DNA of 51,993 bases from Patescibacteria group bacterium (GTDB lineage: Bacteria; Patescibacteriota; Patescibacteriia; UBA9934; GWF2-40-263): positions 1-51,993 of the forward strand of contig JAHJAM010000012.1 of the NCBI GenBank assembly GCA_018814025.1. The letters run 5' to 3'. Shown one piece after another: positions 1 to 51,993 of this stretch; position 1 is the first letter of the stretch, and every line of letters starts with the position of its first letter. Under the pieces are notes generated by a model, which made no database searches, was not told the DNA's origin, and saw nothing but the letters and a program-made list of their open reading frames with translations. A program made the position numbers and the translations under genes.

Positions 1-348
1 ATAAGTACCGCGCGGCACGGCTGTTATGCGCACAGTGCCTTGGTTTTTGTCCATTTCGAAAAATTGAATGGCATCGCAATGCCCAGCGGTTTGCCCGGCT
101 CGGCTGTCCAGGCCAATGAGGAGGATGCGGACTAGGCCATCTTCGCCAAACGGATCAGCGTCCAGATCTTCTTCCAGCGCCTGGGTGCGGCGGTTGTCCA
201 TGATTTGCTTGATGGCGGCCGGGGTTTCTTGAGCGCCCTGGACCTGGGGATGAGGCAAACCGAAAAAAAGCAGGCCATAAATGAAGACTGCCAAAGCCAC
301 GAGGAAAATGGCGGGTATCAGAACAGTGCGCAATTGCCGGATTTTCAT
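1..348 (-). CDS. LCP (LytR/CpsA/Psr) family protein, N-terminal part; the gene runs off the window edge
   Basis: A reverse-strand ATG at 348..346 opens MKIRQLRTVLIPAIFLVALAVFIYGLLFF (TM anchor), then VRILLIGLDSRAGQTAGHCDAIQFFEM...VRITAVPRGTY, which is a typical LCP-domain start. It is absent from the ORF track because the window edge truncates it. Confidence 0.6.
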   Translation of the reverse strand, partial: MKIRQLRTVLIPAIFLVALAVFIYGLLFFGLPHPQVQGAQETPAAIKQIMDNRRTQALEEDLDADPFGEDGLVRILLIGLDSRAGQTAGHCDAIQFFEMDKNQGTVRITAVPRGTY

Positions 349-478
349 AAGACCGCAGAAGTTGGTGGTGATTCAGGATGGTGTGTCTTGCGTAATATAT
401 ACATTTTTGTTATTATTCGTCCACAATTCAATACCCTGAAGCGACGAATCAAGTGAGTTTTAGGGATTTGATACATAT

Positions 479-573
479 TCCGGGGTAGCTTCAGCCAAAG
501 GCTGATCAGCCTCCGGCTGACAGTGGCAGAGCAGTGCCAGCCAAAGGCTGGCCAGCCTCCGGCTGGGACTGTT
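479..573 (+). pseudogene. Degenerate duplicate of the 5' half of tRNA-Asn (tRNA positions 1 through the third anticodon base), interrupted by two 30-nt inserts
   Basis: TCCGGGGTAGCT (479-490), CAGTGGCAGAGCAGTG (521-536) and GACTGTT (567-573) together are identical to nt 821-855 of the intact tRNA downstream. There is no 3' half. Confidence 0.75.
491..566 (+). repeat. Two copies of a 30-nt double-hairpin element (491-520 and 537-566)
   Basis: Copy 1 is T-CAGCC-AAA-GGCTG-A followed by T-CAGCC-TCC-GGCTG-A. Copy 2 is C-CAGCC-AAA-GGCTG-G followed by C-CAGCC-TCC-GGCTG-G. The only differences are the closing pairs, T:A changed to C:G, in both hairpins. Confidence 0.8.
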
Positions 574-855
574 CAATAATAAGTATGTTCAGCGTTTATG
601 TTCTTCGCAGTACAACCAATAATAAGCGATATGTTGGTTTTACTTCGAAGCCAGTAAACGAAAGGCTGGCGGATCATTTGAGTGGATCGAATCCTTGGAC
701 AAGAAGGAATGGCCCATTCAAGATAATTTATCAAGAACTGTTCGAGGATAAGACCACAGCTATTCGCCGCGAACACTTTTTAAAAAGTGGTCAAGGACGA
801 AAATGGCTTGATGAAAATATTCCGGGGTAGCTCAGTGGCAGAGCAGTGGACTGTT
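574..855 (+). mobile_element. Putative GIY-YIG cassette inserted at the tRNA-Asn anticodon loop, carrying a replacement tRNA 5' half at its right end
   Basis: Homology between the upstream half-tRNA copy and the intact tRNA stops exactly after anticodon GTT (573 and 855). The intervening 282 nt are essentially one GIY-YIG ORF plus the 35-nt tRNA 5' half. Confidence 0.4.
585..830 (+). CDS. Small stand-alone GIY-YIG nuclease-domain protein (UPF0213/YhbQ-like), 81 aa
   Basis: MFSVYVLRSTTNNKRYVGFTSKPVNERLADHLSG...RREHFLKSGQGRKWL carries the GIY (VYVL) and YIG (RYVGFT) motifs plus the R..E core. ATG 585 is preferred over the track start at 534, which reads through the hairpin repeat. The TAG stop (828-830) lies inside the tRNA acceptor stem. 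Confidence 0.8.
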   Translation: MFSVYVLRSTTNNKRYVGFTSKPVNERLADHLSGSNPWTRRNGPFKIIYQELFEDKTTAIRREHFLKSGQGRKWLDENIPG

Positions 856-895
856 AATCCATTGGTCGTGGGTTCGAATCCCACCCCCGGAGCCA
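821..895 (+). tRNA. tRNA-Asn (anticodon GUU), CCA encoded
   Basis: Hand-folded cloverleaf. Acceptor stem TCCGGGG/CCCCGGA, D-stem GCTC/GAGC, anticodon stem GTGGA/TCCAT with loop CTGTTAA, T-arm GTGGG-TTCGAAT-CCCAC, discriminator G, then CCA. Total 75 nt. Confidence 0.93.
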
Positions 896-899
896 AGAG

Positions 900-932
900 A
901 ACTCGAACTGTTAAAGGTTCGAGTTTTGTTTT
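900..932 (+). terminator. Intrinsic terminator after tRNA-Asn
   Basis: Stem AACTCGAAC / GTTCGAGTT with an 8-nt loop, followed by TTTTGTTTT. Confidence 0.7.
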
Positions 933-978
933 ATACTTCATTCACAGGTAACAATTAGATAATTTTTCCATCAGCGAT

Positions 979-1173
979 ATGAATATCCCAAAGTTCGTAA
1001 TGGCCATTTTGTTAATCATTCCAGGTGCATTTATGATTTGCGATAGTGTTTTAGCTTGGCTTGGGAATGAAGTTATTTTTTTCGATGGCGTAAACACTAA
1101 ATTCGAGTTGGTTGTCGGTTTTGCCTTGATATTTCTAGGGGCGTCAAATATGGATTCAAAAAATAACGATTAG
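979..1173 (+). CDS. Hypothetical small membrane protein (64 aa)
   Basis: ATG start, two hydrophobic segments, and a terminator hairpin at 1204-1234. Confidence 0.4.
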   Translation: MNIPKFVMAILLIIPGAFMICDSVLAWLGNEVIFFDGVNTKFELVVGFALIFLGASNMDSKNND

Positions 1174-1203
1174 TCCTGAACTTGTTCAGTATCCGGAACC
1201 GAG

Positions 1204-1234
1204 AAAACCGATCTGTTAGATCGGTTTTATTTTT
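1204..1234 (+). terminator. Intrinsic terminator
   Basis: Stem AAAACCGATCT / AGATCGGTTTT with a 3-nt loop, followed by ATTTTT. Confidence 0.65.
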
Positions 1235-1280
1235 CTGTCCCAGATGACGCGGGGGCGGGCGAGTGCTATGATATTTGCAT

Positions 1281-2249
1281 ATGAAACAAGAACATTCTTC
1301 AGCCAAAAGTTCGGCCAAAGACGTTTTCTCCTACTTGCTCATGATTATCATGCTGTACGTGGGGGTCATCAGTTTTATCGCCGTACTGTGGCAGTACATT
1401 AACGTGCGCCTGCCGGATCCGCTGCAATTTTACTATAGCGGGGCCACGGAAATTATCCGGACTTCGATTTCTTCACTCTTAATCGTTTGGCCGGTCCTGA
1501 TCTTTGTGACTTGGCTGATTGCCCGGGATATTCGGCACGAGCATGACAAGCGGGATGTCTGGATTCGCAAATGGTTATTGTATTTGACCCTGTTTATTGC
1601 GTCCTTAACCATCATTATCGATCTGATCAACTTAACCAATAGTTTCTTGGGCGGGGAATTGACCATGCGTTTTGCGCTCAAGGTCTTGGTGGTGCTGGTG
1701 GTCGCGGCCGCGGTTTTTTCTTACTACCTGTGGGATTTGCGGCGCGATCCGGTCAAGACGACAAAAGTGACGCGTTTCGCGGCCGCGGGCAGTGTGCTGG
1801 TGATTTTGGTTGCGATTGTTATGGGTTTTTTCGTGGTGGGCTCGCCCTCACAACAGCGGGCGCGGCGCCTGGATGAACAGCGAGTTTCTGATTTAAGCTC
1901 AATTCAAGGACAGATCCTCAACCATTGGGTGCAAAAAGGAACTTTGCCGGCTGACTTGGAAGCGCTCAAGGATCCGCTTTACGGATATGAAGCCCCCTTG
2001 GATCCGGCTACGAATCAACCCTATGAGCTCGCGGTGCGCGGGGAACTGAATTTTACCCTGTGCGCGACTTTTGACACGGCTTATGATCCGTCCGCGGGCG
2101 CGACCGATCGATATTATTACGAATCGCCGGTGTACCCGGTCGGGGGCAAGGGCATGGATATTTGGACGCATGATCAAGGCCGGACTTGTTTTGAGCGAAC
2201 CATTGATCCGCTGCTGTATCGCCAGGAAGAACCCTTACCAGTCAAATAG
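1281..2249 (+). CDS. Multi-pass membrane protein, DUF5671-like N-terminal region with a pseudopilin-like C-terminal ectodomain
   Basis: The first ATG is at 1281; the track start at 1275 is TTG. There are 5-6 TM helices. The C-terminus (GTLPADLEALKDP...DPATNQPYEL...FTLCATFD) resembles the globular part of type II/IV pseudopilins. The DUF assignment is from memory. Confidence 0.6.
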   Translation: MKQEHSSAKSSAKDVFSYLLMIIMLYVGVISFIAVLWQYINVRLPDPLQFYYSGATEIIRTSISSLLIVWPVLIFVTWLIARDIRHEHDKRDVWIRKWLLYLTLFIASLTIIIDLINLTNSFLGGELTMRFALKVLVVLVVAAAVFSYYLWDLRRDPVKTTKVTRFAAAGSVLVILVAIVMGFFVVGSPSQQRARRLDEQRVSDLSSIQGQILNHWVQKGTLPADLEALKDPLYGYEAPLDPATNQPYELAVRGELNFTLCATFDTAYDPSAGATDRYYYESPVYPVGGKGMDIWTHDQGRTCFERTIDPLLYRQEEPLPVK

Positions 2250-2255
2250 GCGAAT

Positions 2256-2717
2256 ATGAAAAACCAAGTAATTTCATTTTTACTGCTGAGCTCCTGCCTC
2301 GTCCTGACTGGCGGAGGTTGTTCTGAAGGATTGCCAGAAGATCAGCAGGTTGATTATGATCAGGATGTTAAGCCGTTGATCGAAGAAGTTTTTCCCAATA
2401 ATGCCGTGGCCGGCAGCTGCAATATGATTGAGTCCGGCAGCCACTGTTTGGATTACATTGGGTCATACTGGAATGAACAGGCCATGAAATTGAATTGTGA
2501 AGGCGCCGGAGTTTGGAGCTCAAATACTTGTCCTTATAGTGAAAACGGCGGCTGTCGAGGCACGGCCGGCACGATCATGGACACGGTGCTCTGGTCCTAC
2601 CCATACGGAGGCGATCCGATTACCGGCGAGAATGTTTATTATGAGGCCATGGCCTGCAATTCAATTCCGGCCGCGCAATGGATTATGCCGGATGATTTGC
2701 TGGCACCCAGCAATTAG
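2256..2717 (+). CDS. Secreted Cys-rich lipoprotein, hypothetical
   Basis: Signal peptide with a lipobox (LVLTGGGC). Seven further Cys residues. Confidence 0.6.
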   Translation: MKNQVISFLLLSSCLVLTGGGCSEGLPEDQQVDYDQDVKPLIEEVFPNNAVAGSCNMIESGSHCLDYIGSYWNEQAMKLNCEGAGVWSSNTCPYSENGGCRGTAGTIMDTVLWSYPYGGDPITGENVYYEAMACNSIPAAQWIMPDDLLAPSN

Positions 2718-2792
2718 CTGCTCGCTTCAGTGAACAGTAACCTGGCTTATGAATTAAGCGGCTTTCGGAGATGTGGATTTGTTGATATCATA

Positions 2793-2885
2793 ATGAAAGA
2801 AACTATTAATCATCAAAATATGGCCAAAGGCAAAAATGCGCGGAAAGAAGTTAAGAAGCCTAAGAAGGATGCGAAGAAGAAGTAA
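2793..2885 (+). CDS. Possible small basic protein (30 aa, MKETINHQNMAKGKNARKEVKKPKKDAKKK)
   Basis: A short ATG ORF in an otherwise empty 210-nt gap, directly followed by a strong hairpin terminator. No homology is claimed. Confidence 0.3.
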   Translation: MKETINHQNMAKGKNARKEVKKPKKDAKKK

Positions 2886-2895
2886 GTAGCTGAAA

Positions 2896-2934
2896 TAAAA
2901 CCCCCCGGACGATTTTTAGCCGGGGGTGTTTTTA
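2896..2934. terminator. Bidirectional intrinsic terminator
   Basis: Stem CCCCCGG / CCGGGGG flanked by an A-run and a T-run, between convergent genes. Confidence 0.7.
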
Positions 2935-4389
2935 TTTGATCAGTTTATCCAGGTCGAGCGTGCTGTCGAAGCGGATTTGTTTGACGAAGTCGGCGGCGTG
3001 GCTGACCACGATCAGGCAGCCTTCATAGTCGTTTAAGGCTCGGGCAATGACCGGCAGATGGCGGAAGTTGATGTGGTTGGTCGGTTCGTCGAAGATCAGG
3101 AGCCCAGGTTTCTGTAGGACGAATCTGGCGAAGCAGAGCAGGCCTTTTTGCCCTTCCGAGAGCGCGCCCACCGGCGTGGCCAGAGCGTCGCCGTTCAGCA
3201 GGAATTGGGCGCCGGTTCGACGGATGACTTCGTTATCCGGCTCATCCATCATGGCCGCCAGTGAGGCGTAAGCGGTTTCGGTAAAATCTAAGCCGGAAAA
3301 GTCTTGTTTGTAGTAGCCCACTTTGACTCCGTCGGCAATCGCCGCTTCCGGGTTGTTTCCCTCAGCCAAGGCTCGGAGCAGCGTGCTTTTGCCGATGCCA
3401 TTTGGTCCGGTTACCAAGAGGTGGTGTTGGCGTCGAAGCGTGAGATCAACTTTGGCTTGATGCGGTTCGTGGTCGATAATCACTTTGACTCCGGAGATTT
3501 CAACAATTGGTTGAGTGAAAGGTTGGGCTGGAATTTGAAAATCATTGATGGTGCGATCGTCGCGACGAACGCCGACCATGTTTTCTTCCGCCTCGGCCAC
3601 TTCATCGCGAAGTTTGCTGGCCAGTTTGCGCATCTTGCCGCCTTTGTGGGCAAAGAAGTTGACTTTGTCTTTGCGATCTTGAATGGTTTTGAGCAACTGC
3701 GCATTTTTGGCGCGATCGCGTTCGACTCGGGCCGCGATTTCTTCAACCACGTCTGAATAGTTGCCGTCGTATTTTTCCACCAGCCCGGTGTAAACGTCCA
3801 AGTGCAAGACGCCTTCGGTGAAACTATTTAAAAAATCAGCATCGTGGGAAATCACTAAAACGGTTTTTGGGTACATGATGAGAAACATCATGAGATGATC
3901 GATACCGTCACGATCGAGATTGTTGGTCGGCTCATCCAGCAGAAGAATATCCGGCTCTTGAATCAGGGCATAAGCCAGCAACAGACGGGCTTGCTGGCCG
4001 CCGGAAAGATCTCCGACTGGCCGATCAAGCGGAGTAGAAAAGTTTACGACTTCCAGGACATCGGCAATCCGCTTGTCCAGATTGTAGGGTACTTTTTTGA
4101 AAACACCGGCGAAATATTCTCGGACGGTTTGGGTTAGGTGCTCGCGGGCCATCACTTGTTTGGCCGTGGCAATCGTGGCGCCGGATTTAAGATGGATGCG
4201 GCCGCGCACGGGTTTTAACTCGCCGGTGATCAGTTTGAACATGGAACTTTTGCCGGCGCCGTTTTGCCCCATGAGCGTGTATTTCACATTTTCACGCACG
4301 GAAAAACTGGCCTCTTTCAAAATGAGGTTATCTGAGCTATAGCCGAAGGAGACTTCTTCAAAGCGGATGACGACCTGACTTTGTTCCAT
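2932..4389 (-). CDS. ABC-F family ATPase (two ABC cassettes, no TM domain)
   Basis: Two Walker A motifs (GQNGAGKSS, GPNGIGKST), signature motifs LSGGQQ and LSEGQK, Walker B motifs LLLDEPTNNLD and LIFDEPTNH, and a charged inter-domain linker. Confidence 0.9.
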   Translation of the reverse strand: MEQSQVVIRFEEVSFGYSSDNLILKEASFSVRENVKYTLMGQNGAGKSSMFKLITGELKPVRGRIHLKSGATIATAKQVMAREHLTQTVREYFAGVFKKVPYNLDKRIADVLEVVNFSTPLDRPVGDLSGGQQARLLLAYALIQEPDILLLDEPTNNLDRDGIDHLMMFLIMYPKTVLVISHDADFLNSFTEGVLHLDVYTGLVEKYDGNYSDVVEEIAARVERDRAKNAQLLKTIQDRKDKVNFFAHKGGKMRKLASKLRDEVAEAEENMVGVRRDDRTINDFQIPAQPFTQPIVEISGVKVIIDHEPHQAKVDLTLRRQHHLLVTGPNGIGKSTLLRALAEGNNPEAAIADGVKVGYYKQDFSGLDFTETAYASLAAMMDEPDNEVIRRTGAQFLLNGDALATPVGALSEGQKGLLCFARFVLQKPGLLIFDEPTNHINFRHLPVIARALNDYEGCLIVVSHAADFVKQIRFDSTLDLDKLIK

Positions 4390-4440
4390 AAAACGCGGGT
4401 TGTATCAGATGATGGCTGATTTAGTTATCCCAGAGCCGGA

Positions 4441-4716
4441 TCAATCGATTGGACTGATGGGGGATGGCGCCTGGGAATCCAGGAGTTCCTCTTTTTCATT
4501 TTTAGAGAGTTTTTTGATCCGAGCTTCTTCTTTTTTGGCTGATGATTCAGAAAATCCGCTTTGTGACCAAACAAGCTGGCAAGGACCGCGGGCTCGGGTG
4601 TATTTGGCCCCGGTTCCGGAATTGTGTTGCTTGATTCTCGCTTCAAGATTTTTGGTTATCCCGGTGTAGAGCGAGTTGCCTCTGCAGCGTAGAATGTAGA
4701 CCTGCCAAGAATTCAT
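4441..4716 (-). CDS. Small stand-alone GIY-YIG nuclease-domain protein (91 aa)
   Basis: MNSWQVYILRCRGNSLYTGITKNLEARIKQHNSG...AKKEEARIKK. The ATG is at 4716; the track start at 4737 is TTG. Confidence 0.8.
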   Translation of the reverse strand: MNSWQVYILRCRGNSLYTGITKNLEARIKQHNSGTGAKYTRARGPCQLVWSQSGFSESSAKKEEARIKKLSKNEKEELLDSQAPSPISPID

Positions 4717-4730
4717 TTGAGGATCATGTT

Positions 4731-4764
4731 TAATCAATAAACCACCCCGATTTTCAGGGTGGTT
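4731..4764 (-). terminator. Hairpin terminator downstream of the CxxC gene
   Basis: Stem AACCACCC / GGGTGGTT, with a T-rich tract on the minus strand. Confidence 0.5.
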
Positions 4765-4778
4765 ATTGCGGCCTGAAT

Positions 4779-5093
4779 TTATTCAAAGCTTAATTCGTCG
4801 TCGTCACCGTCAGCGTCCGGATCCTGGCTTAAGGCTTCGATGATCATGTCCATTTTTTCGTTCAGGGCTTTTAACTGTCTGGCCACATCATCATCGTGGC
4901 CGCGCGGCGCACTGCGGAAGGACGGCTTTTCATAGCGGTCGGTTCGGTCAAAGCGCTGACCGCCGGAGCGCGGGCGCGTGTCTCGGCCTTCTTTTCTGCG
5001 GAAGCATTCGAAACAGAGAACCGGTTGCTGGCCAGTGGGTCGGAATGGGACTTCGCAGGGCGAATGGCACTGGTCGCAAGTGGCTGGGTGCAT
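4779..5093 (-). CDS. CxxC-x17-CxxC zinc-ribbon domain protein. As assembled it starts at an internal Met, and the frame is open upstream to 5237.
   Basis: MHPATCDQCHSPCEVPFRPTGQQPVLCFECF is the family signature, and the gene sits directly downstream of a DEAD-box helicase, as is typical. See the frameshift finding. Confidence 0.75.
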   Translation of the reverse strand: MHPATCDQCHSPCEVPFRPTGQQPVLCFECFRRKEGRDTRPRSGGQRFDRTDRYEKPSFRSAPRGHDDDVARQLKALNEKMDMIIEALSQDPDADGDDDELSFE

Positions 5094-5109
5094 GGGGGGC
5101 TTTCCACCG

Positions 5110-5186
5110 CGCGGGCCGCCGAACTTGCTGCCGCCACGCGGGCCGCCGAACTTGCTACCGCCACGCGGGCCGCCGAACTTGCTGTC
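5110..5186 (-). repeat. About 2.9 tandem copies of a 27-nt coding repeat (SKFGGPRGG)
   Basis: Units at 5110-5136, 5137-5163 and 5164-5186 (partial), with 1-3 mismatches. Confidence 0.85.
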
Positions 5187-5243
5187 GCGGCTGTTATTCT
5201 TTCGATCCCCAGAGTTATTCTTATTAAAAAAGTTTTTTCATAA

Positions 5244-6539
5244 TTATGCTGATCGGCGCCGTTTGGATTTATTTGGTCCGAAGCGTCGGTGCGAGTTTGA
5301 TTTATTTCGTTTAGGCGTGAAGGGGCGATGGCGACCGTGGCGGTTGGGCCGAGGCTGGCCCGGCGGCTTGGCTCCGTGATCGCCGGCGGGCGCGGCTTTT
5401 TCCAGCTTGATCATTTTTCCGGTCGCGGTTTTGATCGGGATCGTGATGTTGATCAGTTTTTCGATCTGCTGGATATCTCTTTTTTGCGCGGGCGCGGCAA
5501 AGGAAATGGCTTTGCCGGATTTGCCGGCGCGGGCTGTGCGGCCGATGCGGTGCACATAATCCTCAATTTGGTCCGGCAGATCATAGTTCAACACCAGCTG
5601 GACATCCTCCACATCAATGCCTCGGGCCGCGATGTCGGTGGCCACTAAGATGCGGTGCTTGCCGGTGGCAAAGCCTCTAAGGGCGTTTTGGCGCTGGCTT
5701 TGCGATCGGTTGGAATGGATTTCATCCGCGCTATGGCCCATTTGGCGAATTTTGCGCGCGATTTTGGTGGCGCCATGCTTGGTGCGGCTGAAGATTAGGA
5801 CCGAGCCTTTATATTCTTCCAAGATTTGTTCTAAAAGATCCATTCTTTCCGTGCGCTGGACCATGATAATTTCTTGATCGACTTTGTCGGCCGTGGTGCC
5901 GGATTTGGCCACCTCGATGCGCAAGGGTTTCTTCATGTATTGATTGGCGATGGCCGCAATGGCATCGGGCATGGTGGCGGAAAACAGCATGGTTTGGCGA
6001 TCCTTGGGCACGACCGTGAGAATGCGCTTGAGCTGGGGCGCAAAACCCATGTCCAGCATGCGATCGGCTTCGTCCAAGATCAGAATGCCGACATTGGAAA
6101 GATTGACGCGTTTTTGCTCGAGGTGATCGATCAAGCGACCGGGCGTGGCCACGATCACATGCGGCTTGGCCTTGAGCTGGCGAATTTGCGGCTGCGGGTT
6201 GATGCCGCCGATGATTAAGGCGGTGCGCAAGCCCACGGCGCCCGCGATCTTGCGAAAAGTTTCTTCCACTTGCACGGCCAGTTCGCGGGTGGGCAACAAG
6301 ACCAGTCCGACTTGCTTGGTGGTGCCGATGTGCTGGAGCACGGGAATGGCAAAAGCCAAAGTTTTGCCGGAACCGGTTTGGGCGATGCCCACCACATCTT
6401 CGCCGGCCGTGGCCACCGGAATGGCTTTGAATTGGATCGGGGTGGGGTGGTCAAAACCAAGCGCGGCAATGCGTTTGAGCAAGCCTTGGGAAATTCCCAG
6501 GCCCTGAAAGTCTTGTTGTTTGAGTTCATTTCTAGACAT
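5244..6539 (-). CDS. DEAD-box ATP-dependent RNA helicase with a basic C-terminal tail
   Basis: Q-motif region, AQTGSGKT, PTRELA, DEAD, SAT, HRIGRTARAG, and an Arg/Lys-rich tail. Confidence 0.93.
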   Translation of the reverse strand: MSRNELKQQDFQGLGISQGLLKRIAALGFDHPTPIQFKAIPVATAGEDVVGIAQTGSGKTLAFAIPVLQHIGTTKQVGLVLLPTRELAVQVEETFRKIAGAVGLRTALIIGGINPQPQIRQLKAKPHVIVATPGRLIDHLEQKRVNLSNVGILILDEADRMLDMGFAPQLKRILTVVPKDRQTMLFSATMPDAIAAIANQYMKKPLRIEVAKSGTTADKVDQEIIMVQRTERMDLLEQILEEYKGSVLIFSRTKHGATKIARKIRQMGHSADEIHSNRSQSQRQNALRGFATGKHRILVATDIAARGIDVEDVQLVLNYDLPDQIEDYVHRIGRTARAGKSGKAISFAAPAQKRDIQQIEKLINITIPIKTATGKMIKLEKAAPAGDHGAKPPGQPRPNRHGRHRPFTPKRNKSNSHRRFGPNKSKRRRSA

Positions 6540-6677
6540 GAATGCCTTAGACTATCCTGTTTTAGCGGATATGTCAATTAATTTAGCCTAAAATTGTCTT
6601 TCAAGAGCGGTTCGTATTATGTCGGGATTGATGATAAGCTTAATAAAAGAGCCTAATTCACCGTTAAATCATCATTT

Positions 6678-6830
6678 ATGTCAAAGTGTCCGTTCTGCAA
6701 ATTGGAGGTTAATTTGGACAGCGTACAGAGAGAAAAGAAGGGGATCGGTATTTTCAAGCAAGAGACCTTGTACTACTGCCCGCATTGCCAATCAATCTTG
6801 GGCTTTAGCCGGGGGAAGTATACAAGTTAG
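6678..6830 (+). CDS. Small zinc-ribbon protein (50 aa), hypothetical
   Basis: MSKCPFCKLEV...YYCPHCQSILGF has two CxxC pairs, an ATG start, and is followed by a terminator. Preferred over the 72-aa track ORF in another frame. Confidence 0.5.
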   Translation: MSKCPFCKLEVNLDSVQREKKGIGIFKQETLYYCPHCQSILGFSRGKYTS

Positions 6831-6839
6831 GAATTAAGA

Positions 6840-6870
6840 AAACACCGACAAGTTCGGTGTTTTTTGGTAT
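6840..6870 (+). terminator. Terminator hairpin fused to an extended -10-like box (copy 1 of a 31-nt repeat)
   Basis: AAACACCGACAAGTTCGGTGTTTTTTGGTAT(AAT). Stem ACACCGA / TCGGTGT, then T6, then TGGTATAAT. Confidence 0.7.
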
Positions 6871-6898
6871 AATCAGATGAAATATTTTTTAATGTTTT

Positions 6899-7834
6899 AT
6901 GAATAGAATTACTCCGTTACTCGTAGCTTTATTGCAGTCATATTTTTTCATCATCGTCGTGGCCTTGAGTGCGGCGCTTTTGTTTCCGAATAATGTTATC
7001 GGATTGGCGCCGTTTGGCACTTTCTTTTTGCAAATCATTTTTTTCCTGACCAGCCTGAAGCTCGATCCGCAAGAGGTTTTGAAGGCGATCAGAAACTGGC
7101 CCTTGCTATTGGCTGCGAATGCGTTCACCTTGATAATTTTACCGGCGGTAACTTACGTGGTTGCACGTTCGTTGGTGCCGGATTTGGCTGTCCCCCTCAT
7201 GCTGATTGCTGCTTTGCCGACCGGTATGACGGCTCCGTTACTGTGCGAGGTGGTGGGCGGCCGGGTAGGCTTGGCTTTGGTTGTAGCTTTAACCACTTCG
7301 CTTCTTGCTCCTCTTTCCATTCCGCTGGTGGTCGGTACTTTGGCCAGCACGGCCGTGAACGTGAGCATGTTGACCATGTTTTGGAGTTTGGTCAAGGTGA
7401 TAATCATGCCTTTTATTCTCGCGCAGATCGTCAAAAAATTGTGGGATCGCAAGATTCGTTTTACCTTTTTTACGTTTAAGCCGGTTTCGTTAATTTTGCT
7501 GGGTTTGCTGATTGCCGGAGCCGTTGCTAAGCAAGCGGATTACATCATCGACAATTTCGGAAACGTGGTTATCAGCCAGCTGATTGTTCTGAGTATTTAT
7601 ATGTTGGCCGTCCTGCTCGTTGGATATTACGTGGCTTTTTGGCGCCAATGCGATGAACGAGCAACTGTGGCCGTGTCCATGGCCTATATGAATTTTACGC
7701 TCGGGATATATTTAGCTGGCCAATTTTTCAATGATCCAAATGTCCTTTTGGCTTCAGTCCTGGTTATTTTTCCTTGGGCTTTGAGCCTTTTTCCGTTCAA
7801 GTGGATCGTCCGGCGTTTTGTCTGCTCAAGTTAA
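6899..7834 (+). CDS. Bile acid:sodium symporter (BASS/SBF-like) family transporter
   Basis: About 9-10 TM segments. FFLTSLKLDPQEV and LIAALPTGMTAPLL are typical of the family. Confidence 0.75.
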   Translation: MNRITPLLVALLQSYFFIIVVALSAALLFPNNVIGLAPFGTFFLQIIFFLTSLKLDPQEVLKAIRNWPLLLAANAFTLIILPAVTYVVARSLVPDLAVPLMLIAALPTGMTAPLLCEVVGGRVGLALVVALTTSLLAPLSIPLVVGTLASTAVNVSMLTMFWSLVKVIIMPFILAQIVKKLWDRKIRFTFFTFKPVSLILLGLLIAGAVAKQADYIIDNFGNVVISQLIVLSIYMLAVLLVGYYVAFWRQCDERATVAVSMAYMNFTLGIYLAGQFFNDPNVLLASVLVIFPWALSLFPFKWIVRRFVCSS

Positions 7835-7873
7835 CAATCTTCCCGACTTGTTAGAATTTTATTCCGGTCTGAG

Positions 7874-7904
7874 AAACACCGACAAGTTCGGTGTTTTTTG
7901 GTAT
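7874..7904 (+). terminator. Terminator hairpin (copy 2 of the 31-nt repeat)
   Basis: 31/31 identical to 6840-6870, followed by CAT instead of AAT. Confidence 0.7.
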
Positions 7905-7913
7905 CATTAACCC

Positions 7914-9002
7914 ATGTCGATTAAGGAGCGCTACAAAAAGATCAAATTTTTTCTGGAAAAGTATGAGCGGTTCATGGTGCCGGGCATGCTGGTTTTGGGC
8001 GTCATCGCGGACTTCGTGACTTTTCGGTCGATCCGAATCTCGACCGCGTTTATTATTTTGGGAATCTATTTAGTGCTGGCCGGATTGGCCATTGCCTTCA
8101 TCAATCTCGTGGATGAGAAGGTTTGGAGTCAGAACCTGATTGTTAAGTACTTGCGATTAGTTGCGCCTTTGGCCGTGCAGTTTACTTTCGGCGCCCTGCT
8201 TTCCGCGTCATTAATTTTTTATTGGTTTAGCGGCGCCTTGTCCGTGTCCTGGCCATTCATTATCATCATCGCGCTTTTGATGATGAGCAACGAGGTTTTG
8301 CGCGAATATTATCTGTCGCCGTCAGTCCAGATCAGCGTGTATTTCTTTATTTTGTTTTCGATTTTTTCGTTGATGTTTCCGTTTTTTACCAATTCGATTG
8401 AGGTTTGGGTGTTTGTGGCGGGCGGCATTGCCAGCCTGGCCGCAATTTCGATTTATGTCAGGCTGTTGTCGAGATTTATCATCCAGATCAAACAGCAGCG
8501 ATATTTGATGTTCTGGATGATCGGGATAATTTTTGCGCTCATGAACGGATTGTATTTTACGAATTCAATTCCCCCAATCCCGCTGTCTTTGCGCGAGGCC
8601 GGAGCCTATCATCAGGTAGTGCGGGCTGGGGATAACTATGTGGTGCAAGCGGAAGCGGAATCGCTCCTACAGCGTCTTTGGCCCGGGCAGACCATTCACG
8701 CGAACCAAGGCGAACGAATTTACGTCTTTTCATCCGTGTTCGCGCCCGCGGACTTGAAGACGCGGATTTATCATGATTGGCAGTACCGACAAAATGGAAA
8801 ATGGGTGACGCGCAGCCGGCCATCTTTTGCGGTCAGCGGGGGACGAGAGGCGGGCTATCGCGGGTATTCATATTCGACCAATTTGGCGCCGGGCCAATGG
8901 CGGGTGCAAGTGGAAACGGAAAGAGGACAGGTTTTGGGTCGAGTCAGATTTACAGTAGAATCAAGAGCGGAAGATGTTAACTTAATTGAATTAGTAAAAT
9001 AA
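7914..9002 (+). CDS. Membrane protein with a C-terminal DUF2914-like domain
   Basis: Seven or more TM helices, then RIYHDWQYRQNGKWV...GGREAGYRGYS...LAPGQWRVQVETERGQVLGRVRFTV. DUF assignment is from memory. Confidence 0.7.
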   Translation: MSIKERYKKIKFFLEKYERFMVPGMLVLGVIADFVTFRSIRISTAFIILGIYLVLAGLAIAFINLVDEKVWSQNLIVKYLRLVAPLAVQFTFGALLSASLIFYWFSGALSVSWPFIIIIALLMMSNEVLREYYLSPSVQISVYFFILFSIFSLMFPFFTNSIEVWVFVAGGIASLAAISIYVRLLSRFIIQIKQQRYLMFWMIGIIFALMNGLYFTNSIPPIPLSLREAGAYHQVVRAGDNYVVQAEAESLLQRLWPGQTIHANQGERIYVFSSVFAPADLKTRIYHDWQYRQNGKWVTRSRPSFAVSGGREAGYRGYSYSTNLAPGQWRVQVETERGQVLGRVRFTVESRAEDVNLIELVK

Positions 9003-9003
9003 T

Positions 9004-9219
9004 ATGGATTCACATCGGCGCAGTATCGTTAAGGCGATCAGTTGGCGCATGATTGCGTCTTTGACGACCTTTGCTTTAGTTTATCTTTTCACGGGTGAAA
9101 TCACCTTATCCGTTCAAGTGGGAATTCTTGATGTGGTTTTGAAAATGATTTTTTATTACGGTCATGAGCGAGTTTGGAATAAGATTAATTATGGAATTAC
9201 GGCGAAAAAAGCCAATTAA
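9004..9219 (+). CDS. DUF2061 family small membrane protein
   Basis: RSIVKAISWRMIASLTTF...YYGHERVWNKI. Confidence 0.7.
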   Translation: MDSHRRSIVKAISWRMIASLTTFALVYLFTGEITLSVQVGILDVVLKMIFYYGHERVWNKINYGITAKKAN

Positions 9220-9245
9220 TACCACAACCGGGTTGTGGTATTTTG
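9219..9245. terminator. Bidirectional terminator
   Basis: Palindrome TACCACAACCGGGTTGTGGTA followed by TTTT, between convergent genes. Confidence 0.65.
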
Positions 9246-9246
9246 A

Positions 9247-10443
9247 TTAGGGATTGAGCAGGGTATCAAGCTCTGTTTTTTTGTTTAAAAAATCCGGCAG
9301 CTCTTCTTCGGATAAACTTTCGCCTTTGGGGAATTCGATTTCCAGGGGGTTAACCAGCTCGCCGTGGACTTTGACTTGATAATGCAAGTGCGGACCCGTG
9401 GAATGGCCGGTGGAGCCCACGTAACCGATCACTTGTCCTTGTTCGACTTCCGAGCCCACGCGCAGGCCTTTGGCATAGGCGCTCAGGTGCGCGTATTGAG
9501 TTTGATAAGTATCATTGTGGTGAATATCGATAAAGTTGCCATAAGGACCATTCCAGCCCAAAGAGGTAATGGTGCCGTGGCCCACGGCCAAGACGGGCGT
9601 GCCCAGGGGTGCGGCGTAGTCAATGGCGCGATGCGTGCCCAGCACTGAGGTAATCGGATCAAAGCGAGCGTAGGTAAAGCCGGAGGAGATTCGGTTGTAT
9701 GACAACGGGGCTTTGAGAAAAGGACGAATCAGGGAACTGCCGGCCGCATCGTAATAGCCGGTTTCCTCATTGGTATTAGTGTAGCGATAAGCGTAACTGG
9801 TTTGTCCGACGTTGGTGAAGCTGGCCGCGTGAATGCGGCCCACGCCCGCGTCCTGGCCGGCGCGGGTGCGCTTTTCATAAACCACCACAAAAGAATCCCC
9901 GGTTTGCACTTGAGTGGCGAAGTCGATTTCCCAGGCTAGAGTTTCGGCTAAGTCGAGAATCAGAACTTCGGACAGGCCGGCGTTTAGACCGGATAAAAAC
10001 ATGGATTCATCGATTGTCACTTCAGCTCGTTCAATCGTAACGTCGTAGGGGATAGGGACGACTTCGGTTTGATATCCGTCAGCCGTGAGATCAACCACCA
10101 CCAGATCTTCTTTGTTGGGTTCGTATTCCAGAGTTTGGCGCTGGCCGTCGACCGAAACCACGCGGAAAGTTTTATCCAGCCGCACATTGGTGAAGTCAAA
10201 AGTTTCAGCCGCGGCTTCGACAATATCCAGAGCTTGCTGATAATCAAAATTCAAATTTTCTAAAACACTGGTAAAAGTATCGCCCTCGGCCACGGTATAG
10301 GTTTGTTCCGTGCGCACTGGTTCAGCCGGCGCAAATTCCGCACCGGGTTGAGTTTCGGCTCGGCCGGGTAAAGATGATTGCTCATACCAAAAATAGCCGC
10401 CAGCGGCCAGGAATAGCATAATTAGTAAGGGCAGATATTTCAT
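9247..10443 (-). CDS. M23 family metallopeptidase (peptidoglycan endopeptidase)
   Basis: HRAIDYAAPLGTPV and GSTGHSTGPHLHYQV motifs, plus an N-terminal TM anchor. Confidence 0.9.
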   Translation of the reverse strand: MKYLPLLIMLFLAAGGYFWYEQSSLPGRAETQPGAEFAPAEPVRTEQTYTVAEGDTFTSVLENLNFDYQQALDIVEAAAETFDFTNVRLDKTFRVVSVDGQRQTLEYEPNKEDLVVVDLTADGYQTEVVPIPYDVTIERAEVTIDESMFLSGLNAGLSEVLILDLAETLAWEIDFATQVQTGDSFVVVYEKRTRAGQDAGVGRIHAASFTNVGQTSYAYRYTNTNEETGYYDAAGSSLIRPFLKAPLSYNRISSGFTYARFDPITSVLGTHRAIDYAAPLGTPVLAVGHGTITSLGWNGPYGNFIDIHHNDTYQTQYAHLSAYAKGLRVGSEVEQGQVIGYVGSTGHSTGPHLHYQVKVHGELVNPLEIEFPKGESLSEEELPDFLNKKTELDTLLNP

Positions 10444-10482
10444 ATTTTTTCGCGACTGCCAGTTTACCGCACCTTAAGCAAT

Positions 10483-10512
10483 AAAAAAACTTCGCGGCCA
10501 GTATCCGCGAAG
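10483..10512 (-). terminator. Intrinsic terminator after the histidine kinase gene
   Basis: Stem CTTCGCGG / CCGCGAAG, with T7 on the minus strand. Confidence 0.7.
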
Positions 10513-10518
10513 CGTTTC

Positions 10519-11958
10519 TTATTTGATCGGCAATTCGAACCAAAAGGTACTGCCTTGGTCCGCTTGGCTATCGACGCCGATTTTTCCTTTGTGCGATTCG
10601 ATAATGCCTTTGGCAATGACCAAACCCAGGCCGCTGCCGGGTTCGCGGCTTTGGCCCAAGCGCGTGAAAGGCTGAAATAATTTAACTTGGTCCGCCTCAG
10701 AAATGCCGCGGCCGGTATCGGTGATTGAAATGCGAATTTTATTTTTTACCGCGTTCGGGGCCACGACCACCGAAATCGATCCTTTGTCCGTGTATTTAAT
10801 GGCGTTGGAAATAAAGTTTGCTAACACTTCGCGGATGCGCTTTTGATCGAAGCTTGATTTGCCGACCCGGCCCTTGATTTGGGCGGTGATGCTTAAACCT
10901 TTAAGTTCGGCTTGAGCCCGGAATTCTTCCACCAGCTCTTTAGTTAAAGTCGGCAGGCTGCCGGCCGTTTTTTCAATCGGCAATTTTTGCAAACCGACGC
11001 GCGAGGCATCGAGCAAGCGGCCGATCAATTCGACTTGACTGGCGATAATTTTTTCCATTTGCCCCAATTGTTCTTGATCCTTGGCTGAACGTTTGGGTTC
11101 TTGCCGCATCATTTCCAAACCCCATTTGATAGAAGTCATGGGCGCGCGCATTTCGTGAACGATGACCGCAATGAATTTTTTGAGCGCGTCGGTTCGTTTG
11201 TGAACTAAACTTTCGAGATCCTGATTGCGAATCTCCAATGATTTTTGAATGGCCCGGGATTCTTTCTTGGTCATCAAAATACCCAGGGCCGCCATTAGCA
11301 TACTTAGAAATACAGTAATCCCGAGCGTAATGATCAATAGCCGGACTAAAAAATCGCGTTCAGAGTGTAATTTATCAGCGGCAATATCGACTCCGACGAT
11401 CCCCACGGTTCGGCCGGTTTGATCGTGTATGGGCGCGTAGCCGGAAATCCAATCGCCCCAAAGATCGTGGGTGATTTCGTGGTCGGCACTGGGTCCGAAC
11501 CAGCCTTGAGTGAGTTCGGGTAGTTCGGAGACGTCATACTCGTCGCCGATGGCGGCTGAGGCTTCTTCTCCATCAATCTGTCCGTTGCCGTTATCATCTT
11601 GTTCCAGGTCAGCATCCACCACGAATTCCCAGACCTCATTTTTTAACGGCCGCATGGTGTAGACATAACTGACTTCCGGAATCAGTTCCGCGGCCAAAGA
11701 CAGGTCGGTAAACATGCGGCGGTAATCGGCGCTGTTCATATCGGCCGGGGATTGCAGCTCTTCATGGCCGGTAAAGTCAACGGTTTCCGCAATGTTTGAA
11801 GCACTATCCATGGCTTGTTGGCGAATATCTTGCAAGGCGCGCTGGTCGAAATTTAAATAAAATATCGTTGTAAAAACAAGAGCTAGTACCGCGGCTAAGG
11901 TACCGTAAAGAATCAAAAATTTTATGATCAGCGGCCGTTTGTTGTTTCTTTTGATCAT
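10519..11958 (-). CDS. Sensor histidine kinase with an extracytoplasmic Cache-like domain (no response regulator nearby)
   Basis: H-box HEMRAPMTSI, N-box NAIKYT, G-boxes DTGRGI and GSGLGLVIAKG, two TM segments flanking a periplasmic domain of about 170 aa. Confidence 0.9.
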   Translation of the reverse strand: MIKRNNKRPLIIKFLILYGTLAAVLALVFTTIFYLNFDQRALQDIRQQAMDSASNIAETVDFTGHEELQSPADMNSADYRRMFTDLSLAAELIPEVSYVYTMRPLKNEVWEFVVDADLEQDDNGNGQIDGEEASAAIGDEYDVSELPELTQGWFGPSADHEITHDLWGDWISGYAPIHDQTGRTVGIVGVDIAADKLHSERDFLVRLLIITLGITVFLSMLMAALGILMTKKESRAIQKSLEIRNQDLESLVHKRTDALKKFIAVIVHEMRAPMTSIKWGLEMMRQEPKRSAKDQEQLGQMEKIIASQVELIGRLLDASRVGLQKLPIEKTAGSLPTLTKELVEEFRAQAELKGLSITAQIKGRVGKSSFDQKRIREVLANFISNAIKYTDKGSISVVVAPNAVKNKIRISITDTGRGISEADQVKLFQPFTRLGQSREPGSGLGLVIAKGIIESHKGKIGVDSQADQGSTFWFELPIK

Positions 11959-11974
11959 AATGTTTTATTATAAC

Positions 11975-12011
11975 AAAAAAACCCGCGCTTGGCTCGCGCG
12001 GGTTTTAATTT
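11975..12011. terminator. Bidirectional terminator
   Basis: Stem ACCCGCGC / GCGCGGGT flanked by A7 and a T-rich run. Confidence 0.7.
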
Positions 12012-12018
12012 TTATGGA

Positions 12019-12618
12019 TCATTTGCAATCTTTGATTTTGTTTCCGAGCTTGATGGCAAAGTCCAGATATTCTTGTTCGTTGAGTGCATGTCCGCTGCGG
12101 GCTAAACTCAAATATTTTCCCGGCCAAAGTCCGAAATATATTTCGTTGATCAGTCCGTCTTCTTGATAAACAACCGCGTGATTCATGGGGATGCTTGTAT
12201 CGGTTTTGACCGTGCGTCCGAGGATTTCGTGCCCGTGCTTTTGGCGTTCAAGATCCAGGTAGTTCAAATTGATCATGACATATTCATTTTCCGATAGATA
12301 ATAAGAACAGCTGTAAAGACCGGGATAAGGGGAAGGTTCGGTCTTGATTACCGGCCGACCAAGCAAGCCGGCGATGAATTCGGAGGTGAATTGTCCGCAC
12401 AGATCCTCGACGATGTAGTAGCTTTTGTCTGTGCGGCTGGGTTCGCCCGGAAAACGAATAAAGCCGTCCGGATCTTGCGTTTTTCCGTCTCCTAAGTCCA
12501 CACTTTGGCTGGTTTCATCAGTGGCCGCCTGGGGCGGCTCAGAATTGCAGCCAGCACCGCACAAGATAATCGTCAAAGCGAAAATTGGCAGGTAAAGTGA
12601 TAAACGATTTTGGTTCAT
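12019..12618 (-). CDS. Hypothetical lipoprotein
   Basis: Signal peptide with a lipobox (LCGAGC). Confidence 0.6.
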   Translation of the reverse strand: MNQNRLSLYLPIFALTIILCGAGCNSEPPQAATDETSQSVDLGDGKTQDPDGFIRFPGEPSRTDKSYYIVEDLCGQFTSEFIAGLLGRPVIKTEPSPYPGLYSCSYYLSENEYVMINLNYLDLERQKHGHEILGRTVKTDTSIPMNHAVVYQEDGLINEIYFGLWPGKYLSLARSGHALNEQEYLDFAIKLGNKIKDCK

Positions 12619-12623
12619 ATTGT

Positions 12624-13118
12624 TTATTGAATGGCTTTGATAATAAATTTTTGGCCTGATGGCAAGGAAATATTATCGCGGACTCGGTGTCCGAGCAGGG
12701 CTGCACCCAAGGGGGATGAATGGGAAATTCGGCCTTGGGCCGGGTTGGTTTCTTGCGAACCCACGATTTGGTAAGTGCGTTCTTGATCTTCGCTTTTTAA
12801 CACGATAGTTGAGCCGATTTGGACCGTATCTGAATTCTGGGTCTGAATCGGAATAGCGACTTTGAGCTGTTCTTCAATGGCGGTAATTTTGCCGTTGATC
12901 CGGCGCAAGCGGAACTTGGCTTCCTGATAAGCCGCGTTTTCTGATAAATCACCCATTTCTTGGGTGCGTTGGACTTCTTTAATGGCCGCGGGTCTTTGAT
13001 TGATTTCCAGGTCAATTAGCTGTTTTTTCAGGTTCTGAATCTTGGCCGGGGTCAGATAATTATCCTCAGTTTGCTTGAGGCGACGGGTGATTTCAGATTT
13101 TCTTTTGGGTAATTGCAT
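12624..13118 (-). CDS. greA: Transcription elongation factor GreA (paralogue 1, basic N-terminal extension)
   Basis: The acidic coiled-coil tip is GDLSENAAYQEAK, and the C-terminal domain has ISHSSPLGAALLGHRV. ATG 13118 is preferred over 13211 to leave room for the divergent csp promoter. Confidence 0.85.
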   Translation of the reverse strand: MQLPKRKSEITRRLKQTEDNYLTPAKIQNLKKQLIDLEINQRPAAIKEVQRTQEMGDLSENAAYQEAKFRLRRINGKITAIEEQLKVAIPIQTQNSDTVQIGSTIVLKSEDQERTYQIVGSQETNPAQGRISHSSPLGAALLGHRVRDNISLPSGQKFIIKAIQ

Positions 13119-13172
13119 AGTGGATATCTTAGCTGTTTGGACACTCTTCGGCAACATTGTTGATATCCCCCC

Positions 13173-13201
13173 TTGACTTTTCCACGGAATCATGTTATTC
13201 T
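13173..13201 (+). promoter_or_regulatory. Sigma70-like promoter for the cold-shock gene
   Basis: TTGACT, 17-nt spacer, TATTCT. This predicts a 5' UTR of about 80 nt, typical of csp genes. Confidence 0.4.
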
Positions 13202-13286
13202 CTCGTTGCAAAGGCTTGGAAGCGGAGATCTGTCGAATTTTCCCACCAAGGCAAAATTTGCAGATAATTCACTACCAACCAAACAT

Positions 13287-13484
13287 ATGAAAGGATCAAT
13301 CACTCGATTGACCGACAAAGGTTTCGGATTCATCGCCCCAGAAGGCGGAGACAAGGATATTTTCTTCCACTCTTCCGCTTTAGTCGATGTTTCATTCGAT
13401 GAGCTGAACGAAGGCGACAACGTCACTTTCGAAAGCGAACCTTCAGACCGCGGCCCACGTGCTATCAACGTGCAACGCGTCTAA
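13287..13484 (+). CDS. cspA: Cold-shock protein (CspA family)
   Basis: MKGSITRLTDKGFGFIAPEGGDKDIFFHSSAL carries the RNP1 (KGFGFI) and RNP2 (DIFFH) motifs. Confidence 0.93.
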   Translation: MKGSITRLTDKGFGFIAPEGGDKDIFFHSSALVDVSFDELNEGDNVTFESEPSDRGPRAINVQRV

Positions 13485-13497
13485 GAGTCAAAAATAG

Positions 13498-13530
13498 AAA
13501 ACCGCCCCGGTTTAGCCGAGGCGGTTTTTG
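13498..13530 (+). terminator. Intrinsic terminator
   Basis: Stem ACCGCC / GGCGGT followed by TTTT. Confidence 0.65.
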
Positions 13531-13562
13531 ATTTTAACGGCTTATGCTATGCTAAAGCCACT

Positions 13563-14225
13563 ATGTTAAGCAAAGAACGAGAAAAAATTATTCGCTCGCT
13601 GCAAACTAAGAAAGGCCGGCAAAAAAGCGGTTTGTGTTTGGTCGAAGGAAAAAAAGTGATTGCCATGTGCGGTGATTGGCTGGAATATGAGTTTGATCGC
13701 ACCATGACGGAAAATTTTGATCAATTAGTGACCACGGAAACCCCGCAAGAGGCGGCGGCCGTGGCTCGGATTCCGCAGTGGGGGATTGATGATATTAAAG
13801 CTCGCCCAGTGATTGTGGTTTTAGACGGCGTTCAGGACCCGGGCAACGTGGGCGCGATTTTGCGTTTGTGCTTGGGATTTGGCGCCAGCTTAATTTTAGT
13901 AGAGTCGGCGGACGTTTCCAATCCTAAAGTGATTCGTTCATCAGCCGGGGCCATGTTTCAAGTGCCATGGTTGGAAGTGAAAAGAAATGCTCTACAGCAA
14001 ATGATTTCTGATTTGAGTCGAAAAGTTTACCGATTGGAAAAGACCGCAGCGGCTCAAGAAATAAGCTCAATCAAAAAACCGGCCATCGTCATCGCCGGAT
14101 CCGAGGGGCAGGGGATTATCAGCGAGATTGCCGGTCAGTCCGTATTTATCAAGCACTCGGCGGATTTGGAATCATTGAACGTGGGGCAGGCTTTGGCTAT
14201 TGTTTTGCAGAGTTTGGCCAAGTGA
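13563..14225 (+). CDS. SpoU/TrmH family RNA 2'-O-methyltransferase
   Basis: VVLDGVQDPGNVGAILR, IVIAGSEGQGI and SLNVGQALAIVL are the three SPOUT motifs. Confidence 0.85.
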   Translation: MLSKEREKIIRSLQTKKGRQKSGLCLVEGKKVIAMCGDWLEYEFDRTMTENFDQLVTTETPQEAAAVARIPQWGIDDIKARPVIVVLDGVQDPGNVGAILRLCLGFGASLILVESADVSNPKVIRSSAGAMFQVPWLEVKRNALQQMISDLSRKVYRLEKTAAAQEISSIKKPAIVIAGSEGQGIISEIAGQSVFIKHSADLESLNVGQALAIVLQSLAK

Positions 14226-14765
14226 TGCTTTTTTGGAAAACACACAGCCGCAATAATTTTGGCGAACGACTCCGTAATCGTCTGAACAAAACATGGAATG
14301 GTCCGAACCGCCATGTTTTTTAAAATCTCGACATAAAAATTCGATCCCGTATTCTTGCGATAATTTTTCGCCAATCGGATTGATAATTTCCGCCTTTTTT
14401 TGGCGGCCGGAAGTCAGGGTAGTGGCGAAAGCATCGTAACCGTGGGCTTTGGCGTAATCGGCCGTGGCGCGCAGTCGGTGTTCAAAACAAATTGGACAGC
14501 GCGCACCGCCTTCGGGTTCGTGTTCAAAGCCTTTGACGGCTTGAAACCAAGGCTGGGGATCAAAAGGGAATTCAATCACTTTTAAATTTAAAATATCCGA
14601 GACTTTTTTGATTTCGCCCAGCCGGCGATAATATTCGGCTTCGGGATGGATGTTGGGATTAAAATAAAATAAATCAACCTGATATTTCATGGAAAGCTCA
14701 TCAGGAATCCAAGAGCCGCAAGTGGCACAGCACGTGTGTAAAAGTAAACGGGGTTGGTTATGCAT
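14172..14765 (-). CDS. queH: Epoxyqueuosine reductase QueH (DUF208)
   Basis: LLLHTCCATCGSW, CPICFEHRL and NYCGCVFS Cys motifs. The ATG is at 14765. The 3' end overlaps the convergent trmH-like gene by 54 nt. Confidence 0.8.
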   Translation of the reverse strand: MHNQPRLLLHTCCATCGSWIPDELSMKYQVDLFYFNPNIHPEAEYYRRLGEIKKVSDILNLKVIEFPFDPQPWFQAVKGFEHEPEGGARCPICFEHRLRATADYAKAHGYDAFATTLTSGRQKKAEIINPIGEKLSQEYGIEFLCRDFKKHGGSDHSMFCSDDYGVVRQNYCGCVFSKKASLGQTLQNNSQSLPHVQ

Positions 14766-14835
14766 ATACTGATCTCGAATTCCGAGAGTGAATGAGAATA
14801 AGCAGCTGGCTGAAATGTAGCACAAATTATTTTAG

Positions 14836-14866
14836 TACAAAAGAACGAACCTTGAGGGGTTCGTTC
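14836..14866 (-). terminator. Intrinsic terminator
   Basis: Stem GAACGAACC / GGTTCGTTC. Confidence 0.55.
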
Positions 14867-14875
14867 ATGAAAGAT

Positions 14876-15169
14876 TTACTGCACTTCACTGGGCGTCAGG
14901 CGCCACCAGTAAGTGATGGTTCGTTCCGGGGTGCATTCGATGATTAGGTTTTTGTCCGGCGAACAGGTATGAATAATATCGTCCTGACCCACCGGAGCAC
15001 CTTCCCTGGTAAAGCGGAAATCGTAAGTGTTATCGCCAAGATTGATCACATGAACCTCGATGATCATTTGGTTCTTGAGCGAGCCCAGGAAATGAACTTC
15101 GAATTGCTCGTTGCTATTGAAGGAAAAGACCTCGCGCCTGAGATCGGCTTCAACTTTGCTCCAGCCCAT
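14876..15169 (-). CDS. Hypothetical protein (97 aa)
   Basis: ATG 15169 is preceded by AGGAGGG (15180-15174). No recognisable domain. Confidence 0.5.
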   Translation of the reverse strand: MGWSKVEADLRREVFSFNSNEQFEVHFLGSLKNQMIIEVHVINLGDNTYDFRFTREGAPVGQDDIIHTCSPDKNLIIECTPERTITYWWRLTPSEVQ

Positions 15170-15223
15170 GCGACCCTCCTGCTGACTGATGCGCAATGTT
15201 AGTTAGATTTTTGGGGTTTTGTC

Positions 15224-15255
15224 AATAAAAAACCGTTCAGCAGAGCTGAACGGTT
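15224..15255 (-). terminator. Intrinsic terminator
   Basis: Stem AACCGTTCAG / CTGAACGGTT, with a T-run on the minus strand. Confidence 0.7.
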
Positions 15256-15265
15256 CAAGTAGGGA

Positions 15266-16330
15266 TTAGCGCACCACACGGATGGATTCATCCCAGTGAT
15301 GGTTGTAGACGATCCAAGCCAAATCCACGAGAATGGGAATGACCCGAATTTTTTCTTGGGTAATGAGCGGTTGGAGATGCTTTCGGCTTTCAAACGGAAT
15401 GGAGTCCGTGACGTAAATGCGGTCCACGGGGCAGTCCGGATCGGACAGACGTTCGGCGGCCGGACCGCAGAAAACGCCGTGGGTGACCACGGACCAGACT
15501 TCGGCGGCTCCGTAATCTTTTTTCAGCTGTCCGGCGCTGGTGACGTTGGTGTTGAAAGTGGCGATTTCATCATCAATCGATAGGACGCGAGCGCCTTTGA
15601 CGGCTTCCACTTGGCCGAGCAGAGTCAAGGACTTGATTTCTTCGCTGGAGATTCGATCTTTGAGGCCGTAGACGGCCGGCAGAGAGATCTCATATTCTTT
15701 CTGGATCTTGCGCAAGGGTTTTTCCGCACGCTTGAAAGCCGTGGAATCCGGGAAAGCCAGACAGAGCTTCATGCCGTTGGCTGAAGCGTCCTTGATGGCA
15801 GTTTGCAATAAACGCCGGAGCATGGACACTTCGGTAATGATACCGGTTCGGCCGGACATGACCACTTGGGGCGCATGCAAATCCATGGAGATGATGCGGT
15901 CCAGTTGATTATAGGTCATGCACATCATGGCATCGATGATGAGCGGGGGCAGGGCGAATTCCTGGTCGCCTTCGTCCTTGTCCGAACGGCCAAGGGGGAA
16001 GTAGCCGAAAAAAGTCGCGATCCGCGCCGCATGCCGTCCTTTGAGATAGCGCAGGAGAAAGATCAGCTTGATCAGCATGTCAGACGTGCCTGGGCCGCTG
16101 CCCAAGACCATGCAGTCATGGCCGCCGATGTGATGTTTGCCCAAGCGAATAAATGGTTCTCCGCTGGAGCGGACTCCGAAGTTGGGATTTACGATGTCAA
16201 CTGGAGTGGGACGTTCGCTTTCTCGCGTGCCCCGTTCTTCGATCTCAATCTTGAGCAGTTTTGCCCATGACTCGAAACCCGGCATGGGGACCAGAGTCAG
16301 ACCGCCGTGGCGGTTGTAAGGAGCGTCCAT
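15266..16330 (-). CDS. Divergent ribose-phosphate pyrophosphokinase (Prs)-like protein, 355 aa
   Basis: Prs-like blocks: GYFPLGRSDKDEG, MDLHAPQV, AFPDSTAFKRA, ARVLSIDDEIATFNT, VVTHGVF and RIYVTDSIP. ATG 16330 is preferred over 16429, which would abut the divergent gene. Confidence 0.7.
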   Translation of the reverse strand: MDAPYNRHGGLTLVPMPGFESWAKLLKIEIEERGTRESERPTPVDIVNPNFGVRSSGEPFIRLGKHHIGGHDCMVLGSGPGTSDMLIKLIFLLRYLKGRHAARIATFFGYFPLGRSDKDEGDQEFALPPLIIDAMMCMTYNQLDRIISMDLHAPQVVMSGRTGIITEVSMLRRLLQTAIKDASANGMKLCLAFPDSTAFKRAEKPLRKIQKEYEISLPAVYGLKDRISSEEIKSLTLLGQVEAVKGARVLSIDDEIATFNTNVTSAGQLKKDYGAAEVWSVVTHGVFCGPAAERLSDPDCPVDRIYVTDSIPFESRKHLQPLITQEKIRVIPILVDLAWIVYNHHWDESIRVVR

Positions 16331-16430
16331 GGCAATTCCTTTCGGCAAGGGTTGCACAAAGACATGGTAAAAATTTGAAGCGTTACTGTCAATGTATTTT
16401 TTGCGCGAAAACGTGTAAAATAGAATCAAT

Positions 16431-17069
16431 ATGCGAAAGAGTGAAGGAGCAATTCTGATATTGGCCTGTGTTTCATTAATTTTAGCTTGGTATTTGTATC
16501 CACAGATGCCGGCGCAAATGGCCAGTCATTGGAATTCAGCCGGCGAAGTGGATGACTATATGTCCAAGTTCTGGGGATTGTTTTTGATGCCGATTGTTTT
16601 GATTGGGATGGCTGGCTTGTTCATCTTGATCCCGCGTATTGATCCTTTGCGAAAAAATATCGACCAGTTCAGAAAATATTTTGACGGTTTCATCGTGATG
16701 ATTAGCTTGTTTTTGCTTTATGTTTATGGCTTGACGATCGCTTGGAATTTCAACTATCGATTCGATATGACCCTGATGATGATCCCGGCTTTGGCCGTGC
16801 TTTTTTATTATGTCGGATTGTTGACCGAGAAAGCCGAACCGAATTGGTTCATTGGCATTCGCACCCCTTGGACCTTATCCAATGAAAAAGTTTGGAAAGC
16901 CACTCATCAAATTAGCGGCCAGATGTTCAAGGCCGGCGCGGTGATCGCTTTGATTGGCTTGCTATTCGATGATTTGGCGATTTGGTTTTTGTTGGTGCCG
17001 GTCATGTTTACGGCTTTTTTTTCAATCATTTATTCATTTATCAAATTTAATCAACTAACTAAAAAATAA
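16431..17069 (+). CDS. SdpI/YhfL-family membrane protein (DUF1648 plus SdpI-like region)
   Basis: MASHWNSAGEVDDYMSKFWG (DUF1648-like), followed by four more TM helices. Confidence 0.65.
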   Translation: MRKSEGAILILACVSLILAWYLYPQMPAQMASHWNSAGEVDDYMSKFWGLFLMPIVLIGMAGLFILIPRIDPLRKNIDQFRKYFDGFIVMISLFLLYVYGLTIAWNFNYRFDMTLMMIPALAVLFYYVGLLTEKAEPNWFIGIRTPWTLSNEKVWKATHQISGQMFKAGAVIALIGLLFDDLAIWFLLVPVMFTAFFSIIYSFIKFNQLTKK

Positions 17070-17070
17070 T

Positions 17071-17448
17071 ATGGAGGTTTCGTTATTTTTGGGCAAAGTT
17101 ATTGCCCTGTACTTCATCATCATGGCTTTGTTCTTGATCATTAAAAAGAAGTCACTTAAATCAACGATTGAAAATTTCTGGAAGAACGATGGTTCAATGA
17201 TGTTCATGTCGGCGATAGTTTTAATCATGGGTTTGATGGTGGTGGTTTCACATAAGGTGTGGACTGCTGATTGGCGGATCATTGTTACACTGGTTGGTTG
17301 GTTGATGTTGCTTAAGGGGGTAGCTTTGCTTTTTTTCCCAGATTGGTTGAAGAATTTAAGCAAGAAAATGATGAAAGACAGTTATATGTTAGTAGCCGGT
17401 GTGATCTGGTTCATTATCGGTTTGTATTTGTTGATGAATGTCCTGTAA
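17071..17448 (+). CDS. Hypothetical 4-TM membrane protein
   Basis: The ORF abuts the previous gene. Hydrophobic profile. Confidence 0.55.
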   Translation: MEVSLFLGKVIALYFIIMALFLIIKKKSLKSTIENFWKNDGSMMFMSAIVLIMGLMVVVSHKVWTADWRIIVTLVGWLMLLKGVALLFFPDWLKNLSKKMMKDSYMLVAGVIWFIIGLYLLMNVL

Positions 17449-17454
17449 TTTTTA

Positions 17455-17489
17455 AAAATAAAACACCGCCTGTGAAGGCGGTGTTTTTG
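17455..17489. terminator. Bidirectional terminator
   Basis: Stem ACACCGCC / GGCGGTGT flanked by A- and T-runs. Confidence 0.7.
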
Positions 17490-17490
17490 A

Positions 17491-18720
17491 TTAGCCAAAC
17501 ATCAACCATTCGGGTTTAAACCAGAGCAGGAGTCCCAGGATCACCATGACTACGCCACCGATGATGTGCGAGGCGCGGGAATATTTGTGGGTGAGGCCGG
17601 TCACTTCCAAGGTTTTCATGGCCACAAAGAAGACAATCAAATCATCCAACATGAAGATAAAGACATAAAGAAGGATGTAGCCGTAATATTGCCAGGTGGA
17701 CAGGTTTGATAAAGCTAGAACTTGCGTATAAACAGCCGGCAAGCCGGCGGAACAGACTAGTTCAATCATGTTGACGGAAACAGCCAAAAGGATGATGCCA
17801 ATCAAAGCCCACCAAAATTTTTTGCTTTGGGTGATGTCCTTGAGTTTTTCCATGGTTTTCATCCGTTTAGGGTCACTGGTGACTTTGCAGGCACCTTCTT
17901 TATTCGTGAAAAATTCACGGATGTAATAAGCACCGCCGCCTAAGGCCACCGCGCCAATCGCCCAGCGCACCCAGACAATGAAACCAATGAAAAGCAAGAG
18001 ATTCAACCAAGCAGCCAGCACTCCGAAGTAGAACGCAGCCGAAGTGAAGATAAAGGCGCCGCCCAAAACCCACATGCGGCGCTTGTTTTCCATATTAACC
18101 AACAACCCAATCAAGAACACTAAGGTCCACATGGCGCAAGGATTAAATCCATCTAAAGCCCCGATGATGATGGTTAAAACCGGCAAGGAAAAACTCGCGG
18201 AGTTGATTTCACCAATCAATGGCAGATCGATAGTTTTCGAAACCCGTTCGGCTTCGGGTTCATCAACCGGAGTCGGAGCCTCCTCAATTTTGCCTTTAAG
18301 CAAATCACCAACCGGATCAGCTGTTTCGCCTGACTTGATATTTTCAATGGCTTTCACGAATTCAGTGCCATAATTGTTTTGCCAGCCAATCCAATACCGG
18401 TCGCCAATGATGGTGAAGGGTACACCCGTGACGTTGGCTTGCATGAGATTGGCAACTTCTTTCATCAAATTTCGGTTTTCCGCGCTGTACCAAATCTCAA
18501 AGTCTTTGACCGCGACTTCGGGATAGGATTTAACCAGTTCTTTCAGATAAAGCTCTTCGTCCGCACAATGTGGACAACCCTCACCGCGAAAAAAGTAGAG
18601 ATTGACTGTTTGGGCTTCTGGTTCGCTGATCAGAACCGGTTCCAGAGCTTGGGCCTTGGTTAGGCCGGGCGCTACCAGAAGGAAGCTGATCAGGAGTCCA
18701 AAAATTGCTTTCTTTAGCAT
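17491..18720 (-). CDS. Secreted thioredoxin-fold (CPHC) domain fused to a CcdA/DsbD-like membrane thiol-disulfide transporter domain
   Basis: Signal peptide. YFFRGEGCPHCADEE...VPFTIIGDRYWIGW is the thioredoxin fold, followed by GALDGFNPCAMWTL and six or more TM segments. Confidence 0.75.
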   Translation of the reverse strand: MLKKAIFGLLISFLLVAPGLTKAQALEPVLISEPEAQTVNLYFFRGEGCPHCADEELYLKELVKSYPEVAVKDFEIWYSAENRNLMKEVANLMQANVTGVPFTIIGDRYWIGWQNNYGTEFVKAIENIKSGETADPVGDLLKGKIEEAPTPVDEPEAERVSKTIDLPLIGEINSASFSLPVLTIIIGALDGFNPCAMWTLVFLIGLLVNMENKRRMWVLGGAFIFTSAAFYFGVLAAWLNLLLFIGFIVWVRWAIGAVALGGGAYYIREFFTNKEGACKVTSDPKRMKTMEKLKDITQSKKFWWALIGIILLAVSVNMIELVCSAGLPAVYTQVLALSNLSTWQYYGYILLYVFIFMLDDLIVFFVAMKTLEVTGLTHKYSRASHIIGGVVMVILGLLLWFKPEWLMFG

Positions 18721-18832
18721 AGAATGTATTTAGTTAATGAAGGGGAACAGGACAGTAAGTATAGCTATTTATGATATTTTGGGCAAATACCAATGCCCGT
18801 GTTGAATCGTGATTAAACAATTTTTTTCTACC

Positions 18833-18861
18833 TTGACCTCAATGCAAATATCCCTTATACT
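18833..18861 (+). promoter_or_regulatory. Sigma70-like promoter of the ATP synthase operon
   Basis: TTGACC, 17-nt spacer, TATACT, located 24 nt upstream of the atpZ-like ATG. Confidence 0.4.
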
Positions 18862-18884
18862 ACCGCTGTTTCAGATATCAATCT

Positions 18885-19148
18885 ATGACTTCAGACGCTG
18901 CTTATTATCGGCTCGCCATGCGCATTTTTGCGGATTTCAGCGCCACGATCGCGGTTCCAGCCGTGCTTGGCGCCTTGGCCGGCAAATGGCTGGATACTCA
19001 ATACGGTACAGAGCCGCGGTATCTGATTATCTGTTTGGCCGCGGTTTTCGCTTTGACTGCTCTGGTTATCGCAAAAAAAGCGAAAATTTATAGCCGCCAA
19101 TATAAACGTTTAATTGAAAAAGAAATTCAAACTGATCCAAAAGTATGA
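18885..19148 (+). CDS. AtpZ/AtpI-like small membrane protein
   Basis: Two TM segments. First gene of the atp operon, and its stop overlaps the atpB start. Confidence 0.6.
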   Translation: MTSDAAYYRLAMRIFADFSATIAVPAVLGALAGKWLDTQYGTEPRYLIICLAAVFALTALVIAKKAKIYSRQYKRLIEKEIQTDPKV

Positions 19149-19969
19149 TGGTGCCACCCGCGGCCGAAGCCCTGTTCCACGTCGGAGAATTTCCGATCAC
19201 CAATTCCATGGTGAACGGATGGGTTGGCGTCGTTTTTTTTGTGGCACTGGCTTTGTTGATTAGCCGGAATGTGCAAAAGGTGCCAAAAGGTTTGCAAAAC
19301 GTGGCGGAAGGCTTGGTGGAATTCATGCTGGCGGAAATTAAGAAAGTGACTGGTGATAATAAGCGGGCTAATGCCTTTTTGCCGATTGTCGGAACGATTT
19401 TTTTGTTCATCTTATTTTCCAATTGGTTAGGGTTGATTCCCGGAACTGGTTCAATTGGAATTTGGGGAGTACACAATGGAGAAGAATTGTTGATCCCAAT
19501 TTTGCGGCCGGCCTCAAGTGATTTGAATTTGACTTTGGCGATTGCTTTGTTCGCGGTAATTGCTTCTCATGTTTTCGGTTTGCGCTATTTGGGTTTTGAA
19601 AACCATATGAGCAAATTTTTCAACGTCCGCGGAATCATTCAGTCCATTAAACGCGGCCCCATGGCGATTATTGTGGCGATTATTGAATTCGGGGTGGGTT
19701 TAATCGAAATTATCAGTGAAATTGCCAAAGTGCTCTCATTGTCTCTTCGTCTTTTTGGTAATATATTCGCGGGCGAAGTTTTGATGACTGTGATGCTTGG
19801 ATTGTTTGCGTTTTTTCTGCCCTTGCCGTTCATATTTTTGGAAATTCTAGTGGGCGCGATTCAGGCCACGGTTTTTGCCATGCTGACTTTGGCTTATTTG
19901 ACGGTGGCGACCAGTGCGCACGAACCTGAAGAAGAACATGAATCCGCGTCCGCTGAAGCGCACGCCTAA
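19145..19969 (+). CDS. atpB: F0F1 ATP synthase subunit a
   Basis: LSLRLFGNIFAGE motif and operon position. Confidence 0.93.
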   Translation: MMVPPAAEALFHVGEFPITNSMVNGWVGVVFFVALALLISRNVQKVPKGLQNVAEGLVEFMLAEIKKVTGDNKRANAFLPIVGTIFLFILFSNWLGLIPGTGSIGIWGVHNGEELLIPILRPASSDLNLTLAIALFAVIASHVFGLRYLGFENHMSKFFNVRGIIQSIKRGPMAIIVAIIEFGVGLIEIISEIAKVLSLSLRLFGNIFAGEVLMTVMLGLFAFFLPLPFIFLEILVGAIQATVFAMLTLAYLTVATSAHEPEEEHESASAEAHA

Positions 19970-20036
19970 TTGTCGAATCAGATTTTGCTGTTAGGAGGCA
20001 GCAAGATATTAATTCGATAATTCATTATTCATTTAT

Positions 20037-20258
20037 ATGGAACCAGAAGCAGTCCTTACCCTGACTAAGGGTCTTACAATGGCAATCGGCGGCATGATGC
20101 CGGCTTTGGCCATCGGCTTACTCGGCATGAAAGCCATGGAAGCCATCGGCCGCAACCCGGAAGACGCCGGCAAGCTGTTCGTCCCCATGCTCTTGGGCAT
20201 GGCTTTTGCTGAAGCGATCGCCATCTATTCATTGGTTGTCTCTTTCATCTTGACCTAA
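20037..20258 (+). CDS. atpE: F0F1 ATP synthase subunit c
   Basis: AIGRNPE...MAFAEAIAIYSLV helical hairpin. Confidence 0.93.
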   Translation: MEPEAVLTLTKGLTMAIGGMMPALAIGLLGMKAMEAIGRNPEDAGKLFVPMLLGMAFAEAIAIYSLVVSFILT

Positions 20259-20302
20259 TCAGCGGGCGGCCGAGGATCGGCTGCCCTTAAGGTTATTTAT
20301 AT

Positions 20303-20845
20303 ATGAGTGAAGCGACAATCATCAATGAAGCGGCGCAAGCCGCGGAAAGCGCAGGCGGCTTGGGGGCTTTGGGTATCAATCTGAAGATTTTTATTGCCCA
20401 ATTAATCAACTTCGTGGTGGTGCTTTTAGTTTTGTGGAAATGGGCCTACACGCCGATTGTCAAAATGCTGCAAAAAAGAAGCGAAACCATTGAAAAGAGT
20501 TTGAAAGACGCGGCCCAAATCGAAGTACGTTTGTCTGATTTGGAGCACGAACGCAAGCAAGTCATTAACGAAGCGCGCAATCAAGCGGCCAAAATCATGG
20601 AGCAAACTAAGGCGGATGCGGAGGCACGCCGCGAAGAAATGACTCAGAAAGCCAAGCGGGAAGTCGAAAACATTGTCACTTCCGGAAAAAATCAGCTGCA
20701 GCAGGAAAAAGAAGCCATGCTGCGCGCCGCGCGCGAAGGCATGGTTGAGATTGCTTTGGCGGCGGCAAAAAAGATTTTGTCAGAGACAATCGATGAAGAC
20801 AAAGCTAAGACCATGGCTGCCAAAGTTGTGGATAAGATGGTCTAA
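20303..20845 (+). CDS. atpF: F0F1 ATP synthase subunit b
   Basis: N-terminal TM segment plus a long charged helix, and operon position. Confidence 0.85.
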   Translation: MSEATIINEAAQAAESAGGLGALGINLKIFIAQLINFVVVLLVLWKWAYTPIVKMLQKRSETIEKSLKDAAQIEVRLSDLEHERKQVINEARNQAAKIMEQTKADAEARREEMTQKAKREVENIVTSGKNQLQQEKEAMLRAAREGMVEIALAAAKKILSETIDEDKAKTMAAKVVDKMV

Positions 20846-20848
20846 ATT

Positions 20849-21235
20849 ATGAAACTCACGTCCAAACAGTTAGCCCAAATGCTGGTGGCGGCTTGTGCCA
20901 ACAAGTCCGGCGACCAGCTTGAGGAAACAATGAAGGAATTCGTTGCTTTCTTGGCTCAGCGCCAGGAGCTTTTTCGGACACGGGAAATTATCAGACAGCT
21001 GGATGCGGTGTGGCGCGAAATATATGGCGCCGCGAATGTGACCATCGAAACCGCTTATCCGCTAACTGATGATTTGCGACAACAATTAGTTCAAATGTTG
21101 CGGGGGGCGGATCTGAAAGAAAAGCTGGATCCAGAACTCATTGGCGGTGCGAAATTACGCATCGATGATCGGTTGTTAGACGGTTCCGTGATGGGAAAGC
21201 TCATGGCCCTGAAAAAGACGTTAGTTTCAAAATAA
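20849..21235 (+). CDS. atpH: F0F1 ATP synthase subunit delta (short, 128 aa)
   Basis: C-terminal LIGGAKLRIDDRLLDGSVMGKL and operon position. Confidence 0.8.
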   Translation: MKLTSKQLAQMLVAACANKSGDQLEETMKEFVAFLAQRQELFRTREIIRQLDAVWREIYGAANVTIETAYPLTDDLRQQLVQMLRGADLKEKLDPELIGGAKLRIDDRLLDGSVMGKLMALKKTLVSK

Positions 21236-21250
21236 TCTATTAAGAAAAAT

Positions 21251-22756
21251 ATGGAAGTAAAAAATGACATAATTGAAGCGCTTAAGCGCCAAGTTGAATC
21301 ATTCCAGGCCGGCACCCAAGAAGAGCAGGTGGGCACGGTAGTGAGCGTGGGCGACGGCGTGGCGCGCATGACCGGGCTCTCGCAAGCCAAGGCCATGGAA
21401 ATGCTTCAATTTCCCGGCGATGTTTTCGGCGTGGTCTTGAACTTGGAAGAAGACATGGTCGGCGCCATTGTTTTGGGCGAGACTTACAAAATTAAGGAAG
21501 GCGACACGGTCAAATGCACGGGCCGGGTTTTATCGATCCCGGTTTCTGATCAATTAGTCGGTCGCGTGATCAATCCTTTAGGCGAACCGATCGACGGCAA
21601 AGAACCGTTCACGGCCGAAGAATTCATGCCCATTGAAAAAATTGCGCCCGGCGTCATGACTCGCCAATCCGTGAATAAGCCACTGCAGACCGGCATTAAA
21701 GTGATTGACGCTTTGATTCCGATCGGCCGCGGTCAGCGGGAATTAATCATCGGCGATCGTCAAACCGGAAAAACCGCGCTGGCGATCGACACGATCATCA
21801 ATCAAAAAGGCCAAGGCGTAAAATGCATTTACGTGGCCATCGGTCAAAAGGAATCGAAAGTGGCGAAGATGGTGGCGAAACTTGAAGAAACCGGAGCCAT
21901 GGAATACACCACCGTGGTGGTGGCCGGTGCTTCTGATCCGGCTTCGCTTTCCTTCATCGCCCCCTACGCCGGCGTGGCCATTGGCGAATATTTTATGGCC
22001 AAAGGCGAGGACACTTTGGTGATTTATGACGACCTTTCCAAGCATGCTTGGGCTTACCGCGAAGTTTCGTTGCTGCTGCGGCGCCCGCCCGGACGCGAAG
22101 CTTATCCGGGCGACGTGTTCTATTTGCACTCCCGTTTGTTGGAGCGTGCGGCTTGCATCAATGAAAAGCACGGCGGGGGAACTTTAACGGCTCTGCCAAT
22201 TATCGAAACGCAAGCCGGCGATGTTTCCGCGTACATTCCCACCAACGTGATTTCCATTACCGACGGTCAAATTTTCTTGGAAACCGATTTATTCTATCGC
22301 GGCATTCGTCCGGCCTTAAACGTGGGCTTGTCCGTGTCGCGCGTGGGATCATCGGCGCAAACCAAGGCCATGAAAAAAGTGGCCGGCACTTTGCGCTTGG
22401 ATTTGGCTCAGTTCCGAGAATTGGAGGCTTTTGCCCAATTCGCCTCGGATTTGGATGAAGGAACTCGCAAGCAAATCGAACGAGGCCAGCGCACCACGGA
22501 AATTATGAAGCAGCTGCAATATCAACCGATTCCCGTGGAAGAGCAGGTGGCCGTGATTTATGCCGTGACCAACGGTTATGTGGATCAAATCCCTTTGGAA
22601 AAAGTTAAGGAATGGGAAAACGGCTTTTACGATTACATGCGATCGGCCGGCGCTCGAACTTTGGATGAAATCCGCACCAAAGCCGAATTAACCAAGGAGA
22701 TTGAAGAAGCTTTGAAAAATGATATCGAAGGATATAACGAACGCAGCAAAAGCTAA
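21251..22756 (+). CDS. atpA: F0F1 ATP synthase subunit alpha
   Basis: GDRQTGKT P-loop and high overall similarity. Confidence 0.97.
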
Positions 22757-22758
22757 TT

Positions 22759-25051
<2,293 letters not shown>

Positions 25052-25053
25052 TT

Positions 25054-25494
25054 ATGAACAAAATCAGCCTGAAAATTGTTACCCCGGAAAAAGTCGTGTT
25101 TGAAGACGCGGGCGTGGATTCGGTTTCCACCATGACGCAAAGCGGGGAAGTGACGATTTTACCCGGCCACATTCCCATGGTTTCGAACTTGCAGCCGGGC
25201 GAGGCGCGTTACAAAAAAGACGGAGAGGAGTTTTTGCTGGCGCATTCCACGGGTTTTCTCGAAGTGCGCGGCGGAAACCAAGTGGTAATTTTGGCGGATA
25301 CGGCCGAGCGGGTGGAAGAGTTGGAATTGGAAAAGATCGAAGCCGCCAAAGAGCAAGCCCGGAGGATTTTGACGGAAAAACGAAATATCGACGAGGTGGC
25401 GTTTGCCGATGCCTCGGCCATGATGGAGCGGGAATTGGCGCGCGAACGCGTGGCCAAAAAGAAGTATCGCAAATTACCGAATCAACTCACCTAG
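25054..25494 (+). CDS. atpC: F0F1 ATP synthase subunit epsilon
   Basis: ILPGHIPMVS motif. Last gene of the operon. Confidence 0.9.
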   Translation: MNKISLKIVTPEKVVFEDAGVDSVSTMTQSGEVTILPGHIPMVSNLQPGEARYKKDGEEFLLAHSTGFLEVRGGNQVVILADTAERVEELELEKIEAAKEQARRILTEKRNIDEVAFADASAMMERELARERVAKKKYRKLPNQLT

Positions 25495-25528
25495 GAATCA
25501 GTGCCTGCTACCAGTGTTTAATATATTT

Positions 25529-25559
25529 AAAATCACTCCGGTTGAACCGGAGTGATTTT
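25529..25559. terminator. Bidirectional terminator
   Basis: 13-bp stem AAAATCACTCCGG / CCGGAGTGATTTT. Confidence 0.8.
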
Positions 25560-25572
25560 AAATTTGTGTCTA

Positions 25573-25833
25573 TTAGGCGCGTTCGGCCATGGGGCGGGCC
25601 AAGGAAACCGTGATTTCACGTTCTCCCAAGGTCTTGCCATCGAGCATTTCGATAGCTTTTTGCGCTCCCTCTTCGCTGGACATTTCGACAAAGCCGAAAC
25701 CGCGGCTGCGGCCAGTGAATTTGTCAGTGATGATTTTGGATGAGGTGACCTCACCGGCAACACTGAAAAATTCCTTGAGCTCGTCTTCGCTGGTGGCGAA
25801 AGGCAGGCTGCCCACGAACAACTTATTGTTCAT
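25573..25833 (-). CDS. RRM-type RNA-binding protein
   Basis: RNP2 is LFVGSL and RNP1 is RGFGFVEM. Confidence 0.9.
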   Translation of the reverse strand: MNNKLFVGSLPFATSEDELKEFFSVAGEVTSSKIITDKFTGRSRGFGFVEMSSEEGAQKAIEMLDGKTLGEREITVSLARPMAERA

Positions 25834-25985
25834 AGTACATGATTACGGACACGAATTAGGGGTGTGTCTCACTGAACCTGTTTGTTCACACCCTGACGAA
25901 ATCGTGCTGGGGGAATAACCTAGGATCGAGCAAATACTAGCACGGGCGTTAAAAAAATGGAAGAGAAAAAATAGGCCGTTTGGAC

Positions 25986-26102
25986 CTATTTTTTAGCCGC
26001 TCCGGCTTTGGTTAGGCGGATGGCTTTTTTCTTGCGATTGCTGGCCAGTTGCACTTTGCGATCTGCCTTCCATTTGGTGCGATTCTTTTTTCTCATGCCC
26101 AT
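25986..26102 (-). CDS. Possible small basic protein (38 aa, MGMRKKNRTKWKADRKVQLASNRKKKAIRLTKAGAAKK)
   Basis: Short ATG ORF in a gap. Lys/Arg-rich. No family recognised. Confidence 0.3.
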   Translation of the reverse strand: MGMRKKNRTKWKADRKVQLASNRKKKAIRLTKAGAAKK

Positions 26103-26179
26103 ATGATATGTAGAAAGTAGTAAGTAGCGGTAAGGATACTGAAATTAGCTGTTGGTGTCAAGAAACCCATCATTTTTCG

Positions 26180-27016
26180 CTAGCCGCCATTGATCACTTC
26201 CGTGCAGAGCGCTTGAAGGCTTTCCAAGCGTTTGGCCGGCAAACCGGTCTCGGCTTGCAGCTGATCGATTTTGCTCTCGGCCAGCTGGCTGCAGAGCATT
26301 AAATCTTTTTTGCTTAAAGCATCAATTTCCGGCTGAGTTAAGTCGTTGATGACCGTGATCGGGTAGAGGCTGCTGATATCCACCATTTGGGCGAAAGTGC
26401 GTTCGCGCGGATGGTTCCAGCCGATCATGACCATATTTTTGCAATGTCCGTATTGCAGCACTTGGTCCGTGAAGCGGGCGTTGGTGACAATCCAAGCTTC
26501 ATCAAAATGCGGACACAAGCCGATGCCTGATCCGTCAACCAAATCCAAGTAGCGCGACCAGGTGGCTAATGCGTCTTTGATGGTGATTTGGGCTTGGAAG
26601 TTGTGGCGAAATTTGGCTTCAATGAACGCGGTGCGGCCGTCTTTTTTGGCCGTGACGTCCACTTCGTGATAAATGCAGGCGCCTTGATAGCCCTCGGGAG
26701 TTTCCGCTTCATAGCCATAAGCGGTTAAAACGGCGGCCACGTATTTTTCAAAGTTAAAACCGGACGGTCCCAGACGAACAATGCCTTGGCGCAGATTATA
26801 GCGGGCCGCGGCCCACGGTTGTTCTTTGCTCAGCTGCTGGCGAACCATTTGATAAATTTGCTTGGTGGAAATGTTGGGTTTCAAGTTTTGTTCCACTTGG
26901 GCCAGAATCGCATCCGCGGTTTTTTGATCGGCGCCGGTGCGCAAAATGCTTTGTCTAACTTTGCCGGCTTCAAACGGCACGACTTGGCCGGAAGCTTTGG
27001 TGATGTTGGTGAGCAT
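26180..27016 (-). CDS. ATP-cone domain fused to an Mrr-like PD-(D/E)xK nuclease domain
   Basis: The N-terminus (ITKASGQVVPFEAGKVRQSILRTGAD...ISTKQIYQMVRQQL) is an ATP-cone. It is followed by FEKYVAAVLTAYGYEAE...HEVDVTAKKDGRTAFIEAKF, giving the D...E-x-K motif. Confidence 0.75.
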   Translation of the reverse strand: MLTNITKASGQVVPFEAGKVRQSILRTGADQKTADAILAQVEQNLKPNISTKQIYQMVRQQLSKEQPWAAARYNLRQGIVRLGPSGFNFEKYVAAVLTAYGYEAETPEGYQGACIYHEVDVTAKKDGRTAFIEAKFRHNFQAQITIKDALATWSRYLDLVDGSGIGLCPHFDEAWIVTNARFTDQVLQYGHCKNMVMIGWNHPRERTFAQMVDISSLYPITVINDLTQPEIDALSKKDLMLCSQLAESKIDQLQAETGLPAKRLESLQALCTEVINGG

Positions 27017-27091
27017 ACTTGTCCTATTGTATCACTCTTGAAAAACAATAGAAAATGCGCTAGGGTCAGGGCAGTAATATATATCAAACCT

Positions 27092-28591
27092 ATGGACATC
27101 CAAATCAAAAAAGGAGATTTAAACCAAGAGGCCTGCGATTTGCTCGTGCTTGGGGCTTGGGCTGATGATCGAGCATTGACCGCCGCAGGCGAAGGCGTAA
27201 ATCAAGGGTTGCGCGGACAACTGAAGAAAATCATGCATGAGGATCAGTTTGGGGCTAAATTGGGCGAGAGCCTGATGATCAGGCCAAACCAAGCATTTCC
27301 GGCCAAACGAATTTTAGTGCTGGGTTTGGGAGAAGTTAAACAATTTGGATTGGAAGCGATTCGAGTGGCCGCGGCCACGGCTTTGCAGACAGCCAAAAAG
27401 CTTCAGGCGAAAACCGTGGTCTCGCAATTTTTAGGCGAAGTCGATGAGCGATTGACCGTGAAGGATTCGGCTCGGGCCATGGCGGAGGGCTTGCGTTTGG
27501 CTGATTATAAATTCGATCGATATAAATCCAAGAAAAACGGCAAGAGTCCAAACTTGTTTTATATTTTGAGCCGCGATGGGCGGATTGTGCGCCAAGCCGA
27601 GACCGGTTTACTTGTGGGCGAAATTTACGCGCGCGGCACGAATTTTTGCCGCGACATTGTGGATATTCCGGGCCAGCACATGACTCCGCCTGAGATGGTG
27701 GAAAGGGCGCGTGCTTTGGCTAAGGGCCATCCGGAAATCCGCGTACGCGTTTATGATAAAGAACAGCTGGCCAAAATGGGCGCGGGCGGGGTGCTGGGCA
27801 TTGCCCAGGGGTCGGAACATGATCCGTTTTTGGTGCACCTGATTTATCGACCTAAAAAGAAGGCTAAGAAAAAAATTGTTTTGGTGGGCAAGGCTGTCAC
27901 CTTTGACTCTGGCGGCTTATCCCTTAAGCCCGCGGATTCTATGGTTTCTATGAAAGATGACATGGCCGGAGCCGGAGCCGTGCTCGGGGCTTTTTCCGTG
28001 CTGACTGACTTGGCGCCAGCTCATGAAGTTCACGGAATTTTCGCGGCCGTGGAAAATATGCCTTCCGGCCATGCCATCCGCCCCGGGGACGTGGTCAAGA
28101 TTATGAACGGCAAAACCATTGAAGTTTTGAATACGGACGCGGAAGGCCGGGTGACTTTGGCGGACGCGCTGTCTTTCGCGGCCAAACAAAAACCGGATAT
28201 GGTGATTGATTTGGCCACTTTGACCGGCGCTTGCGGCGTTTGCTTGGGTGGGGAAATGGCCGCGATTATGAGCAACAATCCGGTGCTGGCCAATCAACTT
28301 TTAATCGCGGGCAGCCAGGCCGGGGATCGAATGTGGGAATTGCCTTTGGTGGAGAAATATCGAAAATCAATCGAATCGGACGTGGCGGATTATAATAATA
28401 CTGCGGCCGGACGCTTGGGCGGCATTATCACCGCCGGTTTGCTTTTGCGGGAATTTGTGAACAATCTGCCTTGGGCGCACATCGATATCGGCTACGCGGG
28501 TTTCGCGGACAAGCCTTGGAATGCTTTTCAAGGCAAGGGCGGCACCGGTTATGGAGTGCGGACTATGCTAGAATTTCTGCGTACGCTATAA
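27092..28591 (+). CDS. pepA: Leucyl aminopeptidase (M17)
   Basis: VGKAVTFDSGG, MKDDMAGAG and NTDAEGRVTLADAL motifs. ATG 27092 removes an overlap with the upstream divergent gene. Confidence 0.92.
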   Translation: MDIQIKKGDLNQEACDLLVLGAWADDRALTAAGEGVNQGLRGQLKKIMHEDQFGAKLGESLMIRPNQAFPAKRILVLGLGEVKQFGLEAIRVAAATALQTAKKLQAKTVVSQFLGEVDERLTVKDSARAMAEGLRLADYKFDRYKSKKNGKSPNLFYILSRDGRIVRQAETGLLVGEIYARGTNFCRDIVDIPGQHMTPPEMVERARALAKGHPEIRVRVYDKEQLAKMGAGGVLGIAQGSEHDPFLVHLIYRPKKKAKKKIVLVGKAVTFDSGGLSLKPADSMVSMKDDMAGAGAVLGAFSVLTDLAPAHEVHGIFAAVENMPSGHAIRPGDVVKIMNGKTIEVLNTDAEGRVTLADALSFAAKQKPDMVIDLATLTGACGVCLGGEMAAIMSNNPVLANQLLIAGSQAGDRMWELPLVEKYRKSIESDVADYNNTAAGRLGGIITAGLLLREFVNNLPWAHIDIGYAGFADKPWNAFQGKGGTGYGVRTMLEFLRTL

Positions 28592-28621
28592 TCGAATCAA
28601 TAATGCGTAACCAATGGTCGT

Positions 28622-28858
28622 ATGAATGTCATCGTATATTCAACTCCCACTTGTCCTTACTGTGTTCAATTAAAAGAGTGGTTGAAAAAGCATCAGATCG
28701 ATTTTAGGGATTTTGATGTTTCGGCTGACCGGGAAAAAGCCGAAGAGATGATTAAGAAGTCCGGACAAATGGGCGTGCCCGTGATCGAAATTGATGATGA
28801 ATTGATTGTCGGGTTCGATCGGGAGCAAATCGCCAAAGTCTTGAACATTAATGAATAA
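28622..28858 (+). CDS. Glutaredoxin/NrdH-like small redoxin
   Basis: VIVYSTPTCPYC...GVPVIEIDD. Confidence 0.85.
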   Translation: MNVIVYSTPTCPYCVQLKEWLKKHQIDFRDFDVSADREKAEEMIKKSGQMGVPVIEIDDELIVGFDREQIAKVLNINE

Positions 28859-28892
28859 TAAAATCCCCAGGCATTCGCCCGGGGATTTTTTA
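28859..28892. terminator. Bidirectional terminator
   Basis: Stem AAATCCCC / GGGGATTT flanked by A- and T-runs. Confidence 0.7.
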
Positions 28893-28901
28893 ATTGGCTG
28901 A

Positions 28902-29459
28902 TTATTTGCCTAAGGTCTCTTGCCCTTTGGTCCAAGAAGCCGGGCAATTTTCCCCGGTTTGCAAAGCAGCCAAAACACGCAGGGTTTCGGTGACGCTGCG
29001 GCCCACACCCAAGTCATGATACAAGGCGTAGCGCAGGATGCCATCCGGATCAACAATGAAGGTGCCGCGCAAGGCCACGCCATCTTCTTCCTGCAGGACT
29101 TCATAATCAAGCGACATATTCAGATTCTTGTCGGCAAAAAGAGGATAGGGGAGTTCGCCGAGTTCTTTTTCAATCCAGGCTTTGTGCGAATAGACCGAAT
29201 CAGTGGAACCGCCAATTAGATCCGCACCCAGATCTACAAATTCTTGATAGTGACTGCGGAACTCTTTGATTTCGGTCGGGCACACAAAAGTGAAGTCCAA
29301 GGGATAGAAAAAAATGACTAGCCATTTGCCTTTGTAATCATCAAGACTCAGGGTAGTGAACTTATCTTTTTCAATCACGGCCTCGACTTTAAAGGGCGGG
29401 GCTGGGTGGCCGATGCGGGCCGTCGCACAACCCATTAACATTGTTTCTTCGTCTTCCAT
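28902..29459 (-). CDS. Peroxiredoxin (AhpC/Prx family)
   Basis: FYPLDFTFVCPTEI peroxidatic Cys motif, with a possible C-terminal resolving Cys (GENCPASW). Confidence 0.9.
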   Translation of the reverse strand: MEDEETMLMGCATARIGHPAPPFKVEAVIEKDKFTTLSLDDYKGKWLVIFFYPLDFTFVCPTEIKEFRSHYQEFVDLGADLIGGSTDSVYSHKAWIEKELGELPYPLFADKNLNMSLDYEVLQEEDGVALRGTFIVDPDGILRYALYHDLGVGRSVTETLRVLAALQTGENCPASWTKGQETLGK

Positions 29460-29461
29460 AT

Positions 29462-30079
29462 TTATTTGAGTGAAATTGATTTAGCTTTTTCGTAAAGGGA
29501 GTTTAGCCGGTCCCAGTTTAGGTTTTTAAAAAATGAGTTAATGTAGGCTTTTCGATCTGCTCCAAAGTCCATGAAGTAAGCGTGTTCGTAAACGTCCAGG
29601 ACGAGAATCGGCAGGCAGCCCCAGACTCCGCCTTGATTGTGAGCATCGCAGCTGTAAACTTTTAATCTCTCCAACTGAAGATCCCGACATAACACGACCC
29701 AGCCTCGGGCCGCCAGGCCGGAAGCCGTGAAATAAGCAATAAACTTTTCGATCGAGCCCCATTTGGCCGCGAGATCATCAGCCAGTGGTCCTTGCGGTAC
29801 CCCGTCTCCGCCCAAGGCTTGAAAATAGTATTCGTGCAGATAGACCCCGTTGGCGGCGAAGGTTTCGCCATCCCGCAGCCCGCGCAAGTCAGAAAAAGTC
29901 TGGTTGGCGGATTCAAAGAGCGAATCGCTTTGCGACAATTTCGTGGCCACTTCTTTCAGTTTATTGACATAACCTTGGTAGAGTTTGTCATGATGAATTT
30001 CCAGAGTTTTCTTTGAGATTCCTTCCAAATCTTGATCAAAAGGCAGGGGTTTGGCTTCATAATCCTTGGCACTGGGCAT
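29462..30079 (-). CDS. Fe/Mn superoxide dismutase
   Basis: LEIHHDKLYQGYV and DVYEHAYFMDF metal-ligand motifs. Confidence 0.93.
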   Translation of the reverse strand: MPSAKDYEAKPLPFDQDLEGISKKTLEIHHDKLYQGYVNKLKEVATKLSQSDSLFESANQTFSDLRGLRDGETFAANGVYLHEYYFQALGGDGVPQGPLADDLAAKWGSIEKFIAYFTASGLAARGWVVLCRDLQLERLKVYSCDAHNQGGVWGCLPILVLDVYEHAYFMDFGADRKAYINSFFKNLNWDRLNSLYEKAKSISLK

Positions 30080-30148
30080 AGGTGTACAATTTAATTAATT
30101 AAGGTAAAGTCTGTATCAATGTTAACGGATTAAGAATCGCCGTCAAAT

Positions 30149-31243
30149 ATGCGTTCGCGCGGCATTTACTATTTCATTTTTTCAGTCTTGATCGTGGGCG
30201 GCATTTTCGCTTACCAGTATTGGAATTTTCGCATCCCCAGGCAGCTGCCGATTCAGGAATATGATTTTTCACTTCGGGAAACCGACGGAGTCAAACATAT
30301 TGTGGATTTAGGTGATTTGGTGAGTGCGGGCGCGCCTCAAGATAATATTCCATCCATTGAGGCGCCGGAGTTTGAAAGCATGCCGGATGCGGACGTGTAT
30401 TTGAAAGATGACGGATATGGACTGGATTTGGAAATTGACGGGGATCATCGATTTTATCCTTATCAACTAATGGTCTGGCACGAAATTGTGAACGATGTTT
30501 TTAACGGACAGCCCGTGTTGGTCACCTATTGCCCATTGTGCGAGAGCGGCGTGGTTTTCGAGCGGCGGATTGGGGAGCAAACCGTGGAATTCGGCACGGC
30601 CGGCCGGCTGTGGAATAACAATCTGGTTATGTACGATCGCCAGACCCAAACTTGGTGGAGTCAAATTCTAGGCCAAGGGGTGGTAGGCGAGTTGGCGGGC
30701 CGGGATTTGCAGCGCTTACCGGCTCAGGTCATGACTTGGGATGCTTGGAAGCGCCAGTATCCGGACGGGGAAGTCTTAAGTCGCGAAACGGGCGCGGATC
30801 GGGATTATACACGCGATCCTTATGGAGATTATTATACGAATTCAGATATTCATTTTACTTTGACCGGCCGGGATGCGCGTTTGCAAGTGAAAGAGCGGAT
30901 TTATGGAGTTTTGACTGATGCTCAATCAGCTTATCTGCGCGCGGCCGTGGTCAATGAACCGGTGATCAATGATCAGATTGGAGGCTTATCAACCGTTTTG
31001 GTATATAATGATGAAACCGAGGCGGTGCGAGTTTTTTCCCGACAAATCAACGGTCAAATCTTGACTTTTTCCAAAAATGGTCAAACACTGATCGATGAGC
31101 AGACGCAAAGCCAATGGTCGCTGGACGGCCTGGCCATCAGCGGCGATTGGCAAGGCGCGACGCTTGAAGAGCTGCCCGTGATTTCAGCCTTTTGGTTTTG
31201 CTGGTCAGCCGCTTATCCCAATTCTAATTTACACTTACCATAA
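30149..31243 (+). CDS. DUF3179 domain protein (membrane-anchored)
   Basis: DNIPSIEAPEF, VTYCPLCESG and FGTAGRLWNNNLVMYDRQTQTWWSQ. Confidence 0.8.
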   Translation: MRSRGIYYFIFSVLIVGGIFAYQYWNFRIPRQLPIQEYDFSLRETDGVKHIVDLGDLVSAGAPQDNIPSIEAPEFESMPDADVYLKDDGYGLDLEIDGDHRFYPYQLMVWHEIVNDVFNGQPVLVTYCPLCESGVVFERRIGEQTVEFGTAGRLWNNNLVMYDRQTQTWWSQILGQGVVGELAGRDLQRLPAQVMTWDAWKRQYPDGEVLSRETGADRDYTRDPYGDYYTNSDIHFTLTGRDARLQVKERIYGVLTDAQSAYLRAAVVNEPVINDQIGGLSTVLVYNDETEAVRVFSRQINGQILTFSKNGQTLIDEQTQSQWSLDGLAISGDWQGATLEELPVISAFWFCWSAAYPNSNLHLP

Positions 31244-31248
31244 ACTTT

Positions 31249-31995
31249 ATGTACGGATTAGTGCCAGTATTAATTTTCATCGTCTTTGTTCTTTTGATTA
31301 GCATCCGCCAGATTAACCAATACCAGCGAGCCGTTAAATTTCGCCTGGGTAAATATGCTGGCACTTTGGAACCGGGCTGGCGCTTAGTGATCCCGATTTT
31401 TGAGATGATTAAGAAAGTCGACATGCGGACCAAGGCCGTGGACGTGCCGGATCAAGAAGCAATTACCAAAGACAACATTTCCGCGCGCATTAACGCGGTC
31501 ATCTATTATAAAGTCAGCGATGCGGCCAAGGCCGTGATCGAAGTGGAAAACTTTTGGTTCGCGGTCAGCCAATTGGCGCAAACGACCATGCGCAACGTGG
31601 TCGGGGAATTGGATTTGGATGAACTGTTGAGCCAACGCGAGCAAGCTTCGGCCAAAATTAAAGATATCGTGGATAAACTGACTGACCCATGGGGTATCCA
31701 AGTTGAGAACGTGGAGCTGAAGGATATTACTTTGCCGGAAGAGATGAAGCGCGTGATCGGCAAGCAGGCCGAGGCCGAACGCGAACGGCGATCAGTGGTG
31801 ATCAAAGCCCAAGGCGAAGTGCAAGCCGCGGAGAACTTAACCAAAGCCGCCAATATGTTGTCGACCGCGCCCGGGGCTTTGCACCTGCGTACCCTGAATA
31901 CTTTGAATGACTTGTCATCCGACCAGTCGAACACCGTGATTTTCGCGATCCCGCTGGAAATCCTGCGGGCTTTTGAAAAGATGGGTAAAGAATAA
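31249..31995 (+). CDS. SPFH/Band-7 (stomatin-like) protein
   Basis: YQRAVKFRLGK...QEAITKDN...AEAERERR. Confidence 0.9.
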   Translation: MYGLVPVLIFIVFVLLISIRQINQYQRAVKFRLGKYAGTLEPGWRLVIPIFEMIKKVDMRTKAVDVPDQEAITKDNISARINAVIYYKVSDAAKAVIEVENFWFAVSQLAQTTMRNVVGELDLDELLSQREQASAKIKDIVDKLTDPWGIQVENVELKDITLPEEMKRVIGKQAEAERERRSVVIKAQGEVQAAENLTKAANMLSTAPGALHLRTLNTLNDLSSDQSNTVIFAIPLEILRAFEKMGKE

Positions 31996-32001
31996 AGCCA
32001 T

Positions 32002-32679
32002 ATGCCAGGTCAACTATTCATAGTGGCCACGCCAATTGGAAATTTGGGGGACATCAGCGAGCGCGCCAAAAGCACGCTCGCTTCGGTTGACGCCGTATTG
32101 TGCGAAGATACGCGGGTAACGGCTAAATTAATGTCGGTTTTGGGAATTAAAAAAACTCTGATTTCTTATCATCAACATTCTAGCTTGAAGAAAACCGATG
32201 AGATTTTGCAGCGCTTGAACAACGGCGATAAATTAGCTTTGGTCACGGACGCGGGCACGCCCGGCATCTCGGATCCGGGCGGCCGATTGATTGAGGCCGT
32301 GAACGCAAAACTTCACGATCGGATAGAAATGATTCCGATCCCGGGACCAAATGCGGCTATTGCAACCCTATCGATTTCCGGTTTTCCCACGGATAAATTC
32401 ACTTTTTTGGGGTTCCCGCCGCACAAAAAGAAGCGAACGGAGTTTTTCACGATCGTGAAAAACTCCGTCTGGACCGCGGTGTTTTATGAAAGCACGCATC
32501 GCATTATCAAAACCTTGGAACAATTAAGTGAAGCCATTGGCGATCGGCCGATTGTGGTTGGCCGAGAACTGACCAAGCTGCATGAGACGATTTACCGCGG
32601 CACCGCGGCCGAAGTGACAAAACAGCTGGAATCCACTAGTATTAAAGGCGAATTCGTTATTGTAATTGCTCCAAAATAG
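32002..32679 (+). CDS. rsmI: 16S rRNA (cytidine1402-2'-O)-methyltransferase RsmI
   Basis: LFIVATPIGNLGDIS...CEDTR...DAGTPGISDPG. Confidence 0.9.
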   Translation: MPGQLFIVATPIGNLGDISERAKSTLASVDAVLCEDTRVTAKLMSVLGIKKTLISYHQHSSLKKTDEILQRLNNGDKLALVTDAGTPGISDPGGRLIEAVNAKLHDRIEMIPIPGPNAAIATLSISGFPTDKFTFLGFPPHKKKRTEFFTIVKNSVWTAVFYESTHRIIKTLEQLSEAIGDRPIVVGRELTKLHETIYRGTAAEVTKQLESTSIKGEFVIVIAPK

Positions 32680-32680
32680 T

Positions 32681-34192
32681 ATGGAAAAATTTTATCTCAC
32701 CACCCCGATTTATTATGTGAACGGCCAGCCGTCGATCGGCCACGCTTACACCAACATTACGGCTGACATCATTGCCCGCTACCAGCGCATGATCGGCAAT
32801 GAGGTTTTTTTCATGACCGGCACGGACGAAAACAGCCAAAAAAATGTCGAAGCCGCGGAAAAGGCCGGCCGGGCTGATGACATTCAAGGTTATTTGGATG
32901 AGATGTCCGCCCTTTGGCAGCAATCTTTTGATACTTTGGGTCTGACGCATGATCGCTTCATCCGCACCACCGAGGCCGATCATAAAAAGGCGGTGGAGAA
33001 ATTTTGGCAGGCCGTGGACGCCAAAGGCGATATTTATAAAGGCGAATATCAAGGATTGTATTGCACCGGGTGCGAGGCCTTTGTCACGGAGTCTGAGTTG
33101 GTTGAAGGAAAATGCCAAATCCACAAACGAGCGCCGGAGAGCATCAAAGAAGAAAATTATTTTTTCAAATTAAGCAATTATCGCCAAGCGCTTTTGGATC
33201 ACATTGAAAAAAATCCGGATTTTATCATGCCCAAATCCCGCCGCAATGAAGTGGTCAGCTATATCGACAAGTTTATGACTGATATTTCCATTACTCGGCA
33301 AAGCATGAAATGGGGCATTCCGGCGCCGGGCGATGCGAATCAGCGGATTTATGTTTGGTTCGATGCCTTGATTAACTATTTAACCGGCGTGGGCTACGGC
33401 ACCGATGACCAAAGATTCGAAAAATGGTGGCCGGCAAATTTGCACTTGGTGGGCAAGGATATTATCAAGTTTCATTGCGCGCTTTGGCCGGCCATGCTGA
33501 TGTCGGCCGGACTGCCTTTGCCCAAGCAGGTTTTGGCGCATGGCTTTTTCACCATCGACGGGGAAAAAATGAGCAAGTCCTTAGGCAACGTGATTGATCC
33601 GCTGCCGATCGTTCAGGATTATGGCAATGACGCTTTGCGTTTTTTCTTGATGCGCGAAATTCGCTTGGGTGAGGATGGGGATTTTTCTCTGTCGCGCCTG
33701 GCGGAACGCTATGATGGGGAATTAGCGAACGAATTGGGCAATTTGGTGCACCGGGTTTTATCCATGACGGAAAAATATTTCGAGGGTGAAATTCCGGAAC
33801 GAGCCGAACAAACGGCCAAGGCCGAAGCCATGAAGAATTATCAAGCGAATATGGATGAGTTTCGTTTGCCGGACGCTTTGGAAGCGGTGTGGAAAATCGT
33901 GCGCGAAGCCAATCAGTTTATCGAATTGAAGAAGCCTTGGGTCTTGGCCAAGAATGAAGATTTGCATGAGCTGTCAGATACCATGTATCTCTCTTTGGAA
34001 ACTTTGCGAGTTTTGGCCTGGCTGATTAATCCGTTTATGCCGGAAACCGCGGTCAAAATCCTCACTAAGCTCGGCTTGGATCCGGGAACGGAATTCGCTC
34101 AGGATTACTTTTCCGGTTTAACTTGGGGCAAATTGGCTCCGGGTGGTAAAATCGACAAAGGCGAGGCTTTGTTTCCGCGCCGGGAAGAATAA
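32681..34192 (+). CDS. metG: Methionyl-tRNA synthetase (short form)
   Basis: PIYYVNGQPSIGHAYT (HIGH-type) and KMSKSLGN. The ATG is at 32681; the track start at 32666 is TTG. Confidence 0.93.
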   Translation: MEKFYLTTPIYYVNGQPSIGHAYTNITADIIARYQRMIGNEVFFMTGTDENSQKNVEAAEKAGRADDIQGYLDEMSALWQQSFDTLGLTHDRFIRTTEADHKKAVEKFWQAVDAKGDIYKGEYQGLYCTGCEAFVTESELVEGKCQIHKRAPESIKEENYFFKLSNYRQALLDHIEKNPDFIMPKSRRNEVVSYIDKFMTDISITRQSMKWGIPAPGDANQRIYVWFDALINYLTGVGYGTDDQRFEKWWPANLHLVGKDIIKFHCALWPAMLMSAGLPLPKQVLAHGFFTIDGEKMSKSLGNVIDPLPIVQDYGNDALRFFLMREIRLGEDGDFSLSRLAERYDGELANELGNLVHRVLSMTEKYFEGEIPERAEQTAKAEAMKNYQANMDEFRLPDALEAVWKIVREANQFIELKKPWVLAKNEDLHELSDTMYLSLETLRVLAWLINPFMPETAVKILTKLGLDPGTEFAQDYFSGLTWGKLAPGGKIDKGEALFPRREE

Positions 34193-34197
34193 TTCAT

Positions 34198-34824
34198 ATG
34201 GTTTTAATCGACATCATTTTACTGTTGATCGTGGCCGGATTTCTGTTTCTGGGCTTGGCCATGGGTTTTGCCAGCATGGTCGGCAGCATTTTAGGCACGA
34301 TCATCGGACTATTAGCGGCTTCGACTTTTTCACCCGCGGTTTACGACGCTTACGGCCATTTGCTGGGCGGCGGCAGTTTCGCACAAATTGCCGTGTTCGT
34401 GATTTTATTCGTTTTGACCAGCAAAATCATCGGTGTGGTGCTGTGGTTTTTGAGCAAGATTTTTAACATTTTCGCTTGGATTCCTTTGGCCGGCTTGTTT
34501 GATCGCTTGCTGGGCGGACTGCTGGGCTTAATCGAATCCGGGATCGTGATCGGCGGTATATTGTATTTTGCCACCACTCATATTTCACCAGAGATCTTAT
34601 TGCCGATTTTGGAATCATCCGCGATTTCCAAGCTGTTGATCGCCACGGCTTCAGCGGTCAGCGTGTTTGGGCCGGATACGGTGGATACGGCCAGAAATAC
34701 TTTTAACGCGGCCAAGGATTCGATTGATAACACGGAAGAAATCGTCAATGAAGTTAAAAATCGGATCGAAACCGGCCAAGAGCTTTACGAAACCGTTACC
34801 AGTTCCGGTGATTTGCAGTTTTAA
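34198..34824 (+). CDS. CvpA family membrane protein
   Basis: ILLLIVAGFLFLGLAMGF start and four TM segments. Confidence 0.65.
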   Translation: MVLIDIILLLIVAGFLFLGLAMGFASMVGSILGTIIGLLAASTFSPAVYDAYGHLLGGGSFAQIAVFVILFVLTSKIIGVVLWFLSKIFNIFAWIPLAGLFDRLLGGLLGLIESGIVIGGILYFATTHISPEILLPILESSAISKLLIATASAVSVFGPDTVDTARNTFNAAKDSIDNTEEIVNEVKNRIETGQELYETVTSSGDLQF

Positions 34825-34826
34825 TT

Positions 34827-35696
34827 ATGCTGATTGATACGCATTGCCACGTCCACTTTAACGCCTTCAAAGATGACATGGACGAGGTCATCAAAAGAAC
34901 CCTGGCGCAAGGGGTTTTTATGATTACCGTGGGCACGCAAAAGGATACCAGCCAAAAAGCTTTAGCCGTGGCCAATCAATATGACGGGGTTTGGGCCTCG
35001 GTCGGCCTGCACCCGAATCATTTATGCGAGCAGGAATTTTTTGATGATGACGAATTGCCGTCCGCGTCCATCAAAACCCGCTGCGAGCAGTACGATCATG
35101 ATTTCTACTATGCTTTGGCGCAACAGTCTAAATGCGTGGCCATCGGTGAGGTCGGGCTGGATTATTATCATTTGCCGAAAAATGCGAATCAGGCCGAACT
35201 CAAAAATGATCAAAAGATGGTTTGCTGCAAGTTTTTCGAATTAGCGGATGAATCAAATCTGCCCGTGATTATTCACAGCCGCGACGCCTTTCTCGATCAA
35301 TATGCTTTGATCAAAGAGTTTGTGGATGCGGGCGGACTAAAAAGAAGGGGAGTGGTGCATTGTTTTTCCGGAACTATCGAGGAAGCTCAGGCTTATCTGG
35401 ATTTGGGATTTATGGTTTCCTTCACAGGTATGATTACCTTTAAGCCGAAAAAGGGGATGGGTGAATTTTCCCCGATTCAAGCCGTGGTTAAGGCCGTGCC
35501 TTTGGAATCGATCATGGTGGAAACCGATGCGCCGTATTTGGCGCCGGAGCCGCATCGGGGGCAACGCTCGGAACCTTGGATGGTGAGGTTTACGGCTGAG
35601 AAAATCGCTGAATTGAAAGGAGTTTCAATCGAAGAAGTTAGCAAAATCACTGGTGAGAATGCGAAACGGATGTTCGGAGTCGGAGTGGATCGGTAG
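34827..35696 (+). CDS. tatD: TatD family metal-dependent hydrolase
   Basis: LIDTHCHV, GEVGLDY, IHSRDA, HCFSG and ETDAPYL. Confidence 0.9.
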   Translation: MLIDTHCHVHFNAFKDDMDEVIKRTLAQGVFMITVGTQKDTSQKALAVANQYDGVWASVGLHPNHLCEQEFFDDDELPSASIKTRCEQYDHDFYYALAQQSKCVAIGEVGLDYYHLPKNANQAELKNDQKMVCCKFFELADESNLPVIIHSRDAFLDQYALIKEFVDAGGLKRRGVVHCFSGTIEEAQAYLDLGFMVSFTGMITFKPKKGMGEFSPIQAVVKAVPLESIMVETDAPYLAPEPHRGQRSEPWMVRFTAEKIAELKGVSIEEVSKITGENAKRMFGVGVDR

Positions 35697-35713
35697 AAAA
35701 AAAGCGGATCGGA

Positions 35714-35750
35714 TAATAAAAAACAGCCACGGAACGCTCCGTGGCTGTTG
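35714..35750. terminator. Bidirectional terminator at the left edge of the two-gene island
   Basis: Stem CAGCCACGG / CCGTGGCTG, with an A-run upstream that becomes a T-run on the minus strand. Confidence 0.7.
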
Positions 35751-35769
35751 AAGTTAGAGAGAAAAGGAA

Positions 35770-37011
35770 CTAAGCGGAGGCCGGCTTGGTGCGCTTGCCG
35801 CGCTTCCGGTCCGCGGCTGCGTTCTGCCGGCGCGTTTCCGCGGCTTTCTTGGCGGCCAAGGAACGCTTGCGGCGCAGTTCTTCCTCAGGCGTGAGCTCAC
35901 GGACCGGCTCGGCCGGCTTGCTCTCGCCGTTGTCCGGGGCTTGGACCGTGGTTGTGACTTTATCGGCCTGGTCTTCCAGATACGCTTCCAGCACGTCCAG
36001 GAAGTAACCGACGGCTGAGGCTCGTTTGGTGCGATTGGCTTGTACGATCCGGCTCTTCCCGGCAACCTTGTCAGGCTGCAGCAGGCCCCGAAGAATTCGG
36101 TTGCACTTTCGGTAATCTTCCAGGCTCATGTCCGGGCCGAAGACCGAGGCTTCTAGCTTCACATGCAACTGAGCCCAGTGGCGATTGAGCACGTCCCACA
36201 CCGGCTTTTGCTCATTGTCGTCCCAAACGCACCCGGCCGGCAGCTCCGGCTTGTTGATGACTTGATCGGACAAGGCGCGCACTTCCAGCGCTTCCATCTC
36301 CGCTTCGCTCAAGATCGAGCTTAGCCCGATCTGATAGGGGATGGCTTCCATGGTGGAGAATTTTTCGATCAAACGAACCGTGACCGGTTCGCCGATCGGG
36401 GGCTGAGCACTGCCGCGGGCCAGCACGATCCACTTGCCCGAGGGATGAATAGTGCTGATCTGCAGATGCCCGCTCTTGGAAACCGATGGATAGAAGATGA
36501 CTTCGCTCTTGAGCGAAAAGCGCTTGCCCGGATCCGTCCATTCGCGCTTGGACAAGCTGAGCGGATCCAAGAACAGCACGCGCCCGTGGCGATAGTAGGT
36601 GTCATCGCCGTCCGCGTCTTTCTGGCCGGTGGGCTCGTACTTGTAGGCGATCACGAAATCGTATCGCTTTTCGAACTCGGGATGCATGAACAGACTCGAT
36701 GCCGGACGGACCTGCGTGTCGAAGTCGTCATCCAAAATGGCATAGGCGGATTCGATCGGCATCTTCAGGATGCCGTTTTCCGGCAGCTTGACCGGTTTTT
36801 GTTGACGCTGGGACAGCTTGTTCGCGAGCTCGGTTCGATGTTTGGAGTGGATCTCGAGGTTAGTGAAGTGCGCCTTGCGAGGCTGATGAAAGACGAAGGG
36901 CACCACATCATATTCATCCGCGAACACGCCCAGCATCTCAAACATCCGGTGATGCCACTCCAGGCCTTCGGGCACGACGAGCTTGGGATTTTTCTCCGGC
37001 TTTTTCGACAT
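35770..37011 (-). CDS. Hypothetical protein, 413 aa, with a basic Arg/Lys-rich C-terminal tail and no recognised domain
   Basis: Long ORF with GGAGG (37023-37019) 7 nt upstream of the ATG and a near-consensus promoter. GC looks higher than in the neighbours. Confidence 0.7.
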   Translation of the reverse strand: MSKKPEKNPKLVVPEGLEWHHRMFEMLGVFADEYDVVPFVFHQPRKAHFTNLEIHSKHRTELANKLSQRQQKPVKLPENGILKMPIESAYAILDDDFDTQVRPASSLFMHPEFEKRYDFVIAYKYEPTGQKDADGDDTYYRHGRVLFLDPLSLSKREWTDPGKRFSLKSEVIFYPSVSKSGHLQISTIHPSGKWIVLARGSAQPPIGEPVTVRLIEKFSTMEAIPYQIGLSSILSEAEMEALEVRALSDQVINKPELPAGCVWDDNEQKPVWDVLNRHWAQLHVKLEASVFGPDMSLEDYRKCNRILRGLLQPDKVAGKSRIVQANRTKRASAVGYFLDVLEAYLEDQADKVTTTVQAPDNGESKPAEPVRELTPEEELRRKRSLAAKKAAETRRQNAAADRKRGKRTKPASA

Positions 37012-37081
37012 GGAAAGACCTCCTGCACGGTGTGCGGTTTGTTGTCTAAACTAGGGCTGAACCCTTTCGAATCGACCGCGC

Positions 37082-37110
37082 AATATATCAAGAAATCAGC
37101 TATTTGTCAA
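37082..37110 (-). promoter_or_regulatory. Near-consensus sigma70 promoter for the 413-aa gene
   Basis: On the minus strand: TTGACA (37110-37105), 17-nt spacer, TATATT (37087-37082). Confidence 0.55.
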
Positions 37111-37182
37111 GGCTTTTTGACTCAAACTGCCAATAAATCGATATTTATCAATGATATCTGGGTTTTTCTTTGTCCCAACACC

Positions 37183-37211
37183 TTGACAAAACCACATTTT
37201 TTTGCTAATCT
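37183..37211 (+). promoter_or_regulatory. Near-consensus sigma70 promoter for the 266-aa gene
   Basis: TTGACA (37183-37188), 17-nt spacer, TAATCT (37206-37211). Confidence 0.55.
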
Positions 37212-37246
37212 ATGCGGTTCAGAAACTAATCACAAGGAGGAGACAC

Positions 37247-38047
37247 ATGTCTTCTGAACTTAATCCGGAAGCTGCCAGAAATGCTTTTTTCGCTTCGTTT
37301 CCAGCTGACCATCAACAAGTGGCCGAAGAGCTGCTCTCAGTCATGGATGACATGGTGCTCAATCATGAGCTGAAGTCCGGCAGTATCGATCAGCTGATTG
37401 AGCTGGATCATCAGATGAGCGCGAGCCAAGCTGATGGCCATGAGCCAAGCTCGGATCTGCCTCAGAATCTGAACGTGGGACACACCCGAGCGATCATCGC
37501 TTATCTGGCTCTGGCCTACGGCATCGTCATCTCGGCGGCCGAGGAATTTGACCTGGAGAACACCGATCACACCCTGTTGCTGATCGAGGCGGTCAAATCG
37601 GAAGCCGACACCGGTGAACCAGATGAGCCAACGCCGGTGCCGCCGCCGATTCCGTCTGAAGCGGATGACGAGGCTGACTTTGACCCGGGCGCGCTGTCCG
37701 CGGTCAATTCCGTGCCGCTTCTGCCTGATCTAACCGAGGCTGGTGAACCGCCGCCGATGCGGTCGGCGCCCATGGACAACTGGCCAAGCGTTAGAGAGTC
37801 GCTGAAAGTGCTCATCGAGCAGATCCGGGATCTGCAGAATGTGCAAAAATCGATTCAGCTTAGCCTATCGCCCAAGAGCGAATTTGAAGCCGTGGAGGAG
37901 AAAATTGTTCTTCTGTACGCACATCTGGCTGAGCGAGCGCGATACCTGCAGCGCATGGCCGGACGTCGACACCGGTTTCAGGCGCTTTATCAGAAAGCCC
38001 TCAAATACATTGAGGACTCAACACCGCCTGGATGGTTAGCATCCTAA
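37247..38047 (+). CDS. Hypothetical acidic protein, 266 aa, with a Pro/Asp/Glu-rich central linker and a helical C-terminus
   Basis: AAGGAGGAG (37234-37242) lies 4 nt upstream of ATG 37247. No recognised domain. Confidence 0.7.
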   Translation: MSSELNPEAARNAFFASFPADHQQVAEELLSVMDDMVLNHELKSGSIDQLIELDHQMSASQADGHEPSSDLPQNLNVGHTRAIIAYLALAYGIVISAAEEFDLENTDHTLLLIEAVKSEADTGEPDEPTPVPPPIPSEADDEADFDPGALSAVNSVPLLPDLTEAGEPPPMRSAPMDNWPSVRESLKVLIEQIRDLQNVQKSIQLSLSPKSEFEAVEEKIVLLYAHLAERARYLQRMAGRRHRFQALYQKALKYIEDSTPPGWLAS

Positions 38048-38091
38048 CTGCTAAGGTGGAATTCTACCGTTTTTTCAAGGCAGGCCTTTTC

Positions 38092-38121
38092 GCCACCCGA
38101 AGTAATTCGGGTGGTTTTTTT
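38092..38121 (+). terminator. Intrinsic terminator at the right edge of the island
   Basis: Stem CCACCCGAA / TTCGGGTGG followed by T7. It is preceded by a weaker hairpin with a T-run at about 38055-38075. Confidence 0.8.
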
Positions 38122-38144
38122 ATTTCCGACTCTCATGCTAAGAT

Positions 38145-41075
38145 ATGCCCACTATGGACTTACTTGAAGGCTTAAATCCGGAGCAAAAATCAGCGGTGGA
38201 GCATCAAAGCGGTCCGCTCATGATCGTGGCCGGAGCCGGCACGGGCAAAACCATGGTGATCACGCGCCGTATTGCTTGGTTGATTGATCAAAAGCTGGCG
38301 GCGCCGGAAAACATCCTGGCCCTGACTTTTACGGACAAGGCGGCCGGGGAAATGGAAGAGCGCGTGGATTTGCTTTTGCCTTACGGCTACGTGGATATTC
38401 AAATTTCAACTTTCCATTCGTTTTGTGAAAAAGTGTTGCGGGAATTCGGGGCGGAGATCGGCTTGTCTCCGGATTTCAAGGTACTCGCCGAATTGGATGC
38501 CTGGCTGTTGGCGCGGGCTCGGTTTTCAGATTTTGCTTTAGATTATTACCGCCCGCTGGGCAATCCCACCAAATATTTGCGCGGGCTGTTGACTCATTTT
38601 TCTCGAGCCAAAGACAATGCACTGACCGCGGATCGGTATTTGGAATATGCGGCCGAACAAGCGGCCAATCAGGACCAGGCTTTGGATCAAGCCGAAGCCG
38701 GCCGGCTGAGCGAACTGGCCAGCGCCTATCATCAATATCAGCAAATTCTACTGGCCAATGATTCTTTGGACTTCGGGGATTTGCTTTTATACGTTTGGCA
38801 GCTGCTCAAAACGCGGCCCAAAATTTTGCAGCAATTGCAAGCCAAGTATCAATACCTGCTGGTGGATGAGTTTCAGGATACCAATCGCATTCAGTATGAA
38901 ATCGTGAAGCTTTTGGCCGCGCCGAAAAACAATCTGACGGTGGTGGGGGATGATGATCAGGCGATTTACCGTTTTCGCGGCGCGTCCGTGGCCAATATCC
39001 TGCAATTTCAAAAGGATTTCCCGGATTGCCAAAAAGTCGTGCTGAAAAATAATTATCGGTCCGGGCAAGCAATTTTGGATTTGGCTTATTCATTTATTCA
39101 AATGAATAATCCGGATCGGCTGGAAACCCAAATGGCGGATCCGGCCGCGAAAAAGCTGACGGCCCAGACCGAGCACCCGGGGCTGATTGAACATTTGCAC
39201 TATCCCAATTTAGAGCAAGAAGCCGCGGCCGTGGCGCGCAAAATTCAAGAATTGCAGGCCGCTGGACCGGATTTGCACTGGGGTGACTTCGCGATTTTAA
39301 TTCGGGCCAATGATGCGGCCGCGCCGTTTATCCAAGCCCTGGAGCGCCGGCAAATTCCTTTTCGCTTTATGGCTTTGCGCGGGCTTTACAGCAAACCGAT
39401 TATTTTGGATTTGCTGGCCCACCTGCGAATTATCGATCAGCCTCATGACAGTCCGAGTTTTTATCGCATCTTGAACCAGCCGATTTATCAGATTCCGCCC
39501 GAGGCTGTGATTGAATTGAATCAGCTGGCGCGGCGCAAGGGCAAAAGCCTGTATGAAGCCTGCCGCTTGGCTTCACTGGCTAATCTGCCGCCTCAAGTTT
39601 TCGCCCGGGTCAATACGGTCTTGTCTGATTTGGATAAATTTCAGCAGCTGGCTCGAAATAAAAAATGTTCGGAACTGTTAATCACTTTGGCTCGGGACGG
39701 GCATTATGTGGAATTTTTGCGTTCCCTGACTGAGCGGGAATCGCACGAGGCGTTTCGCTGGCTTCAACAGCTGTATGAACGAATTTTGAGCTTTGAAAAC
39801 CGGCACGATGATAAATCTTTGGCCAACTTCATGGCTGAATTCGCTTTTGAACGGGACGCGGGCGAAGAAGGGGCGCTGGCGCAAAATTTGGAAGAAGGGC
39901 CGGAAGTGGTGAAAATCATGACCGTGCACAGTGCCAAAGGCTTGGAATTTAAATATGTTTTCGTGATTAATTTGGTGGACCAGCGCTTTCCCACGCGCCG
40001 CCGCCCCGAAGCCATTCCTTTGCCGGATGAATTGCTGGATGAACAGACCACGGCCGGGGATTGGCACTTGGCAGAAGAGCGACGTTTGTTTTACGTGGCT
40101 TTGACTCGGGCAAAGCAGGGCTTATTTTTGACCTCGGCCGATGATTACGGGGGCGCGCGCAGAAGAAAACTATCCCGTTTTCTGATCGAAGCCGGTTTTG
40201 CCAAAACTCCGGAATTGCTGAACGAGCAAACCGCGGGCACTTTTGACGCTCAGGAGGAAATCACCGTGACCTTGGAGCCGCTGACCATTCATCTGCCCAA
40301 ACAATTTTCTTTCACCCAGCTGACCGCGTTTCGCACCTGCCCGCTGCAATATAAGTTCGCGCATGTTTTGAAGATCCCGGTTTTCGGCAAGTGGACTTTT
40401 TCTTTCGGCAAAACCATGCATAACACCTTGCAGCAGTTTTTCAAGCTTTGGATCGAACGCGTGGGCAGCCGGCAGGGAAATTTATTCGCGGGCCAAAATC
40501 AGCCCGCGGACGGAAGCTTGCCGGTGAAGCTGGAAGAACTGCTGGAGGCCTATCAAAAATCCTGGCAGGATGACTGGTATCAAAATGATGATCAGCGTGA
40601 AGAGTATCGAACCAAAGGCCGTGCCGCTTTAAAGGATTATTATCGGCAAATGGGGGATCAACCGCCTGAACCCCACATGCTAGAACAGGGCTTCACTCTG
40701 AAATTTGGAGCCGTCATCATCAAGGGGCGAATCGATCGGATTGATCGCTGCGCGGGCGGCGTGGAAATTATCGATTATAAAACCGGCAAAGCCAAAACCG
40801 AAAAGACCCTGGATCGCGGCGATAAGGAACAGCTGCTTTTATATCAGATCGCGGCCCGCGACGTGCTGGGCTTGCAGCCGATAAAATTAACTTATCATTA
40901 CTTGGAAGATAATTCTCAGGTGTCGTTTTTGGGCTCGGATGACGAATTGCTGGATTTGCAAGAACAGATTTTGGAGCGCGTGGAGATGATTCGCCATAGT
41001 AATTTTTCCGCTCTGCCCGGCTTCCATTGCCGGTTTTGCGACTTTGCGGACATTTGCGAATATCGAGAAACTTAA
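38145..41075 (+). CDS. UvrD/PcrA-family SF1 helicase fused to a C-terminal PD-(D/E)xK nuclease with a Cas4/AddB-type 4-Cys cluster
   Basis: Helicase motifs AGAGTGKT, FTDKAAGEM, LLVDEFQDTN, VGDDDQAIYRFRGA, NYRS, TVHSAKGLEF and LFYVALTRAK. Nuclease motifs RTCPLQYKF, GRIDRIDR...IIDYKTGK, QLLLYQ and CRFCDFADIC. Confidence 0.9.
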   Translation: MPTMDLLEGLNPEQKSAVEHQSGPLMIVAGAGTGKTMVITRRIAWLIDQKLAAPENILALTFTDKAAGEMEERVDLLLPYGYVDIQISTFHSFCEKVLREFGAEIGLSPDFKVLAELDAWLLARARFSDFALDYYRPLGNPTKYLRGLLTHFSRAKDNALTADRYLEYAAEQAANQDQALDQAEAGRLSELASAYHQYQQILLANDSLDFGDLLLYVWQLLKTRPKILQQLQAKYQYLLVDEFQDTNRIQYEIVKLLAAPKNNLTVVGDDDQAIYRFRGASVANILQFQKDFPDCQKVVLKNNYRSGQAILDLAYSFIQMNNPDRLETQMADPAAKKLTAQTEHPGLIEHLHYPNLEQEAAAVARKIQELQAAGPDLHWGDFAILIRANDAAAPFIQALERRQIPFRFMALRGLYSKPIILDLLAHLRIIDQPHDSPSFYRILNQPIYQIPPEAVIELNQLARRKGKSLYEACRLASLANLPPQVFARVNTVLSDLDKFQQLARNKKCSELLITLARDGHYVEFLRSLTERESHEAFRWLQQLYERILSFENRHDDKSLANFMAEFAFERDAGEEGALAQNLEEGPEVVKIMTVHSAKGLEFKYVFVINLVDQRFPTRRRPEAIPLPDELLDEQTTAGDWHLAEERRLFYVALTRAKQGLFLTSADDYGGARRRKLSRFLIEAGFAKTPELLNEQTAGTFDAQEEITVTLEPLTIHLPKQFSFTQLTAFRTCPLQYKFAHVLKIPVFGKWTFSFGKTMHNTLQQFFKLWIERVGSRQGNLFAGQNQPADGSLPVKLEELLEAYQKSWQDDWYQNDDQREEYRTKGRAALKDYYRQMGDQPPEPHMLEQGFTLKFGAVIIKGRIDRIDRCAGGVEIIDYKTGKAKTEKTLDRGDKEQLLLYQIAARDVLGLQPIKLTYHYLEDNSQVSFLGSDDELLDLQEQILERVEMIRHSNFSALPGFHCRFCDFADICEYRET

Positions 41076-41076
41076 T

Positions 41077-41406
41077 ATGGCCATCCCCATCAAAGATCTT
41101 TTATCCGGCGCGGTTCGCCGAGCCCAGAACAGTAAACCCTTGACCAGCGCTTGGGTGCTGGATGAAGCCAATCGATATTTGCGCGAAATCTTGCCGCGCC
41201 GCCGAAGCAACAGCGCGCGTGCGATCTCGTACCGCGACGGCCAGATCATGTTCGCTTGCTTAAGCGGTTCGACCGCGAGTTTCGTGACGCAAAATACCGA
41301 CTCGATCATAGAGCATTTGAAAAAGAATTTGCCGGATTGCGATTTGCGCCAAATCCAGACCAAAGTGGTGGGCCAATATCCGACCAAGGATTTTATGGTA
41401 AAATAG
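41077..41406 (+). CDS. DUF721 (DciA-like) protein
   Basis: 109 aa. The ATG lies 1 nt after the helicase stop. The pattern W....A...L......A.SYRDGQIMFACLSGSTASFV fits DUF721. This is a weak assignment from memory. Confidence 0.5.
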   Translation: MAIPIKDLLSGAVRRAQNSKPLTSAWVLDEANRYLREILPRRRSNSARAISYRDGQIMFACLSGSTASFVTQNTDSIIEHLKKNLPDCDLRQIQTKVVGQYPTKDFMVK

Positions 41407-41413
41407 ATGAGCT

Positions 41414-41800
41414 ATGTCATTTCGCACATATTTAATTGTGATGACGCTGGCCACGGTGGCGGCCTGGCTTTCTTGGCTGGTGGTTTTGGTTTCGATCGAT
41501 CCGGCCCGAGCCGGCCAAGTGGGTTTCATATTCTTCTATCTCACGCTGGCCACGGCGCTCGTGGGCTCTTTATCCATTGGCGGGGCCGGAGTGCGAATTT
41601 GGCTCAAGCGCGATATCCCGGTATCCCGACACGTGGCCAAGTCGTTTCGCCACGGCTTGCTGCTCACCTGCCTGCTGGTCGGGGCCTTGCTGATGCTCGG
41701 GTTTGGCTTGTTCCGCTGGTGGACAATCACGCTTTTAGTCTGTTTTGTAACCTTAATGGAGACGGCTTTTTTGACCTTGCAACGCAATAAACGCTATTAG
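41414..41800 (+). CDS. Hypothetical 4-TM membrane protein
   Basis: Hydrophobic profile and tight spacing to the previous gene. Confidence 0.55.
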   Translation: MSFRTYLIVMTLATVAAWLSWLVVLVSIDPARAGQVGFIFFYLTLATALVGSLSIGGAGVRIWLKRDIPVSRHVAKSFRHGLLLTCLLVGALLMLGFGLFRWWTITLLVCFVTLMETAFLTLQRNKRY

Positions 41801-41912
41801 CCATTGAGCACAATTATTATTAATTTTAGGGCTTGCTTGCGCTTGGGAAGTCCTATAAGATTAGGAGGCTTTAAGAGCCTTCTTTGTTTTAGCCGGGCTT
41901 AAAATACGCAAT

Positions 41913-42962
41913 ATGCTGAATAAATTTTTGGGGAAATTTTCAAAAGATCTGGGGATTGATTTGGGCACTTCCAGCACTTTGGTTTTTTCCACGGAGAAGG
42001 GCGTGGTGATTCACGAACCGTCAGTGGTGGCCATCAATTTGAAAACCGAACAAATTTTAGCCGTGGGCCGAGATGCCAAAGACATGCTGGGCAAAACCCC
42101 GCCGCATATTGAAATTGTCAAACCTTTGCATAAGGGCGTGATTTCCGATTTTGAGGTCACGGAGAAAATGCTCAAATATTTTATCGATAAGGTGCATTCG
42201 GAAAGCTTTACCATCATTCCCAGGCCGCGCATCGTGATTGGCGTGCCTTTGGAAACCACGGAAGTGGAACGGAAAGCCATTGAAGACGCGGCTTTGTCCG
42301 CGGGCGCGCGCCAGGTCTTCATGATTGAAAACCCCATGCTGGCGGCGCTGGGCGCGCGCTTGCCATTATCCGAGTCCGTGGGAACCATGATCGTGGACGT
42401 GGGCGGGGGTAAAACCGAAATTGCGGTCATGTCTTTATCCGGGGTGGTGACTTGGCGCTCCTTGGCCATTGCCGGCGATGAAATGAATAAAAACATCATT
42501 CAGTACGCGAAGGATGTGTTCAGTCTGTTGTTGGGTGAAAGAAACGCGGAACAAGTAAAAATGCGCATTGGTAATGCGATTGAACAAGACGAGCCCTTGC
42601 AAATGGAAATGCGGGGCCGAGATCTGATCAGCGGCTTGCCTAAAGAAATTATCGTGAACGATTCGCAAATTCGCGAGGCATTGCAACGATCAGTTTCCAC
42701 CATCGTGGAAAACATCAAATCCACCATCGAGACCACGCCCCCGGAGCTGGTGGCGGATATTTATGAGCGGGGGATTGTCATGACCGGCGGCGGCTCGCTC
42801 TTGCGCGGTTTTGATACGCTGTTGTCCAAGCAAGCGCAAATTCCCGTGCGGGTGGCTGAAGATCCGATTACTTGCGTGGTCCGAGGCGCGGGCTATCTGC
42901 TGGAACATGAGGAATTGATTCAAGATTTGGCTTTGCCTTCCAGCCGCGATGAATCCGCCTAA
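41913..42962 (+). CDS. mreB: Rod shape-determining protein MreB
   Basis: DLGIDLGTSSTLVF, VIHEPSVVA, DVGGGKTEIAV and MTGGGSLLRG. Confidence 0.96.
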   Translation: MLNKFLGKFSKDLGIDLGTSSTLVFSTEKGVVIHEPSVVAINLKTEQILAVGRDAKDMLGKTPPHIEIVKPLHKGVISDFEVTEKMLKYFIDKVHSESFTIIPRPRIVIGVPLETTEVERKAIEDAALSAGARQVFMIENPMLAALGARLPLSESVGTMIVDVGGGKTEIAVMSLSGVVTWRSLAIAGDEMNKNIIQYAKDVFSLLLGERNAEQVKMRIGNAIEQDEPLQMEMRGRDLISGLPKEIIVNDSQIREALQRSVSTIVENIKSTIETTPPELVADIYERGIVMTGGGSLLRGFDTLLSKQAQIPVRVAEDPITCVVRGAGYLLEHEELIQDLALPSSRDESA

Positions 42963-42964
42963 GT

Positions 42965-43747
42965 ATGAAAAAATATCTCAGAATTATCCTGCTGGCCGCG
43001 GCTTTGCTGCTGGCGGTTCTGTTTTTCCAGCCGTATATCGGACGTGTTTTGGGTTATGCGCAAAGTCCGTTTGTGCAAGCCGGCACTTGGATTAAAACGC
43101 ACACGGACTTTATTTTTGAGCGCGGCGAATACACGCCGGCCAAATTCGCGGCCTTGGAACAGCAAAGATTGAGTTTGGCTTTCGAGGCAGCGGAATTGAT
43201 CGCCTTGCGCCAGGAAAACTCTTTGCTGCGCCAGCAGCTGGCTTTTGTGGAACGGCGTTACCTCACGGTCAAAACCGCGGAAATTACCAGCCGGAGCGTT
43301 TCCAAGCATGCCACTCATTTCACCATTAATCAGGGCCGGGCCGACGGATTGGCCGTGGGCAATCCGGTGGTGGTGGGGGACGGCAACTTGGTGGGCAAAA
43401 TCAGTCTGGTCAATCAGTACAGCGCCGTGGTCACCGGCATCACGGACTTGAATCTGGCCACGCCCGTGTCTTTGCTAAATACCAACCGCACGATCGGCAT
43501 CGCCCAAGGCACGATCGGGGATCTGCTGAATTTAAACTTCATCCCTCATGACGAGAACATCGCCATCAATGATTTGGTGGTGACCTCGGGCTTGGAAGAA
43601 TTCGTGCCCAGCGGCTTGCTGGTCGGAATTATTACGGCCGTGGCATCGGATCCGAACCAGCCATTTCAAACCGCGATCATTGAACCGCTAATCAGCATTT
43701 CGGATTACAGTTTGGTATCCGTGATCATCAATCAACCGGACCTATGA
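42965..43747 (+). CDS. mreC: Rod shape-determining protein MreC
   Basis: TM segment, coiled coil (LRQENSLLRQQL), then GDGNLVGKI...VVTSGLEE.FPSGLLVG. Confidence 0.85.
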   Translation: MKKYLRIILLAAALLLAVLFFQPYIGRVLGYAQSPFVQAGTWIKTHTDFIFERGEYTPAKFAALEQQRLSLAFEAAELIALRQENSLLRQQLAFVERRYLTVKTAEITSRSVSKHATHFTINQGRADGLAVGNPVVVGDGNLVGKISLVNQYSAVVTGITDLNLATPVSLLNTNRTIGIAQGTIGDLLNLNFIPHDENIAINDLVVTSGLEEFVPSGLLVGIITAVASDPNQPFQTAIIEPLISISDYSLVSVIINQPDL

Positions 43748-44274
43748 TAAGACTCGCGGTTTTCACGCTGGCTTTTCTTGGCCTGGCCATAATTCAAAAC
43801 AGCTTTTTCGCTTCCTTGCCCGGGGTTTTGCCGCTTTGGCCTTTGATTCTGGCCGTGGGCGTTTATTTACTCCAACATCAGTCTTTGACGGCTGGGGCTT
43901 GGCTGATCGCGGCCAATGGACTTTTTCTGGATCTGTTTCATTTGCAGATGGTGCCGGCGGAAACAATTTCATATCTGCTGACGGCTTTGGCCGCCGCGTA
44001 TTCGGCCAAACACGTTTTTTCTAATCGATCATTGTATGGCGTTTTGGCTTGCGGCTCGGCCACTTTCGGGGTTTTAAAACTGAGTCAAATGGCGATCCTG
44101 GGCTTGGTTTGGCTGCGCGAGGCTGAGCAGGTCGATTGGACGGTTTTTTCCCGGGAAACTTTTTGGTCCGGAATTTTGCTGATGATCGGGCTTTTGCTGC
44201 TGTTTCCTTTTGCCGTGCGCATTAAAAAACTCCTGCATAAATCTTTTTTTGTGTCCCAGCGCGACACTTTTTGA
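43744..44274 (+). CDS. mreD: Rod shape-determining protein MreD
   Basis: 5-TM protein overlapping the mreC stop (ATGA), in the expected position. Confidence 0.7.
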   Translation: MIRLAVFTLAFLGLAIIQNSFFASLPGVLPLWPLILAVGVYLLQHQSLTAGAWLIAANGLFLDLFHLQMVPAETISYLLTALAAAYSAKHVFSNRSLYGVLACGSATFGVLKLSQMAILGLVWLREAEQVDWTVFSRETFWSGILLMIGLLLLFPFAVRIKKLLHKSFFVSQRDTF

Positions 44275-44282
44275 TCCCTCTT

Positions 44283-45146
44283 ATGTATTTTTTAACCGAT
44301 TCCGCGAATCACTTGCGGCGCCTGATGATCAACCGCGGCGCCTCAATCGGTTCGGCGCAACAATCGATTTCGGCGAACGGCGAGCGCAGCTATCGTCTCA
44401 AGGAAGATTTAAAGCGCGAGCAGATTCGCTTGGTGGCTTCGATTTGGCCGGATGCCAATTCTTTGTTCGATCTGCTGGCTTATTTTCGCTTACTGCGCGA
44501 TCATAAATGCCCCACGCCGAGCTTAGTGATCCCTTATCTGGCATATGCGCGGGAATACGATGAACCGGGCCAGGCGAAAATTAATGAAATGCTGGCGGAA
44601 TTGGTGCGCAATTTAAATCCGGCCAAGATTTCTGTTTTCGACCTGCATGATCCGCGCCTGTTGGCTAATTTGGGCGCTAATGCCCGAATCGTGAACACTT
44701 GGCCGCTTTTGGCGGAACGCCTGCTCAAAGATGATGCGCCGGAAGTGGTCTTGGCGCCGGATGAAGCAGCCAAACCCCTAGCTCAAGCTTTGATCAACTT
44801 GTTGGGCGGAACCGCGGAGTTGGCTTATATTGAAAAAGAGCGTCCGAAACCGAATTCGGCGCTGGCTAACAACCTGGTGGGGGAAGTCAGCAATCGCCGG
44901 GTGTTAATCGCGGATGATATAATTGATACGGGCGCCACCATGATCGAAGCCGTGCGCTTGGTTTCCCAAAAAGGCGCCAGCCAAATCCGGCTGGCGGCTA
45001 ATCACGGCATTTTTACTCAAGATGCCAGAGAAAAGCTGAGCCGGCTGCCAATCCAGGATATCTATGTCACCAACACCTGGCCTCAACCCAGGCACCCAAT
45101 CATCAAGACCGTGGATATTTCATCTTTATTGATAACTTTGCCATAA
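44283..45146 (+). CDS. prs: Ribose-phosphate pyrophosphokinase (Prs) family protein, divergent
   Basis: VIPYLAYAREYDE, FDLHDPRL, VLAPDEAA, RRVLIADDIIDTGATMIEA, ANHGIF and IYVTNTWP. The ATG is at 44283; the track start at 44271 is TTG. Confidence 0.8.
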   Translation: MYFLTDSANHLRRLMINRGASIGSAQQSISANGERSYRLKEDLKREQIRLVASIWPDANSLFDLLAYFRLLRDHKCPTPSLVIPYLAYAREYDEPGQAKINEMLAELVRNLNPAKISVFDLHDPRLLANLGANARIVNTWPLLAERLLKDDAPEVVLAPDEAAKPLAQALINLLGGTAELAYIEKERPKPNSALANNLVGEVSNRRVLIADDIIDTGATMIEAVRLVSQKGASQIRLAANHGIFTQDAREKLSRLPIQDIYVTNTWPQPRHPIIKTVDISSLLITLP

Positions 45147-45148
45147 AC

Positions 45149-47104
45149 ATGTTTGGACTGAAGAAAAAAACCAGCGCCAATTCCAATATTTTCGGCTTAC
45201 AGCAAAACCAACACGCCAATTGGCGGCTGCCGGGCCAGGCCAACAAAACTTTGGAAGATTTGATTGGTGAAGATACGCGCCAGGAAAACATCGGCGGGCG
45301 GCGTTTTTTGGGTTTGACGATCGCGCCAGGCCGTTTTCAAGCGGCCGGCATTATCGGCTTGTGCGTATTTTTTTTGCTGTTCGCGCGCGCGGCTCATCTG
45401 CAAATTTTGCAAGGCGATTATTATCAAGATCTGTCCGTGAATAATCGGATCCGCACCACTACCATCGTGCCGAACCGAGGCAAGATTACGGACCGCCACG
45501 GCGTGTCTTTGGCCGAAAACGTGCCATCTTTCGTACTCAATATGACGATCGCCGATTTACCGAAAGATAAACCGGAACGAGACTCGGTGATTGCGAAAAT
45601 CGTGGATTTGGCGGGCTTGCAGCCGGCGGATGTGGATTTGCTGATCACTCAATATGCCAAAACATCAAACGAACCCGTGTCCGTAAAAAAAGGCATTTCA
45701 TACGAGACGGCCATGCGTCTGGCCATTGAAACCGCGGACTTGCCCGGCTTCACTTTGGAGACTGACCGCTTGCGCTTATATAATTCTTCTGCCAGTTCGC
45801 TGTCGCATATTTTGGGCTACGTGGGAAAAATCAGTCCCGAGGAATTAACCGAATTTGCAGATCAAAGCTACCGCTTGGTCGATGAGATCGGAAAAACCGG
45901 ACTGGAACGCAGCGCGGAAGAATATTTGCGCGGCCGGCCGGGAAAATATGAAGTCGAGGTCGACGCTTTAGGCCGCGAACTGTCCGTGATCGCGCGCGAA
46001 GAACCGGTTCCGGGCGCGAATTTGATTTTAAGTTTGGATGTCAATTTACAAAGAATGATCGAGGAGGAATTGTACGGCATCTTCAACCAAACCCAGACTT
46101 CTCGAGCTTCGGTAGTGGTGATGGATCCCCAGAGCGGCGGCCTGCGCGCTTTGGTCAGTTTGCCCAGTTTCGACAGCAACTCATTCGCCACGGGCATTGA
46201 TTCGGAAACTTATCAAAACCTTTTAGCGAACCCGGACAAGCCGCTATTTTCCCGAAGCATTTCCGGAGAATATCCGTCCGGCTCAATTTTCAAGCCGTTC
46301 GTGGCATACGCGGCTCTGGCCGAAGGGATTATTACGGAAAAGACCAGTTTTCTGTCCACGGGCGGAATCGCTATCGGTCCTTGGTTTTTCCCGGACTGGC
46401 GAGCCGGCGGGCACGGCATCACTGATGTGCGCAAGGCTTTGGCCGATTCGGTGAATACGTTTTTTTATATCGTGGGCGGGGGTTATCAAAATGTGACCGG
46501 CCTGGGGGTAAAGCGCATCACGGATTATGCTCGCACGTTCGGTTTTGGCGCGATCACGGGCATTATTTTGCCGTCGGAAGCTGACGGTTTTCTGCCTTCC
46601 AAGGAATGGAAAGAGGAGGTCAAGGGCGAACGCTGGTATGTGGGCGATACCTATAATTTATCAATCGGCCAAGGCGATTTGCTGGTGACGCCTTTGCAGA
46701 TGGCCGCGGCCATGGCCGTGATCGCCAATGGCGGACACAAAGTGGCGCCGCGATTGATCGAAGCCGTTGACGGTCAAGTTGATGCGCGCGATTTATTGCG
46801 GGTGGTGGCATCGGATGAAGAATTTGATCCATATCTTATTAAAGTGGTGCAAGAGGGGATGCGCCGGGGCGTCACTCTCGGCAGTTCCCGGTATTTGTCA
46901 TTATTAGACATGAATGTGGCCGGTAAAACCGGCACGGCTCAAAACATCGGCGATCGGCCCACGCACGCTTGGTGGGTCGGTTTTGGACCTTACGAAGACC
47001 CGGAAATAGTGGTCGTCATTTTGATTGAGGAAGGCGGCGAAGGCTCGGAAGTGGCCGTGCCGCTGGCTTATAAAATTTTTGATTGGTGGGATAATAATAG
47101 ATAG
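45149..47104 (+). CDS. mrdA: Penicillin-binding protein 2 (elongation transpeptidase)
   Basis: SGSIFKP (SxxK), DSVN (SxN) and KTGTAQ. N-terminal TM segment plus dimerisation domain. Confidence 0.92.
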   Translation: MFGLKKKTSANSNIFGLQQNQHANWRLPGQANKTLEDLIGEDTRQENIGGRRFLGLTIAPGRFQAAGIIGLCVFFLLFARAAHLQILQGDYYQDLSVNNRIRTTTIVPNRGKITDRHGVSLAENVPSFVLNMTIADLPKDKPERDSVIAKIVDLAGLQPADVDLLITQYAKTSNEPVSVKKGISYETAMRLAIETADLPGFTLETDRLRLYNSSASSLSHILGYVGKISPEELTEFADQSYRLVDEIGKTGLERSAEEYLRGRPGKYEVEVDALGRELSVIAREEPVPGANLILSLDVNLQRMIEEELYGIFNQTQTSRASVVVMDPQSGGLRALVSLPSFDSNSFATGIDSETYQNLLANPDKPLFSRSISGEYPSGSIFKPFVAYAALAEGIITEKTSFLSTGGIAIGPWFFPDWRAGGHGITDVRKALADSVNTFFYIVGGGYQNVTGLGVKRITDYARTFGFGAITGIILPSEADGFLPSKEWKEEVKGERWYVGDTYNLSIGQGDLLVTPLQMAAAMAVIANGGHKVAPRLIEAVDGQVDARDLLRVVASDEEFDPYLIKVVQEGMRRGVTLGSSRYLSLLDMNVAGKTGTAQNIGDRPTHAWWVGFGPYEDPEIVVVILIEEGGEGSEVAVPLAYKIFDWWDNNR

Positions 47105-47105
47105 T

Positions 47106-48203
47106 ATGAATAAAATATTAATCAGTATTTTTTTCTTGTGTTTACCGGTTTCCGCTTTGGCCCAGGACGCGGTCGGGCAAATGGAAAGCCGGCAGGTGCA
47201 GGGCGAGGTGTTGGAAATTCAAGATCTGTCAATTATTGATGGATATCGGCAAATGAAATTTCAGGTTCGGGGAGATGACCAGAAAATTTATGATGTGAAT
47301 ACAGCGGATTCCTATTTGGAAGGCCTGCGCTACAATATTCAGCCGGGGAATCGAGTCATTTTGCAGATATTTCCTGAAGCAGATGGTTCAGAGACCGCGC
47401 ATCTGGCCGATGCGGTCAGAACCAACGGTTTATTGTGGGTCTTGATTGTTTTTTCGCTCTTAATTTTAATTGTGGGTTTATGGCGAGGGTTATTGGCTCT
47501 GCTTGGCTTGGGCATCACGGTTTTGGTTTTGTTCGTATATATTTTCCCCAATATTTTGTCCGGAGCTGATCCGTTGAATACAGTTTTGCTGGGATCGGCT
47601 GTAATTTTGGCCGTAAATTTACCCATCACCCATGGTTTCAATAAAATGACGGCCATGGCGTTCGTTGGCACTTTGGCCGGATTGGCCCTCTCGGTCCTCA
47701 CAGCTAAATTCTTCATGGCCATGTCGTTTTTATCCGGACTGGGCAGTGAAGAGGCCGTATATTTAACTTGGCAGGTTCAAAACATTAAAGCGGACGGTTT
47801 GCTGCTGGCCGCCATCGTTTTAGGCGCGGTTGGCGTTTTTGATGACGTGGCCATCAATCAGGCAACGGTCGTGGCCGAGCTGAAAAAAGCGGATCCGAAC
47901 CTGAAAACCGTTCAACTGGCGCGTCAGGCCATGCGCGTGGGTCGCCACCACATCGCCTCCATGGTAAATACTTTGGTTTTAGCTTATGCGGCCGTGGCCA
48001 TGCCTTTGTTCCTGCTTTTCTTAAATTCGGATGTGGACTGGGTGGCTTTCGTCAACACGGAAGTGGTGGCCGAAGAAATCGTTCGAACTTTGGCCGGGAC
48101 CTCGGCCTTGGTTTTGACCGTGCCCATTAGCACCTGGCTTGCTGCCTGGATCGCGACAGACAAACACGGAGCATCTTTTGACAATGAGGAATTCCACAGG
48201 TAA
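47106..48203 (+). CDS. YibE/F family membrane protein
   Basis: Signal peptide plus a soluble N-domain, then 7 TM segments with VFDDVAINQATVVAEL and HIASMVNTLVLAY. The ATG is at 47106. Confidence 0.7.
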   Translation: MNKILISIFFLCLPVSALAQDAVGQMESRQVQGEVLEIQDLSIIDGYRQMKFQVRGDDQKIYDVNTADSYLEGLRYNIQPGNRVILQIFPEADGSETAHLADAVRTNGLLWVLIVFSLLILIVGLWRGLLALLGLGITVLVLFVYIFPNILSGADPLNTVLLGSAVILAVNLPITHGFNKMTAMAFVGTLAGLALSVLTAKFFMAMSFLSGLGSEEAVYLTWQVQNIKADGLLLAAIVLGAVGVFDDVAINQATVVAELKKADPNLKTVQLARQAMRVGRHHIASMVNTLVLAYAAVAMPLFLLFLNSDVDWVAFVNTEVVAEEIVRTLAGTSALVLTVPISTWLAAWIATDKHGASFDNEEFHR

Positions 48204-48217
48204 GCTAATTAAACATT

Positions 48218-48673
48218 ATGCCTACATATATTTCAGCTGACGGCCTGGCCAATCTGGAGGAAGAATACGAAAAACGCCGCAAGGAGACCAGGCGAGAAAT
48301 CGCGGACCGAATTGAACAAGCCAAGGAACTCGGAGATCTTTCCGAGAATTTTGAATATCACGAAGCCAAGGAACAGCAAGCCTTAAACGAGGCGCGAATC
48401 ATGGAATTGGACTCCATGATCAAAGATACGGTTTTGGTGGAACAAAAAACCGGGGGCAGTGAAATCTCGCTGGGCGCGACATTCGTCGTGGAATTGAACG
48501 GAGTGCAAAAAACCTTCGAAATGGTCGGTTCCAATGAAGCTAATCCGCTGGAAGGCAAAATTAGCAATGAATCGCCTTTGGGCCAAGCTTTTTTGGGCCG
48601 AGGCGTTAATGATGCGGTGGAAGTTGAAGTCCCGTCCGGATCCATGACTTACAAAATTATTGAGATTAAGTAG
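48218..48673 (+). CDS. greA: Transcription elongation factor GreA (paralogue 2, canonical length)
   Basis: GDLSENFEYHEAKEQQ tip and ISNESPLGQAFLGRGV C-terminal domain. Confidence 0.9.
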   Translation: MPTYISADGLANLEEEYEKRRKETRREIADRIEQAKELGDLSENFEYHEAKEQQALNEARIMELDSMIKDTVLVEQKTGGSEISLGATFVVELNGVQKTFEMVGSNEANPLEGKISNESPLGQAFLGRGVNDAVEVEVPSGSMTYKIIEIK

Positions 48674-48702
48674 TTTTGACCAACCATTTTAAATCAGGTA
48701 AA

Positions 48703-48735
48703 ATATGGCTGAAATTAAGCCATATTTTTGTTTTT
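48703..48735 (+). terminator. Intrinsic terminator after greA
   Basis: Stem ATATGGCT / AGCCATAT with a 7-nt loop, followed by TTTTGTTTTT. Confidence 0.7.
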
Positions 48736-48739
48736 ATTT

Positions 48740-50212
48740 ATGATTGAAGAAGAAGCCGCGCGCCGGGCTCGGGCTGAGCTCCTGCGCCAAAGAGAAATCG
48801 AACCGTATCCGGCCAAAAGCCAATATACGCACACCATCACAGACTATCTGGCGAAATTCGATCAACTCATGGCTGATCAGACCGTCGAGACCGTGGTCGG
48901 GCGCATCATCACCCTGCGCAAACATGGCGGATTAACTTTTTTAACCTTGGAAGACGGCACGGGCCGAATTCAGTTAGTGCTGAGAAAAGACGGAGTCGGG
49001 GAAGAAACCTATCAGTTTTTTCATGCCACCATGGACATGGGGGATTTTATCCAAGCCACGGGTTGTGCTTTTTTGACTAAGAAGGAAGAAAAATCCCTGG
49101 ACGTTCAACACTATAAAATTTTGGCGAAAACTTTACTACCCATGCCGGAAAAATGGCATGGCCTGTCTGACGTGGAAGTCCGCTATCGCCAGCGCTATCT
49201 GGATTTGCTGAGCAATCCGAGCGTGCGCCACATTTTCAAAGTCCGAGCGCTGATTATCAAAACTATTCGCCAATTTTTGGATGAGAGAGATTTTCTGGAA
49301 GTGGAAACGCCGGTCTTGCAAGCGATTCCGGGCGGCGCCAATGCGGCGCCATTCATTACGCATCATAATGCCTTGGATATTGATTTATATTTGCGCATCG
49401 CGCCGGAATTATTCTTGAAGCGCTGCGTAGTCGGCGGCTTGGATCGAGTTTATGAAATTGCCCGCTGCTTCCGCAATGAGGGCATTGACCACGCGCATAA
49501 TCCGGAATTCACCCAAATTGAAGGCTACATCGCGTATCGGGATTATGAACAGTTAATGGAAATGCTGGAAGAAATGCTGAAAGAAGTGATCAGAGCGGTG
49601 GGCTTGGATCCATTCCAGGTTCCGTTTCAAGATTACCAGTTAAACTTCGCGGAAAGATGGGAACGAATCACTTTTCGCGAGGCCATGTTGCGCTATGCGG
49701 CGCTGGATATCGAAACCATCACCAATCGCGAGGCAGCGGTTCAAGCCGCGGTTAAGCACGGAGTGCCGGTGGAAAAGAATCACGGTTTGGGCACCATCAT
49801 CGATAACCTTTACAAGCATTTGGTTCGGCCCAAGATTATCCAACCGACTTTCATTTACGATTACCCGGCGCAATTATCGCCTTTGGCGAAAAAGAAAGCC
49901 GATGATCCGCGCTACGTGGAAATGTTTCAATTGGTCTACGGCGGCGGGGAAGAGAACATGAAGTCTTTCAGCGAGTTGAATGATCCGCTGGATCAAGAGG
50001 CTCGGTTTCAGGAACAGCAAGCCGCGCGCGAAGCCGGCGATGATGAGGCTCAATTTGCGGATGATGATTATGTGACGGCCCTCAAGCACGGTTTGCCGCC
50101 CACGGCCGGTTTCGGTATCGGCATTGATCGCTTAACCGCGCTGTTAACCAACTCGTCGAATATCAAAGAGGTAATTTTATTCCCAACTCTGCGACCGAAA
50201 AGCCAGGAATAA
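48740..50212 (+). CDS. lysS: Lysyl-tRNA synthetase (class II)
   Basis: RYRQRYLDL, FLEVETPVL, RVYEIARCFRNEG and GFGIGIDRL. The ATG is at 48740; the track start at 48728 is TTG. Confidence 0.95.
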   Translation: MIEEEAARRARAELLRQREIEPYPAKSQYTHTITDYLAKFDQLMADQTVETVVGRIITLRKHGGLTFLTLEDGTGRIQLVLRKDGVGEETYQFFHATMDMGDFIQATGCAFLTKKEEKSLDVQHYKILAKTLLPMPEKWHGLSDVEVRYRQRYLDLLSNPSVRHIFKVRALIIKTIRQFLDERDFLEVETPVLQAIPGGANAAPFITHHNALDIDLYLRIAPELFLKRCVVGGLDRVYEIARCFRNEGIDHAHNPEFTQIEGYIAYRDYEQLMEMLEEMLKEVIRAVGLDPFQVPFQDYQLNFAERWERITFREAMLRYAALDIETITNREAAVQAAVKHGVPVEKNHGLGTIIDNLYKHLVRPKIIQPTFIYDYPAQLSPLAKKKADDPRYVEMFQLVYGGGEENMKSFSELNDPLDQEARFQEQQAAREAGDDEAQFADDDYVTALKHGLPPTAGFGIGIDRLTALLTNSSNIKEVILFPTLRPKSQE

Positions 50213-50213
50213 T

Positions 50214-50618
50214 ATGCGCCAATCAACCGTTTTATGTTTTGGCACCTTCGACGGCCTGCATACCGGACATGAATATTTTCTCAAACAAGCGAGGTCCTTG
50301 GGGTCTCGCTTGGTGGTGAGCGTGGCGCGCGATGAACATATTCGCCAACTCAAACATCGGGAACCGAGAAGCACGGAGACTGATCGGCTGGCCGCGGTCA
50401 AGCTAATGCCTATGGTCGATGAAGCTCGCTTGAGCGACCAGCAACTGGGCTCTTATGAAATTTTTCAAGCCGTGCAGCCGGAGATTGTGGCTTTGGGCTA
50501 TGATCAAGACGCTTTGCGCGCGGATTGCCAAAAATGGATCAAAGAACACGCCAGTCCGATCAAAACTCAAAACATTGATTTCTTGAAACAAGACAAAATT
50601 CCGATTAAGCTGATCTGA
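50214..50618 (+). CDS. Cytidylyltransferase-like nucleotidyltransferase (RibL/TagD-type HxGH fold)
   Basis: VLCFGTFDGLHTGHEYFL. Confidence 0.75.
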   Translation: MRQSTVLCFGTFDGLHTGHEYFLKQARSLGSRLVVSVARDEHIRQLKHREPRSTETDRLAAVKLMPMVDEARLSDQQLGSYEIFQAVQPEIVALGYDQDALRADCQKWIKEHASPIKTQNIDFLKQDKIPIKLI

Positions 50619-50619
50619 C

Positions 50620-51762
50620 ATGGCCAAGCATCGAACCTGGGTGGAAATTAGCGAGGAAGCCCTGCAAAACAATATCTACGAACTGCGCGCGCTGCTTCGG
50701 CCGGAAACGGAATTTGCGGCCGTGGTTAAGTCTAACGCATACGGCCACAGCCTGGAGCAAGTGGTGCCCATGATGAGTAAAGTGGCGGTTAAGCGCTTCG
50801 CGGTTGATAACATTAATGAGGCCTTGCTGGTGCGGGAATTGGCGCCCGAGGCCAGCATTAATGTCATCGGCTATATCATGCATGAACAATTGGCCGAGGC
50901 GATTGAGGCCGGCATCGAGCTGACGGTTTATGACAAGGACACCATTCGATTGGTAGAGGAAATCGCTCGGCAACGAAAGCAAATCGTTTCCATCCATTTG
51001 AAACTGGACACGGGCATGAGCCGGCAAGGGGTGTTACCGCAAAATCTTTCGGATGTCGTGACTTTGCTTTTGGATTGCCCGCACTTAACGGTGGCCGGCG
51101 TTTCCACGCATTTCGCCAATCTCGATAATTACCGGGATCCGTCATTTACTTTGATGCAATGCGAACTTTACGAGCAATGCATCGAACAAATCGAATTAGC
51201 CGGTTTTCATCCTCAGTTCCTGCATTGCGCCAAGAGTTCCGCGATTATTTTGTATCCGAACACGCAAGGCACTCTGGTGCGCGCTGGCATCGCTTTATAC
51301 GGCATCTGGCCCACGCCGGACATTCAGGATGAAGCGCGCCGGCAATCCATCAAATGCAGCTTAAAACCGGTCCTCTCTTGGAAGACGCGGGTAATTCAAG
51401 TGAAATCCCTGCCCACGGGCACGCCGATCAGCTACGATCTGACTGAAGCCTTGCGCAAGCCCAGCCGAATTGCGGTACTGCCGATTGGCTATTATGATAA
51501 TTTTGACCGCAAACTTTCATCCATCGGAGAAGTATTAATTAAGGGCTATCGCTGTAAAGTGCTGGGTCGGGTTTGCATGAATATGACTATGGTGGATGTT
51601 TCCAGCGTGCCGGACGTGAAACCGGAACAAGAAGCGATAATTATCGGGGCTTCGGGCCGCCATCAGATCACGGCCCAAGAAATTGCGGATAAAATCGGCA
51701 CCATTCCCTATGAAGTGGTCAGCCGAATCAGTCCGACCATTCCTCGAGTGGCGGTGGAATAA
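50620..51762 (+). CDS. alr: Alanine racemase
   Basis: AVVKSNAYGHS (PLP Lys), and VLPIGYYDNF...GRVCMNMTMVD. Confidence 0.93.
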   Translation: MAKHRTWVEISEEALQNNIYELRALLRPETEFAAVVKSNAYGHSLEQVVPMMSKVAVKRFAVDNINEALLVRELAPEASINVIGYIMHEQLAEAIEAGIELTVYDKDTIRLVEEIARQRKQIVSIHLKLDTGMSRQGVLPQNLSDVVTLLLDCPHLTVAGVSTHFANLDNYRDPSFTLMQCELYEQCIEQIELAGFHPQFLHCAKSSAIILYPNTQGTLVRAGIALYGIWPTPDIQDEARRQSIKCSLKPVLSWKTRVIQVKSLPTGTPISYDLTEALRKPSRIAVLPIGYYDNFDRKLSSIGEVLIKGYRCKVLGRVCMNMTMVDVSSVPDVKPEQEAIIIGASGRHQITAQEIADKIGTIPYEVVSRISPTIPRVAVE

Positions 51763-51763
51763 T

Positions 51764-51993
51764 ATGAGCCGACGCGACCATTTCAAAAAATTGCAACAGC
51801 AAGGCTATGAAGCACGGAAATATCGCAATCCGTATTTCGCGGCTAAAAAACGGACCACGCATTGGATCAGAACCGCGGTCTGGTTTTTGATAGCGGCCGC
51901 ACTCATCACTCTGCTCATGAATTTTCTTCTGCGCTCGCCGATTTACGCCATCAATCAAGTACAAATTTCCGGCACGGAAACCATTAAGCCGGA
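51764..51993 (+). CDS. FtsQ/DivIB-like cell-division protein, N-terminal part (runs off the window)
   Basis: Basic cytoplasmic N-terminus and one TM segment. IYAINQVQISGTETI is a typical POTRA start. Confidence 0.55.
   Translation, partial: MSRRDHFKKLQQQGYEARKYRNPYFAAKKRTTHWIRTAVWFLIAAALITLLMNFLLRSPIYAINQVQISGTETIKP

Follow-up and report, generated by a model that had tools for sequence, protein, structure and literature searches.

What places a small nuclease gene between an intact tRNA gene and a divided copy of that tRNA's own 5′ part is the question raised by one locus in the patescibacterial DNA analysed here (the window, all 51,993 nt of contig JAHJAM010000012.1 in assembly GCA_018814025.1), the features of which are collected in Table 1. 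ARAGORN finds a single tRNA in the 52-kb window, the tRNA-Asn(GTT) at 821–895, of which 821–892 scores 75 bits against Rfam tRNA, and this bears out the call of a first-pass annotation made from the sequence alone. The same annotation had described the first 35 nt of this tRNA, through the anticodon GTT, as duplicated at 479–573 in pieces of 12, 16 and 7 nt around two 30-nt inserts, and repeat comparison proved this exact to the base, with the likeness stopping at 573/574, just past the anticodon. It had also taken the upstream half to be left to decay, which does not hold, as all 39 bases (35 of the tRNA and 4 of its leader) are identical to the intact gene and the inserts are a conserved element; random decay is thereby ruled out. 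This layout is not an assembly artefact, because a contig of a separate public assembly (GCA_018822945.1, L081) reproduces positions 208–4677 at 99.98% identity. In Rfam, no known RNA family reaches threshold over 479–573, where only sub-threshold miRNA and frameshift-element noise is seen.

Table 1. Positions of the features of the tRNA-Asn locus within the window
Feature	Position	Strand	Description	Basis
Candidate extended −10 promoter of the tRNA unit	408–416	+	TGtTATTAT; tentative	Read directly
Remnant piece 1	475–490	+	Leader ATAT and tRNA-Asn nt 1–12	Exact 16-nt repeat of 817–832
Double hairpin 1 (DH1)	491–520	+	TCAGCC-AAA-GGCTGA / TCAGCC-TCC-GGCTGA; inserted after tRNA nt 12; TCAGCCAAAGGCTGATCAGCCTCCGGCTGA	
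Remnant piece 2	521–536	+	tRNA-Asn nt 13–28	Exact 16-nt repeat of 833–848
Double hairpin 2 (DH2)	537–566	+	CCAGCC-AAA-GGCTGG / CCAGCC-TCC-GGCTGG; inserted after tRNA nt 28; CCAGCCAAAGGCTGGCCAGCCTCCGGCTGG	
Remnant piece 3 ("B")	567–573	+	tRNA-Asn nt 29–35; ends after anticodon GTT	566–573 = 848–855, exact, 8 nt including one shared G
Spacer	574–584	+	Remnant to start codon	Read from sequence
Stand-alone GIY-YIG nuclease gene	585–830	+	81 aa, UPF0213/SLX1-like; stop TAG = tRNA nt 8–10	Pfam, homologues, structure
Intact tRNA-Asn(GTT)	821–895	+	CCA encoded; nt 1–35 = cassette-side copy	ARAGORN and Rfam
Intrinsic-terminator-like hairpin and T-run closing the unit	898–935	+		Sequence scan

The gene between the two tRNA copies was identified at first pass as a GIY-YIG nuclease ORF whose last codons and stop lie inside the tRNA, and both points stand. 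The ORF reaches 55 bits against Pfam GIY-YIG PF01541 (cut-off 22.6) and shares its start Met with the homologues, and its end, ATT CCG GGG TAG, covers tRNA-Asn nt 1–10, an overlap that is kept with the stop codon at tRNA nt 8–10 in 41 of the 80 related loci described below. The ORF has stayed intact, and its catalytic residues conserved, across thousands of clusters; Y16, G18, R27, H31 and E63 do not vary among 36 sequences, Y5 is kept in at least 90%, and the catalytic set of the GIY-YIG fold (the GIY and YIG tyrosines, Arg, His and the metal-binding Glu) is present in the protein. A sequence search of the PDB ranks 1zg2 first (E = 4e-8), followed by 1ywl (1e-7), SLX1 (0.01–0.02) and I-TevI (0.4), and the AlphaFold2 model, a GIY-YIG alpha/beta fold with a pLDDT of 94.9, finds its best Foldseek matches in the same order: 1zg2, SLX1 (7cq2, 4xlg, 6seh) and I-TevI (1ln0). 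The protein thus falls in the UPF0213 (YhbQ)/SLX1-like subgroup and is nearer to its members than to I-TevI. By Pfam and the AlphaFold2 model, the catalytic domain fills all 81 residues and a separate DNA-binding domain of the I-TevI type is absent; because the protein is the catalytic domain only, it lacks the domain that defines GIY-YIG homing enzymes. A phage origin was considered and rejected, the PHROG result being just a weak "homing endonuclease" match. Hairpin-encoded peptide signatures occur in the N-terminal extensions of 7 of 148 homologous proteins, too few to use.

The arrangement is the rule in a large family. A search of GTDB species genomes with the motif ExFLKSGQG matched 482 stretches, of which 422 were confirmed as relatives, mostly in Patescibacteria and otherwise in a few other phyla, and the locus-level counts given here rest on 80 fetched loci of these 422. 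As the first-pass annotation had supposed, the GIY-YIG gene is tied to tRNA genes: in 76 of the 80 loci a tRNA or tRNA-like 5′ end follows the ORF on the same strand within 200 nt. Twelve isoacceptors are involved (Asn, Ala, Val-TAC, Val-GAC, Ile-TAT, Met, Phe, Pro-TGG, Pro-CGG, Thr, Lys and Arg). A 5′ duplicate accompanying the nuclease gene is found at about 60 of the 80 loci, which bear a 5′ remnant of the same tRNA split by double-hairpin (DH) inserts. These inserts are nearly all exactly 30 nt long and lie after tRNA index 8, 12/13, 17 or 28/29; the remnant ends 5–10 nt beyond the last DH in 51 of 60, and the piece after the DH matches the locus's own tRNA (GGTAG for Thr, GGCTAGA for Ala, GGTTAGAG for Met). 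All DH-bearing remnants that reach nt 33 or beyond have an insert at 27–31. Insertion into the anticodon loop, proposed at first pass, therefore fits the junction after GTT in the window but is not general, as remnants elsewhere in the family end near nt 16, 20 or 22–26. The spacers between remnant and ORF measure 1–50 nt and show no conservation among loci. At about 19 of the 80 loci the tRNA is missed or miscalled by tRNA finders, owing to DHs or group I introns, and gene callers run ORFs on through the hairpins.

The two inserts of the window are mutually homologous, structured elements of 30 nt each, and their pattern occurs nowhere else in the 52-kb window, nor in 100 shuffles of it. DH1 is one of a family of inserts, each exactly 30 nt long, that are present at more than 50 related loci, and it is absent from the closest relatives L221, L222 and L001; the uncommon CCAGCC-first type of DH2 at tRNA nt 28 is also found in the closest relatives L001, L221, L222 and L223. 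For covariation, 53 distinct 30-mers were taken, defined by tRNA anchoring alone. Under a two-hairpin model, 98.3% of cells are paired and 85 carry compensatory double changes, and none of 500 shuffles reached the paired percentage, the double-change count or the covariation score, so that strong compensatory covariation supports the two-hairpin fold. Folding as one long hairpin was rejected, with 77.5% of cells paired, below the shuffles. The arms are strictly Watson-Crick, G-T pairs being avoided, and a Mantel test links DH sequence to ORF distance (r = 0.26, reached in 0 of 2000 permutations).

The comparison of relatives also makes the cassette look mobile, as the first-pass annotation had assumed of an inserted element, and the sequence evidence for this comes from the spread over 12 isoacceptors, from an unoccupied gene, from tandem units and from scars. 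Loci L083–85 have an unoccupied tRNA-Asn gene with its own promoter, no ORF and no DH, 97.5% identical to the window tRNA, and the gene beside it is only 65% identical to the window neighbour; an exact-pattern search of metagenomes turned up no empty version of this very locus at strain level. ORF units stand in tandem in L040, remnant units without an ORF persist as scars in L001, and mirror-image 3′ remnants occur in L019, L067, L070 and L073. In several loci the intact tRNA on the ORF side differs from the flanking remnant: in the T arm and the acceptor 3′ strand in L057, in the anticodon stem in L070, and in acceptor or anticodon-arm sequence in L068 and L060. Therefore, whole tRNAs were imported at these four loci, and such import of flanking target sequence is a trait of homing genes. 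In L028 and L008, the 3′ ends of older ORFs are seen ahead of the remnants. An alignment hints at a decayed older ORF end at 449–478, upstream of the window remnant, which is suggestive only.

Based on these findings, we lean, without great assurance, to the reading that 475–895 represents one member of a family of selfish, homing-type cassettes that live in tRNA genes and repair the tRNA that they split. Such a cassette would consist, from left to right, of a 30-bp DH, a short spacer and the GIY-YIG gene, joined head-to-tail with a copy of the target tRNA's 5′ part, or in some relatives of the whole tRNA. Insertion would split the resident tRNA and join the 5′ part carried by the cassette to the resident 3′ part, which is why a working tRNA-Asn would be kept at 821–895, while the displaced resident 5′ part would stay upstream at 479–573, interrupted by the DHs. 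We infer that the nuclease attacks tRNA genes free of the cassette, breaking them at T-rich sites, for tRNA-Asn for example at GTT^AA, and that repair then copies the cassette from the occupied allele; the flanking tRNA sequence could serve as portable homology arms usable across species, and the DH adjacent to the ORF may move together with it. Given that the junction lies 5–10 nt from it, the DH probably denotes the site of cleavage or recognition. The activity of the nuclease, its target and the role of the DH are all predicted. Against homing, the intact neighbouring tRNA retains all candidate target sites, which leaves self-cleavage unexplained unless recognition needs more, and the protein is closest to the structure-specific SLX1/UPF0213 nucleases, not to the sequence-specific I-TevI. 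Plain homing also leaves unexplained the in-frame fusion of the ORF at nt 1 of new tRNA species and the distance of 5–10 nt between junction and DH, and the negative metagenome search for a strain-level empty site counts against it.

A bolder reading, which we hold possible though rather unlikely, is that the GIY-YIG gene and the 30-bp DH together constitute a new class of bacterial mobile element. The minimal 81-aa SLX1-related, structure-specific nuclease, which has no DNA-binding domain, would recognise an extruded DH and cut at a distance of about 7 bp from it; at this cut the ORF and its tRNA "patch" would be inserted, so that the broken essential gene is repaired, whole tRNAs would be carried between species, and free DHs would be non-autonomous derivatives that transpose with 7-bp duplications.

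A somewhat less probable version, and an unlikely one in our judgement, makes the DH itself the mobile unit: as in REP/RAYT systems, the GIY-YIG protein would move 30-bp DHs and its gene would be flanked by its own substrate, tRNA genes would be struck because they offer DH target sites, and local duplications or imported tRNA parts would persist because they rescue the damaged tRNA. The wide dispersal of the element speaks for it. DHs occur in at least 120 metagenome stretches and in 15 matches in viral contigs, where chance, by a rough estimate, predicts far below one match, and 109 of the 129 metagenome copies listed, and all 15 viral-contig copies, are far from any GIY-YIG gene or tRNA; because most free copies are so placed, the DH has a life of its own, which counts against the homing-type reading. 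Clean 7-bp direct repeats flank 16 of the 137 free copies listed, above the shuffled level, and 7 bp is also the typical length of the tRNA piece from DH to junction. The flanks of the free copies share a TT^AA-like target, position −2 being T in 112 and position +2 being A in 110 of the 137 copies listed, and the Asn anticodon loop, GTT^AA, contains such a site precisely at the end of the window remnant, a clue that speaks for the homing-type reading as well. Among the 80 GTDB loci and the start of the window, a DH precedes nearly every gene of the subfamily at a distance of no more than 200 nt, and 154 of 234 hairpin units lie within that distance upstream of a GIY-YIG gene. The kinship of the protein to the structure-specific SLX1/UPF0213 nucleases points the same way, as do the strictly Watson-Crick arms, which are expected of a hairpin or cruciform substrate at the DNA level. 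However, target-site duplication is absent from the two window DHs and from the other DHs inside tRNA remnants, a GIY-YIG gene of this family is missing from all 15 viral-contig loci that bear a DH, and the model by itself explains neither the precise ORF-tRNA fusion nor the imported tRNA parts. It also counts against this version that we know of no GIY-YIG enzyme acting as the transposase of a miniature element. Inverted-repeat flanks at free DHs show no excess over shuffled partners. Some free DHs lie in the loops of larger hairpins.

A group I intron could instead have been the partner, in a collaborative homing in which the gene targets the intron site of the tRNA-Asn anticodon and the window keeps an intron-less leftover, an origin that we regard as improbable. 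Group I introns above the Rfam gathering score are present in the ORF-adjacent tRNA-Asn of 11 related loci, where they lie at GT|T of the anticodon (as in L009), one base from the end of the window remnant, and the tRNA-Asn genes of L221 and L222 show, by eye, intron-like sequence at the same point. These introns sit in the downstream tRNA, not around the ORF, which is itself outside any group I intron, and one of them has its own HNH ORF (L054). The window tRNA-Asn, however, has no intron by ARAGORN or Rfam, nor does Rfam find one anywhere in positions 1–3000 of the window; most loci are likewise intron-less, and the same design recurs in 11 other isoacceptors, with remnants ending in the D arm.

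On the homing-type reading, transcription would start at the tRNA promoter and run through the remnant/DH leader, the ORF and the tRNA to the terminator at 898–935, with no promoter of the ORF's own. A consensus scan found no separate consensus promoter for the GIY-YIG ORF; the box at 408–416 is itself absent from the scan's list because its −35 is weak, and similar boxes, TGTTATACT or TGTTATAAT, stand ahead of the remnants in L221, L001, L004 and L022. The remnant/DH leader folds strongly as RNA (z = −4.2). If RNase P cuts at 820/821, as was suggested at first pass, the message would lose its stop codon, as the geometry of the overlap implies, and this could limit the output of nuclease. Such removal of the stop is not obligatory in the family, because 31 of the 80 loci use their own stop upstream of the tRNA and 4 overlap in another register. 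A host nuclease linked to tRNA (for processing, quality control or defence), kept beside the tRNA for co-expression with the fragment as a local duplication now serving as a structured leader, would account for a gene that shares the orientation of the tRNA and overlaps with it, for the missing consensus promoter, for the leader fold and for an ORF kept intact with its catalytic residues across so many clusters. Nevertheless, we judge this very improbable. It is contradicted by the unoccupied tRNA-Asn gene in a relative, by the presence of the cassette at 12 different tRNA species and by the tandem copies, the ORF-less scars and the displaced foreign or native tRNA halves; PADLOC returned no match that would assign the protein to anti-phage defence, and arms that avoid G-T pairs argue against selection at the RNA level.

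Although tRNA genes are well known as sites of integration, after which partial copies of the tRNA remain, a scar of an integrase element, with the duplicate as the att-type repeat of an island or prophage, is effectively refuted by an insert of 282 nt that holds one 81-aa nuclease ORF and no recombinase, by a duplicate of the tRNA 5′ part and not its 3′ end, and by the same compact design in about 60 loci.

If the homing-type reading holds, a selfish element inhabits an essential and universal gene with neither intron nor integrase, by carrying a spare part. It would explain the tRNA fragments that litter the tRNA loci of Patescibacteria and the assembly breaks at these loci, where one public contig stops within another GIY-YIG gene of the window. 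It would also open a path by which entire tRNA genes, among them the rare tRNA-Ile(UAU), are transferred horizontally. For enzymology, a nuclease of 81 aa that finds its specific site with no DNA-binding domain would be of interest in its own right, recognition of DNA structure being one possible means, and might serve as a tool. Because the stop codon lies within the tRNA sequence, translation of the nuclease could be coupled directly to RNase P processing.

A prior description of tRNA, GIY-YIG gene and hairpins in this arrangement was not found in full-text searches of the openly accessible literature. The restoring of a gene part by an endonuclease cassette, on which the first-pass annotation had built its explanation, nevertheless has a precedent in fungal mitochondria (PMC3630166). 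There, the mORFs (in Allomyces atp6 and in Glomus atp6, atp9, cox2 and nad3) are endonuclease ORFs that make gene hybrids: each carries a copy of a part of the target gene that replaces the resident part, while the native part stays nearby, unexpressed, and in the atp9 case the enzyme is of the GIY-YIG type (PMC3630166). The window and about 60 related loci share with the mORFs the endonuclease ORF, the carried gene part and the retained, displaced native part. However, the mORFs are mitochondrial, act on protein genes, whose 3′ (C-terminal) ends they exchange, and encode full-size LAGLIDADG or GIY-YIG enzymes, whereas the window cassette lies in a Patescibacteria chromosome, replaces the 5′ part of a tRNA and encodes an 81-aa catalytic domain only, and its family has a conserved DH 5–10 nt from the junction.

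Enzymes of the SegB type are expected to have DNA-binding regions, as I-TevI does, whereas the window protein is nearer to UPF0213/SLX1 than to I-TevI by sequence and fold. SegB of phage T4 is encoded by a free-standing GIY-YIG gene, outside any intron, in a tRNA gene cluster and promotes the inheritance of its own and the flanking tRNA sequence by cutting the rival allele, and the abstract of that report is silent on tRNA duplication, tRNA overlap and hairpin elements (PMC2330249). The DHs resemble, by description and not from sequence comparison, REP elements and the double-hairpin elements (DHEs) of fungal mitochondria in being short, dispersed and two-hairpin; DHEs are GC-rich, are found between genes as well as within structural RNA genes, and are believed to be mobile (PMC10085805). 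Unlike DHEs and REPs, the DHs of the window type are exactly 30 bp long, strictly Watson-Crick and tied to the junctions of tRNA fragments. In REP/RAYT systems, palindromic elements that belong to the enzyme stand on either side of its gene, but the enzyme here is a GIY-YIG nuclease and not a RAYT-type (HUH/Y1) transposase.

In the cyanophage psbA model, a free-standing endonuclease and a group I intron home collaboratively. The likeness is that the endonuclease gene adjoins a gene with a group I intron in some genomes, where the intron site is a plausible target, but the window and most loci are intron-less, and other tRNAs with junctions in the D arm are used. Finally, integrase islands and prophages also insert in a tRNA gene and restore it from sequence that the element bears, although elements of this kind restore the 3′ end through the att site of a recombinase and span kilobases, whereas the window cassette restores the 5′ part with 282 nt and no recombinase.

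The intact tRNA-Asn gene is the sole tRNA that ARAGORN calls in the entire window, and the final codons of the GIY-YIG ORF, ATT CCG GGG TAG, overlie its nucleotides 1-10. A repeat finder returned three exact colinear repeats linking the tRNA to the stretch ahead of the ORF, and therefore tRNA positions 1-35, together with four leader bases (ATAT), are duplicated as pieces of 12, 16 and 7 nt, with the similarity ending at 573/574, directly after the anticodon. The first-pass annotation had already described the intact tRNA, the split duplicate with its two 30-nt inserts, the boundary behind the anticodon and the ORF terminating inside the tRNA, all of which stand; however, its view of the upstream half as decayed has to be abandoned, because every tRNA-derived base in it is identical to the intact gene. 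The two inserts are mutually homologous, each being a pair of perfect 6-bp hairpins (double-hairpin element, DH), and differ only in the closing pairs, T..A versus C..G. Within the 52 kb of the window, CmGCC-nnn-GGCkG hairpins are confined to this remnant. Window 208-4677 is matched at 99.98% identity by an independent public assembly (contig L081 of GCA_018822945.1). The terminator hairpin behind the tRNA (AACTCGAAC-TGTTAAAG-GTTCGAGTT) holds strings like the tRNA anticodon loop (CTGTTAA) and T arm (GGTTCGA), and may represent a heavily decayed tRNA 3′ remnant, or the likeness may be coincidental.

Features of the tRNA-Asn locus and its surroundings (window coordinates), and group I introns at related loci
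Feature	Position	Matching tRNA segment	Remarks
Candidate promoter box	408-416		TGtTATTAT, found by eye
5′ tRNA duplicate	479-573		35 nt of tRNA
Repeat 1	475-490	817-832	exact match
Insert 1	491-520		30 nt
Repeat 2	521-536	833-848	exact match
Insert 2	537-566		30 nt
Repeat 3	566-573	848-855	exact match
GIY-YIG ORF	585-830		81 aa, clear GIY-YIG domain
Intact tRNA-Asn(GTT)	821-895		75 bits (Rfam)
Terminator hairpin	898-927
Second GIY-YIG gene	4465-4716, - strand		Pfam 69.7 bits
Tandem repeats in the adjacent gene	5090-5200, - strand		three tandem ~30-nt copies
Group I introns (RF00028)	tRNA-Asn anticodon, between GT and T		54-90 bits; L006, L009, L016, L021, L023, L026, L030, L042, L054, L077, L079

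Homologues of the window GIY-YIG protein are numerous, the majority being exactly 81 aa with the C-terminus ...FLKSGQGRKWLDENIPG, in which only the last two residues vary. A motif scan of one genome per GTDB species gave 482 matching places and 422 confirmed relatives, overwhelmingly from Patescibacteria, with some from Omnitrophota, WOR-3, Elusimicrobiota and Dehalococcoidia. Several 'binchicken' MAGs labelled Gammaproteobacteria, Bdellovibrionales or Planctomycetia (L001, L003, L004, L008, L010 and others) carry a Patescibacteria-type cassette, and for these co-assembled MAGs the assigned taxonomy may not be trustworthy. Among 80 loci analysed in detail, the ORF is followed within 200 nt by the start of a same-strand tRNA, or of a tRNA-like 5′ end that was not called, in 76; the stop codon is tRNA nucleotides 8-10, as in the window, in 41, and the ORF has its own stop with the tRNA (or uncalled tRNA-like 5′ end) beginning within 60 nt in 24. 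The tRNAs used are Asn-GTT (34 called), Ala-TGC, Val-TAC, Val-GAC, Ile-TAT, Met, Phe, Pro-TGG, Pro-CGG, Thr, Lys and Arg, and therefore the variable last two residues are the acceptor stems of the different tRNAs. The same design occurs with tRNA-Ser in a metagenome contig (L120). The rare isoacceptor tRNA-Ile(TAT) hosts three cassettes (L047, L060, L068). At five own-stop loci (L019, L024, L067, L070, L073; ~2750-2840 each), 8-11 nt of tRNA leader and trailer are mutually complementary and lengthen the acceptor stem, e.g. CCCAATCTGC...GCAGATTGGG in L067, which may be a processing signal.

The first-pass annotation had also proposed looking for other GIY-YIG genes with half-tRNAs, and these are common: when the 260 nt preceding each ORF were aligned, with gaps, to nucleotides 1-45 of the associated tRNA, a 5′ remnant appeared in about 60 loci, starting at tRNA nucleotide 1 in most. 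Inserts measure exactly 30 nt in nearly every case and interrupt the tRNA sequence behind index 8, 12/13, 17 or 28/29. From the last insert to the end of the remnant there are 5-10 nt in 51/60 (mode 6-8 nt), and no hairpin-bearing remnant extending to nucleotide 33 or further lacks an insert at 27-31. The piece following the insert varies with the tRNA concerned (Thr, GGTAG; Ala, GGCTAGA; Met, GGTTAGAG; Asn, GGCTGTT) and is therefore target-derived. Mirror-image 3′ remnants lie downstream of the intact tRNA (e.g. L019, L049, L057, L067, L068, L070, L073, L076), in the order trailer, 5-9 nt of tRNA, insert and remaining tRNA. In some fragments, palindromic inserts of other than the 30-bp type, such as TCCCGATTTCATCGGGA, replace the D and anticodon arms (L116 2230-2400, L005 700-790), and therefore tRNA remnants receive small palindromic elements of at least two kinds.

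The 53 distinct 30-mers, delimited solely by breaks in the tRNA alignment, have the consensus TCCGCC-nnA-GGCGGA CCAGCC-Tyy-GGCTGG. Under a two-hairpin model 98.3% of cells are paired and 85 are changed on both sides; for paired percentage, number of double changes and covariation score alike, 0 of 500 shuffles equalled the observed value. Judged by this covariation, DH is a bona fide double-hairpin element. A single long hairpin scored below the shuffles and was rejected. G-T pairs are near-absent in the arms, which points to a palindrome acting in DNA rather than an RNA helix. The ORF-proximal DH is inherited jointly with the ORF, as its sequence co-varies with ORF divergence (Mantel r = 0.26, 0/2000 permutations). 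The closest relatives of the window cassette (L001, L221, L222, L223; protein identity 78-79%) share with it the uncommon CCAGCC-first DH at nucleotide 28, and the window's DH at nucleotide 12 is absent from L001, L221 and L222. Across the 80 loci and the window's first 3.5 kb, 154/234 hairpin units lie at most 200 nt upstream of a start codon.

DH also occurs freely. The pattern has 15 matches in viral contigs, none of the 15 near a tRNA or GIY-YIG gene, and at least 120 metagenome stretches; among the metagenome matches listed, 109/129 stand in other contexts. Free copies among the viral and metagenome matches listed are bordered by TT^AA-like sequence, and 16 of the 137 listed stand between clean 7-bp direct repeats, a count exceeding that in shuffles, which suggests transposition with a 7-bp target duplication. 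These copies (L086-L220) are widespread, chiefly in AT-rich intergenic DNA, often immediately upstream of a ribosome-binding site, at times within the loop of a larger hairpin (L113, L162, L165, L176, L213, L219) or in mini-arrays with 13-16 nt spacers (L102, L218, L206). A role for the GIY-YIG protein in mobilising the hairpin elements, analogous to that of RAYT for REP, appears unlikely, and is partly compatible with the reading preferred here, a cassette spreading among tRNA genes.

The GIY-YIG family comprises 3,421 cluster representatives at 50% identity (E-value ≤1e-10). Residues Y16, G18, R27, H31 and E63 do not vary, and 90% or more of the sequences share Y5. Among solved structures, the UPF0213 proteins BH0048 and EF2693 are closest in sequence, followed by SLX1, with I-TevI marginal, and fold comparison of a confident AlphaFold2 model (pLDDT 94.9) ranks them in the same order. 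The window protein consists of the bare catalytic domain, and a DNA-binding domain would find no space in it. A further stand-alone GIY-YIG gene in the window belongs to a different subfamily; it is 34% identical to a homologue of the first and has no adjoining tRNA or hairpin element. L081 breaks off within this second gene (window position 4677), a hint of an assembly break caused by a repeat. In the gene beside it, the tandem copies (GCAAGTTCGGCGGCCCGCGTGGCGG) encode SKFGGPRGG repeats.

Collaborative homing with a group I intron is improbable: Rfam places such introns in the ORF-adjacent tRNA-Asn of 11 loci, at a site one base from the end of the window remnant, but the window is free of introns, and the D-arm junctions at other tRNA species do not fit. 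Intron-bearing tRNA-Asn genes of Patescibacteria escape ARAGORN; by eye, the L054 intron contains an HNH-type ORF, and intron-like sequence interrupts the anticodon at this site in L221 and L222 too.

A comparison with related tRNA-Asn loci, another check proposed at first pass, gave an unoccupied gene in a relative (L083-85), whose tRNA-Asn is 97.5% identical to the window's, has its own promoter (TTGATT-17-TATACT) and lacks ORF and DH; the adjacent DUF5671 gene is 65% identical to its window counterpart. A resident host function for the GIY-YIG gene is contradicted by this site, the 12 tRNA species and the scars, and is very improbable; an integrase scar was excluded, the 282-nt insert having no recombinase. 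Other loci add to the signs of movement: the ORF and remnant unit is in tandem twice in L040, L001 carries remnant and spacer units in tandem with a clean deletion of the ORF, four or more 3′ units follow one another in L073, and in metagenomes L161 has remnants without an ORF and L116 a second tRNA copy, split by a hairpin, next to the intact one. In L028 and L008 an older GIY-YIG ORF 3′ end lies upstream of the remnant, implying that invasions were serial; window 449-478 may be a weak trace of such an end. In L057, L060, L068 and L070 the intact tRNA on the ORF side and the flanking remnants differ in sequence, and therefore a whole foreign tRNA arrived with the cassette; in L060 and L068 this seems to be tRNA-Ile(TAT), with remnants from a different tRNA sequence.

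We propose that the nuclease would break cassette-free tRNA genes, and that repair templated by the occupied allele would copy the cassette, using as homology arms the flanking tRNA sequence, one of the few stretches conserved between species, and rebuild the tRNA with the cassette's 5′ part. Where donor and recipient acceptor stems are unlike, only recipients importing the whole tRNA would survive, leaving 3′ remnants; tandem arrays would be consistent with an intact tRNA that is broken again and again and repaired out of register. The weakest link, a break made beside a hairpin element, is suggested by the constant 5-10 nt hairpin-junction distance on either side, the 7-bp duplications at free DH copies and the SLX1-like enzyme. 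The ORF is probably expressed from the tRNA promoter, the candidate box resembling those preceding relatives' remnants, and the transcript would end at the terminator (898-935). RNase P cleavage would, from geometry alone, strip the stop codon; this cannot be essential, because 31/80 relatives have their own stop upstream of the tRNA.

Full-text searches of the openly accessible literature yielded no description of the tRNA, GIY-YIG and hairpin combination. There is a minor but genuine possibility that nuclease and hairpin together constitute a new class of element. Double-hairpin elements are known in fungal mitochondria (PMC10085805), and T4 SegB is a free-standing GIY-YIG enzyme active in a tRNA gene cluster (PMC2330249). 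The closest precedent comes from mitochondria, in which endonuclease ORFs supply a substitute gene end that displaces the native one; unlike the present cassettes, they act at the 3′ ends of protein genes and follow no hairpin rule (PMC3630166).

Follow-up and report, generated by a model that had tools for sequence, protein, structure and literature searches.

Two divergently transcribed genes of a Patescibacteria genome, referred to here as geneA and geneB, were found to form a compact unit that is kept at one position beside housekeeping genes in five related metagenomic loci, evolves far faster than its neighbours and encodes, in geneA, a protein whose C-terminal part is related to J-domains. 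We give about an even chance to the explanation that the pair is vertically inherited, clade-restricted, fixed at its site and fast-evolving, with geneA encoding a J-domain-derived adaptor with a charged tail and geneB its acidic partner. The host clade would be a small, poorly sampled group of Patescibacteria (Uhrbacteria-like), in which the pair would have kept its place between tatD and the UvrD/PD-(D/E)XK helicase-nuclease gene despite very rapid change of its sequences. The features of the unit are listed in Table 1, and the window is the whole 51,993-nt stretch of DNA that was analysed.

Table 1. Features of the geneA-geneB unit, with positions in the window.
Feature	Position	Strand	Details
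geneA intrinsic terminator	35722-35749	-	12-bp stem, 4-nt loop, T-run
geneA	35770-37011	-	413 aa; six family members detectable worldwide
geneA Arg/Lys-rich C-terminal tail	35773-35889	-	residues ~375-413, predicted helical
geneA J-domain-like region	35962-36210	-	residues ~268-350
QPD tripeptide	36070-36078	-	geneA residues 312-314
geneA 5' UTR	37012-37075	-	AGGAGG at 37019-37024; two small stem-loops
geneA promoter	37082-37110	-	TTGACA-17-TATATT, upstream TG, score 11/12
Inverted repeat GTCAAggctttTTGAC	37106-37121	.	overlaps geneA -35 box; candidate operator
geneB promoter	37183-37211	+	TTGACA-17-TAATCT, extended -10 (TGc)
geneB Shine-Dalgarno AGGAGG	37235-37240	+	
geneB	37247-38047	+	266 aa, pI 4.46
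geneB terminator, weak	38055-38068	+	5 bp
geneB terminator, strong	38092-38115	+	10-bp stem, T-run

Both reading frames proposed by an earlier sequence-only reading of this DNA were upheld, as was its description of the pair as self-contained, with promoters, Shine-Dalgarno (SD) sites and terminators of its own. Conservation of the N-terminus in homologues and the presence of the SD site both support the full 413-aa reading of geneA, of which the public call (P0001, 305 aa, beginning at Met109) is a truncated version. The geneA promoter was the top sigma-70 match of the whole 52-kb window and was kept in the related loci L001 and L003, with a similar promoter in L004 and L005. The claim that both promoters are near consensus stands for geneA but not for geneB, whose -10 box matches consensus at only 3/6 positions and has TGn directly before it. 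The geneB promoter stretch is near-identical in L001, and its L005 counterpart is TTTTTTTGCTAATAT. The reported inverted repeat over a -35 box was confirmed; it is conserved in L001 and L003, takes a variant form in L005 and was absent from the stretch read of L004, a locus without geneB at the site. Within the shared region, this repeat may serve as an operator coupling both promoters.

The hairpin 3' of geneA was assigned to this gene because its T-run lies on the minus strand, and it may also stop read-through from tatD. An equivalent hairpin lies 3' of the geneA homologues in L001 and L003, and a strong hairpin matching the distal geneB terminator is present in L001. Among the bracketing terminators that had been called strong, only the proximal one after geneB proved weak. 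AGGAGG precedes the ATGs of geneA and geneB by 7 nt and 6 nt, respectively; elsewhere in the window it occurs at one other true gene start (15169, a 97-aa ORF), which agrees with the rarity first noted by eye, and the two sites are the only ones for 20 kb in either direction. Transcription of geneA would start at the edge of the 5' UTR, whose stem-loops are kept in L001 and L003 through changes on both sides. The 5' UTR folds of geneA and geneB were no better than shuffles (z -0.8 to +0.4), and an SD-sequestering hairpin was dropped on these fold energies. Together, the best promoter of the window, the rare full SD sites, the private terminators and the C-ending codons suggest high expression of geneA and geneB. 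No ribosomal-protein genes lie within the window.

The pair had also been described as compositionally distinct. This held for geneA, which showed a GC content of 0.589 and the highest synonymous GC3 among 46 genes (0.744 vs a background of 0.558 ± 0.053, z = 3.5), with the bias mainly in C-ending NNY codons (TTC 0.80 vs 0.39; ATC 0.82 vs 0.45). It did not hold for geneB (GC3 0.599, z = 0.8), whose GC excess sits at codon position 1 (0.656) and thus reflects amino-acid composition, nor for relative-synonymous-codon distance, which was unexceptional in geneA and geneB (z = 0.6 and 0.9). The unit is nevertheless set apart from its housekeeping neighbours, as had been proposed, by its expression signals and, for geneA only, by GC3. 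In the four loci offering a flanking gene for comparison, geneA GC3 was raised over the flank in every case (0.74/0.56, 0.80/0.58, 0.78/0.52 and 0.91/0.78), which indicates a stable, maintained property rather than unameliorated foreign DNA.

Related metagenomic contigs revealed the recurring order metG-cvpA-tatD-[geneA<->geneB]-UvrD-like helicase. In L001/L002, L005, L086 and L087, a geneA-type gene stands after tatD, convergent with it and divergent from a partner gene; the module lies between tatD and the UvrD-like helicase or adjoins one of them; the helicase is also present after the partner gene in L001 and L005. In L004, a geneA homologue alone is divergent from the helicase, and the 482-aa protein of L087 is a positional analogue only, without significant similarity to geneA. 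The sequence-only reading had favoured horizontal acquisition and had named conservation at this position as an argument against it; the module is indeed found at the same site in all related loci recovered, whose TatD proteins are 59-78% identical.

We regard recent acquisition of the unit, as a foreign island or the remnant of a mobile element, as highly improbable. The GC3 of geneA, the SD sites otherwise almost absent from the genome and the bracketing terminators would suit such an island, but position and architecture persist down to 59% TatD identity, and the geneA GC3 excess persists in all comparable loci, the opposite of amelioration. No integrase or transposase was present in or adjoining the module, no flanking direct (att-like) or terminal inverted repeats were found around it, and the nearest tRNA is at 821-895, with none adjacent. 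Mobile-element collections yielded no homologue: tblastn against phage and plasmid records returned no relatives, and geneA-pattern scans of viral contigs and JGI metagenomes were empty. In L009 (Ca. Uhrbacteria), the closest relative found in GTDB, the genes after tatD are unrelated, which speaks for the island and places the origin or arrival of the module at the root of a narrower clade. Recent acquisition is contradicted, and an ancient one, at the root of the clade, is possible.

Divergence of the pair far outpaces that of the flanking genes. Across the compared loci, TatD identity was 77.5, 59.2, 61.6 and 62.6%, while geneA identity was 47% where TatD was 78%, and 22-27% or unrecognisable where TatD was ~60%; geneB identity was 36% or undetectable. 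Diversifying selection on a factor of defence, counter-defence or episymbiosis that is specific to the lineage would account for this pace and for the divergence of a positionally fixed locus beyond recognition. We consider such a conflict or host-interaction role unlikely, even though L087 keeps the architecture with unrecognisable proteins, geneA and geneB are orphans that carry expression signals of their own, and further SD-bearing orphans without Pfam domains are present (14876-15169 in the window and 9372-9941 in L005). Proteins rich in disordered linkers are also expected to diverge fast, and the module neighbours are housekeeping genes rather than a defence island. The sole PADLOC match was PDC-M01B (E = 0.037, 11.7 bits, 55 residues of geneA), with none for geneB, which leaves the suggestion of a defence system without a weighty match. 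Neither geneA nor geneB showed an effector domain such as a nuclease, NTPase or protease, no signal peptide or membrane segment was evident by eye in either, and the pair was absent from the phages, plasmids and viral contigs searched. A literature search for J-domain defence systems returned nothing comparable. The proposed toxin-neutraliser pair fared no better: Pfam and NCBIfam yielded no toxin or antitoxin domain, and the genes are divergent and encode 413 and 266 aa, against a type II toxin-antitoxin system.

The geneA product consists of a novel N-terminal/central region of ~260 aa, which is beta-strand-rich by prediction and presumably forms the client- or target-binding part, followed by a helical domain of J-domain origin and, beyond a disordered linker, by a basic tail that is also helical. 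Six members of its family were detectable among ~15 billion proteins, all from uncultivated organisms. No family model of Pfam, NCBIfam, PHROGs or PADLOC matched geneA or geneB, so the two represent previously undescribed protein families; the earlier statement that neither belongs to a known family is qualified only by the remote J-domain relationship of geneA. AlphaFold models were built from 3- and 5-sequence alignments (mean pLDDT 45.6 and 54.1), and Foldseek searches of PDB and BFVD with these low-confidence models returned no match at E <= 0.001. The AF2 model placed helices at residues 271-283, 297-311 and 321-352, with pLDDT ~80-85 in helices II and III against an overall mean of 54, and with this poor model Foldseek reached the J-like domain of RabJ at E ~1.9 only. 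Nonsignificant leads from the low-confidence models included MiaB TRAM, eIF2alpha S1 and SSB/RPA OB folds. RdgC, matched in one profile search (2owy, 15 bits, E = 0.085), was rejected: the N-terminal profile of six members did not recover it, and the strand prediction disagrees with it.

The J-domain relationship was assessed with profiles. By hhalign, the six-member C-terminal profile matched a J-domain alignment with a score of 34.1 (E = 4e-6), compared with 8.7 ± 1.7 (maximum 14) for column shuffles; the four members without HPD alone still scored 22.2. The J-domain alignment and HMM comprised an informal, non-curated set of 15 sequences. Against PDB, all 14 matches of the six-member profile at E <= 10 were J-domain proteins, although individual PDB E-values were marginal (0.01-1.3; best 0.027 for the six-member profile) and the stretch aligned with confidence was mostly helix II and the loop. 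By hhalign, the L086 protein is homologous to geneA (prob 97%, E = 5e-11), and its HPDK aligns with the QPDK of the window. Against the J-domain HMM, it scored 13.1 bits and P0005 7.1 bits, with 0/2000 shuffles as high for either, while the window geneA alone scored 0.6 bits, equalled by 206/2000 shuffles. The top phmmer match of the L086 segment in PDB was the DNAJC16 J domain (2cug, E = 0.01). Earlier five-member tests had given an hhalign E of 0.03 over 25 columns and HMM scores <= 7 bits, and a five-member profile search of PDB had returned no J domains; it took the L086 homologue to make the link convincing. On these profile comparisons, residues ~268-350 of geneA are derived from a J-domain.

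In the window protein, this region contains a helix I-like WDVLN and an insertion, after which helices II (297-311) and III (321-352) flank the QPD loop. Its closest formal counterparts are the class III/C J-domain proteins (DjlA, Sec63, auxilin; PF00226), in which, as in geneA, the J-domain is not N-terminal. The geneA family shares with J-domain proteins the helix II/loop/helix III pattern [ST]xx(D/E)[LIFY]KKAxRxLxxxxHPDK...F..I..A[FY]E.L, clearest in the L086 protein and P0005, and the fusion of a J-domain to an unrelated, family-specific targeting region. It differs in that its match lies below the Pfam detection threshold (hmmscan reported no geneA member for DnaJ, PF00226, even at E <= 10), in an 11-17-residue insertion between helices I and II in the sub-lineage of the window, in a novel N-terminal 260 aa and in a charged tail after the J-like domain. 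It differs further in the HPD column, where the tripeptide is retained in two of the six members (L086 protein, P0005) and replaced in the other four (QPD in the window, HTD in P0002, SVD in P0003, ADK in P0006). The corresponding H-to-Q change, H33Q, is a classic inactivating substitution of J domains (PMC1906734). Even the members without HPD preserve the helix II pattern, which, together with HPDK in two members, suggests that the segment is still under constraint.

The loss of HPD in 4/6 members would also fit an abundant structural protein associated with nucleic acid (nucleoid or ribosome), whose acidic companion would act as chaperone or antagonist and whose J-like segment would be a relic without any Hsp70 connection. 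The strongest expression signals of the window and the Arg/Lys-rich tail, of AKK/PAKK type in P0002, are in keeping with such a protein, as are the weak Foldseek leads to nucleic-acid-binding small beta-barrels, but these matches are nonsignificant and come from low-confidence models. The charge of the tail varies across homologues and is acidic in two of them (P0006 and the L086 protein). With canonical HPDK in two members and the helix II pattern kept without HPD, we judge the structural-protein explanation improbable.

In the acidic and partly disordered geneB product, a linker rich in Pro/Asp/Glu joins an N-terminal domain of ~110 aa to a helical domain of ~90 aa at the C-terminus. It had no match in Pfam, NCBIfam or PDB sequences, and similarities to a GST C-terminal domain (E = 0.22) and CHMP3 (E = 1) were rejected as chance; a XisH identity for the L086 protein was likewise rejected (E = 0.31). 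The partner genes of L005, L086 and L087 showed no significant similarity to geneB (hhalign E = 0.069 for L005; BLAST E > 3) and were counted as its positional analogues. The sequence-only reading correctly described one basic-tailed product and one acidic product with a Pro/Asp/Glu linker. Its basic/acidic pair applies in the window but not family-wide, as two geneA homologues have a pI of ~5.5 and L004 lacks geneB at this site.

A degenerate HPD loop within a J fold is known from Pam16/Tim16, where it implies regulation or scaffolding rather than stimulation of the Hsp70 ATPase. The known pseudo-J proteins are eukaryotic, act in the mitochondrial import motor and are paired with a true J-protein. 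The J-like segment of geneA resembles Pam16/Tim16 in its degenerate loop, but it has no homology beyond the J fold and no known true J-protein partner. A second likeness, in logic only, is to CbpA-CbpM, which also combines a J-domain protein, a plausible nucleic-acid-binding part and an adjoining small partner gene. cbpA and cbpM are co-transcribed, whereas geneA and geneB are divergent with separate promoters. Beyond the J motif, geneA has no sequence similarity to CbpA, and geneB has none to CbpM, which has a MerR-like fold, whereas geneB is a 266-aa, acidic and partly disordered protein. [quoted passage not shown]

Within our preferred explanation of a vertically kept adaptor and its acidic partner, the HPD loop of two deep-branching members indicates that the ancestor was probably an Hsp70 (DnaK) co-chaperone or adaptor, and the QPD, HTD and SVD loops in the sub-lineage of the window make its protein most likely a J-like scaffold. 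The window geneA would trigger ATP hydrolysis by DnaK weakly or no longer, and may still bind a target, with nucleic acid a plausible one, via the basic tail. No DnaK gene is present in the window. By analogy with CbpM restraining CbpA, geneB, expressed from the facing promoter, would most plausibly be a binding partner or modulator of geneA. A bolder possibility, which we hold to be distinctly unlikely, is a hitherto undescribed Hsp70-linked regulatory system, in which a highly expressed pseudo-J protein sits on nucleic acid or a client, DnaK is sequestered or bypassed and an acidic disordered protein acts as antagonist; its rapid evolution would then stem from a part in the interaction of the symbiont with its host or phages.

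The practical reach of these findings is limited by a family of six detectable members in ~15 billion proteins, all from uncultivated organisms, whose function we infer. The J-domain repertoire gains a new architecture, in which a novel 260-aa domain is joined to a J-like domain in C-terminal position that carries a charged tail. The geneA family also records a natural HPD-to-QPD transition, which could be used to study the change from co-chaperone to pseudo-co-chaperone. For Patescibacteria, the locus advises caution in composition-based island calling, and it illustrates that DNA which stands out as 'foreign-looking' can be an old, native, vertically kept and fast-evolving locus.

The two divergent open reading frames, geneA and geneB, lie between tatD and a UvrD-like helicase-nuclease gene and were recovered with the coordinates, strands and lengths proposed by the sequence-only reading. 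The public gene call (P0001) cuts geneA to 305 aa with a start at Met109, missing 108 conserved N-terminal residues and a start preceded by a Shine-Dalgarno (SD) sequence. The 413-aa reading is correct, given that homologues keep these 108 residues and that the first ATG has an AGGAGG 7 nt upstream. Between the two genes, 235 nt contain two promoters and one inverted repeat. The geneA promoter (TTGACA-17-TATATT with an upstream TG) scored 11/12, the top sigma-70 match of the entire 52-kb window. The geneB promoter (TTGACA-17-TAATCT) has a -10 just 3/6 to consensus, though an extended -10 TG is present, so the description of both promoters as near-consensus held for geneA and failed for the geneB -10. 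The proposed inverted repeat over a -35 box and the bracketing terminators were both found, and the SD contrast with neighbouring genes was borne out: AGGAGG precedes 3 of about 50 gene starts in the window, those of geneA, geneB and, as the sole other SD-bearing start, a 97-aa orphan at 15169. In the geneA 5' UTR and its equivalents at the related metagenomic loci L001 and L003, two small stem-loops are kept via changes on both stem sides (GCAC/GUGC vs GCGC/GCGC in one stem; GGG(U)U..CCC vs GGCA..UGCC vs AAGG..CCUU in the other); their fold energies were no better than those of shuffles.

Features of the divergent gene pair and of other stretches discussed in the text
Feature	Position	Strand	Description
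Second GC-rich stretch	4896-6539		GC 0.58-0.59
DEAD-box helicase gene	5244-6539		GC3 0.665, z = 2.0; within the second GC-rich stretch
Orphan ORF	14876-15169	minus	97 aa; upstream signals to about 15230
geneA terminator	35722-35749	T-run on minus	12-bp hairpin
geneA	35770-37011	minus	ORF, 413 aa
geneA tripeptide	36070-36078		QPD, residues 312-314
geneA 5' UTR	37012-37075	minus	two small stem-loops
Inverted repeat GTCAAggctttTTGAC	37106-37121		overlaps geneA -35 box
geneB	37247-38047	plus	ORF, 266 aa
geneB terminator	38092-38115		10-bp hairpin, weak hairpin before it
Helicase-nuclease gene	38145-41075	plus	976 aa, conserved right-hand neighbour

Standard libraries gave no match for geneA or its homologues, its AlphaFold models were weak (mean pLDDT 45.6 with 3 sequences, 54.1 with 5), and Foldseek of these models against PDB and viral models returned nothing at E <= 0.001. 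The sole confidently modelled part was helical (residues ~270-350), and its sequence resembles helix II, the HPD loop and helix III of J domains (window protein, DMSLEDYRKCNRILRGLLQPDK...FLDVLEAYLED; the homologue P0005, ...KKGRVKFHPDKK; the L086 protein, a sixth family member, FGVKRTTSYADLKKARRLVAADKHPDK...IQAAFERALE). An HMM made from a hand-assembled set of 15 J domains gave 13.1 bits for the L086 protein and 7.1 bits for P0005, values reached by 0/2000 shuffles; the window protein alone scored 0.6 bits, equalled by 206/2000 shuffles. A phmmer search of all PDB sequences with the L086 segment placed the DNAJC16 J domain (2cug) first (E = 0.01), with further J domains at E = 0.3-0.8 mixed with spurious nanobody matches. 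Alignment of the six-member C-terminal sub-alignment to a J-domain alignment with hhalign scored 34.1 (E = 4e-6, probability 87%), compared with 8.7 +/- 1.7 (maximum 14) for 100 column shuffles and 22.2 when the four non-HPD members were used alone. Searched against the PDB, the six-segment profile matched 14 sequences at E <= 10, all 14 of them J-domain proteins (including dnj-2, dnj-12, DNAJA1, an Hsp40, Sec63, DNAJB12 and RabJ), and the best alignment extended into helix III. From the HMM, phmmer, hhalign and PDB-profile comparisons, we conclude that geneA residues ~268-350 are J-domain-derived.

As catalytic tripeptide, two deep-branching members (the L086 protein and P0005) have HPD, the window protein has QPD, and the homologues P0002, P0003 and P0006 have HTD, SVD and ADK, respectively. 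The H-to-Q change at the HPD position is a standard inactivating mutation of J domains (PMC1906734). No match in PDB sequence space was obtained for the N-terminal ~260 residues, for which a mixed alpha/beta structure rich in beta strands at its centre is predicted. The tail that follows the J-like domain, residues 375-413 in the window protein, is basic in 4 members and acidic in 2. These results show that geneA has a new J-domain-derived architecture in which HPD has decayed in the sub-lineage of the window. A less likely alternative is that geneA is an abundant nucleic-acid-binding protein carrying a relic J segment.

GeneB is acidic (pI 4.46), and a Pro/Asp/Glu linker joins its N-terminal domain (~110 residues) to a helical C-terminal domain (~90 residues); the acidity, the linker and the helical C-terminus had been read from the sequence. 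It had no family match and no PDB match, and its search matched only itself. For geneA, the homologues P0002 and P0003 came from a word-indexed search across 5.8 billion clusters, P0005 and P0006 from an exhaustive HMMER profile search that covered 1.84 billion representatives, and a second profile search added no others. The geneA family is extremely rare.

Gene order was compared across the related metagenomic loci. L001/L002, from the sequencing runs SRR29850982 and SRR29850983, carry cvpA-tatD-geneA<->284-aa gene-helicase, where the product of the 284-aa gene matches geneB at 36% identity (E = 2e-44). L005 carries metG-cvpA-tatD-geneA(P0006)<->263-aa acidic gene and then the start of the helicase gene. 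At L004 (JGI 3300037851, 1813 nt), P0005, with HPDK intact, is divergent from the helicase start at a distance of 154 nt, and geneB is absent between them; no palindrome was seen in the L004 stretch read, and this genome is GC-richer (flank GC3 0.78). A TatD-based scan of metagenome contigs recovered L086 and L087; in both, a large convergent ORF comes after metG-cvpA-tatD and has a divergent partner. The 450-aa ORF of L086 is a geneA homologue (hhalign probability 97%, E = 5e-11). The 482-aa ORF of L087 (6955-8403, minus) has no detectable similarity to geneA, and its partner (from 8631, plus) is acidic with a Pro/Asp/Glu linker; the L087 block has either diverged past recognition or been replaced. 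Its GC is 66-70%, vs about 55% in the flanks. The L005 and L087 partners resemble geneB in size, orientation, acidity and linker, with no significant similarity to it in sequence, and are probable but unproven geneB homologues.

None of 80 GTDB species representatives fetched via TatD (best-segment identity <= 50%; labelled Ca. Uhrbacteria, Parcubacteria or Patescibacteria) carried geneA or geneB, and in the closest of them by MetRS, the Ca. Uhrbacteria relative L009, tatD is followed by glyA and other genes. The distribution of the module is therefore limited to a narrow clade that has been poorly sampled, within which its position is fixed. Among 185,579 GTDB r232 species genomes, the closest TatD reached just 50% by best segment and MetRS up to 65% identity (in a Ca. 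Uhrbacteria MAG), so that collection has no representative of the window's clade. Among the nearest GTDB MAGs, several bear the label 'uncultured Gammaproteobacteria' despite Patescibacteria-like synteny. In the protein encoded by the conserved right-hand neighbour, a single-chain UvrD-type helicase is fused at its C-terminus to a PD-(D/E)XK nuclease domain, which has a Cys-rich motif (CRFCDFADIC) at its end.

Protein identity to the window at related loci
Locus	TatD	Helicase N-terminus (138 aa)	geneA	geneB
L001	77.5%	90.6%	47%	36%
L004		78.3%	28%	absent at site
L005	59.2%		27%	undetectable
L086	61.6%		22%	undetectable
L087	62.6%		none	undetectable

The module promoters are much better conserved than the module proteins. 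The geneB promoter stretch is near-identical in L001; the geneA -10, -35 and inverted repeat are common to the window, L001 and L003; and L005 retains TTTTTTTGCTAATAT plus a TGTCAAGAGATTCTGACA palindrome. These results show a gene pair that evolves fast and has strong expression signals of its own. A less likely explanation of the pair is a conflict or host-interaction locus under diversifying selection.

Against a window mean GC of 49.7% and a synonymous GC3 of 0.558 +/- 0.053 in the 44 other window genes, geneA (GC 58.9%) had the top GC3 in the window (0.744, z = 3.5), its bias being mainly to C-ending pyrimidine codons and AAG. GeneB (GC about 55%) had a GC3 of 0.599 (z = 0.8), and its GC excess is located at codon position 1 because the protein is rich in Asp/Glu/Ala/Pro. 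The claimed compositional distinctness therefore applies to geneA and not to geneB. The geneA GC3 excess is present in every lineage having a flanking gene to compare (L001, 0.80 vs 0.58; L005, 0.78 vs about 0.52; L004, 0.91 vs 0.78), and the SD sites of the module recur in related loci, where adjacent genes lack them. Held over such deep divergence, these traits are not those of unameliorated foreign DNA, and selection (on expression, for instance) would be a simpler explanation of them; the window contains no ribosomal-protein genes. The sequence-only reading, largely right as an observation, had proposed an acquired defence or mobile module, an interpretation that found no support: the position is fixed within the clade and the geneA GC3 excess recurs across lineages. 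A recent horizontal acquisition is contradicted; acquisition in the distant past, at the clade's base, is possible. In the second GC-rich stretch of the window, a 115-aa ORF (GC 0.62) lies beside the DEAD-box helicase gene.

The 97-aa orphan, with no Pfam match, shares the expression style of the module: it has a 10/12 promoter (TTGACAAAACC...TAACAT), a terminator of its own and AGGAGG 5 nt upstream of its ATG. Over the window as a whole (about 50 gene starts), housekeeping genes almost never carry an SD; the sequence upstream of them is as a rule A/T-rich (..AAAT/TAAT ATG), and many start codons directly adjoin the preceding stop. L005 and L001 show the same pattern. Most genes in this lineage appear to use SD-independent initiation. 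An acidic 189-aa orphan in L005 (9372-9941, minus), with no Pfam match and no sequence relation to geneA or geneB, is preceded by a GAGGAGG SD and lies where GC is locally raised (0.62 at L005 9201-9600). Orphan genes with an SD and higher GC may thus form a class in the clade.

As a working model, the ancestral geneA protein would have recruited DnaK to the target of its novel N-terminal region, the present QPD form may serve as a J-like scaffold, and the basic tail may contact nucleic acid. GeneB may modulate geneA, by analogy with CbpM, which acts on CbpA via the CbpA J-domain (PMC4063869), and the inverted repeat is a candidate operator. This orphan gene pair contributes a new J-domain protein variant with a natural HPD-to-QPD transition, and it exemplifies a native locus that mimics an island in composition and translation signals.
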